A stretch of 32,000 bases of DNA, taken from positions 660,001 to 692,000 of the forward strand of contig OZ252021.1 in NCBI GenBank assembly GCA_965247685.1. Reading direction: 5' to 3'. The translations under genes and the position numbers were made by a program. Source of the DNA: Bdellovibrionales bacterium. Its GTDB lineage: Bacteria; Bdellovibrionota; Bdellovibrionia; Bdellovibrionales; UBA1609. The notes under the pieces were generated by a model. It had not been told where the DNA came from. It worked only from the letters and a program-made list of their open reading frames with translations, and made no database searches. Positions 1 to 32,000 of this stretch are shown in pieces (the first letter of the stretch is position 1; each line of letters opens with the position of its first letter).

Positions 1-705
1 GGTTTATTTTTGGTGATTATCCCCCATCTAAATGCTGTCGCTTTAGCTGTGACTTTATTTTCTTTAGGATTTGGACTTACTTATACTTGTTTAACTGGGG
101 TCATTAGTTTACTGAGTCAAAAAGATCAACAAGGTGGAGTCTTAGGAGTTCATCAAAGTTTATCTTCTTTTTCACGTATTATAGGGCCTGCCTTAGGGGG
201 TTGGCTTTATCGTGATGTGAGCGATCAGATGCCCTTTATTGTTGCTGGGAGTTTGGCATTTTTAGGTCTTGTGACTTCTTTTTTATTTAGAAAAAACATA
301 ATAAGCTCTATTGAACCTCTTATTCAAAAGAATGTTTCATCAGATGCTATTTTTTCTTCTCATCGAGTCGAGGATTTGGAAGTTAGTTTTTTTCAGATTA
401 ACAATCTGATTCAGCAACAAGTTCCTTTTTCATTTATTAATTTATCCAAGAGGGCTTTTCCTGTTTCAAATCAAAAAAATGAAAAGAAACTTCCTTTAAC
501 TATAGAGGGATTGCTATCATATACTCAAAACATGACGGAGCAAGAATTGCTCAATTACCCTTTTCAAAATCCTGTTGTTTTAATTTGTGAAGATGGTAAA
601 CTATCTCAAGATCTTGCTGTAAAATTATCTTCGAAGACGGATAATGTTTTTTATTTTAAGGGAGGCTTTAGTCAATACGAAAAGGAGCAGAAGAAAAAGC
701 AATAA
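1..705 (+). CDS. MFS-type transporter, C-terminal part (5' end lies outside the window), fused to a C-terminal rhodanese-like domain
   Basis: Frame 1 is open from base 1; the track start at 10 is an internal TTG. The first ~95 aa are hydrophobic helices with an MFS-like loop (IIGPALGGWLY). The last ~110 aa look like a single-domain rhodanese with a GlpE-style loop VVLICEDGKLS and a downstream FKGGF. Confidence 0.6.
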   Translation, partial: GLFLVIIPHLNAVALAVTLFSLGFGLTYTCLTGVISLLSQKDQQGGVLGVHQSLSSFSRIIGPALGGWLYRDVSDQMPFIVAGSLAFLGLVTSFLFRKNIISSIEPLIQKNVSSDAIFSSHRVEDLEVSFFQINNLIQQQVPFSFINLSKRAFPVSNQKNEKKLPLTIEGLLSYTQNMTEQELLNYPFQNPVVLICEDGKLSQDLAVKLSSKTDNVFYFKGGFSQYEKEQKKKQ

Positions 706-756
706 GGGTATAGGCAGAAGGATATTCTCAACATAAGAGCATGATAAGGTGAAAAT

Positions 757-3543
757 ATGAGCGGTGATTTGGATAAAAAAAATTGGTCTCCACTTTACAA
801 TCCTCAAGAAGTAGAGCAGAGGATTTATAAGGAGTGGGAAAGTGAAGGATATTTTTCTCCTTCAAGTTCATCATCTTCAGAAAAACATTTTTCAATTGTT
901 TTACCTCCACCTAATGTTACAGGTTCTTTGCATTTAGGGCATGCTTTAAATCATACCATTCAAGATTGTTTAGTTCGCTGGAAGAAAATGAGCGGGTATC
1001 GTTCTATCTGGCTTCCGGGGACAGATCATGCAGGGATTGCCACTCAGATGCAGGTTGAAAAGCATTTAGCAAAGAAAAACCAAACTCGATTTCAACTTGG
1101 AAGAGAAAAGTTTTTGGATCAAGTGTGGGAGTGGAAGAATAAATATGGGAATGAGATTACTCATCAAATGAAAAGGATTGGAGACTCTTGTGATTGGAGC
1201 CGCCATCTTTTTACTTTGGATGATATACCTGTAAAAGCTGTTAGAAAGACATTTGTTCATCTATTTAAAAAGGGAAGAATTTATAGAGGAAAACGATTGG
1301 TGAACTGGAGCTCTGGTTTATCTTCAGCGATTTCTGATTTGGAAGTGGAGTATAAAGAAGTTTCTTCACATCTTTGGTACATTCGTTATTATTTGGAAGA
1401 TAGAAAAAATTATTTATTAGTTTGTACGACTCGCCCTGAAACTTTATTAGGAGATCAGGCTGTTGCAATTCATCCAGATGATGAACGTTTTAAAAAATAT
1501 CATGGTCAAAAGGTGTATTTACCATTGGTGAATCGTTTGATTCCTATTATTACAGATAGCTATGTGGATCGTGATTTTGGAACTGGAGTTTTAAAAATAA
1601 CCCCAGCCCATGATTTTAATGACTATGAGATTGGTCAACGACATCAATTGAAAAATTTGAATATCCTAGATAAGAACGGCTATTTTAATGAGAATGCAGG
1701 AGAGTATAAAGGATTAAAAATTTTAGAAGCTCGAAAGAAAATTGTCGCAGATTTAAAAGATCAAAACTTATTGGAGAAACAAGAGCCTTATACTCATCAA
1801 GTAGGTTTTTGCTCTCGTTCAGGTTCTAGAATTGAGCCCTATTTATCTGATCAGTGGTTTTTAAAGATGGATGATCTAGCTCAAAGAGCATTGGATTCAG
1901 TTGTGAATAAAAAAGAAATTGAATTTATTCCAAATAGTTGGATGAGTACTTTTGAGCATTGGATGAAAAATATTAATGATTGGTGTATCTCTCGTCAATT
2001 GTGGTGGGGGCATCGTATTCCAGCATGGTTTTGTTCTAGCTGTCATAAAATAACAGTTTCACAAAAAGATAAGGTTGAAAAATGTGAACATTGTTTTGCT
2101 ACAGATCTTTATCAGGATGAAGATGTTTTGGATACTTGGTTTAGTTCAGCTCTTTGGCCTATGAGTGTTTTAAATTGGCCAAAAAATGAAAAATTAGATA
2201 AAGAACCTTTTTTTCCTACATCTGTTTTAGTGACTGGTCCTGATATTTTATTTTTTTGGGTGGCTCGTATGATTATGATGAGCTTGGAGTTTCAGAATCA
2301 AGTCCCTTTTCGATCTGTATATCTTCATGGAGTTATTCGAGACGCTCAGGGGCGTAAAATGTCTAAAACTTTAGGTAACGGTGAAGATCCTATTGATCTC
2401 ATTGAAGAGTATGGGGCTGATGCATTAAGGTTTTTCTTATTAAATGAGAATAAACGGGGTCGAGATTTACGTTTTTCTAGAGATTATTTGAAGATCTGTA
2501 GAAATTTCATGAATAAAATTTGGAATGCAGGAAGATTTATTCATCAGAATTTTAATATTCCTCTTCGAGAGCCTCAAAGTAAAGAGCTGTCCTTAATGGA
2601 TCAGTGGATTATTCGTAAGTTAAAACAAACGGAAGATGAAGTGAATCAAAAGCTTGAATCTTTTGATTTTTCGGCTGCTTGTTCTGTTTTACATCGTTTT
2701 ACTTGGCTTGAATTTTGTGATTGGTATTTAGAGTGGGTACGCTCTATCCTTTATGGGAAAAAGATTATGTCTCAAACTAAAAACAATCAGATAACTTGGT
2801 CTTTTAAGGAGGAAAAGGAAGACAATACAAAATACCTTTCAGTGAGTTACTATGTACTTTGTTATGTTTTTAATCGGCTTTTAAGACTCTTGCATCCTAT
2901 GATTCCATTTATTACTGAAGAAATTTATCAAAAATGGACGATTAAAGATAATAAAAATATTTTATTAGATTCTTATCCAAGAGGGGATGGAAAGTTTTTG
3001 CTATCTGATTCTTTTGATCAGAATCAAGTTATATTTTTCCAAAGTATCGTGAATGTTATTCGTAATCTTAGAGGAGAAAACAATATTAAACCTTCAGTGC
3101 TTTTAAATGTTCAAATTTATTCAAGTTCGAACTCTGATTTAAAACGTATTGAATCTGTGATAAAAGACTCTTTATCAAATATATTTTTTATTGAGAAAAT
3201 AAAGAGTTTATCTCTTGTAGATCAAATCAATGATCAGGCTTTAAGTGTTGTGATGAGTTTAGAGGATTCTATAATCAAGCCTATAGGTTTATCTTCGAAT
3301 GTAAAAGTAATCATTTTATTAGAAGGTGTGATAGATTTTAGTTTAGAGGAAAAAAGATTAGAGAAAAAAATTAATAAATCTCAGGAGCAAATAGGGCAAA
3401 TTAAAACGCAATTAGATTCTTTTGGTGAGAAAGTGCCGCAAAAAGTTCGGAATGATAAAATGGAACAATGGAAATCATTAGATAGTTTGATAAAGACACT
3501 AAAAAATGATTTACAAAGAATAAAAAAGTTTCTTAAAAAGTAA
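757..3543 (+). CDS. valS: Valyl-tRNA synthetase
   Basis: 928 aa. Class I HIGH region PPPNVTGSLHLGHALNH and KMSKS loop GRKMSKTLGN. Also TTRPETLLGDQAVAIHP, the WCISRQLWWGHRIP block, a Cys-rich Zn knuckle (CSSCH...CEHC) and a C-terminal coiled coil typical of ValRS. Confidence 0.97.
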   Translation: MSGDLDKKNWSPLYNPQEVEQRIYKEWESEGYFSPSSSSSSEKHFSIVLPPPNVTGSLHLGHALNHTIQDCLVRWKKMSGYRSIWLPGTDHAGIATQMQVEKHLAKKNQTRFQLGREKFLDQVWEWKNKYGNEITHQMKRIGDSCDWSRHLFTLDDIPVKAVRKTFVHLFKKGRIYRGKRLVNWSSGLSSAISDLEVEYKEVSSHLWYIRYYLEDRKNYLLVCTTRPETLLGDQAVAIHPDDERFKKYHGQKVYLPLVNRLIPIITDSYVDRDFGTGVLKITPAHDFNDYEIGQRHQLKNLNILDKNGYFNENAGEYKGLKILEARKKIVADLKDQNLLEKQEPYTHQVGFCSRSGSRIEPYLSDQWFLKMDDLAQRALDSVVNKKEIEFIPNSWMSTFEHWMKNINDWCISRQLWWGHRIPAWFCSSCHKITVSQKDKVEKCEHCFATDLYQDEDVLDTWFSSALWPMSVLNWPKNEKLDKEPFFPTSVLVTGPDILFFWVARMIMMSLEFQNQVPFRSVYLHGVIRDAQGRKMSKTLGNGEDPIDLIEEYGADALRFFLLNENKRGRDLRFSRDYLKICRNFMNKIWNAGRFIHQNFNIPLREPQSKELSLMDQWIIRKLKQTEDEVNQKLESFDFSAACSVLHRFTWLEFCDWYLEWVRSILYGKKIMSQTKNNQITWSFKEEKEDNTKYLSVSYYVLCYVFNRLLRLLHPMIPFITEEIYQKWTIKDNKNILLDSYPRGDGKFLLSDSFDQNQVIFFQSIVNVIRNLRGENNIKPSVLLNVQIYSSSNSDLKRIESVIKDSLSNIFFIEKIKSLSLVDQINDQALSVVMSLEDSIIKPIGLSSNVKVIILLEGVIDFSLEEKRLEKKINKSQEQIGQIKTQLDSFGEKVPQKVRNDKMEQWKSLDSLIKTLKNDLQRIKKFLKK

Positions 3544-3572
3544 CAATATGTTGAGGTTGAATTTATCTAAAA

Positions 3573-4667
3573 ATGAAGTTTAGTAAACTAAGTCAAAAAA
3601 TTTTACTTTTAGTTGTCTTTTTATCTGGTCTAGGATTGGTTCAGGTTTATAGTTCAAGTTATATTTTTGCAACTGAGACATTTGAAAATGGATTATTATT
3701 TTTTAAAAAACAATGTATATTCACAGTTTTTGGATTCATTGGTTTATTTATAGTCTCTCGTTTGTCTTGGTCAAAGAACCGTATTATTGGTATCAGTCTT
3801 TGGTTTCTGGCTTTGTTGACTTTAGTTTTAACTTTAGTTCCTGATTTTTCAGTTTCTGTAGGCGGCTCAAATAGATGGTTGAGTGTGCCTTTTGGTTTAA
3901 GGTTTCAACCTTCTGAATGGTTTAAACTCACTTGTCCTTTTGCTTTGATTTACTTTATGGTTTTAAAAGATAAATGGCCTCTTCATCCTCATTTTTACTG
4001 GTTAACTGCAGGTTTTTCGATCGTTCTTCCTGTTTTGGTCTTAATGAGCCAACCTGACTTTGGTGCAGTAGTTATTTTGTTTTGCTGGCTTTTTTCTGTT
4101 GCTTTTATCTTAGGTCTCAAATGGAGATATGTTTTTTTATTTGCTGGAGTTTCATTTTTTGCTTTTCTTGGATTAATTCTGTCTAAAGATTATCGTGTTG
4201 CTCGTATGGAGGCTTTTTTAGATCCGTGGCAAGATCCTTTGGGTATTGGTTTTCAAATTATACAAAGTTTACTCAGTTTTCATTCAGGCGGATTGTTGGG
4301 TCAAGGTTTAGGTCAAGGTCAAAGTAAACTCTTCTTTCTTCCTGAAGCACATACAGATTTTACTCTTGCAGTGTTAGGCGAGGAGCTGGGGTTTATAGGT
4401 TTTGTTGTCGTTTTGCTTCTCTATGTATATCTCATTTATTGTGGAACGAAAGTTGTGACTCGTACCGTGGATTTATCAAAAAAGCTTGTGGTGTTTAGCA
4501 TACTGTTTATGTTTATGATATCTACTTTTGTTCACTTTGGCGTAAATTTAGGGTTGATTCCTCCAACAGGTGTAGTTTTGCCTTTTTTAAGTTATGGTGG
4601 AAATGCTATAGTCACAACACTTCTTGGTTTTGGCTGGATGATTCAAATAGAAAATGAAAACACCTAA
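3573..4667 (+). CDS. ftsW: SEDS-family peptidoglycan glycosyltransferase FtsW
   Basis: 364 aa polytopic membrane protein with SEDS motifs QPDFGAVVI, LPEAHTDFTLAVLGEELG and LPFLSYGGNA. Called FtsW rather than RodA because it overlaps murG by 14 nt. Confidence 0.85.
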   Translation: MKFSKLSQKILLLVVFLSGLGLVQVYSSSYIFATETFENGLLFFKKQCIFTVFGFIGLFIVSRLSWSKNRIIGISLWFLALLTLVLTLVPDFSVSVGGSNRWLSVPFGLRFQPSEWFKLTCPFALIYFMVLKDKWPLHPHFYWLTAGFSIVLPVLVLMSQPDFGAVVILFCWLFSVAFILGLKWRYVFLFAGVSFFAFLGLILSKDYRVARMEAFLDPWQDPLGIGFQIIQSLLSFHSGGLLGQGLGQGQSKLFFLPEAHTDFTLAVLGEELGFIGFVVVLLLYVYLIYCGTKVVTRTVDLSKKLVVFSILFMFMISTFVHFGVNLGLIPPTGVVLPFLSYGGNAIVTTLLGFGWMIQIENENT

Positions 4668-5718
4668 AGAAAAATTTTTGCTTGTGACAGGGACAACGGG
4701 AGGTCATATCTTTCCGTTATTGTCTTTAGCCCATGCTTTGAAAGATGAAGGGCATGATGTCTATTTTATAAGCACAGGTAGTCCAATGGAAAAAGAAATC
4801 TTACTTAAAACCTCTTTTCCAGTGGATTTTTTAAGAGTAGGCCGATTAAGAAAAGGTGTATTTTTTTTGGAGCGAATAACTACTTTTATTTTACTTCCTT
4901 TTTATTTTTTTAAATCCTTTTTATTAATTTTTAAAGTGAAACCTCATTTTGTTATAGGTGCAGGAGGAGCCCTCAGCGGTCCTATTTTATTAGTATCTTG
5001 CTGGATGAAAAAAAGAACTGTTATTTGGGAGCTTAATGCCGTTCCAGGTATGGCTAATAGGATTTTAAGTTCATTTGTTCGTCACATTTTAATATGTTTT
5101 TCATCTACTCAGAAATTTTTTGATAGAAAAAAATGTTTAAAAGTTTCTTTTCCAGTTCGAAAGGATTTAATCGAAAAAGGTTCTCAAGAAAGAGAGGCAG
5201 ATGGATTTTCTCATCTATTGATTCTTGGAGGAAGCCAAGGTTCTCATACTATTAATCAAGTAGTTATGGAAATGTACAGAAAAGAATCTTTGGATACTTG
5301 GAAAATTCGTCACCAAACAGGAAAAAAAGATTTTCGCTCTATTCAAAGTTTATATTCTGAAAAAGATCAATGTATTCCATTTATTGAAGATATGGGAGAG
5401 TGTTATCAGTGGGCTGATATTGTTATTTCTCGTGGCGGAGCTGCCACTTTATCGGAGGTTGCTGCTTGTGGAAAGGCGGCTATTATTATTCCTCTTTCTT
5501 CATCCGCAGATCAACATCAGTATAAGAATGCTTTAGAATTTAAGGAAAAAAATATGGTGGAAGTCATTTTGGAAGAAGATCTTACAGCTTCTTTATTATT
5601 TGAAAAAATTATGGGTATAGATTCGAAAAGAAAAAGAGAGTTGGAAATTAATATAAAGAAATTTTATGATGTTGATCATTTAAAAAAAATCATTCAATTT
5701 CTTCGAAAAAATACTTAA
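4654..5718 (+). CDS. murG: UDP-N-acetylglucosamine--N-acetylmuramyl-(pentapeptide) pyrophosphoryl-undecaprenol GlcNAc transferase
   Basis: 354 aa. N-terminal G-loop TGGTGGHIFPLLSLAHAL and C-terminal ISRGGAATLSEVAACGKAAIIIP. In the canonical position after ftsW. Confidence 0.93.
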   Translation: MKTPKEKFLLVTGTTGGHIFPLLSLAHALKDEGHDVYFISTGSPMEKEILLKTSFPVDFLRVGRLRKGVFFLERITTFILLPFYFFKSFLLIFKVKPHFVIGAGGALSGPILLVSCWMKKRTVIWELNAVPGMANRILSSFVRHILICFSSTQKFFDRKKCLKVSFPVRKDLIEKGSQEREADGFSHLLILGGSQGSHTINQVVMEMYRKESLDTWKIRHQTGKKDFRSIQSLYSEKDQCIPFIEDMGECYQWADIVISRGGAATLSEVAACGKAAIIIPLSSSADQHQYKNALEFKEKNMVEVILEEDLTASLLFEKIMGIDSKRKRELEINIKKFYDVDHLKKIIQFLRKNT

Positions 5719-6605
5719 GTTTTTTTAGAAATAATAGATTGAATAAAAATTTTAAAATCTTTTAGAACATTCTCATTTCCATAGTCTTCCAGAATTTGAT
5801 GCTTACTACTGGGATAAACAACAAGCTTTTTGGGAAAAGAGCTTTTTACCAAATCAAAATATTTTTTACTGGCGGAGTGGTCTACAATAACATCATCACC
5901 TCCGAGGAGTATCAACAATTTAGAATTAATAGTTTGTGAAGATGTGAGAAGGACTTTCGGGGTGTTTTTTATAGTCAGATACACTTCAGGACATACTTTA
6001 TTATGTCGAAAAACGTCATTTTCAATTGCATTAAGAAAGTAAGGGTTTCTGCTCAGATAAGAAGATATAATTTTATTGTGATAAGTCCACCAAGGGCAGA
6101 GAATTTTTGTTATATGGCTGATTATCATTTTAATTAGTGAAATACTCATACTGAGGCCAAACGCAGGAGCAGAAAGACAGATGCCTGCTGCAGAAGAAAC
6201 AATATCTTCTTCATGAAAGAGGCTGCGAGAAATAATAAGCCCTCCTAAGGAGTGACCGAATAAAATGAAGGGGAGATTTCTTTCTTGAGGTAAAATAAAA
6301 TCTAAAAAACAAACCAAATCTTTTTCATAGAGTCTAAAGTTTCTGACGTAGCCTCTAATTCCACTTGATCGACCATGTCCTCTCAAATCCCAAGCATACA
6401 CATTACAAGAATTCTGATTAATGAATCGAGCAAGATCATCATATCGATCAGAATTCTCAGACAACCCATGAGTTAGAAATACAATCCCTTGTGGGTCTTT
6501 AATTTTCCATGATTGATAGAATAATCTACGATTTTCTTCTCCAGAAAAATACCCAGTTTCATTGACGGAGGATTCCAATGAAGGCTCTTTTTTTAGGTTA
6601 TTCAT
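5715..6605 (-). CDS. Alpha/beta-fold hydrolase (lysophospholipase / monoacylglycerol-lipase-like)
   Basis: 296 aa. HG oxyanion region [22 protein letters not shown], the nucleophile elbow GHSLGG, and a C-terminal ...SKHQILED consistent with a catalytic His. Its start codon overlaps the ftsZ stop (ATGAATAA). Confidence 0.8.
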
Positions 6606-7866
6606 CTATAAATAGAGAAAGTGATTTTTTCAAAAAGCTTTTCTTTCCAAAAGGAGAAGAGCTATTATTTTTGTCTTTAGTTTTTTCTTCTTCAATTTTC
6701 ATGTTGAGTTGAGTTTCTTTGATTTCCATATTGGGTAGGCTTTGAGCTTCTCGATAAATTTTGGCTTTTTGCAATAGTCGATCTTTAGGCAGTATTTTTT
6801 TTGATTCTATTTTTGATAGTTCACTAGGGGATAGATTTTGTGAGGGTGTTGAAGAGGTTTGAGATTTTTTATTATCAGGTGTTGTTGCAGAGGAGCTTTC
6901 TTGTTCATTTTTAAAACCAGTAGCAATAACAGTCACATATACTCCTGATTTTTCTTTTTCATTAATAACGGCGCCAAAAATAATTTCAGCATCAGGGTGA
7001 GCTATCTCAGTAATCAGACTGGAGGCTTCATTCACTTCCGTCAATGAAAGTTGAGAATCTCCTGTGATGTTGATAATAACTCCAGTTGCTCCTTTCATAG
7101 AAGTGTTATCCAATAAAGGAGAAGAGATTGCTTCTTGAACTGCTTTGGTGACACGATTTTCGCCTTCCGCAAAACCCATACCCATGATAGCAACCCCTTT
7201 TTCAAACATAATGGTTCGAATATCTGCAAAATCTAAATTAATGAGTCCGTGAACATTAATCAGATCGGAAATACCTCTGACAGCTTGAAGCAACACCTCA
7301 TCCACTTTTCTAAAAGTATTTAGAATAGGTGTTTGATGATCAGATATACCCAACAATTTATCATTGGGTATAACAATAAGAGTATCCACTTTATTTTTTA
7401 AGGTTTCTATTCCTAATTTTGCATGTAAAAATCTTTTACGACCTTCAAAGGAAAAAGGACGAGTGACAACACCCACAGTAAGAATTCCTTGTTGTCGAGC
7501 AATATCGGCAATCACAGAAGCAGCACCTGTTCCTGTTCCTCCTCCCATACCAGCTGTGATGAAAACCATGTCTGCATTTTCTAATTCTTGTGCCAAAAAT
7601 TCACAAGATTCAATAGCCGCTTGACGACCAATGTCTGGATTAGCTCCTGCTCCTAAACCTCTGGTGAGTTTTTCTCCAAGTTGAATTTTTATTTCTGCTT
7701 TATTTTGATCTAAGGCTTGCAGGTCTGTATTAGCAGCAATAAAATCCACACCAGAAAGTCGAGATGTAATCATTGTTTGCACAGCATTTCCACCAGCACC
7801 ACCGACGCCAATCACCTTTATTCTAGCTCCTTCTCGTTTTGTTTTTTCATTTACAATTTCAAACAC
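6598..7866 (-). CDS. ftsZ: Cell division GTPase FtsZ
   Basis: 422 aa. [22 protein letters not shown], tubulin signature [11 protein letters not shown], and a long S/T/P/K-rich linker ending in a short conserved-type C-terminal peptide. Confidence 0.97.
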
Positions 7867-7883
7867 TCTAGTACTCCTTTTCC

Positions 7884-9095
7884 TTAGGGCAATAACTCTT
7901 TAAACCAACTTTTAATAGATAAACCGTCGTCTTGAGTATTCCCTTTAAAGTCGAGACGATCATCTTTTGCGTAATGAATAAGACCTAAAGATGTGCCATA
8001 TTTTATATGACCTCCAAATGAAGTCACTTCCTTTTGTGAAACTGGTTTTTCAAAGTAATTTCTAGCCCATTCATTTATATTTTTTAATAAACTTCCGCCT
8101 CCAGTGAGAATGATGCCATTATAAATCAGGCTCGTTAAATTTTTAGACTCAAGTTCTTGTTTTATAGAAGCAAAACCTTGACTCATAGATTTTGTAAGAG
8201 CGTTATATAATTCTTTTTGATGAATAGTTGCTCCTTCATTAACATGTAAAGTTTTAGAAAAGTTTTCTTTTGAAGGTAAACCATACTGAATTTTAAGTTG
8301 TTCTGCTGCTGCTGGGGATATTTTAAGCTCGTTCACTAAATCTCCTGTAATATCATTTCCGCCAAATGGAATTTGAGACATGTAAACTACTCGACCACTC
8401 ATAAAGACGCATATTTGAGAGCAATACTTCCCTATATCTAGGACGCAGACCCCTTGGCTTTTATCTTCCTGAGTGGTTGCAGATAAACCTGAGGCGAGGG
8501 ACTGGACTACATATCCACGAGCTTTACGATCGGCATAGGAAAGACATCTTTGGAGATCTTGAATGTTAGTTGTATCACAAGTAACAAGCAATACCGAAGT
8601 TTCCAGGCGTAATCCGGAAAGCCCCATAGGATTAAAAACTTGATCTTTGCGGTCCACTCTAAAGTAAGTGGGGAGAATGTGAACGACTTCTTGGTGGTCT
8701 GGCAGGGGGACGGCTCTTGCTGTTGCGATAGACTGGAGAATATGTTTTTTTACAACCTGTCCGCCAGTGATAATAGCCATGCCTGCGGATGAGAAGAGGC
8801 GAAACGAATTACTAAGAGAAACCCATAGATCTGTTATTTGTCTTTCCGAAACAATCTCAACTTCTTGGCAAGCTCGACGTATGGCCTCACCCATACTTTG
8901 AGTATCTACGATATGCTGATGTTGAATGCTTTGATGAAAAACTTCTGCTGAACCTATCACCTCAATTTGATCATTTTGGATTTGGCCCATAACACACTTT
9001 ACGGACTGAGCCCCGAGGTCTAAGCCTGTAATAACTTTTTGGTCATCCATATTAAAGTGTTTTAAGTTCATCCTTGAGCCTTCAAAAATATCCAC
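7884..9095 (-). CDS. ftsA: Cell division protein FtsA (actin-like ATPase)
   Basis: [16 protein letters not shown] phosphate-1 motif, [23 protein letters not shown]. Located between ftsQ and ftsZ. The track start at 9095 is GTG. The ATG at 9071, preceded by GAAGG at 7 nt spacing, is the more likely start. Confidence 0.92.
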
Positions 9096-9135
9096 CTATA
9101 TTATTATATTCATAAAAGAAAAGAGGTGGAAAAGG

Positions 9136-9879
9136 TTAATTATTCTTAACTAGACTCACAACGACTTTTTGAGAGTATCGAGCGTCCATGACGCGCCACT
9201 TAATTTTCTTTTGTTTGAGGTATCTGAGTACACTTTCGACTCTATCTGGTCGAAATTCAGATAAATTCTCTCCAATACGAATTTTAGATCCGAAATGGAG
9301 TAAATAAAGGTAAAAGCTAGAGTCTTTATCTAAATAAGATATTTCCGAGACATTTTTTTGTGAAAAAAGACCATCTTGAGGAAGATATTGGTAGATTTGA
9401 ATAGCTTTTTTCCTTAAAGATTTGTTTTGGAAAAATACTTTGCCTCTTAGTACAGGTAGATCAGGAAGTGATGACAAGAGAAGAGGAGACAATAAAGAGC
9501 CCTTTTTGGTGACAGGGTAGAAAGCAGTATTACTTTTCATCCAAAGCAAAAGAGGTTCATCAGAGAGGAGTCTAATTTGGAATTTATTAGGCCATAGTCG
9601 AAGAATTTGCACTTCTTCTACCTTCGGATTTTTTTGTATTTTTTGATTAAGTTTTTCAATAGATACCTGCCATATCCAAGACCCTATAAGAGGTTCCATG
9701 TCTTTTTTAAGTTCTGCAATCAGTTGTTTTTTTTCTTCTTCTTTAAGCCAGAAACCTTGAGCGGTGATGCTGATTTCATCCACACGAATTCTTTTAGAGA
9801 AAAAAGAATACACGATGGCTATGGAAAAAATAAATAGGAAACAATAGGTAAAAATTTTCATACACTTGCAACCTATCAT
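9136..9879 (-). CDS. ftsQ: Cell division protein FtsQ (POTRA domain)
   Basis: 247 aa with an N-terminal TM helix. POTRA-like RIRVDEISITAQGF and the block VEEVQILRLWPNKFQIRLLSDEPLLLW, matching the usual V.R.WP..L.I.V.E..P.A.W pattern. Immediately upstream of ftsA. Start may be the ATG at 9861. Confidence 0.82.
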   Translation of the reverse strand: MIGCKCMKIFTYCFLFIFSIAIVYSFFSKRIRVDEISITAQGFWLKEEEKKQLIAELKKDMEPLIGSWIWQVSIEKLNQKIQKNPKVEEVQILRLWPNKFQIRLLSDEPLLLWMKSNTAFYPVTKKGSLLSPLLLSSLPDLPVLRGKVFFQNKSLRKKAIQIYQYLPQDGLFSQKNVSEISYLDKDSSFYLYLLHFGSKIRIGENLSEFRPDRVESVLRYLKQKKIKWRVMDARYSQKVVVSLVKNN

Positions 9880-10010
9880 TTTTTAAGTTTATAGACTAAA
9901 ATTGAAGCAATGCATATAATCGCTAGTAAATACTAATATTTGTATTTCATAGTCTTGAAAGTTCGTGGGATGAGTTGTTTTCTCGAGATTCATAGACTTA
10001 CTATTATTCT

Positions 10011-11057
10011 ATGAGTTTTCGTTATTTAAAATTAAGAATACGTAATTTTAATGCTTTTTTTATCGTGATAGGCCTCATTGCTTTGTGGTTAGGCTGTAGC
10101 CCTGTGGATGGTAAATATGAAGAACCTGAAGACAGGAGAAGAAGAGGTGCAGATGTTCCAAGAGATCTAAGCAAAAACTTTGAGTTTGGTGAAGAAGATG
10201 ATGAAAATGGTGACAGCGGTTACTTTTTAAATAAACAACGTGATGATAAAAAAGAGTCTGCAATAGAAACATTACACGTGACTCCTCGATCACAAAAAAG
10301 AGGTTTGTCTAAAAAAATTGACTTTTTGTTTTTTGTAGATGCCTCTAAGAAAACTCAGCCTTTTTTAGACTTTGAAAATATTAATTCTAAGTTTAATTCT
10401 TTTATTCAACAGCTTGAAAATAATGATATCGCCTGGAGGTTTTATTTTATTTCTGCAGCAGCAAATAAAAGTGATAATCCTTTGAATAATGGAAAGCCCT
10501 TTTTTTTAGAAAGGGATGGGGCTCTTATTCGAACAAACTTTTTATCTCCAACCAACTTAGAACCTTATGATATGCAAGGAAGCATACACTCCGTTTTTGT
10601 TGATACTTTATCTTATAACAGTGTCTCTGGTGGTAAAAAAGCTAGATGCGATCTTCCTCCTTACTGTCATATAGAAAATGAGATAAGACCTTTGAGATCT
10701 TTTTTTAGATTTCTTTCTAGTTATGCTAACATCTTAAGGGAAGATGCGGATTTAGTTTCAATTATTATCAGTGCAGGAGATGAGAAGCGATTTGGTAGAT
10801 CAAAAGAGCCATTAGATTCTGTATCGGTTATGGAATCTTTTAATGAGAAATTTTCTAAAGATAAAAACTTTTTTTCCATCAGTATTGTTGTTAAAGTAGG
10901 AGAAGAGGGTGAGTGTGTAAATAGTAAACTTAGAGCAGCCTCTCGTATTCCGCAGTTAAGTTTATTAACTCAAGGAACAGTTATCAATATTTGTAGTACA
11001 CAACAAGATGGGTATGGAAAACCTATCGTTGAGTTTTTAAAAAAGAAACAACAATAA
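10011..11057 (+). CDS. Exported lipoprotein, vWA-like paralogue A (degenerate metal site)
   Basis: 348 aa. Lipobox LWLGC (Cys29) followed by an acidic/basic low-complexity linker. The C-terminal ~240 aa align by eye with ORFs 12066-12890 and 15450-16652: FLFFVDASKK, WRFYFIS, RCDLPPYC...EIRPL, DADLVSIIISAGDE, FFSISIVV, GTVINICS. Confidence 0.6.
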   Translation: MSFRYLKLRIRNFNAFFIVIGLIALWLGCSPVDGKYEEPEDRRRRGADVPRDLSKNFEFGEEDDENGDSGYFLNKQRDDKKESAIETLHVTPRSQKRGLSKKIDFLFFVDASKKTQPFLDFENINSKFNSFIQQLENNDIAWRFYFISAAANKSDNPLNNGKPFFLERDGALIRTNFLSPTNLEPYDMQGSIHSVFVDTLSYNSVSGGKKARCDLPPYCHIENEIRPLRSFFRFLSSYANILREDADLVSIIISAGDEKRFGRSKEPLDSVSVMESFNEKFSKDKNFFSISIVVKVGEEGECVNSKLRAASRIPQLSLLTQGTVINICSTQQDGYGKPIVEFLKKKQQ

Positions 11058-11079
11058 AATCTTAACAAGTAGTTCAGTT

Positions 11080-12072
11080 GTGCCTCAGACTCTACTCACA
11101 GGAATACAAGCAACAGGTAACCCTCATTTAGGGAACTATACTGGTTCTATTCAACCTGCATTAGAATCCATTCAACAGCTCAGTAATAGCTCGAGTTATT
11201 TGTTTATAGCAGATTATCATGCGTTAACTAATGAGCAAACTCAAAAAAACTTAAAAGAAAATATCTACAAGGTAGCTGCGACTTGGTTGGCTTGTGGAGT
11301 GAATCCAGAAAAAACTATTCTTTATCGTCAGTCCGATATTCCTGAAGTTTTTGAGCTCTATTGGATATTGTCTTGTGTGACTCCTAAAGGACTTTTAAAT
11401 CGTGCCCATTCGTATAAAGCTTATATTCAAAAAAACCAATCTAGGAAAAAAGAAGAAATAGATTTTGGATTAAATATGGGTATTTTTAATTACCCTTTAC
11501 TTATGGCCTCAGACATTTTACTTTTTCAAGCAGATATAATTCCTGTAGGAAAAGATCAATTGCAACATTTAGAAATGACTCGAGATATAGCTTTGAAATT
11601 TAATAAAAACTTTAGAACAAAGATTCTTATTCCCCCTAAGGGAAAGATGAGCCATCAAGGAGATTTACTTGGATTAGATGGTAGAAAAATGAGTAAAAGT
11701 TATAATAATGACATCCCTATCTTTTCAAGAGAATTAAGAAAATACATTATGAAAATTAAAACAGATTCACTTCCTTCTGAGGCTCCAAAAGATACAAAGA
11801 CTTCTATAGTTTTTCATCTATATAAAGCATTTGCTTCTTCAGAGCAAATTCAGCTGTTTCAAAATAGACTTCAAAAAGGGATAGGTTGGGGGCAAGCTAA
11901 AGAAGAGCTTTATCAATTGCTTGAGAATCACTTTGGACAAAAAAGAAAGGTTTATGAATCTTTAATCTTGCAACCAGAGAAAATAGATCAGATTTTAAAA
12001 GAGGGGGCAAAAAAAGCGAGAGTTAAAACTCAAACAATGATTCAAGAGATTAGGAAGATTATTAATCAATAA
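11080..12072 (+). CDS. trpS: Tryptophanyl-tRNA synthetase
   Basis: 330 aa with a GTG start. TGIQATGNPHLGNYTG (HIGH-type), VGKDQLQHLEMTRDIA and the KMSKS loop GRKMSKS. Length and motifs match TrpRS. Confidence 0.93.
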   Translation: MPQTLLTGIQATGNPHLGNYTGSIQPALESIQQLSNSSSYLFIADYHALTNEQTQKNLKENIYKVAATWLACGVNPEKTILYRQSDIPEVFELYWILSCVTPKGLLNRAHSYKAYIQKNQSRKKEEIDFGLNMGIFNYPLLMASDILLFQADIIPVGKDQLQHLEMTRDIALKFNKNFRTKILIPPKGKMSHQGDLLGLDGRKMSKSYNNDIPIFSRELRKYIMKIKTDSLPSEAPKDTKTSIVFHLYKAFASSEQIQLFQNRLQKGIGWGQAKEELYQLLENHFGQKRKVYESLILQPEKIDQILKEGAKKARVKTQTMIQEIRKIINQ

Positions 12073-12890
12073 TAATTAAATCTTACAGTTTCCATAATGT
12101 ATTTAGAAGCAGCTTCATAAGAATCCAAGCAAAGGTTAAAAACTTCTCCCCCTGTTTGCTTAGAAAGTTCGATGCTTTCTTGAGACAGTAGTGCTTCACC
12201 AAAAATGGAAAGCAGGAAATTGCTTTTAATTTTTTCTTCACAAAATCCTTCTGTAACAGTGAACGTGAGAACTATTAAATCTTTATTAGGGAAGGTGTAT
12301 TCAAATACATTAATGACTTCTTGGGCTGTTGTGGGAACTTTTTCCCCTCTTTTATTAGACTCCTCATTATCAGTCAAGATAAGTACAAAGAGTTTATCCG
12401 TCTCTTGTCGAATCAGCTCATTTTGTTGTGATTTAAAATATTGCACCAGAGCACCCAAAGGTCTTTCCTTTCCATTTCCACAAAAAGGAAAATATTTACA
12501 CCTAAGAGTGTTAAGTGAATTCACCAAAACCATACGAGGATCATCTAAATCTCTATGAATAAAAACCCTTTCATCAGAGTTTTGTGAATCATATTTCAAT
12601 GGAATTAAATATTTGGATCCATCCTCAGAAGTATTGCTATCGACAATGCCAAACCTGAAATTTGTACCCTCTAAAGGAGAGAGAAAGTTTATCCATTTGG
12701 ATTCAATATTGTTCATAATAAAATACATGGACATTGAATTATCTATCACGATTAAGCCATCAATCATTTCGGATGGGGGTGGGGACTTAAAGTTCTCAGT
12801 CACTTTAAATTCAACCCTATCCGACTCTTCTCCATAAGTAGAGTTTAAACTCAGTGATAAAATTAAGGTCAATAATAAACGCAAAAACAT
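12066..12890 (-). CDS. Secreted vWA-like paralogue B
   Basis: 274 aa with a type I signal peptide (...LSLNSTYG). LIVIDNSMSM (DxSxS MIDAS-type), FRFGIVD, RCKYFPFCGNGKERPL, TDKLFVLILTDNEE, IVLTFTV, GEVFNLCL. Confidence 0.6.
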   Translation of the reverse strand: MFLRLLLTLILSLSLNSTYGEESDRVEFKVTENFKSPPPSEMIDGLIVIDNSMSMYFIMNNIESKWINFLSPLEGTNFRFGIVDSNTSEDGSKYLIPLKYDSQNSDERVFIHRDLDDPRMVLVNSLNTLRCKYFPFCGNGKERPLGALVQYFKSQQNELIRQETDKLFVLILTDNEESNKRGEKVPTTAQEVINVFEYTFPNKDLIVLTFTVTEGFCEEKIKSNFLLSIFGEALLSQESIELSKQTGGEVFNLCLDSYEAASKYIMETVRFNYY

Positions 12891-13100
12891 GGTTAAGCAT
12901 TCTAATGGAGGGTGTGAGTAAACACAAGAGAGGTGTCTTAATAAAGAATAGATCTTTTATACTTTATTGACATATGTAGTGAAAATTTTTCATGGTTAAT
13001 GAACATTATGCGAAATTTGCACATTCTCTAATTTTCATTATTTATTGTTTCTTTCTTTTTTTCTCTTCTTAAGTTATCATTACCAGTCATTCTTAGATTC

Positions 13101-13134
13101 TCGGATAGAATCTACAGTCGGATAGAATCTACAG
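13101..13134 (+). repeat. Perfect tandem direct repeat, 2 x 17 bp (TCGGATAGAATCTACAG), overlapping the palindrome TAGATTC-N7-GAATCTA (13094-13114)
   Basis: Read directly from the sequence. Copy 1 is 13101-13117 and copy 2 is 13118-13134. It ends 14 nt before the ATG at 13149, just upstream of the AAGGA ribosome-binding site. Confidence 0.9.
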
Positions 13135-13148
13135 ATAAGGACTTTAAT

Positions 13149-14465
13149 ATGTTTTTTTCAAGAAAAAAGAGTATTTTCGTACTCATTCCTTTTCTTATAT
13201 TTCTTATATGTCCATGGGTTTTTGCGAGCTTGGACTGTTCCTCCGCGATTGAGAAATTAACAGATAAAACTTCTCACCCAAAGCTTTCTCTTCAAAAGCC
13301 AATTAAAGCCATTCCTATTCATGAAGAAAAAATGTTAAGAGAAGAAGGGTTCAGCGAAAAATTCACTGCAGGTTTAGATGCAATCAAAAATATGATTGTA
13401 TTAAGAAAAAATATGGAAAAACTCAGTCCAAGACTGGATCCTTATAAAACACACATTCCCTATTTTGCAGATTTAATTCCTATTCATGTGGAATGGATTC
13501 GTAAGGGGTTGAATCAACAAGAAGAAAAATCTAATCGGTTTAATTCATCGAGATATAGCTTATTAGACTCCTTTTATAAACATGCTTTGAGTGTAGCAAA
13601 AGGCAAGAAGTTAACCTATGCTTATTGGATTCTATGGAATGAGTATTTATCAAACATTGCTATTGCTTATCATAGTTTTACAGTGGAAAGTTTTCTCGCA
13701 AATCTTAAATCTCTTGAACTTTATAAAAACCAAATAAAAGGGTTGAAGGGTTTTCAATTCAATCAACTTATGGATCAATTTCCTGATTTTTTAGCACTTT
13801 CTATTCCGAATAATGAATTAGGATTTATAACTCTTAATCGAGCGGCAGATAAAAAATTCGTTCCTATACGTTTGGTTAACGATGATCAGGGTTTTTTATA
13901 CGGTAAGGGTGTACAAATGAGACTCTCTGAAATTCTTATTCATGATATAACACCTACAAGAAACAGTAATTATGGTGAGCATAATTTGTCTAACATTAAT
14001 GAGAACTATGATTTTCTTTCCTCTTTTAAAAAGGAGCAAAGAGAAATTTTTGAGTTAATACTATTTTATATCACTCATGAAACCCCTCTATTGCTGGAGA
14101 ATTCTCTAGCAGAGGTTATAAAGAGGAGTGCAGTAGTCCAAAGAAACATGACTTTTAGGAATGAGAACATCTCTTTTGTTGAATTGTTATTTTTTCAAAG
14201 AGAGGTTAAGATTTCTCGAGACATTGAGTCTCCTCGTGATATGCGGTTTATTAAGAGTCCTGACATCATTTTACAAAACATCAGCGACAAATATTTAAAT
14301 TGGTTTAACTCTGTGGCCCTTAAATATTTCGATAATGATTTCAAAAGATCCTATTCGATTCCAGACTTACCTATGCTCAACCAGGCAGAACAAGAAGTTT
14401 TGAATTCGTTCGCTCGCCAGTCCAACCTCCTCCGACAAAAAAAAGTATTTGAAACCAAAACTTAA
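13149..14465 (+). CDS. Hypothetical secreted protein (orphan, no recognisable domain)
   Basis: 438-aa ORF with an AAGGA RBS 8 nt upstream and an N-terminal signal peptide (IFVLIPFLIFLICPWVFA-SL). It is long and uninterrupted in AT-rich DNA, where stop codons are frequent by chance. I recognise no motif. Confidence 0.6.
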   Translation: MFFSRKKSIFVLIPFLIFLICPWVFASLDCSSAIEKLTDKTSHPKLSLQKPIKAIPIHEEKMLREEGFSEKFTAGLDAIKNMIVLRKNMEKLSPRLDPYKTHIPYFADLIPIHVEWIRKGLNQQEEKSNRFNSSRYSLLDSFYKHALSVAKGKKLTYAYWILWNEYLSNIAIAYHSFTVESFLANLKSLELYKNQIKGLKGFQFNQLMDQFPDFLALSIPNNELGFITLNRAADKKFVPIRLVNDDQGFLYGKGVQMRLSEILIHDITPTRNSNYGEHNLSNINENYDFLSSFKKEQREIFELILFYITHETPLLLENSLAEVIKRSAVVQRNMTFRNENISFVELLFFQREVKISRDIESPRDMRFIKSPDIILQNISDKYLNWFNSVALKYFDNDFKRSYSIPDLPMLNQAEQEVLNSFARQSNLLRQKKVFETKT

Positions 14466-14586
14466 TTGAGGTTGCAGATTGCTATTTGTGGTTTTCTTGG
14501 TTTCGATTAATATATTTGTAACGGTTGATTTTATTTTTTAGATTTTTTTCTTGAACATATGAAATTTATATACTAAAAAGCTATTA

Positions 14587-15291
14587 ATGATGAGATTTAT
14601 TTACAAATGTATTCTTTTTTCCACTGTCATACTTATTTTTAATCACTGTAATTCTTTAGAAGAGGATTTAAATAAAACATCAAAGCCTAATTCTTTTATC
14701 ACGGTGAATGAAGTTATTCCTTCTGCTGTATTTGATATTAGATATTATTCAAAGAATAACTTTATTGGAGTAAGAGTCAATGGTTATGAGAAACCTCTAT
14801 GTATTCTTACTGAGTCAGCTGTTTTAGCTTTGACAAAAGTACAACAAGAAATAAGTCAGCAAGGATACACACTTAAGATTTTTGATTGTTATCGTCCTCA
14901 ACAGGCTGTTGACCACTTTGTTCAATGGGTAAAAAACTTAAGTGATCAAAAAATGAAATCTAAGTATTATCCAAGTGAAGATAAATCTCAACTGATCGAA
15001 AAAGGTTATATTGCTGATCAATCTGGTCATAGTCGAGGAAGCACCTTGGATTTAACTTTAGCTAGAAAATCTGATTCCATAGAATTAGATATGGGAACGA
15101 CTTACGATTATTTTGACTCAATTTCCAATACTGCGGATTCACGTATTACAGCAGAACAAAAAGAGAATCGCCTTCTTCTGAAGAGTGTTATGGAAAAACA
15201 TGGTTTTGTAAATTATGAAAAAGAGTGGTGGCATTATACTCTAAAAGATGAACCTTATCCTGATATGTACTTTAATTTCTCTGTCAAATAA
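14587..15291 (+). CDS. ddpX: D-alanyl-D-alanine dipeptidase, VanX/DdpX family (peptidase M15D), with an N-terminal export signal
   Basis: 234 aa. FDIRYYSKNNFIG, CYRPQQAVDHF, Zn-ligand block SGHSRGSTLDLTL, and catalytic EWWHYTL. The first ~20 aa are hydrophobic, ending ...LIFNHC. Confidence 0.88.
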   Translation: MMRFIYKCILFSTVILIFNHCNSLEEDLNKTSKPNSFITVNEVIPSAVFDIRYYSKNNFIGVRVNGYEKPLCILTESAVLALTKVQQEISQQGYTLKIFDCYRPQQAVDHFVQWVKNLSDQKMKSKYYPSEDKSQLIEKGYIADQSGHSRGSTLDLTLARKSDSIELDMGTTYDYFDSISNTADSRITAEQKENRLLLKSVMEKHGFVNYEKEWWHYTLKDEPYPDMYFNFSVK

Positions 15292-15388
15292 GGGTTAGAA
15301 AAGAAGATAATAAAAATCAAGATCATTGTTCTTTATTAATTAATTGTACTATCTCCTGTAACAGAATATTATTTTTCACACACATTGC

Positions 15389-15424
15389 AAAAAAAAAGAG
15401 AGTTTTGAAACTCTCTTTTTTTTT
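15389..15424. terminator. Bidirectional rho-independent terminator between convergent genes
   Basis: Perfect palindrome A9-GAGAGTT-TTGA-AACTCTC-T9. Either strand yields a GC-containing stem followed by a 9-U tract. It sits between the stops of 14587-15291 (+) and 15450-16652 (-). Confidence 0.8.
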
Positions 15425-15449
15425 AAATCTGTGAATAAAAAACTTTTAA

Positions 15450-16652
15450 TTATAATCGATTTTGTATAATAGTATCAGCTACTACAGAGTAATCATCTGA
15501 GCAGATGCTGAAACTAGAGCCATCTGTTTTTTTTGTGAGTAAAGTCACCTCAGGAGCAAAATAGCCTTCACCCGCATGTTTTCTTATTTGTCTTTGACAC
15601 TTAGAAGAGAGAACTGTAAAAGAGTGGACGGTTAGATTCTTCCCTTCAAAGTGATTACCAAAAGTCTGAAGGAATGATTGAGCTGTGGTCTGCCGTTCTC
15701 TAATTGTTCGATTTTCGTGACTGTCTGTAATAATTAATACCACCAAGTCTGCATCTGGACGCATAAAGCGTGATCCTGTATCTGGCATTTTTGAAAACAA
15801 CAAATATTGGGATAAACTTTTAAGTACTCTTTCTTGAGAGGTCCCGCAACCAGGAGAGAATCTACACGGAGATTGTTTGTTACTCTTAGTGATCGTATCT
15901 ATGAATAATCGATTCTTAGATCGAGTCTGTTTTGTAATATAACGTCTGTTAAGTACAAGAGCTCCATCCATTTCAAGTGGCATAAGTAGTTTTTTCTTCC
16001 CTCTTCGAGTAGGTTGGGAATCTAAAAATGCAACTCTCCAATCGAAAGGCTTTAACTTGTCTAAAAAATGAGCAAATTTTAAATCATTTGATTTTAAGAT
16101 GCTCCTCATAGAATATGAGTTATCAAGCACCATCAAAAGATCTATTTTTTCTTTACCACTCATTTGCTTATTTTCACTATTTTGTTCATTACCATTTAGA
16201 TCAGAGAATATTTTTTCTTGAGATGATTGATCTTCCTCGGTTACTTCTGCAACAGACGAATGATCTTTTTTATCCGGCTCGCAGTCTTCTGGTCGAACAA
16301 GATCACTTTGAACTCTAGAGTCTCCTCGTTTCCTTCTTTTACCTTCTCCAGTTCTTGGTCTTATTCCATTGTGGTGTCCTTGCACCTCTTTGTGAAGTTT
16401 TTGAGTCCATTCTGGAACTTCATCCCCACAAGGATCTTGTTGTGCTATATCCATTTGTGTTTTAGATAGTGCTTTAGAACTTCCTCCTAAGTTTTTATCT
16501 AGAGTGGAATCCTCGATTTCAGCTGCCAAACCTGTCATCATATATTGATCTAAATCATTCATACTTTGAGGTGTACCAACAGATTCAACCTGCACTTTTC
16601 CACCACATCCAATAAAAATAAAAAGAGTAAAAAAAATAAAATATTTGCCCAT
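15450..16652 (-). CDS. Exported lipoprotein, vWA-like paralogue C
   Basis: 400 aa. Lipobox FIFIGC (Cys16) and a ~150-aa charged low-complexity linker. Then IDLLMVLDNSYSM (DxSxS), WRVAFLD, PCRFSPGCGTSQERVL, DADLVVLIITDSHE, TVHSFTV, GSSFSICS. Confidence 0.6.
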   Translation of the reverse strand: MGKYFIFFTLFIFIGCGGKVQVESVGTPQSMNDLDQYMMTGLAAEIEDSTLDKNLGGSSKALSKTQMDIAQQDPCGDEVPEWTQKLHKEVQGHHNGIRPRTGEGKRRKRGDSRVQSDLVRPEDCEPDKKDHSSVAEVTEEDQSSQEKIFSDLNGNEQNSENKQMSGKEKIDLLMVLDNSYSMRSILKSNDLKFAHFLDKLKPFDWRVAFLDSQPTRRGKKKLLMPLEMDGALVLNRRYITKQTRSKNRLFIDTITKSNKQSPCRFSPGCGTSQERVLKSLSQYLLFSKMPDTGSRFMRPDADLVVLIITDSHENRTIRERQTTAQSFLQTFGNHFEGKNLTVHSFTVLSSKCQRQIRKHAGEGYFAPEVTLLTKKTDGSSFSICSDDYSVVADTIIQNRL

Positions 16653-16912
16653 AGTTAATCCTCCTGTCTTAGAGATTGTTCGGTGTGAAGGAGTTTAAAC
16701 TTGATAGTTTTTATATGATGCTATTTGTTAAGACTAAAGTACTCATTCATTGTTGAGTTTTTTTCTTTCTTGGGGATTATTCGCTGTGAAAGATCTTAAA
16801 TTTAATAGTTATTAATATAATACCATCCATTAAGACTTTAGTAGATTCAAAAAAGTATATTTGAATCCAATTTTAATTTTAATAAGTAGGGATATACACA
16901 AATATCCGAAGA

Positions 16913-17914
16913 TCATATGACTTTTGGATTGATTCGAATTTGAGCTTGATTTCTTAAGAATTGCAACCAAGAAGAAAATATCATTCTAGATGTAGCAAAA
17001 GATAAAACATCCTGAGAGGTGTTTTTTGAATCTAATCCGGTCTTAATTTTTTTTATATCAAAATGAAACACTTGAGTAATGATAAGGTTATCAGATTGTA
17101 TAATGAGTTGAGAGTTGAGCCCTTTGTTTGGTATTTTTTGAATCAAAACTTTAAACAATTGTTCTTCATCTTGCAATAAAGGCAAAGCTTGGCTTAGATT
17201 TCTCAAACTTACTTGAGAAGATTTAATCCAATCCAGTTTCCTCTTCTTAATTTCTTTTTTCAAGAGATGAGGTTGAGTGATCAAGGTTTGCCACTTTTTT
17301 ATGTCTTCTTGATATGAAGACAGTTGAGTTAGTGGAATAGTAATATATTTAATTTGAAGATGAATACGATCTAACTCTTGGTTCCTTTTCTTCTCTAATT
17401 GAGAGGTTAAAAAGATTTTAGAAAATAATGTTTCCACTCTTTCAATGAGAGTATAATGACGAAATTTTTCTTCAAACTCTGCAGGGGATAACCGATTGAA
17501 TTGTAAGTAAGAGCTATACAAAGAATTTTGAAAAACTCCGTTTTCCTGAAAAATAGACTGAGATCGTATAAATTGAGAAAGCTCTGTATCGGAGGTCCAA
17601 AGTCCTTCTTGCTCTGCACTTTGAGTCATAAGTTTTTCATTAATGAGTTGATTAAGAACTAAGTTTCGAAATTCTTTTTGTTGCTCAGCATTATTTTGGC
17701 TTGTGGCTGGTCGGTTTTGTTGGGCTATATTGAGCCTTTGGTTAAATTCTGATATAGGAATAATTTGTTTGTTCACCAATGCGGCAAAGCCACCTACTCC
17801 GGATAGAGGTTCGATGGGTACTCCAAGAAAGATAAAGACAAGGCAAATAAGTGAAAATATTACATAGGCAGCTATGCTTTTTGTTCGACCGGGTTGTCTA
17901 ATCTTCTTAAACAT
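16913..17914 (-). CDS. Membrane-anchored periplasmic chaperone, PpiD/SurA-N-terminal-like; no parvulin PPIase domain recognised
   Basis: 333 aa. N-terminal TM anchor (AAYVIFSLICLVFIFLG), then the PpiD-like start ALVNKQIIPISEFNQRL... LVLNQLINEKLMTQSAEQEGL... I could not find the G-x-L-G-x-F parvulin signature. Confidence 0.55.
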   Translation of the reverse strand: MFKKIRQPGRTKSIAAYVIFSLICLVFIFLGVPIEPLSGVGGFAALVNKQIIPISEFNQRLNIAQQNRPATSQNNAEQQKEFRNLVLNQLINEKLMTQSAEQEGLWTSDTELSQFIRSQSIFQENGVFQNSLYSSYLQFNRLSPAEFEEKFRHYTLIERVETLFSKIFLTSQLEKKRNQELDRIHLQIKYITIPLTQLSSYQEDIKKWQTLITQPHLLKKEIKKRKLDWIKSSQVSLRNLSQALPLLQDEEQLFKVLIQKIPNKGLNSQLIIQSDNLIITQVFHFDIKKIKTGLDSKNTSQDVLSFATSRMIFSSWLQFLRNQAQIRINPKVI

Positions 17915-17961
17915 AATTAAATTAAATCCTGTAAGTTGTTTGTTTTGAGAGAAAGAAAAAT

Positions 17962-18765
17962 ATGAATTTCTTAAATATTAAAAGATTGCTGTTTATTTTG
18001 TTTGTCATCATTATTCCATTGTTATTGATCAATTTTTCAAGAAAAAGCGTTGAAGAAAATCTATTCTACCAAATAAGCTCTTTCATAACACACAAATCTC
18101 GTTTACTTTTCTCTTCGTACACTCGCTCTATCCAAGAGACTATATCTCATTATCTATTTTTACTTCAAGTCAAAAAAAATATTTATCGATTAAAAAATGA
18201 GAATGCTCAGTTAAAAATAAAACTCATGGAAATGAAAGAAATAAGGATGGAAAATGATAGATTAAATCAAATGCTTCGATTTGCTCAGAAAAAAACATTT
18301 CAACTTGTTCCCGTTCGAATTATTGCATTAGATCCTTTGCCTGAACATCATTTGATTACAGTGAATAAAGGTCTTGAAGATGGCATTAAAAAAAACATGG
18401 GCGTGGTGAATGAAAAAGGAGTGGTGGGTTATATTTTTCGAGTCAGCTCGAAAACTTCTCAGGTACTTATGCTTTCAGATCGAAATGCTGTGATTCCTGC
18501 TAATATTCAAAGATCTCGAGTGTCGAGTATCGTGGAAGGGGAGAATCAAAAAACTCTTCGATTAAAATATATTAAAAATAATGATGATGTTCAAATCAAT
18601 GATAAAGTGGTCACTAGTGGCATTGATAAGTGGTTTCCACCAGGACTTCCTATTGGTACAGTTTCAGAAATAAAGAAGGAAAAATATGGGATTAATCAAG
18701 AAGTAAAGGTTCGCCCTTTTGTTTCTTTAAGTCAAATTGAGGAATTATTTGTCATAGTGAGATAA
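17962..18765 (+). CDS. mreC: Rod shape-determining protein MreC
   Basis: 267 aa. N-terminal TM, coiled coil (LKNENAQLKIKLMEMKEIRMENDRLNQML), then beta-barrel repeats VVNEKGVVGYIFRVSSKTSQVLMLSD... VTSGIDKWFPPGLPIGTV. Followed by mreD. Confidence 0.9.
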   Translation: MNFLNIKRLLFILFVIIIPLLLINFSRKSVEENLFYQISSFITHKSRLLFSSYTRSIQETISHYLFLLQVKKNIYRLKNENAQLKIKLMEMKEIRMENDRLNQMLRFAQKKTFQLVPVRIIALDPLPEHHLITVNKGLEDGIKKNMGVVNEKGVVGYIFRVSSKTSQVLMLSDRNAVIPANIQRSRVSSIVEGENQKTLRLKYIKNNDDVQINDKVVTSGIDKWFPPGLPIGTVSEIKKEKYGINQEVKVRPFVSLSQIEELFVIVR

Positions 18766-18767
18766 GA

Positions 18768-19325
18768 ATGGTTCAGTTTTATAAATTACACCTTTTAAGG
18801 TTCTTTTTGTTTTTTTTAGTTCTCGTTATTTTTACTGTTTTACAAAGTTCAACGATTCTTCAAAGTATAAACCCTAATGTCTCTCCTCAATTATGGGTGA
18901 TCCTCATAGCTTATCTTTCTATTTATCATCATCCTGCTTTAACTGTGATTATGATTTATCTCACAGCACTTTTTTACTCGACCTTAACATCTTTTAGTTT
19001 TGCTCAAATCTTAGTTTTAAATTCTATGATTTTTCTTATTGCTCAGATGAGTGATAAATTAAATTTAAAAAATAAAAATATGTTTTTTCTATATTGTGCC
19101 TTATTTGTACTATTTTTGCCTTTGCTCAAATGGATAATTGTTCCTTTTGTGGTTAATGAACTAAGTAGATCTTTTTCTATTGTGAACTTGTTGATCACAG
19201 CATTCCTCACATTTGTATCTGCTGCTATTATCCATTTTTTATTCTTACGAATTGAATCTTGGATTCAATATTTAGAGGGTGTAATGGAGAAAAAAAATAT
19301 GAGGAAAAACTTTTATGTTTTTTAA
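18768..19325 (+). CDS. mreD: Rod shape-determining protein MreD
   Basis: 185-aa highly hydrophobic polytopic protein between mreC and the PBP2 gene. It overlaps the PBP2 start by 11 nt. Assigned mainly on position and topology. Confidence 0.7.
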   Translation: MVQFYKLHLLRFFLFFLVLVIFTVLQSSTILQSINPNVSPQLWVILIAYLSIYHHPALTVIMIYLTALFYSTLTSFSFAQILVLNSMIFLIAQMSDKLNLKNKNMFFLYCALFVLFLPLLKWIIVPFVVNELSRSFSIVNLLITAFLTFVSAAIIHFLFLRIESWIQYLEGVMEKKNMRKNFYVF

Positions 19326-21282
19326 GAATATGAGTGAATTAACTCGAACGGATAAAGAAGTAAAAAATCTTGCTCGAAAAATTTATTTAGCTCGATATAT
19401 TGTGGCTATTTTTTTTCTCATTATCACAAGTCGTTTATGGTATTTACAAATCGTCAAAGGTCCACACCTTCGGATGTATTCTGAAAATAACTATCTTAAA
19501 AAACAGAAAGTGGTTGCTCCTAGAGGTGTTTTTTTAAGTCGTAATAATAAGGTTTTAGCCTCTAATCAATTGCAGTTAGAACTTCAACTGACACCCCAAT
19601 ATTCTGCGGATATTCAAAAAGTATCCCAAGAAATAGCTCCTATTATTAAAATACCTAGTGAACGATTGGAAAAAAATATTATAGAAAGTAAAAAATATAA
19701 TGGCTTATTTTATCCCGTAACTTTGAAAAAACAACTGAGCATTAACCAAGTTTTTAAACTGAAAAGGCTGAGAGAGTTTTATCCAGAGATTAATATTAAC
19801 GAGTACATCATCCGTTTTTATCCTCTAGGTGAAAGGGCTTTTCATGTATTAGGCTACATGGGTGAAGTGTCTAAACAGCAATTAAAAAAATGGAATTATT
19901 TATTTGATGAAGCATTTTATTTTAAATCTGGTGATGTTATTGGGCAAAATGGAATTGAACAGATTTGGGAAAGAAACGTGAGGGGACATGATGGAGTTAA
20001 TTTTATTGAAGTGGATGCCTACTCTCGGCACATTTTACATCCATCCAAGAAATATTTATGGAACTTGAAGCCGCAAAAATATATACCAGGACATCACTTA
20101 GTTTTAACCATAGATGAGGATATACAAAACGCAGCCTTTAAAGCTATGAATAGAAAAGATGCTATTGGTCCTCGAAATGGAGCGGTAGTGGTGATGAAAA
20201 CTAATGGAGAGATTTTAGCTTTAGTGAGTTCTCCAAGTTATGATCCCAATAAATTTTCTGCTGTGTTATCTAGTGAATCTTGGAAGGAAATTAGAAAACA
20301 ACCATCCAAACTTTTGTTGAATAAAGCAATTCAAAATCATTATCCCCCAGGATCTATTATAAAACCCTTTGTCACTTTTGCTGCTCTACAAGAGGGTTTA
20401 TTAAAACCAGACACTTTAATAAATTCTCCGTCTAGAATTCGTGTGGGAAGAAGAATCTTTCACGATCATAAGCAAACAGGGTATGGAGAGATTAACCTTT
20501 TTCAAGCCATTGAAGAATCTTCAAATACATTTTTTTATCAAATAGGCCGGCAACTTGGAATGGATAAAATGGCAAGTTACTTTAAACTTTTTGGGCTTGG
20601 AGAAAAAACAAAAATAAAACTTCCAGGAGAGATATTTGGATTTATTCCCACATCCAGATGGAAAGAAAAAACATTCAATAAGAAATGGCAAAAGGGAGAA
20701 GATTTAGTTCATGCTATAGGGCAAGGTTATATATTAGTGACGCCATTACAAGTTGCAATTGCATTTAACGCCATAGCTACAAAGGGTAAGATTGTTCGAC
20801 CTTTTTTAGTGAGAAGAATTGTTAATTCCAAGGATGAAGTTGTCAAAGAGTTTGTAGAAAAACGAACGAATGATTTAAGTGAGTATATTGATACTCAGCA
20901 TTTTGAAACAGTTCAAAAAGCCCTCACTCAAGTTGTACATGGTCCAAAAGGTACAGCTCGATGGTGGAAGGTGAAGGGTTATAAAATGGCAGGTAAAACA
21001 GGGACGAGCCAAGTTCACTCTTTTAAAAAAGGTGAAGTTTATAAAGATTGTCGTCAAAAAGAAATTCAAAGAAGGAATCATGGGTGGTTTGTAGCTTTTG
21101 CTCCAGTAGAAAAACCTGAGATTGTGGTTTCTGTTTTAACAGAACACTCTTGTTTTGGATCGAGTGGATCGGCTCCTGTGGCAAGAGATATTATACGGGC
21201 CTATTTGAAAAAATATTCACAAGCTCCTCGTTTATCTACAGTTCAACAGAAATTAAAAATTCAACCTTTAGAGAGAAGCTGA
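19315..21282 (+). CDS. mrdA: Penicillin-binding protein 2 (elongasome transpeptidase)
   Basis: 655 aa with an N-terminal TM. Motifs SxxK (PGSIIKPF), SxN (EESSNTFFY) and KTGT (AGKTGTSQV). Located between mreD and rodA. Confidence 0.93.
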   Translation: MFFKNMSELTRTDKEVKNLARKIYLARYIVAIFFLIITSRLWYLQIVKGPHLRMYSENNYLKKQKVVAPRGVFLSRNNKVLASNQLQLELQLTPQYSADIQKVSQEIAPIIKIPSERLEKNIIESKKYNGLFYPVTLKKQLSINQVFKLKRLREFYPEININEYIIRFYPLGERAFHVLGYMGEVSKQQLKKWNYLFDEAFYFKSGDVIGQNGIEQIWERNVRGHDGVNFIEVDAYSRHILHPSKKYLWNLKPQKYIPGHHLVLTIDEDIQNAAFKAMNRKDAIGPRNGAVVVMKTNGEILALVSSPSYDPNKFSAVLSSESWKEIRKQPSKLLLNKAIQNHYPPGSIIKPFVTFAALQEGLLKPDTLINSPSRIRVGRRIFHDHKQTGYGEINLFQAIEESSNTFFYQIGRQLGMDKMASYFKLFGLGEKTKIKLPGEIFGFIPTSRWKEKTFNKKWQKGEDLVHAIGQGYILVTPLQVAIAFNAIATKGKIVRPFLVRRIVNSKDEVVKEFVEKRTNDLSEYIDTQHFETVQKALTQVVHGPKGTARWWKVKGYKMAGKTGTSQVHSFKKGEVYKDCRQKEIQRRNHGWFVAFAPVEKPEIVVSVLTEHSCFGSSGSAPVARDIIRAYLKKYSQAPRLSTVQQKLKIQPLERS

Positions 21283-22418
21283 TGGGTTTATATCGTGATT
21301 TGAGTGGTAAATTTTTAGTGAAATCGAGTTGGCTTTCTAAGTTAAATTTTCAATTCCTTTATCTGATTGGGGCTCTCATTATAGCTTCATTAATCAATTT
21401 TTACAGCATTACTCACGCTATTGATTCTCAAATTTCTTCTTTGTTTTGGACTCAGGTAATGTGGATTATTTTGGGATTAGGGGTATTTTGTACTTTATCT
21501 TTTTTGGATTATAAAATATTTTGCCGCTTCAGTTATCTTATTTATGGGGTGAATGTTTTAGCTCTTATATTAGTTTTATTTTTTGGAAAAAATTTTAATG
21601 GAGCTCAAAGATGGTTTGATTTTTCTTTATTGTCTTATCAACCTTCAGAAACTATGAAGCTTGCTATGATATGTATTTTATCTTACCTTCTTGCTAAAAA
21701 AAGCACTCAGTTTGTTTACGGGTTTAAACAAATTTTTTGGATAGCTCTCTTAATAACTCTTCCTTTTGTTTTAGTTGTGATGCAACCTGATTTGGGAACG
21801 GCGCTTCTGATAACTATTCAATCTTTCAGTGTGCTTTGTTTTGTGAAAATGGGCCGCAAATTATTAATTTTTTTATTTGCTGTTTTGTTAGTCATTATTC
21901 CCACAATGTGGGTTTTTGTTTTAAAGGATTATCAAAAGAATCGCATATTAATGTTTATGTCTTCTGAAAAAGATCCTTACGGAGCAGGGTACAATACTAT
22001 TCAATCTAATATTGCTGTAGGGAGCGGACAAGTTTTTGGTAAGGGTTTTAAAAAGGGGACTCAGGCTCAATTTAAATTTTTACCTGAAAGACATACGGAT
22101 TTTGTGTTTAGTGTTTTTAGTGAAGAGCATGGTTTTTTTGGAAGTTTATCCATTATCATTCTTTATCTAATCTTAATATTAAGTATCTTTAAGATTGCCA
22201 TGCAGTCGAGAGATAAGGAGGGGGTTTATTTATGCTTAGGAGTGGCATCCATTATTTTTTGGCACATGTTTATTAATATTTCTATGGCTATTGGAATACT
22301 GCCTGTTGTGGGAGTACCCTTACCTCTTTTTTCTTATGGAGGATCGAATATGCTGACAATTTTTGTTGCTTTGGGATTAGTTTCTTCCGTGTCAAATAGC
22401 AGATATATTTATTCTTGA
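21282..22418 (+). CDS. rodA: SEDS-family peptidoglycan glycosyltransferase RodA
   Basis: SEDS motifs MQPDLGTALL, LPERHTDFVFSVFSEEHG, GVPLPLFSYGGS. The start is placed at the ATG that overlaps the mrdA TGA stop (cTGATGg). The track ORF from 21150 would run 132 nt inside mrdA. Confidence 0.9.
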   Translation: MGLYRDLSGKFLVKSSWLSKLNFQFLYLIGALIIASLINFYSITHAIDSQISSLFWTQVMWIILGLGVFCTLSFLDYKIFCRFSYLIYGVNVLALILVLFFGKNFNGAQRWFDFSLLSYQPSETMKLAMICILSYLLAKKSTQFVYGFKQIFWIALLITLPFVLVVMQPDLGTALLITIQSFSVLCFVKMGRKLLIFLFAVLLVIIPTMWVFVLKDYQKNRILMFMSSEKDPYGAGYNTIQSNIAVGSGQVFGKGFKKGTQAQFKFLPERHTDFVFSVFSEEHGFFGSLSIIILYLILILSIFKIAMQSRDKEGVYLCLGVASIIFWHMFINISMAIGILPVVGVPLPLFSYGGSNMLTIFVALGLVSSVSNSRYIYS

Positions 22419-22454
22419 TAGACAATATCAACATTTTTTTATTATTCTGCATGT

Positions 22455-23663
22455 ATGAATATTATTACACATCTTCTTTTGTTGCTTGCCTGCTCTCGTT
22501 TTTTAGGCCGTTTATTTAAGTCTATTGGTTTTTCACCTATTATAGGTGAGGTGCTGGCAGGTCTTCTCTTAAGTCCTACTGTCTTTAATGTTGTTTCTCC
22601 CTCTAAAGAACTCAACGGTATTATTGAACTAGGTATTTTTCTTATGATTTTTGCAGCTGGGCTTGAAATGGACTTACAAGATATATTTGGAGCCATGAGA
22701 AAAAAAGCTGTACTCTGCGCTTTAGTAGGATGTCTTTTCTCTTTTTGTTCAGGGTTAGGTATTGGATATATCTGGGATTTATCTTTATTTTCTTCATTCA
22801 TACTGAGTTTATGCTTTTCTATAACAGCTCTTCCCATAGTGATTCGCTTCATGAATAATTTTAAATTTATGGATACAGCTATAGGTCATACTGTGATGGG
22901 TTCCGCAGTTATTTTAGATGTATTAGTTTTATTATTTTTAGGTGTAATTTTAAATATTCAAAATGTGAGTAACTATTTGGAAGTGTTTCGAATAGTGAGT
23001 TCAAAAATGATAGGAATGGTTTTGTTTTTTATCATTGTTATGCTCGTAAATAAATTTTTAAGATCAGAGCTTTTAAGTATGCCCCAGTCACAAAATTTGA
23101 TTAAAAAATTTATGAGTTATCTAGGGGAAGAAGCTTTTTTTGGTATAGGAGTGGCATTTGTTTTAATATTTAGTACAACGACAGAAGCTTTAGGTTTTCA
23201 TTTTATTATAGGAGCTTTTTTTGGAGGGCTATTGCTCAATAAAGATGTGATCGGAGTGAATGCTTTCAAGTCTATGAGTAGAACGCTTCATGCTATTACA
23301 GATCATTTTTTAACTCCCATATTTTTTGCATCTATTGGTCTTTATTTTTCTATTGAAGCTTTTGAACAGCCGTGGATGCTTTTATCCATCATGGGAGTTG
23401 CTTATCTATCAAAAATAGTAGGTTCTGGAATAGGAGCTCGTTGGGCAGGTTTTAATTTTATAGAGTCTTGGAAGGTAGGTATTGCTTTAAATTCAAGGGG
23501 CATTTTAGACTTAATTGTGGCTGAAATTGCCTTTTCTAGAGGGTATGTTGATTCTAAAATATTTTCTATTTTGATTTGTACAAGTTTAGCCAGTTTTATC
23601 ATTAACCCTGTTTTATTTAGGCAGTTGATTCGTAAAAAAGATGGTGCCCAAGGCCAGACTTGA
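22455..23663 (+). CDS. Cation:proton antiporter (CPA/Kef-NapA-like Na+/H+ exchanger family)
   Basis: 402 aa with about 11-12 TM segments. Typical N-terminus LLLLLACSRFLGRLFKSIGFSPIIGEVLAGLLLSPTVF. The last 22 nt overlap the 3' end of the antisense tRNA-Leu gene. Confidence 0.8.
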   Translation: MNIITHLLLLLACSRFLGRLFKSIGFSPIIGEVLAGLLLSPTVFNVVSPSKELNGIIELGIFLMIFAAGLEMDLQDIFGAMRKKAVLCALVGCLFSFCSGLGIGYIWDLSLFSSFILSLCFSITALPIVIRFMNNFKFMDTAIGHTVMGSAVILDVLVLLFLGVILNIQNVSNYLEVFRIVSSKMIGMVLFFIIVMLVNKFLRSELLSMPQSQNLIKKFMSYLGEEAFFGIGVAFVLIFSTTTEALGFHFIIGAFFGGLLLNKDVIGVNAFKSMSRTLHAITDHFLTPIFFASIGLYFSIEAFEQPWMLLSIMGVAYLSKIVGSGIGARWAGFNFIESWKVGIALNSRGILDLIVAEIAFSRGYVDSKIFSILICTSLASFIINPVLFRQLIRKKDGAQGQT

Positions 23664-23953
23664 ACTGGCACGGCTCTTACAAGCCCCAGGATTTTCATAC
23701 TCGCTACAGTTTTCACTGCTCCCTATAGAAGAGGATTTGGAGTCTGGACTCTGCCTTCACCATAGTTGAACCTTAAGTGCTATCCGTCGAGTCTCTACAC
23801 CTTCAATCTCTCTTTGATATCAGAGAGACAGCTTGGCTCGGCGTTGCCATCTTACAGGTTTCGCCGAATTTGAACAGTTCTACTCAGTTAGTTTCCCTAT
23901 ACTGGCACTCAATTCTTTAAGTCCTGTGCGTCTACCAATTCCGCCACTCGGGC
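23642..23953 (-). tRNA. trnL: tRNA-Leu(UAA), split gene: exon 1 at 23953-23919 (35 nt), group I intron at 23918-23696, exon 2 at 23695-23642 (54 nt, CCA encoded)
   Basis: The joined exons give an 89-nt class II cloverleaf. Acceptor stem GCCCGAG/CTTGGGC (one G-U); D arm TGGCGGAATTGGTAGACGC; anticodon stem CAGGA/TCCTG with loop CTTAAAA; variable arm GGCT-TGTAAG-AGCC; T arm GCCAG-TTCAAGT-CTGGC; A73 and CCA. Confidence 0.9.
23696..23918 (-). ncRNA. Group I intron (223 nt, no ORF) inserted between U34 and A35 of tRNA-Leu(UAA)
   Basis: Starts AAAGAATTGAGTGCC and ends GCGAGTATG (terminal G). P1 can form as exon ACUU with intron GAGU, giving a U-G wobble at the splice site. Core blocks: GGCAACGCCGAGCCAAGC, GAAGGTGTAGAGACTCGACGG, GGCAGAGTCCAGACTCC. 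P7 candidate GACTC/GAGTC. Hairpins CAGTATAG-GGAAA-CTAACTG, TCTCTCT-N8-AGAGAGA and CAGT-GAAA-ACTG. Confidence 0.85.
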
Positions 23954-23967
23954 ACGCATCTTCGTCC

Positions 23968-23996
23968 ATGCTAAGTCTTTTTTAGTGAAATTTCAA
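23968..23996 (-). promoter_or_regulatory. Candidate sigma-70-type promoter for the split tRNA-Leu gene
   Basis: The minus strand reads TTGAAA-17 nt-TAGCAT, with the -10 ending 14 nt upstream of tRNA position 1. This is a pattern match only. Confidence 0.35.
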
Positions 23997-24131
23997 GAAA
24001 GGAGGCTATAAAGTGTGAAAAATATTGATCCTTTTATGAATTGATAGATAAGATATTTAAGATAAAGATTTTTCAGTATTTTTTATCCATCCATTTGAGA
24101 TTATCTTTATATTTTTTCGGAGGTTCTGGAG

Positions 24132-25067
24132 ATGCTAGGTTTTAAAAGCTTATGGACAACTTTATCTGACTGGAAAATCGTAGGGCAAACTCTTATTCAA
24201 AGTATTCGTTTGTATCCCCGCCTGATTTTATGGAATTCTCCATTGGTGATTATTGTTGTAGTTTTGTCCTATATTTATTTTAATTTTATTATAAATTTTG
24301 ACAAACTCTTTATAGCTCCCTCTTTGAAAATGATGTATCTGTCTCTGATTCAATTCTGCTTTATGGTCATCGTTTGGTCTTTCGTAATATTTCTTATTCC
24401 TTATCAACTTTATAATTACTTTATGAAGCAAAAAGATTCAAAAATCTTAAAATTTAAGCAATTTTTAAAAAAGCATCTTTGGCCTGTAATTATAGAGACT
24501 TTGAAAGCTTTTATTGTTGCAGGAGGGTATGCAGGAGCAGGATTAGCAACTTGGTGTATTCTTTTTGTTCTCTCTGTATATTTTATCGATGGTTTAAGAG
24601 AGCAAGTGCAAGAGTTAGTTATTTCTATGATGACTTTGCTGGTGCAATCTCCAGAAAGTCTTAACATGAAGAGTTTTCTTGGAATTGTAATGAATTTAAA
24701 AGCTATAGGGATGCTTTTAATTTTATTTTTCCTTTGTTTAACCCCTTCTATTATAAAAGCTATTCAGTACATTATAGTTCCGTTTGTGGTGATTTTTAAT
24801 AAACAATTTTCTGTTGAAAGAAAATCTTTAAAAATATCAGAAAAATTATCCAACGGCTTAATTCTTCCATTTTTTCTGTTATTCTTATTATTTTACTTTC
24901 TCAGTTTATTTATTCCTTTAGATTTATGGTTTCAACAGATGGTAGGTGAACAGAATGTGCTTTTTGCTGCTTATATAAAGATCTTTTTAGGTTCATTGCA
25001 GTATATTTTTTATACTACTTTCTTCTGTATGATTTATTTTAATCAAGACAAAACAGTTCTTGAGTAG
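24132..25067 (+). CDS. Hypothetical polytopic inner-membrane protein (orphan)
   Basis: 311 aa with about 6-7 hydrophobic helices and no motif I recognise. GGAGG-like RBS (cggaggttctggag) upstream. Its TAG stop overlaps the GTG start of murI (TAGTG). Confidence 0.55.
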   Translation: MLGFKSLWTTLSDWKIVGQTLIQSIRLYPRLILWNSPLVIIVVVLSYIYFNFIINFDKLFIAPSLKMMYLSLIQFCFMVIVWSFVIFLIPYQLYNYFMKQKDSKILKFKQFLKKHLWPVIIETLKAFIVAGGYAGAGLATWCILFVLSVYFIDGLREQVQELVISMMTLLVQSPESLNMKSFLGIVMNLKAIGMLLILFFLCLTPSIIKAIQYIIVPFVVIFNKQFSVERKSLKISEKLSNGLILPFFLLFLLFYFLSLFIPLDLWFQQMVGEQNVLFAAYIKIFLGSLQYIFYTTFFCMIYFNQDKTVLE

Positions 25068-25858
25068 TGAAAAAGATAGGCTTATTTGATTCGGGAGTGG
25101 GTGGACTTTCTGTATTGAAAATGTTGATTCCGTACTTTCCTTCCGTCGATTTTATTTATTTCGCAGATACTCTTAATTTACCTTATGGAGAGAAAAATCA
25201 AAAAGAGTTAAAGCAGTATTGTGTCCAAGTTCAAAATTTTCTTATTTCTCAATCAGTAGATGTAATGATTGTAGCTTGTAACACAGCAAGCACTTTATAT
25301 GTGGGGAGTACACACTATAAAGAAGTTCCTTTATTTAATATTATCACTCCCACTGTTGAATCTGCTGTCTCTTTGAGTCATTTGAATGATAAAGTAGGGG
25401 TATTAGCGACTTCTTTTACCGTCTCTTCTGAAATCTATCCAGAACTTTTATTAAAAGCCTTACCCTCTTTGAAAGTGTACCAACAGGTTGCGTCCTTACT
25501 GGCGGGTGCGGTGGAGAAAAATATCAACTTTTTAGAAGAATCTCGTCCTCTTTTACAGAAATATCTCAATCCTTTAATGGAAAAAAAGATTGATACTTTA
25601 ATTTTAGGTTGCGCTCATTATTTTTTTCTATTGGATGAAATCAAAAAAATATTACCTTATGTTCAAATTATCTGCTCTTGTGGAGAAGGGCTTATTTCTA
25701 GGATAAATGAGTGCCTCAAAGGGGACTCAAAAGATCAAGAGTCTTCTATTTTTGTTTATGTGAGTAAAGATAGTCCTCATTTTACTTCTACAACTCAACA
25801 AATTTTAGATAACCATTCAGTGACCATTCAGGAAGTTGTTTTGAATTCAACTTCCTAA
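25067..25858 (+). CDS. murI: Glutamate racemase
   Basis: 263 aa. IGLFDSGVGGLSVL, catalytic Cys motifs VACNTAS and LGCAHYFFL, and FADTLNLPYGEK. Confidence 0.93.
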   Translation: MKKIGLFDSGVGGLSVLKMLIPYFPSVDFIYFADTLNLPYGEKNQKELKQYCVQVQNFLISQSVDVMIVACNTASTLYVGSTHYKEVPLFNIITPTVESAVSLSHLNDKVGVLATSFTVSSEIYPELLLKALPSLKVYQQVASLLAGAVEKNINFLEESRPLLQKYLNPLMEKKIDTLILGCAHYFFLLDEIKKILPYVQIICSCGEGLISRINECLKGDSKDQESSIFVYVSKDSPHFTSTTQQILDNHSVTIQEVVLNSTS

Positions 25859-25931
25859 GGTGAGTAGTTTTTGCTGTTGTTCAATTATATTTCAAAATAT
25901 ATTGTAAACTTTTCTTGGATTTTATCTTATT

Positions 25932-26648
25932 TTGATGTTAGAAATGTTTTTCAAAACAAAAAAGTTAAAGTGTATGAAAACAGATATTTTAGGATACAGT
26001 GCTTTAGGACTCCCTATTTTTTCCACAGAGTTTGGAAAAAAAGAAGATCCTTGTGTTCTTATTTTAGGAGGAGTGCATGGTGATGAAATTGAAGGTGTAT
26101 TTGTTGCACAAGCCTTAATTGCTGACTTCAGTAAAAATTACCCTTATCAACTCCATTTGACTTTGATCCCTACATTCAACATTGATGGCTTACTTCATAA
26201 TAGAAGGACGAATGGTCATCTTGTAGATTTGAACAGAAATCTTCCAACAAAAGATTGGACTGCAAAATATACTAAGGAAAAATATTACCCTGGAAAAAGT
26301 TCAAATAGTGAACCTGAAAATCAAGCACTTGTCCATTGGCTTAAAAATCATTCTCCTCAGTTTATTATTTCTCTTCATTCTTGGAATCCGCTACTGAATG
26401 TGAATGGAGATTGCTCCCCAGAAGCAGAAGTTCTTTCTCAAGAGACAGGTTATAAGATTGTTCCAGATATTGGTTATCCAACAGCAGGATGCTTAGGAAC
26501 TTATACTGGGCAGGAAAGAAATATTCCAACATTGACTTATGAAGTGGAGCGTGGTTTGAATTTCAAACAAGCCTGTGATCTTCATGTGCCTGCTATAAAA
26601 AAAGCTTTATATAAAACAGAAAACAGAAGAGATAAGAAAAATGCCTAA
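25932..26648 (+). CDS. M14-family zinc carboxypeptidase-like amidase (MpaA / gamma-D-Glu-meso-DAP murein peptide amidase-like)
   Basis: GGVHGDEIEG (HxxE Zn site), VDLNRN, ISLHSW (third Zn ligand) and a late E in TYEVE. Start is uncertain: TTG 25932, ATG 25935, 25944 or 25974. The stop overlaps the dapD start by 8 nt. Confidence 0.75.
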   Translation: MMLEMFFKTKKLKCMKTDILGYSALGLPIFSTEFGKKEDPCVLILGGVHGDEIEGVFVAQALIADFSKNYPYQLHLTLIPTFNIDGLLHNRRTNGHLVDLNRNLPTKDWTAKYTKEKYYPGKSSNSEPENQALVHWLKNHSPQFIISLHSWNPLLNVNGDCSPEAEVLSQETGYKIVPDIGYPTAGCLGTYTGQERNIPTLTYEVERGLNFKQACDLHVPAIKKALYKTENRRDKKNA

Positions 26649-27459
26649 TATCCAGTCGATTATTAAAAGTGTTTTTCAATCTTCTCCTGAAGAGCGCTTA
26701 AAGAATATAGAAAAATCCAAAGACTCCATTGAAAAGGCGATTGAGCTTTTGGATTCTGGTGAAGCACGGGTGTGTTCTTTGGAGTCAGGAAAATGGAAAG
26801 TCAATGAGTGGTTGAAGCAGGCGATTCTTCTTTATTTTCAACTAAAAAAATCTCAAGTTGCCTCATCTGGTCCTTTCACTTATTACGATAAAATTCCCTT
26901 AAAACAATGGACAGGGGAAGAGGGAGTGCGGGTGGTTCCACAAGCCTTAGTCAGAAGAGGATCGTTTGTTGCAAAAAATACAGTTCTTATGCCTTCTTAT
27001 ATCAACATTGGAGCTTATGTAGATTCAGGGAGTTTAATTGATACTTGGGCTACAGTGGGCTCTTGTGCTCAAGTTGGAAAAAATGTTCATATCTCTGGAG
27101 GTGTAGGTTTAGGAGGAGTTCTTGAACCTGTACAAGCTCAACCAGTGGTGATTGAAGACAATGTTTTTATAGGCAGCCGTTGTATTGTCGTGGAAGGAGT
27201 TCGAGTGGAGGAAAGAGCGGTGCTTGGAGCAGGAGTGGTATTGACTGCAAGCTCAAAAATCATAGATGTAACTTCAAAAGAAGAAAAAGTATACAAAGGA
27301 TTTGTACCTAAGAATTCAGTGGTGATCCCTGGTCAAAGAGTAAAAAACTTTCCTGCAGGACATTATTCTGTACCTTGTGCTTTAATTATAGGGCAAAGAT
27401 CTACATCAACAGATTTAAAAACATCTTTGAATTCAGTTCTCAGAGAAATTCCTCATTAA
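26641..27459 (+). CDS. dapD: 2,3,4,5-tetrahydropyridine-2,6-dicarboxylate N-succinyltransferase
   Basis: 272 aa, colinear with E. coli DapD as I recall it. LLDSGEARV, NTVLMPSYINIGAYVDSGSLIDTWATVGSCAQVGKNVHISGGVGLGGVLEP, plus hexapeptide repeats. Confidence 0.96.
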   Translation: MPNIQSIIKSVFQSSPEERLKNIEKSKDSIEKAIELLDSGEARVCSLESGKWKVNEWLKQAILLYFQLKKSQVASSGPFTYYDKIPLKQWTGEEGVRVVPQALVRRGSFVAKNTVLMPSYINIGAYVDSGSLIDTWATVGSCAQVGKNVHISGGVGLGGVLEPVQAQPVVIEDNVFIGSRCIVVEGVRVEERAVLGAGVVLTASSKIIDVTSKEEKVYKGFVPKNSVVIPGQRVKNFPAGHYSVPCALIIGQRSTSTDLKTSLNSVLREIPH

Positions 27460-27515
27460 ATTTGTTTTTAAGGGTTGAAAGGAATTAATTATTTTTATAT
27501 AAGGTTTGATTAACT

Positions 27516-27836
27516 ATGACAGATTCAACGCAAGAAAGAATTAAAAAAATGCTGGAGGAAAGCCCCCTTATGCTCTTTATGAAGGGTGAACCAGAATCTC
27601 CTCAATGTGGGTTTTCTTATCGAGTTGTCCAAATTCTTGGAGCTTTAAATATTCAGTATAAATCCTTTGATGTTTTAAGTGATGAAAGTATTCGCCAAGG
27701 AATCAAAGAGTTTGGCAACTGGCCGACCATTCCACAACTCTACATTAAGGGGCAATTGTTTGGTGGTTGCGATATTATTGAGGAAAGTTTTCAATCTGGT
27801 CAGCTTGAAAAAGAAGTTCAACTTGCTCATCAGTAA
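27516..27836 (+). CDS. grxD: Monothiol glutaredoxin (Grx4/GrxD family)
   Basis: 106 aa. LFMKGEPESPQCGFS active site, NWPTIPQLYIKGQLFGGCDI. Confidence 0.93.
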   Translation: MTDSTQERIKKMLEESPLMLFMKGEPESPQCGFSYRVVQILGALNIQYKSFDVLSDESIRQGIKEFGNWPTIPQLYIKGQLFGGCDIIEESFQSGQLEKEVQLAHQ

Positions 27837-28105
27837 TACTCATCGATCGAGAAGCTGTATATGTTTAGAAGATTTTGTTTTATTTAGAAGTGTTCACTTC
27901 ATTGACATTCTTAAAAACCCTTAATTTCTAGTTATTTAGAGTTTCAATTAATAAGAGAAATTGTTGATTTTAACTACTCATAATAGTAAAAATGTGTAAA
28001 AAAATTAAAATCCATTAAAACCTAGACAATTATATCGAAAAAATGTAGTGTGAACCTCTTTATAATATTTGACCATACAATATTTAACCATGGGTAGGTA
28101 AGAAA

Positions 28106-31033
28106 ATGGTTTTCAGAATTTTAAGTATCATCATTTTTGGTTTTGCAAGTTTTACAATTCTTGCTGAAGACGACTTGGAACGTATTAAAGTAACAGGTTC
28201 TCACATTAAAAGGCTCAACCAAGAAGGCACTTCACCTGTGACTGTGATTAATCGAGAACAATTGGATCTTTCTGGCTATTCCTCTTTAGCGGATATCATT
28301 CGTGATTTAGGTATTGCAACTTCAGGGGTTTCTCGAAAATTCTCTTTAGCCGATGGGAATGGGCTTGCTGCAACTACTTTTCGAGGTTTGCCTGTGGGTT
28401 ACACAATCATTCTACTTAATGGGAAAAGAATCGCTAATAGTATTGATCTGAACTTGATTCCTAAGTCTGCTATCGAAAGAATAGAAATCATCAAGGACGG
28501 AGCGTCTGCAATTTATGGTTCAGATGCTATTGGCGGCGTGATGAACTTTATTACCAAAAGGGGAGATGTGGGAGCTCAGTTTTCGGTGGGAGGATATTTA
28601 CCAGAACCTTTTGTATTGCCTAAAAAATACCTTAAATATCAAGGCTGGAGATCCGAAAGATGGGCAGATGTTCCTCAGTACCAAGATAAAATCTTTGGCT
28701 TCAAAGGGGGAGAGTCTGCATTTGCTGATTTCACCTATGGTTGGAGCGGTGATACCCATCAAAGTCTTTTAGGAGTAAGTTTTCAAAGAAACCAAAGTGT
28801 GGAGATGCAACAACGCCCTCACCTTATGGGAACAGATGCTGATAAGGCCTCTTTTTCACGTTTTGGCAGTCCAGGAAGTTATTCGCTAGGAGGACCATTT
28901 AACCCTATGCCAGGCTGCCCTAAGAACAAATTGAAAGTGCTGGATGAAAATAAAGGTACCTTGTGTGTTTTTAATTACTTTGGTTACATGAAGTATAATC
29001 CTACAGTGAATGCTTTAAGTGCATTTATAAATACAGATTTAGATTTAGATGATGATAACGAGCTATTCATTCAGGGTATGTATGCTTTAGAAAATAGTAC
29101 AGGAACTCTCGCTCCTCCTCCACAGAGTTTGGCCAAGAAAGGTTTTATCACAGTGTTAGGTGAGGTAAGTGATACACGATCAGGGATATGGAATAAATGG
29201 GTAACTGCTTTACAGAAAGAAAGTGGCCTTAATTTATCTGAGTTAGATACATTTGATTATCGTTTAGTGGATGAAATAGGTGCAGGTCGAAGGATACAAG
29301 ATGTCAATAAACATTCTTTTATTGTGCAAGCTGAATTGACTCATTATCTTTCCGACAGTTGGAATATAGATGCTTCATTAAATAGCAGCGGCTTCTATCT
29401 GGCTCAAAAGGGTAAGAATTACGCCTTAATTAGTAAATTATTGGAATTAGATGAAAATGGTAAGGCAAAGTTTAATCCTTTTAGACCGAAAGGTGAAAAA
29501 AGTGATATTACTTATGCTCTTTATAATCCAACAACGGATGTGATGCACTCTATGACCTACTTTGAAGGATCGATAAATGGAGAACTTCTTTCTTTAGGAT
29601 CTTTAGGTACTTTAAGTTCGGCTTTTGGAGGTCGAGGGGGTTATGAGTACTGGAGTGCAGAATTTGATTCTCAAACTTGGGATACCAAAACAAATATCAA
29701 CGATCAGTGGGGTGGAGGTTCTGGAGAATCTGGATCTGGCGGAAGATACTGGGTCACTGGTTACTCAGAATTTGTTCTTCCTCTTCACTTCAACTTTAAT
29801 CATATCTTAGAGCTGCAAGCTGCGGGAAGTATAGATCACTATCAGTATGTGGGCTTAGCTGCGAATCCAAAATTGGCATTTAAATGGATGCCTGGTAATA
29901 ATATGATTCAAGTCAGAGGTTCCGGAGGAACAGGCTTTAAAGCTCCAGCTGTTGGATATACTCTTCAAAATTACCGTGTCATTGATCACCCTTATGGAGT
30001 AGATTATCGAGTTTGTCCAGGAGCTAAGAAGGACTGCGACAAAGAAACACTAAAACCGACCCAAGCTCAGTATGAATTTGTTTATTTTGGCAATCAAAAA
30101 CTAAAACCTGAGCAATCAAAATTCTACAATATAGGAATCGGTTTAGAGCCTGTTAAAAATGTATTCTTAGGATTGGATTACTTTGTGAATCAAGTGGATA
30201 AACGGATTTTGGAGCCTCAGATAAGTGAAATCACGGATTTAGCGCGTTACCATCCTGAAGCTTTTAAAGACGAATTTGAAGCAGAGTACTCTACCGAAAT
30301 TATAGATGATAGCGACGGAAGCTCTCTAAGAGCTATTAAATCTAAGATTTATAATTTTGGCTCAGTTAGAAATCGAGGTTTAGAAGCGAGTTTGAATATG
30401 CAGTTTCCAGTTTTTACCTCTAGTAGTTTTTTCTTAGGAACTCAAGCGACCTACTACATTGAAAGTTTAGTGAAGCGTCCTTACTTGGAAGAAGAGTTTG
30501 TATCCCAACTTGGAAATTGGGGGGTTCCTCCTTACGTGCTTCAATCTAGTTTGGGGATGAAATATAAAAATGGAGTTCAATGGTTTTTATCTGGTAAGTT
30601 GACAGGTCAATTTAATCAAAAAGCTTCAGACAAAGAAGCTCCGGATGATTTTTTAAGAAGATCTGTAAAAATGGCTGTAAAGACGGTTCAAAAGCAATTC
30701 TCGAAAAACAAAAAAGAAGTTAAAAAAGCTTTGAAGTCTGAAGTTTGTGTGGCTTATAATGATGCGTCTGAAGGTGCTATTTGCCAAGTGGCTCATCATT
30801 TGAATTTAGACTTTAGCTTATTCTTGCCTTTGTCTGCTGTGGATGGGGATCCTAATACAAATTTACTTTTCAAAATTGAAAATGTTCTTAACACTGCACT
30901 TCCAGAGCATCGTATAGGTGGGAATCAGCAGGAGAATATCAATGGAATCCGTGCTAATGGGTTTGTACCTGTAGGAATGTATAACGGTGTGAATGGTCGA
31001 GCTTTTACAATTCAAGTGAATCATAAGTTTTAA
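28106..31033 (+). CDS. TonB-dependent outer-membrane receptor
   Basis: 975 aa with a signal peptide. TonB-box/plug region LERIKVTGSHIKR... IERIEIIKDGASAIYGSDAIGGVMNFITK. Long beta-barrel with alternating-hydrophobic strands and a terminal aromatic (...VNHKF). Confidence 0.9.
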   Translation: MVFRILSIIIFGFASFTILAEDDLERIKVTGSHIKRLNQEGTSPVTVINREQLDLSGYSSLADIIRDLGIATSGVSRKFSLADGNGLAATTFRGLPVGYTIILLNGKRIANSIDLNLIPKSAIERIEIIKDGASAIYGSDAIGGVMNFITKRGDVGAQFSVGGYLPEPFVLPKKYLKYQGWRSERWADVPQYQDKIFGFKGGESAFADFTYGWSGDTHQSLLGVSFQRNQSVEMQQRPHLMGTDADKASFSRFGSPGSYSLGGPFNPMPGCPKNKLKVLDENKGTLCVFNYFGYMKYNPTVNALSAFINTDLDLDDDNELFIQGMYALENSTGTLAPPPQSLAKKGFITVLGEVSDTRSGIWNKWVTALQKESGLNLSELDTFDYRLVDEIGAGRRIQDVNKHSFIVQAELTHYLSDSWNIDASLNSSGFYLAQKGKNYALISKLLELDENGKAKFNPFRPKGEKSDITYALYNPTTDVMHSMTYFEGSINGELLSLGSLGTLSSAFGGRGGYEYWSAEFDSQTWDTKTNINDQWGGGSGESGSGGRYWVTGYSEFVLPLHFNFNHILELQAAGSIDHYQYVGLAANPKLAFKWMPGNNMIQVRGSGGTGFKAPAVGYTLQNYRVIDHPYGVDYRVCPGAKKDCDKETLKPTQAQYEFVYFGNQKLKPEQSKFYNIGIGLEPVKNVFLGLDYFVNQVDKRILEPQISEITDLARYHPEAFKDEFEAEYSTEIIDDSDGSSLRAIKSKIYNFGSVRNRGLEASLNMQFPVFTSSSFFLGTQATYYIESLVKRPYLEEEFVSQLGNWGVPPYVLQSSLGMKYKNGVQWFLSGKLTGQFNQKASDKEAPDDFLRRSVKMAVKTVQKQFSKNKKEVKKALKSEVCVAYNDASEGAICQVAHHLNLDFSLFLPLSAVDGDPNTNLLFKIENVLNTALPEHRIGGNQQENINGIRANGFVPVGMYNGVNGRAFTIQVNHKF

Positions 31034-31074
31034 GTGAGAGGAATCATTTTTAATTTTGAAGTTTATCTAAAGAA

Positions 31075-31884
31075 GTGATGTATAAAGTATTTTTATTGGT
31101 TTTAATATGGGGTGGTTTTTATTCCAACGCAAAAGAAACTACCCATTCTGTGGTTCAGGAGCAGGTTACAAATGATCAACTAGCTGCTCAGTCTCAAGAA
31201 ATAATTTCAAAAATTGCTAAAGAGAGTTTAGATCTTGCTAATGAATATCGCTCCGCTTTAGAAGACATTAATAATGTCCGCATTTATAATGAACAATTAA
31301 GAATCCGTATTGAATCTCAAAAAAAAGAAAAAGTATCTCTTCGTAAACAGATTCATGATGTTGAGAACATGGATACGGAAATTGTTCCATTGATGTTGGA
31401 GATGTTAGATGCCTTAGAAAAATTTGTTCAATTAGATATTCCATTTGAAAAGATAGACCGAGAAAAAACTCTAAAAGATTTACAGGCTATGATGGATCGG
31501 GCAGACGTAACTAATGCTGAAAAGTATCGAAGAATTTTAGAAGCTTATCAGATTGAAAGTGAGTACGGTAGAACCATTGGAGCTTATCGTGCTTTACAAA
31601 ATATAGAAGGAAAAGATCTAACAGTGGATTTCTTACGTCTTGGACGTTTAAGTCTTATTTACCAAACTTTGGATAAGAATAAGAGTGCTTATTGGTCTCA
31701 AGCTCAAAAATCTTGGGTAAAGATTCCTTCCAAATATAATCGAGCTATTTCTTTAGGTATTAAAGTGGCTCGCAATCAAACAGCACCTAACTTTGTGACA
31801 GCTTGGGTTTCTGCGCCTACTGAAAGCACAGTTCGACTGGAGTCTATGAAAGTGGAAACAGAAAGAGAAGGTGAGGGAGAATGA
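31075..31884 (+). CDS. DUF3450-family (TtpB-like) TonB2-system accessory protein
   Basis: 269 aa with a signal peptide and a coiled-coil N-half. The block YRRILEAYQIESEYGRTIGAYRA... DFLRLGRLSLIYQTLD matches my recollection of DUF3450. Located between a TonB-dependent receptor and an ExbB-like gene. The start is more likely the ATG at 31078 than the GTG at 31075. Confidence 0.7.
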   Translation: MMYKVFLLVLIWGGFYSNAKETTHSVVQEQVTNDQLAAQSQEIISKIAKESLDLANEYRSALEDINNVRIYNEQLRIRIESQKKEKVSLRKQIHDVENMDTEIVPLMLEMLDALEKFVQLDIPFEKIDREKTLKDLQAMMDRADVTNAEKYRRILEAYQIESEYGRTIGAYRALQNIEGKDLTVDFLRLGRLSLIYQTLDKNKSAYWSQAQKSWVKIPSKYNRAISLGIKVARNQTAPNFVTAWVSAPTESTVRLESMKVETEREGEGE

Positions 31885-32000
31885 TTAAGAGTATTACATT
31901 ACTTTTTCTAGGAGTTGCTTTTTTTGCTACAGCTCAAACTACTCCAGTGCGATCTTTAGAAGATCTAATGAAACTTGTTCAACAAGAAAGTTTAGAACAG
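31881..32000 (+). CDS. Start of a MotA/TolQ/ExbB-family (TtpC-like) protein; 3' end lies outside the window
   Basis: ATG overlaps the upstream TGA (ATGA). Translation is MIKSITLLFLGVAFFATAQTTPVRSLEDLMKLVQQESLEQ, a signal peptide plus an LEDLM..V motif like the long-form ExbB proteins that follow DUF3450 genes. Only 40 codons are visible. Confidence 0.45.
   Translation, partial: MIKSITLLFLGVAFFATAQTTPVRSLEDLMKLVQQESLEQ

Follow-up and report, generated by a model that had tools for sequence, protein, structure and literature searches.

Three anciently duplicated exported vWA (MIDAS) proteins of a Bdellovibrionales bacterium, distant relatives of the prey-invasion adhesin Bd0875

Results

Three diverged paralogues within one locus

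The stretch of DNA analyzed here (the window, 32 kb of a contig of only 1.28 Mb) contains three ORFs, referred to as copies A (positions 10011-11057, + strand), B (12066-12890, - strand) and C (15450-16652, - strand), which the original prediction had taken for diverged paralogues of an exported protein. Pairwise BLASTP confirmed this kinship for all three pairs (24% identity, E=1e-6 for A vs. B; 27%, E=3e-13 for A vs. C; 30%, E=4e-29 for B vs. C), each alignment covering the entire C-terminal ~235-250 aa. The six blocks previously aligned by eye fell into the same columns of a MAFFT alignment. Exactly three copies were detected in the window by tblastn and a family HMM, with no sign of a fourth.

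Copy A, recognized as an ORF with homology to B and C, is a 348-aa lipoprotein in which a signal peptide and lipobox are followed by a charged tether of ~70 aa and a vWA domain with a degenerate MIDAS. All its features lie on the + strand. The lipobox, LWLGC (10083-10097), has Cys29 as the lipidated residue and Ser at +2, and is also found in the orthologues from two related genomes (L001 and L002). The vWA domain (10311-11054; AF2 model m61cfae201983) scored 222 bits with the family HMM. Alignment located MIDAS loop 1 at DASKK (D110-A-S112-K-K; 10338-10352), a Cys loop at CDLPPYC (C213-x5-C219; 10647-10667), the beta4/loop-3 motif at ISAGDE (10767-10784) and, in family-invariant columns, a second Cys pair formed by C302 (10914-10916) and C328 (10992-10994).

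Copy B, supported by its ORF and by BLASTP to C, is a secreted vWA protein of 274 aa that is not a lipoprotein; its features, like those of C, lie on the - strand. It begins with a type-I-like signal peptide, MFLRLLLTLILSLSLNSTYG (12831-12890), whose hydrophobic core has a Kyte-Doolittle value of 2.5 and which contains neither a Cys nor a lipobox; the cleavage site is inferred rather than taken from a dedicated predictor. The vWA domain (12069-12764; 220 bits with the family HMM) aligns with the other copies at MIDAS loop 1 (DNSMS, 12729-12743), the Cys loop (CKYFPFC, C131-x5-C137; 12480-12500), the beta4/loop-3 motif (LTDNEE, 12360-12377) and the second Cys pair, C217 (12240-12242) and C254 (12129-12131). 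These four are the only Cys residues of the protein.

Copy C is a 400-aa lipoprotein with intact MIDAS motifs, identified from its ORF, AF2 model, Foldseek matches and a match to NF052240. Its lipobox, FIGC (16605-16616), with Cys16 and Gly at +2, precedes a polar tether of ~150 aa with a Cys pair of its own, C75 and C124 (16281-16430), on either side of a basic KRRKRG stretch and kept in all three C orthologues. The vWA domain (15453-16154; AF2 model m1a2767051a06; 263 bits with the family HMM) aligns at MIDAS loop 1 (DNSYS, 16110-16124), the Cys loop (CRFSPGC, C263-x5-C269; 15846-15866), the beta4/loop-3 motif (ITDSHE, 15714-15731) and the second Cys pair, C352 (15597-15599) and C384 (15501-15503). 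The PROSITE PS51257 lipobox rule recognized A and C in all three genomes examined; together with the signal peptide of B, this upholds the export signals proposed for all three proteins.

A common vWA fold, with a degenerate metal site in copy A

AF2 models were obtained for residues 97-348 of A (pLDDT 91.2) and 165-400 of C (pLDDT 84.7, pTM 0.87). With both, integrin beta I-like domains ranked first among the Foldseek matches in the PDB, ahead of VWF A1, PTMP1 and alpha2delta, each at a probability of 1.00 (E=1e-6 for C against 6avq_B). A, B and C share one vWA fold, as had been predicted.

The predicted DxSxS metal-ion site is intact in B and C. In copy A, thought to have lost its MIDAS serines, the Asp and first Ser of loop 1 are in fact retained (D-x-S), while a Lys replaces the second. 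The loop-3 Asp shared by C and B is also missing, replaced by Ala in ISAGDE, with the trailing conserved Glu kept. The degeneracy itself is genuine: both orthologues of A are equally degenerate at loop 1 (DGSKH and DGSDT). VWF A1 and A3 are precedents for vWA domains that lack a MIDAS and bind independently of metal, as copy A might.

Two Cys pairs typify the whole family

The motif originally described as CxxxxC has a spacing of C-x5-C in all three copies. It is indeed foreign to standard vWA domains, but it is not peculiar to the trio, being a hallmark across the Bd0875-like family: 249 members have both Cys residues of the loop, 15 have neither and only 3 have one. The second pair had been overlooked; the columns of C352 and C384 of copy C hold a Cys in 267 and 268, respectively, of 268 family members. 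Both pairs are thus hallmarks of the entire family. Cys residues are gained and lost pairwise, with an even number per vWA domain in 263/267 members. Four disulphides have been predicted for Bd0875 (PMC11003981), and titration with DTT causes shifts of CglB and CglD (PMC9946355; bioRxiv 10.1101/2023.10.19.562135). Across the family, a lipobox is present in 167/269 proteins, and DxSxS is degenerate in ~15% of members, with no evident partner.

The trio is old, syntenic and fast-evolving

The trio is syntenic in L001 and L002, and the gene order SurA-like / C / B / trpS / A / FtsQ-FtsA-FtsZ is kept in the three genomes. The trpS gene (tryptophanyl-tRNA synthetase; 11080-12072, + strand; PF00579 in the syntenic loci) is a neighbour only: it follows A on the same strand after a gap of 22 nt, its 3′ end overlaps that of B by 7 nt, and its product shares 81% identity with the L001 copy and 75% with that of L002. 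The same arrangement, a family member then trpS with 21 nt between them, occurs in a more distant locus (L010). The two genes between C and B (13149-15291, + strand), encoding an orphan exported protein of 438 aa with no domain match (13149-14465) and a D-Ala-D-Ala dipeptidase (14587-15291; PF01427, E=5e-46), had been considered part of the module's surroundings. They are absent between C and B in L001 and L002, and represent a lineage-specific insertion outside the module rather than conserved partners.

Each paralogue forms a separate orthogroup in the three genomes, with 98-100% bootstrap support, in agreement with the proposal of an old, maintained expansion. Identity between genomes is only 52-64% for the vWA domains vs. 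75-86% for the products of neighbouring genes. The divergence of the trio, much more rapid than that of the genes around it, is what one would expect of interaction proteins exposed at the surface.

A distant branch of the Bd0875 family

No Pfam model matches A, B or C. An exhaustive HMMER search retrieved 1,412 representatives of the family at E<=1e-10, and those from named organisms were nearly all Bdellovibrionales, Bdellovibrionota, Pseudobdellovibrionaceae or Oligoflexales, the sole exception being one contig labelled Enterobacterales. NF052240, the NCBIfam 'MIDAS family adhesin' model for Bd0875, was matched by 36 of 47 diverse members (best E=1e-36). It did not match copy A, and the weak matches of B (4e-4) and C (8e-5) amount to only ~20 bits, against an equivalog cut-off of 700 bits. 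Bridging members reached 219-247 bits across the full-length profile, and profile-profile comparison (hhalign) aligned the trio with Bd0875-like proteins over 219 columns (99.8% probability, E=1.5e-27), the motifs corresponding one by one, both Cys pairs included. The VWA region of NF033765 (CglD) was matched by 8/47 diverse members, and by 10/10 of the Bd0875-like or intermediate members tested. The same vWA domain also caps giant Ig-repeat/Ca-tandemer adhesins (P0141, 2476 aa).

A, B and C arose by ancient duplication within a large family of exported, beta-integrin-like vWA (MIDAS) proteins. Its characterized members are Bd0875 of B. bacteriovorus and, at a greater distance, CglD, a gliding adhesin of Myxococcus, through its VWA domain. 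The three window proteins are distant, stripped-down relatives of the prey-invasion adhesin Bd0875. The module is consequently not 'uncharacterised' at the family level, as first supposed, being a remote branch of the Bd0875/CglD-type beta-integrin-like lipoprotein adhesins (PMC11003981).

Discussion

The best explanation of the data as a whole, to which we give a probability of about 0.6, is that A, B and C are anciently duplicated MIDAS-family paralogues acting as tethered adhesins. An adhesion-type role had been suggested originally, and the analysis agrees: the trio most likely helps the cell surface attach, in a metal-dependent way, to prey, host or substratum. All three proteins would be exported by Sec, with A and C lipidated and then probably sorted to the outer membrane, because their +2 residue is Ser or Gly and not Asp. 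Oxidation would give each vWA domain two disulphides, the first stapling the helix 2-helix 3 loop, which corresponds to the cap-side region of Bd0875 flanking the MIDAS pocket, and the second joining the beta5 and beta6 C-terminal loops; we infer this geometry, and the position of the Cys loop beside the metal site, from the order of secondary structures and the Bd0875 paper. The heads of B and C would engage an acidic side chain on a prey, host or substratum ligand through a divalent cation held by the MIDAS, resulting in catch-and-release adhesion, while copy A might bind without metal or serve as a partner or modulator. The heads of A and C would swing on their flexible tethers and B would be released, none having the small beta-rich stalk of Bd0875. 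Bd0875 itself is located where predator and prey meet, and depends on residues D66 and E213 (PMC11003981). Four MIDAS proteins were tested in B. bacteriovorus and only Bd0875 gave a phenotype, which counts against the adhesin reading.

The lipoproteins might instead face the periplasm, their vWA domains binding a partner in the cell-wall or division machinery for envelope assembly or scaffolding. The location of the trio between ftsQAZ and surA-mreCD-pbp2-rodA, in an order kept in three genomes, would fit such a role, as would the soluble, secreted nature of B and a DsbD gene near one relative; surface exposure, moreover, cannot be read from sequence alone. We nonetheless consider this unlikely, since synteny is expected anyway among genomes with 75-86% identity of housekeeping proteins, distant members (L009, L010, L003-L008) are not beside fts or mre genes, and the envelope genes around the trio evolve far more slowly than the vWA genes themselves. 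Bd0875, CglB and CglD are surface exposed (PMC11003981, PMC9946355), and giant repeat adhesins are capped by the same domain.

A question of organisation, compatible with the adhesin reading, is whether lipid-anchored A and C and soluble B form a heteromeric complex in integrin fashion, with the MIDAS-less A regulatory or ligand-mimicking. All three genomes have kept the full set of three orthogroups, the degenerate site of A is conserved rather than decaying, and the highly confident AF2 model of A suggests that this copy is under selection. B carries a conserved N-terminal strand-like motif, [VI]EFxVxExFK, and integrin beta subunits, which gave the best structural matches, function as heterodimers. 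Such a complex seems a little less probable again: the genes do not form a single operon, differing in strand and having trpS between them, together with the 2.1-kb insertion in the case of the window; L010 and similar relatives have one copy within the 20 kb examined; and the ~15% of family members with a degenerate DxSxS lack an evident partner.

It is improbable that the proteins are substratum adhesins for gliding on a Glt-type focal-adhesion motor, like CglB and CglD of Myxococcus, rather than prey or host adhesins. Bdellovibrio does glide, and the family is weakly but consistently homologous to the VWA domain of CglD; however, CglD matches reach at most 54 bits vs. a cut-off of 400, neither the window nor the relatives' loci contain glt or agl genes, and the proteins lack the COMP and EGF modules of CglD and the beta-jellyroll of CglB. 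Chance or compositional resemblance in a 33% G+C genome, with at least one ORF not a real gene, might be argued from pairwise identities of only 24-30% and N-terminal regions of low complexity, but is refuted, to the point of being negligible, by BLASTP E-values down to 4e-29, orthologues of each ORF in two other genomes, the 1,412 profile relatives, the confident structure models and the hhalign match to Bd0875-like proteins.

The closest known system to these putative tethered adhesins is that of Bd0875 (and Bd1483), MIDAS lipoprotein adhesins of B. bacteriovorus HD100 (Tyson et al. 2024, PMC11003981; NF052240). Bd0875-like proteins and the trio share the same ordered motifs (DILxVxDxSxSM; DW/YR-hydrophobic beta2; Cys-loop then E-R/Q-P-L; FxRxxAxL-hydrophobic-S/T-D-x-x-E; K-x-L-x-V-H/x-S-I; C, then G-x-x-x-S-I-C-x-x-Y), two of the four disulphides predicted for Bd0875, an N-terminal lipobox in A and C, and the same taxonomic range (Bdellovibrionota). 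The window proteins differ in lacking the small beta-domain formed by the N and C termini of Bd0875 and Bd1483, and the Bd0875-type cap, their Cys loop being C-x5-C vs. ~C-x9-C plus an insert. The compact stalk of Bd0875 is replaced by a long polar tether in A and C and, unlike Bd0875, B is not a lipoprotein and A has a degenerate MIDAS.

CglD resembles the window proteins in being an outer-membrane lipoprotein with a beta-I-like VWA domain, a MIDAS and disulphide-stabilised loops; family members match its VWA region (profile positions 620-915), and integrin beta3 (3fcs) is the best match of both CglD and the window models. However, CglD, at 1,130 aa, also carries COMP-like Ca-binding repeats, EGF-like modules and a beta-sandwich, all absent here, and works with the Glt gliding machinery, of which there is none here; homology is only weak, at <=54 bits. 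M. xanthus CglB (PMC9946355), an alpha-I-domain-like VWA lipoprotein adhesin, has in common a lipobox, a MIDAS-bearing VWA domain, disulphides with a structural role and adhesion at the surface; no sequence-level match was seen in this analysis. Eukaryotic integrin beta I-like and VWF A domains (6avq_B, 3vi3_D, 3fcs, 1fns) are the best structural matches of both models (E=1e-6 to 5e-6, TM 0.45-0.54) and share DxSxS metal-dependent ligand binding, but sequence identity is only 9-16%. The window proteins are bacterial lipoproteins with a different disulphide pattern, and lack the hybrid, PSI and EGF context of integrins and an alpha-subunit partner. The trio would thus add a variant to a type of bacterial adhesin already known, rather than a separate type of system.

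Three exported paralogues in the window

The three open reading frames of the original prediction were found exactly where it had placed them: copy A at 10011-11057 on the + strand (348 aa), copy B at 12066-12890 on the - strand (274 aa) and copy C at 15450-16652 on the - strand (400 aa). They are indeed paralogues, every pair being significant in BLASTP (E=1e-6 for A-B, 3e-13 for A-C and 4e-29 for B-C), with 24-30% identity across the whole C-terminal ~235-250 residues. The six blocks previously aligned by eye fall in identical columns of a MAFFT alignment, and all motif coordinates were confirmed by translation. Exactly three copies were found in the window by tblastn with A, B and C and by a family HMM run on all six-frame ORFs.

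Copies A and C begin with the lipoboxes that had been proposed, LWLGC (Cys29) and FIGC (Cys16), respectively. Both satisfy PROSITE rule PS51257, {DERK}(6)-[LIVMFWSTAG](2)-[LIVMFYSTAGCQ]-[AGS]-C near the N terminus with a K or R within the first 7 residues, as do their orthologues, and A and C are predicted to be lipidated on the basis of this match. An N-terminal lipobox is also typical of adhesins like Bd0875, the prey-invasion MIDAS adhesin of Bdellovibrio bacteriovorus, which is found at the junction between predator and prey (PMC11003981). It is absent from B, which has a hydrophobic signal peptide without a Cys, consistent with the non-lipoprotein signal assigned to it originally.

A polar and charged linker separates the lipidated Cys from the vWA head in both lipoproteins (~70 residues in A and ~150 in C). 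In B, a [VI]EFxVxExFK motif follows directly after the signal peptide (window 12765-12830, residues 21-42) and is kept in all three B orthologues; a linker of ~55 aa found in the B orthologues of the syntenic loci L001 and L002 is absent from the window copy. The C linker has a conserved Cys pair of its own, flanking a basic KRRKRG stretch (window 16281-16430, C residues 75-124). The corresponding segment, DPCG[DE]E[IV]PEWTQ...SDL[VI]R..C, is conserved in all three orthologues, the rest of the tether being poorly conserved. This pair may form a third disulphide, or mark a processing or binding site.

The copies share a vWA fold

AlphaFold2 models of the C and A domains, made with family alignments, were confident (pLDDT 84.7 and pTM 0.87 for C; pLDDT 91.2 and pTM 0.91 for A). 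Both have the alternating beta/alpha order of a vWA domain, in keeping with the Rossmann-like sheet of five parallel strands and one antiparallel strand with flanking helices that defines the superfamily. In Foldseek searches of the PDB, the top matches of each model were integrin beta I-like domains (E=1e-6 to 5e-6, probability 1.00, TM 0.45-0.54), followed by VWF A1, mussel PTMP1, alpha2delta-1, PitA and complement C2a. The vWA-like Rossmann fold that had been suspected from the sequence is thus shared by A and C.

None of the Pfam VWA models (PF00092, PF13519 and related) was matched by A, B or C at E<=1. The branch to which the trio belongs is too divergent for these models in their current form, which is no argument against the fold. 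When the PDB was searched by sequence, neither C on its own nor a trio profile had a significant match; the best (E=0.5-0.8) were matches such as that to the GBS pilus adhesin 3tvy/3tw0 at its DxSxS stretch.

A degenerate but maintained metal-ion site in copy A

The loop-1 motif of the metal-ion site (MIDAS), D-x-S-x-S, reads DNSMS in B and DNSYS in C, and is intact in 229 of 268 members of the family of exported beta-integrin-like vWA/MIDAS proteins to which A, B, C and Bd0875 belong. The acidic loop-3 motif after beta4, of the T-D-x-x-E type, is ITDSHE in C and LTDNEE in B; family-wide, this position is D in 188 members and N in 70, and the trailing Glu is present in 256/268. Copy A departs from both motifs. 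It had been described as having lost the MIDAS serines, which is correct for the second Ser, but the Asp and first Ser of loop 1 are retained (DASKK). Nor is the loss limited to serines: the loop-3 Asp is also gone, the trailing Glu remaining (ISAGDE). The A orthologues are equally degenerate, with DGSKH and DGSDT in loop 1 and ISAIDE and ISAGDE in loop 3. To judge from these motifs, this indicates a maintained state rather than a site in decay. A further candidate metal ligand is the Glu of an E-R/Q-P-L motif that follows the Cys loop, conserved in 225/268 members.

Two conserved cysteine pairs

The block originally read as CxxxxC is in fact C-x5-C, and is accompanied by a second, invariant pair that had escaped attention (C302/C328 in A, C217/C254 in B and C352/C384 in C). 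The conservation first seen in three proteins extends, for both pairs, across the 268 members: in C numbering, C269 is present in 252/268, C352 in 267/268 and C384 in 268/268.

Going by the order of secondary-structure elements in the C model, the C-x5-C loop connects helices 2 and 3 shortly ahead of beta4, a position that we take, from integrin I domains, to be the MIDAS-face loop 2 of vWA domains. The second pair joins the loops after beta5 and beta6, adjoining the C-terminal helix. Movement of this helix switches affinity in integrin I domains, and the second pair could conceivably lock or tune the vWA switch.

Both loop cysteines are present in 249 members and both are missing from 15, while just 3 have a single one; their spacing runs from x2 to x9, with x5 the commonest. 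Domains with an even Cys count make up 263/267. Cysteines are thus gained and lost in pairs, which is the behaviour predicted for disulphide partners. It fits, too, with a prediction of four disulphides in Bd0875 (PMC11003981) and with the finding that DTT alters the mobility of the Myxococcus VWA adhesins CglB and CglD (PMC9946355; bioRxiv 10.1101/2023.10.19.562135).

An old, fast-evolving expansion in a conserved neighbourhood

Orthologues of C with 48% and 42% identity were found on two long metagenomic contigs, L001 and L002, where the gene order is as in the window: SurA-like, C, B, trpS (opposite strand), A and FtsQ-FtsA-FtsZ. The nine proteins form three orthogroups with 98-100% bootstrap (84% for B+C and 65% for A+B+C), so the duplications are older than the split of the three genomes. 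Together with the conserved degeneracy of A, this bears out the proposal of an old, maintained expansion. From the tree, the duplications are probably specific to the lineage of these three genomes.

Identity across the same genomes is 52-64% for the vWA domains and 19-36% for the N-terminal linkers, whereas it is 75-86% for the neighbouring proteins, among them the envelope proteins FtsQ, SurA-like, MreC and PBP2. The vWA module thus evolves markedly faster than its surroundings, a local acceleration at the trio genes.

Between B and C (window 13149-15291) lie an orphan 438-aa exported protein, with no Pfam, NCBIfam or PADLOC match, and a D-Ala-D-Ala dipeptidase (PF01427, E=5e-46). These had been counted among the neighbours of the module, but neither has a counterpart at this position in L001 or L002. 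We therefore reject them as conserved partners; they are an insertion in the lineage of the window.

Copy A, which shares its strand with trpS, stops 22 nt short of that gene on its upstream side (window 11057-11080), and the two are probably co-transcribed. At L010, the locus of a more distant family member, a single member lies 21 nt upstream of trpS, also on the same strand (11086-11108), although the two TrpRS proteins are just 58% identical. The position of A is therefore probably ancestral. Linkage of an adhesin-type gene to a tRNA synthetase gene is unexpectedly persistent. A promoter and terminator scan of the AT-rich window gave 11 promoter-like sites vs. 28 expected, one of them upstream of A (9892-9920). 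No tRNA or Rfam elements were found in the window.

The contig (1.28 Mb, ~33% G+C) has the genes of a Gram-negative envelope, among them SurA-like, a TonB-dependent receptor and MreCD-PBP2-RodA. Its placement in Bdellovibrionota is drawn from where members of the trio's family occur. After the 975-aa TonB-dependent receptor comes a DUF3450 protein (E=9e-76; window 28106-31884), the two making up an outer-membrane uptake module in an apparently small genome. A 185-aa ORF without a Pfam match (18768-19325) follows mreC, a position usually occupied by MreD. Another ORF without a Pfam match (24132-25067, 311 aa), between a Na+/H+ exchanger and glutamate racemase, is conserved in position in L001 and L002 (260 and 311 aa).

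A large family nearly invisible to Pfam

Scans of A, B and C against Pfam, NCBIfam and PADLOC gave no family-level assignment beyond weak matches of B (4e-4) and C (8e-5) to NF052240, the NCBIfam equivalog model of Bd0875 ('MIDAS family adhesin'). The trio does not, then, map onto a characterised Pfam family. A word-indexed homologue search returned 4 and then 14 matches. This strong undercount was corrected with HMMER: a domain profile of 17 sequences, searched exhaustively against 1.84 billion representatives clustered at 50% identity, matched 5,072 of them at E<=1e-3, of which 1,412 reached E<=1e-10 and 352 reached E<=1e-30.

Among 47 diverse members, 36 matched NF052240 (best E=1e-36), 8 matched the VWA region of the CglD model NF033765 and 2 reached Pfam VWA (PF00092, E=2e-4). 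A few have the vWA domain at their far C-terminal end, after adhesin modules of the Ig-like repeat or Ca-tandemer type. In giant proteins of up to 2,476 aa (P0141; also P0133, P0149 and P0066, among others), it caps Big_13, Big_6, Big_3_3 or Ca-tandemer repeats; the domain also serves as the distal head of giant fibre adhesins.

A chain of intermediate members connects the trio with the Bd0875-like group. A search seeded with these bridging members gave 225 proteins, all organism-named matches being hypothetical and from Bdellovibrionales or Bdellovibrionota. Several of the bridging members align along the whole of the 378-position Bd0875 profile, scoring 219-247 bits. A narrow-alignment search of species-representative genomes gave six Bdellovibrionota-type loci, among which the genome of the window was not represented, and relatives in such genomes come from Pseudobdellovibrionaceae, Bdellovibrionales and Oligoflexales MAGs. 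One member (L007, CAZVHW010000015.1) is on a contig labelled as an 'uncultured Enterobacterales bacterium' MAG, the other named sources all being Bdellovibrionota; the contig is probably mis-binned, horizontal transfer being less likely. All source names seen for members were 'hypothetical protein', and the family, nearly invisible to the Pfam VWA models, is with its 1,412 representatives a candidate for a new curated domain model.

Two architectures predominate among the 148 top representatives. In 89 of them the protein ends at the vWA domain, as in the trio, with a median N-terminal extension of 112 residues, ~69% polar; in 50 there is a Bd0875-type C-terminal extension of 40-90 aa. The tethered-head architecture is thus, by its distribution, not peculiar to the trio.

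Adhesion as the preferred reading

We favour a role in adhesion, with a probability of about 0.6 overall; the homology and fold that it includes are practically certain. Its basis is the export signals, the vWA fold, MIDAS motifs that B and C keep intact and that A has in a degenerate but conserved form, the paired cysteines, the fast divergence and the homology to a proven adhesin. All three proteins would be exported by Sec, and A and C lipidated. Ser or Gly at position +2 directs lipoproteins to the outer membrane in E. coli, and the +2 residues of A (Ser) and C (Gly) would predict the same, a rule that may not transfer to the organism of the window. Once oxidised, the vWA domain would hold two disulphides; A and C would then be displayed at the surface of the cell, and B would be released. 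By analogy with Bd0875, whose D66A and E213A mutants gave no complementation (PMC11003981), B and C would bind an acidic ligand residue through a cation; A might bind independently of metal, or act as a partner.

The best of the alternatives is that the proteins are periplasmic scaffolds, as the dcw/mre neighbourhood of the trio would suggest. This explanation is weakened, and now looks unlikely, because distant family members are not near genes of this type. Less probable still is that A, B and C form a heteromeric complex, an arrangement that would not conflict with adhesion. A gliding-coupled adhesin of the CglD or CglB type is quite improbable: the CglD model (NF033765, cut-off 400 bits), which includes COMP-like and EGF-like modules, was matched by none of the three copies, and by related family members at <=54 bits in the VWA region only. 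Chance similarity among A, B and C is refuted by their pairwise alignments. A vWA protein of a defence system was rejected on the lack of a PADLOC match and the export of the proteins, and a PilY1-type pilus tip adhesin on the absence of pilus genes nearby.

Within the adhesin reading, a more speculative and on balance doubtful possibility is that the trio forms a minimal bacterial 'integrin set', in which two lipid-tethered and one soluble beta-I-like vWA heads, all of them stalk-less, assemble or cooperate at the surface. The conserved, MIDAS-less A may then serve the MIDAS-active copies as a built-in ligand or regulator, and the bacterium carrying the trio may be a predator or epibiont that resembles Bdellovibrionota and has a reduced genome (~1.3 Mb contig). 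If so, the tethered-head architecture (89/148 top representatives) would be a functionally distinct and so far undescribed class of adhesin, evolving fast in step with the range of prey or hosts.

The trio reveals no new principle. It does place Bd0875, the sole family member with a demonstrated role (prey invasion by Bdellovibrio), in a much larger family that Pfam does not capture and whose members are annotated as 'hypothetical'. Two probable disulphides define this family, which divides into proteins with a stalk, like Bd0875, and proteins with a tethered head and no stalk. The trio exemplifies the second class cleanly, held together in three genomes and composed, as its motifs suggest, of a lipid-anchored, MIDAS-active C, a secreted, MIDAS-active B and a lipid-anchored, MIDAS-degenerate A. 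It therefore offers a natural test set for what the stalk contributes, whether the disulphides fix the vWA conformational switch and how MIDAS-less copies work, and provides candidate attachment factors for an uncultured small-genome lineage.

Comparison with Bd0875

The trio are not Bd0875 orthologues, since B and C score 19.6 and 21.9 bits against NF052240 and A gives no match, vs. a curated cut-off of 700 bits. Profile comparison by hhalign nevertheless matched the trio to six Bd0875-like proteins at 99.8% probability (E=1.5e-27 over 219 columns, also 2.3e-28). Only the MIDAS domain is matched (columns 61-308 of the Bd0875-like alignment), motif for motif and with both Cys pairs included. 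A, B and C end no more than ~10 residues after helix 7, and outside the vWA domain they do not align to the Bd0875-like profile, so the small domain of Bd0875 is absent; the trio have polar tethers (A and C) or a plain signal peptide (B) instead.

A second difference lies near the MIDAS pocket, above which Bd0875 has a specific cap (aa 143-176; PMC11003981). The C-x5-C loop appears to align to part of this region, but the cap itself is absent from the trio, the extra residues of the Bd0875-like proteins aligning to gaps, and the loop is short compared with about C-x9-C in those proteins. The module had been called uncharacterised. This cannot stand for the family, which has a characterised member and an NCBIfam model, but it remains apt for the stalk-less branch, which lies outside Pfam; neither this branch nor the true size of the family is captured by Pfam or described in the literature cited here. 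The trio is best filed as an architectural variant among the beta-integrin-like MIDAS lipoprotein adhesins of the former delta-proteobacteria.

Follow-up and report, generated by a model that had tools for sequence, protein, structure and literature searches.

The split tRNA gene and its surroundings

On the minus strand of the window (the whole stretch of 32,000 nucleotides analysed here) lies a tRNA-Leu(UAA) gene in two parts. Exon 1 (23953-23919, 35 nt) comprises the acceptor 5' strand, the D arm, the 5' strand of the anticodon stem and C32-U33-U34, all of it invariant or compensated in five orthologues. It is followed by an intron of 223 nt with a final G (23918-23696) and by exon 2 (23695-23642, 54 nt), which contributes A35-A36, the 3' strand of the anticodon stem, the long variable arm (with a compensatory change among orthologues), the T arm, the acceptor 3' strand, A73 and a CCA encoded in the DNA. 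Joined, the exons fold into a perfect cloverleaf of 89 nt, a tRNA-Leu(taa). A previous inspection of the letters alone (the sequence-only reading) had drawn the exon and intron borders exactly in this way, and ARAGORN in intron mode (-i) agrees, since it calls the split gene and places the intron between GACTT and AAAAT. A consensus scan detected a promoter-like site, TTGAAA-17 nt-TAGCAT (23968-23996, minus strand), which ends some 14 nt ahead of the 5' end of the tRNA. The orthologue in the related genome L001 is likewise preceded by TTGAAA-17-TAGTAT, and the site may well act as a promoter, judging from the consensus match and its conservation.

The gene is embedded in the ordinary chromosomal surroundings of an AT-rich diderm, as had been supposed. 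Its neighbours are mrdA-rodA-CPA2 antiporter on one side and hypothetical-murI ... dapD on the other, and this order is common to independent assemblies. The DapD homologues of the window carry names of Bdellovibrionales and Oligoflexia, and from these names the host is regarded as Bdellovibrionota-like. Inside the intron there is no open reading frame of more than 50 aa; the 104-aa frame at 23402-23716 shadows the tRNA gene, just as the sequence-only reading had taken it.

The intron matches the Rfam model RF00028 (Intron_gpI) in full (model positions 1-253) at 23928-23719 of the minus strand with E = 1.1e-12 and 53.1 bits, which is just above the gathering score of 50. Both this search and the intron-aware ARAGORN run had been recommended as checks and both turned out positive. 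In contrast, default ARAGORN makes no call for the split tRNA-Leu gene, and a Rfam gathering run with fast filters over the whole window does not match the intron. These empty results stem from the filters and the intron mode and are cured by the two positive runs, but they mean that standard annotation would overlook the split gene.

Classification and fold of the intron

A score above the gathering value, a P1 with a U·G pair, a terminal guanosine (omega-G) and a P3-P4-P6/P7-P8 core with P3/P7 pseudoknot and bulged P7 nucleotide identify the element as a group I intron in the sense of RF00028. The location in a tRNA anticodon loop, the length of 223 nt, P5 as a short hairpin with no P5abc extension, P9b with a GAAA loop and core blocks identical with those of Azoarcus place it in subgroup IC3, an assignment made by alignment to known IC3 members and not by a dedicated classifier.

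All helices lie on the minus strand, and a window coordinate equals 23919 minus the intron position. In P1 (23907-23922) exon ACUU together with intron A1-A2 faces intron U7-U12 (UUGAGU), whereby U34 (position -1) and G9 form the wobble pair at the 5' splice site; this pair, the split between U34 and A35 and the final G can be read directly, as had been claimed. P2 is a hairpin with a GGAAA loop (23885-23904). The 5' strand of P3, CUGUUC (23872-23877), pairs with its 3' strand GGAUAG (23780-23785). Between them the P4-P5-P6 domain (23799-23867) is composed of P4 (23862-23867/23838-23843), P5 (23847-23858) and P6 (23835-23837/23799-23801) with the hairpin P6a (23804-23831). The latter is the TCTCTCT-N8-AGAGAGA structure that the sequence-only reading had described as a P6 hairpin; its length is not conserved among orthologues, and in relatives it is the site of an HNH ORF. 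P7, the guanosine-binding helix, is formed by G-[A bulge]-GACUC (23789-23795) and GAGUCC (23746-23751), the latter preceded by J8/7. The P8 hairpin CACU ... GGUG occupies 23758-23779, and P9 (ACUC/GAGU), P9a and P9b with its GAAA tetraloop occupy 23699-23743. The terminal guanosine at 23696 (intron position 223) marks the 3' splice site, in accordance with ARAGORN -i.

This hand-drawn IC3 structure was projected on an alignment (A1) of 103 distinct related introns. There, 89.8% of cells are paired, compared with 29-44% in slid controls, and both sides change in 36 of the 55 pairs. Pairing reaches at least 98.8% in each of P3 (100%), P4 (99.5%), P5 (100%), P6 (99.7%), P7 (99.6%), P8 (98.8%) and P9b (99.3%), where the columns of P4 (like those of P1) are in part no independent evidence because the sequence patterns used to assemble A1 fixed them. 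In P3 both sides change in five of six pairs, and all four pairs covary in P8 as well as in P9b. Pairing is weaker in P2 (72%, although 7/7 pairs covary), P9 (70%) and P9a (52%), probably owing to poor alignment of these length-variable hairpins. At the 5' splice site 94 of the 103 sequences have U·G and the other 9 have C-G, with invariant adjoining pairs; the terminal G was a condition of their selection. Bulged A125 of P7 is invariant too, while the extra P7 pair 130:168 is Watson-Crick in 103/103 sequences with four pair types, C:G being confined to the clade of the window intron. Pairing amounts to 97.3% of cells among the five orthologues in shared synteny, and nine pairs are compensatory: two each in P3 and P8 and one each in P2, P5, P9b and, within the tRNA, the D stem and the variable arm. 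Covariation thus demonstrates both the fold, including the P3-P9 core on which the earlier proposal had depended, and a selective constraint on it. The intron is a real and probably functional ribozyme.

Its splicing would follow the mechanism of the family, by analogy with the pre-tRNA introns of Azoarcus and Anabaena. The precursor would be transcribed from a promoter just upstream, and its intron would adopt the P1-P9 fold of the ribozyme. P7 would bind an exogenous guanosine, which would attack the phosphate that follows U34 (the uridine of the P1 wobble pair), whereupon terminal G223 would occupy the same site and the exons would be ligated to a normal 89-nt tRNA.

Intron-containing and intron-free alleles

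In relatives the same locus contains the intron in four genomes and an uninterrupted gene in two (L004 and L246), and the exons of both allele types are near-identical. Within this circle of close relatives at least one gain or loss of the intron has taken place, and alleles with and without it form a clean natural pair at one locus. The five introns of this clade are monophyletic, with 78-92% identity in core columns, and the flanking host proteins are 59-82% identical. Intron divergence tracks that of the host proteins, in keeping with vertical inheritance from the ancestor shared by two of the three sub-lineages. As the host tree consists of these three sub-lineages with no outgroup it cannot be rooted, so that a single loss is as parsimonious as a single gain. 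When metagenomes were scanned for CAGAGTCCAGACTCCAAAT, a 19-mer specific to the clade, five matches came up, all by chance and none with intron or tRNA. A literature search on group I introns in Bdellovibrio found nothing relevant, and one on tRNA introns of phages yielded no useful information.

Distribution outside cyanobacteria

In one scan of species-representative genomes introns of the same type were found in at least 120 non-cyanobacterial genomes. Among the matches listed, at least 99 are confirmed Leu genes split at the U34/A35 site, i.e. at least 90 for tRNA-Leu(UAA) and at least 9 for tRNA-Leu(CAA), and their hosts include Proteobacteria, Acidobacteriota, Bacteroidota, Chloroflexota, Planctomycetota and others. 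Family members are also carried by phage tRNA arrays and by conjugative plasmids of Bradyrhizobium. The huge phage LR756511.1 has a family intron with an HNH ORF in P6, and an HNH ORF also occurs in six introns of bacteria, each about 690 nt long. Williams (2020, bioRxiv 10.1101/2020.01.27.920355) had earlier catalogued 5292 bacterial tRNA genes split by group I introns, including the classes Leu.3Ug and Leu.3Cg. The sequence-only reading had considered such introns rare beyond cyanobacteria, which does not agree with these numbers; of the three scenarios it had offered, a wider distribution than appreciated proved correct. Introns of tRNA-Leu(UAA/CAA) form a large family in many non-cyanobacterial phyla, and the window intron is a further member of this already known family, in a Bdellovibrionota-like lineage.

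Origin of the intron

Insertion site and subclass match the classical trnL intron, and with 44.8% GC the intron stands out from the window (33.9%). The region might hence be taken for cyanobacterial or plastid DNA, introduced by an assembly or binning chimera or by a very recent transfer of the trnL intron. However, structured RNAs of AT-rich genomes normally have a raised GC content. The split gene occurs in the same synteny in five independent assemblies, and its exons match those of the intron-free orthologues. Core identity to the cyanobacterial reference (one sequence, Williams' seed) is 60.5%, which is lower than that to the Azoarcus intron (65.7%) and lower still than the 70-75% found with alphaproteobacterial Leu introns, and GTAGAGAC and GTCCAGAC stand in place of GCAGAGAC and GTCCAATT of the reference. 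A chimera or plastid contamination, which had been named as a possible refutation, is ruled out by the synteny together with the low cyanobacterial identity, and the probability of any such foreign origin is negligible. The RF00028 score near its threshold would fit a decayed, non-splicing relic, that is a dead gene copy with decoding taken over by another tRNA-Leu gene. In a relic one would hardly expect 97.3% pairing and nine compensatory pairs between genomes with no more than 59-82% identity in the flanking proteins, nor intact core helices, splice-site U·G and terminal G behind a conserved promoter-like site, and we consider this explanation very improbable.

More weight has to be given to a horizontal gain, possibly repeated, in which homing or recombination from phage or plasmid tRNA-Leu genes with HNH introns was followed by loss of the ORF; its alternative is ancient retention. 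Presence/absence polymorphism at one locus would be compatible with such a gain, and so would the relatives on phage tRNA arrays, on the huge phage and on Bradyrhizobium conjugative plasmids and the six HNH-containing bacterial introns. Furthermore, in a neighbour-joining tree the clade of the window intron adjoins AT-rich phage-borne introns. This placement is not trusted because the alignment is short and biased in composition, and the affinity may be an artefact of base composition. The monophyly of the five clade introns and their divergence in step with the host proteins also speak against a gain by transfer, and in the unrooted host tree a loss costs as much as a gain. We treat it as a tentative possibility that falls short of being the favoured one. 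In a still broader and rather speculative scenario, which we think somewhat doubtful, the tRNA-Leu(UAA) IC3 intron would be no cyanobacterial heirloom but a pan-bacterial and still mobile element, spread with phage and plasmid tRNA-Leu genes and driven by its versions with an HNH homing endonuclease in P6. The Bdellovibrionota copy would then be an ORF-less descendant of such an invasion, and the cyanobacterial and plastid intron one branch of the wider family.

The reading we prefer, and regard as very likely, is that a Bdellovibrionota-like host has its chromosomal tRNA-Leu(UAA) gene interrupted after U34, before A35, by a group I intron of IC3 type, 223 nt long and with no ORF, which acts as a splicing ribozyme and has been passed down vertically at one locus of the host lineage.

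Consequences for annotation

The main consequence is a practical one, namely an annotation gap. As default tRNA finders and the default filters of Rfam miss the gene, the genome would seem to be without tRNA-Leu(UAA), and this apparent absence distorts estimates of tRNA complement and completeness for such MAGs. In addition, the host range of a well-known family of ribozymes gains a Bdellovibrionota-like lineage. The wider picture of this family, with at least 120 non-cyanobacterial species genomes, phages and plasmids, may outweigh the window itself in usefulness. It is of relevance to a long-standing debate, in which the trnL intron of plastids is seen either as an ancient trait of cyanobacteria or as belonging to a mobile family.

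Comparison with known systems

The classical reports on the cyanobacterial trnL intron date from 1990 and concern pre-tRNA-Leu of Anabaena and Synechococcus (including Kuhsel et al. 1990, in the form cited in PMC3984707). With the cyanobacterial and plastid trnL(UAA) intron the window intron shares the host gene, the U34/A35 site, the IC3 architecture, the small size, the lack of an ORF, the U·G pair and the terminal G, whereas its host is a Bdellovibrionota-like heterotroph. Differences from the single cyanobacterial reference are seen in J6/7-P7 (GUAGAGAC versus GCAGAGAC), in the P4 strand (UUCGGCG versus CUCAGGG) and at the start of P9 (GUCCAGAC versus GUCCAAUU). The label "cyanobacterial/plastid-type" given by the sequence-only reading therefore holds for insertion site and IC3 subclass but not for specific sequence affinity, as far as one cyanobacterial sequence allows this comparison, since GTAGAGAC and GTCCAGAC are non-cyanobacterial signatures.

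Within the classes Leu.3Ug and Leu.3Cg of Williams (2020), the window intron is a Leu.3Ug intron (CUU/a...g/AAAA): the interrupted anticodon loop reads CUU/intron/AAAA, position -1 is a U and omega is a G. Its alignment to the Leu.3Ug seed Ncf2, and likewise to at least 99 genome matches of the same class, extends over the full length, but the clade of the window differs from other Leu.3Ug introns in having its own compensated P7 pair (C:G) and the P9 stem ACUC/GAGU.

Core identity to introns of tRNA-Ile, -Arg and -Thr amounts to 65-68%. The Agrobacterium-type IC3 intron of tRNA-Arg(CCU) (Arg.5Ug) agrees with it in the IC3 core and in the arrangement of P9, P9a and P9b, though it resides in another tRNA at another loop position and is 65.3% identical in the core. 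The IC3 intron in tRNA-Ile(CAU) of Azoarcus sp. BH72 is known from crystal and cryo-EM structures (PMC3984707, PMC13168695). Its J3/4-P4 and P4'-P6 blocks (AAAUUCGGCGAAACC, GGCAACGCCGAGCCAAG) are identical with those of the window intron, and GAAGGUGUAGAGACU, AGUCCAG and the GAAA tetraloop in P9 are common to both introns as well. The blocks that the sequence-only reading had likened to plastid and cyanobacterial introns belong to the generic IC3 core and recur unchanged in the Azoarcus intron. The Azoarcus intron differs by its tRNA, its anticodon-loop position (Ile2.5Ug) and a shorter P9, with a core identity of 65.7%, and it is the best structural model for the working of the window ribozyme.

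The split tRNA-Leu(UAA) gene and its detection

The gene lies on the minus strand and consists of exon 1 (23953-23919, GCCCGAGTGGCGGAATTGGTAGACGCACAGGACTT) and exon 2 (23695-23642, AAAATCCTGGGGCTTGTAAGAGCCGTGCCAGTTCAAGTCTGGCCTTGGGCACCA), separated by an intron of 223 nt that starts with AAAGAATTGAGT and ends with GTATG. For the joined exons ARAGORN predicts a tRNA-Leu(taa) of 89 nt whose cloverleaf is perfect and which has a long variable arm and an encoded CCA; in intron mode it also recognizes this gene on unspliced DNA, with an intron of 223 nt flanked by GACTT and AAAAT. When a 600-nt region was searched, the Rfam model RF00028 (Intron_gpI, gathering score 50) matched 23928..23719 of the minus strand over its full length with 53.1 bits and E = 1.1e-12. 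The exon and intron boundaries proposed in the sequence-only reading are thus confirmed as written, and the ORF-less nature of the intron is borne out as well, no ORF of more than 50 aa being found within it.

Without intron mode ARAGORN missed the split tRNA in the window, and when all 32 kb (1-32000) were searched with Rfam at the gathering threshold, the intron was lost to the fast filters, although 53.1 bits exceed the gathering score. Since both standard runs were negative, an ordinary annotation pipeline would give a genome without tRNA-Leu(UAA), a blind spot that is worth recording. About 14 nt upstream of the tRNA gene a promoter-like TTGAAA-17-TAGCAT is found that recurs in the related locus L001. 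The ORF of the CPA2 antiporter (22455-23663, plus strand) overlaps the 3' end of the opposite-strand tRNA by 22 nt (23642-23663); the same overlap occurs in the related locus L246 and is absent in L001. This overlap is probably not real, and the frame simply runs on for its last few codons until it meets a stop.

Fold and covariation of the intron

The structure was drawn by analogy with the IC3 ribozyme of Azoarcus, and window coordinates equal 23919 minus the intron position. In P1 the exon ACUU together with A1-A2 pairs with U7-U12, the splice-site wobble being U34·G9. The further helices are P2 (15-34), P3 (42-47/134-139), P4 (52-57/76-81), P5 (61-62/71-72), P6 (82-84/118-120) with P6a (88-115), P7 (124, 126-130/168-173, with A125 bulged) and P8 (140-143/158-161), followed by P9 (176-179/217-220), P9a (186-200), P9b (201-204/209-212, with a GAAA loop) and omega-G at 223. 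Every pair in these helices is a standard pair in the window intron.

Projected on an alignment of 103 distinct related introns, this structure leaves 89.8% of the cells paired, compared with 29-44% in controls in which the 3' partners were slid by 1-3 columns. Both sides change in 36 of the 55 pairs, and none of 500 shuffles attained any observed measure. P3, P4, P5, P6, P7, P8 and P9b are each 98.8-100% paired, where the columns of P4, like those of P1, are partly fixed by the patterns used for collection and therefore do not count as independent evidence; the genome-scan pattern did not include the P3, P5-P9 or P7 pairs. An extra pair in P7 (130:168) is of Watson-Crick type throughout the 103 sequences (A:U in 72, U:A in 24, C:G in 4 and G:C in 3), its C:G form being private to the clade of the window. 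The analysis as a whole makes it very probable that a functional, self-splicing IC3 ribozyme interrupts tRNA-Leu(UAA) in a Bdellovibrionota-like bacterium.

Syntenic relatives and intron presence or absence

The gene is surrounded by mreC, mrdA, rodA, the CPA2 antiporter, murI, an M14 peptidase, dapD and a TonB-dependent receptor in a window of 33.9% GC, and the named DapD homologues belong to MAGs of Bdellovibrionales, Bdellovibrionaceae and Oligoflexia. The order rodA-antiporter, trnL, hypothetical-murI-dapD is common to six related assemblies, and mrdA is present too except in L004, whose locus begins within rodA. In four of the six, tRNA-Leu(UAA) is split at this very position by introns of 206 (L001), 220 (L002), 231 (L003) and 236 nt (L247), whereas the remaining two (L004, GCA_028819545.1, and L246) have an uninterrupted gene with near-identical exons. 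Such natural intron-plus and intron-minus alleles at a single locus are worth recording. In intron-free L004 genes for a Fic-domain protein and a regulator of the HTH type (2197-3299) separate the antiporter from the 3' end of tRNA-Leu(UAA); this insertion is absent in the other six loci and could represent a small island with the tRNA gene as its integration site.

The split gene could be regarded as a dead copy. Yet in the alignment of the five syntenic split genes 97.3% of the cells are paired, and compensatory double changes occur in nine pairs, i.e. in P2, P3 (two), P5, P8 (two), P9b, the D stem and the variable arm of the tRNA. As five flanking proteins show only 59-82% identity between the same genomes, both tRNA and ribozyme are under purifying selection, which speaks against a dead copy. 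The host tree has three sub-lineages, namely the group of the window (with intron), L004 and L246 (without) and L247 (with intron); because it is unrootable, a single loss explains this distribution as parsimoniously as a single gain. The five introns of this clade are monophyletic and their divergence parallels that of the hosts, a pattern consistent with vertical inheritance from the ancestor shared by the two sub-lineages that have the intron.

Relatives on phages and plasmids

A generic IC3 core pattern gave at least 120 matches in IMG/VR contigs. At least about 20 contigs, viral by IMG/VR classification, have tRNA-Leu(UAA) split at the same site (CTT/...G/AAAA) by IC3 introns of 190-216 nt, many inside phage tRNA arrays. 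They include L048:4934-5231, L058:6005-6287, L060:5362-5657 and L066:6571-6863, and about 15 more loci, among them L025, L033, L037, L081, L094, L102, L118, L120 and L124. Other split tRNAs (Arg, Pro, Lys, Asn, Ser and others) were also called in IMG/VR contigs. According to a 2014 review (PMC3984707), all phage introns then known interrupted protein-coding genes, although tRNA genes are numerous in phages. In four phage loci (L026, L074, L092, L105) ARAGORN -i called a tRNA-Tyr(ata); since GACTTAT/GAAAATTGAG...G/AAAATC agrees with tRNA-Leu(UAA) when the splice site is placed two bases further upstream, these are likely miscalls, and the loci likely belong to the same class Leu.3Ug (split tRNA-Leu with U at -1 and omega-G).

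BLASTN with the split gene of the window found matches in the huge uncultured phages LR756511, LR756501 and LR756503 and in four conjugative plasmids of Bradyrhizobium. The tRNA-Leu(UAA) intron of the 595-kb phage LR756511.1 (L253:2999-3785) has 700 nt and carries in P6, on the sense strand, an ORF for a 154-aa HNH endonuclease (Pfam HNH/HNH_3). The plasmid CP094621.1 of Bradyrhizobium sp. ISRA435 (L254:2995-3285) and its three sister plasmids, 317 kb in size, have a 204-nt IC3 intron in a split tRNA-Leu(UAA) that adjoins trb genes, and the gene table of PLSDB, which omits RNA genes, shows no entry at this position. Six bacterial tRNA-Leu introns that the genome scan yielded, 678-698 nt long, contain a homologous HNH ORF on the antisense strand (L149, L152, L173, L181, L216, L233; Gammaproteobacteria and Acidobacteriota MAGs).

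These ORFs may encode homing endonucleases that act on trnL(UAA) alleles without an intron. A presumably homing-competent form of the tRNA-Leu intron family thus exists. In the window intron the P6a hairpin sits where the HNH ORFs lie in its relatives, and the intron may be an ORF-less descendant of that form. The more interesting lead is that phages and plasmids carry members of this family, along with genes for HNH endonucleases. In Pelagibacter phage HTVC120P (MH598807.1) the annotation divides the capsid gene into two CDS, gp29 and gp30. The ~190 nt that separate them (~19616-19806; L255:2465-2655) align with the IC3 core (CAAATTCGGTGAA ... GAGCCAAG ... AAGGTGTAGAGACT ... AGTCCAGAC ... GTGAAAAC), which suggests a group I intron that the annotation overlooks.

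Affinity and distribution

From the initial designation as cyanobacterial or plastid type, insertion site and subclass can be retained but sequence affinity cannot. The blocks that the sequence-only reading likened to targets of plant barcoding primers belong to the generic core of IC3 introns, AAAUUCGGCGAAACC and GGCAACGCCGAGCCAAG being letter-for-letter the same in the tRNA-Ile intron of Azoarcus. The window intron carries GUAGAGAC and GUCCAGAC, whereas the cyanobacterial reference intron Sel1 (presumably Synechococcus elongatus) has GCAGAGAC and GUCCAAUU; judging by the target of plant primer h, plastid introns likewise read GCAGAGAC. Throughout the 103 related introns the T of GTAGAGAC is invariant, and most have GUCCAGAC, several GUCCAGG or GUCCGG. 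Over 203 core columns the window intron is 78-92% identical to its syntenic orthologues, 70-75% to alphaproteobacterial Leu introns, 65-68% to Ile, Arg and Thr introns and 60.5% to Sel1. As Sel1 is a single cyanobacterial sequence, this comparison is a lead and not a full phylogeny, suggesting that the window intron is not specifically cyanobacterial.

One genome per species (GTDB) was scanned with a pattern of the end of tRNA-Leu exon 1 (AGAC-N6-GACTY), the 3' strand of P1 (TTGAG) and the P4 block CAAAYTCGGNGAA, written on purpose to leave out the cyanobacterial CAG form. It gave at least 120 matches. Among those listed, ARAGORN -i assigned at least 90 to tRNA-Leu(taa) with U-1/omega-G and at least nine to tRNA-Leu(caa) with C-1/omega-G (L128, L137, L138, L158, L198, L219, L225, L238, L242). 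In the latter a splice-site C-G pair replaces U·G, and P7 is compensated (GAGAGC/GCUCC). By record names, the hosts among the matches listed comprise Alpha-, Beta- and Gammaproteobacteria including cultured strains (Bordetella tumbae, Sphingomonas yantingensis DSM 27244, Bradyrhizobium spp., Achromobacter spp., Steroidobacter flavus, Carnimonas nigrificans, Stutzerimonas nosocomialis, Sphingobium cupriresistens, Caulobacter sp.), Acidobacteriota, Bacteroidota (Phaeodactylibacter luteus, P. xiamenensis, Saprospiraceae), Chloroflexota (Caldilineaceae), Planctomycetota (Tepidisphaeraceae), Eremiobacterota and Binatia. With at least 99 split tRNA-Leu genes in the listed species genomes of many phyla, the presumed rarity outside cyanobacteria does not hold. 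No Bdellovibrionota title occurs among the 120 scan matches listed, and a literature search found no paper reporting such a host; this host may therefore be unreported for such introns, while the kind of element is not new.

The window intron belongs to a known, widespread kind and is no anomaly. In Williams 2020 (bioRxiv 10.1101/2020.01.27.920355), 5292 tRNA genes split by group I introns are given for ~80,000 bacterial genomes, with Leu.3Ug as a classical class and 72 introns of class Leu.3Cg (C at -1) in Proteobacteria. The nine tRNA-Leu(CAA) matches fit the candidate class Leu.3Cg, and the broad non-cyanobacterial distribution seen here agrees with that survey.
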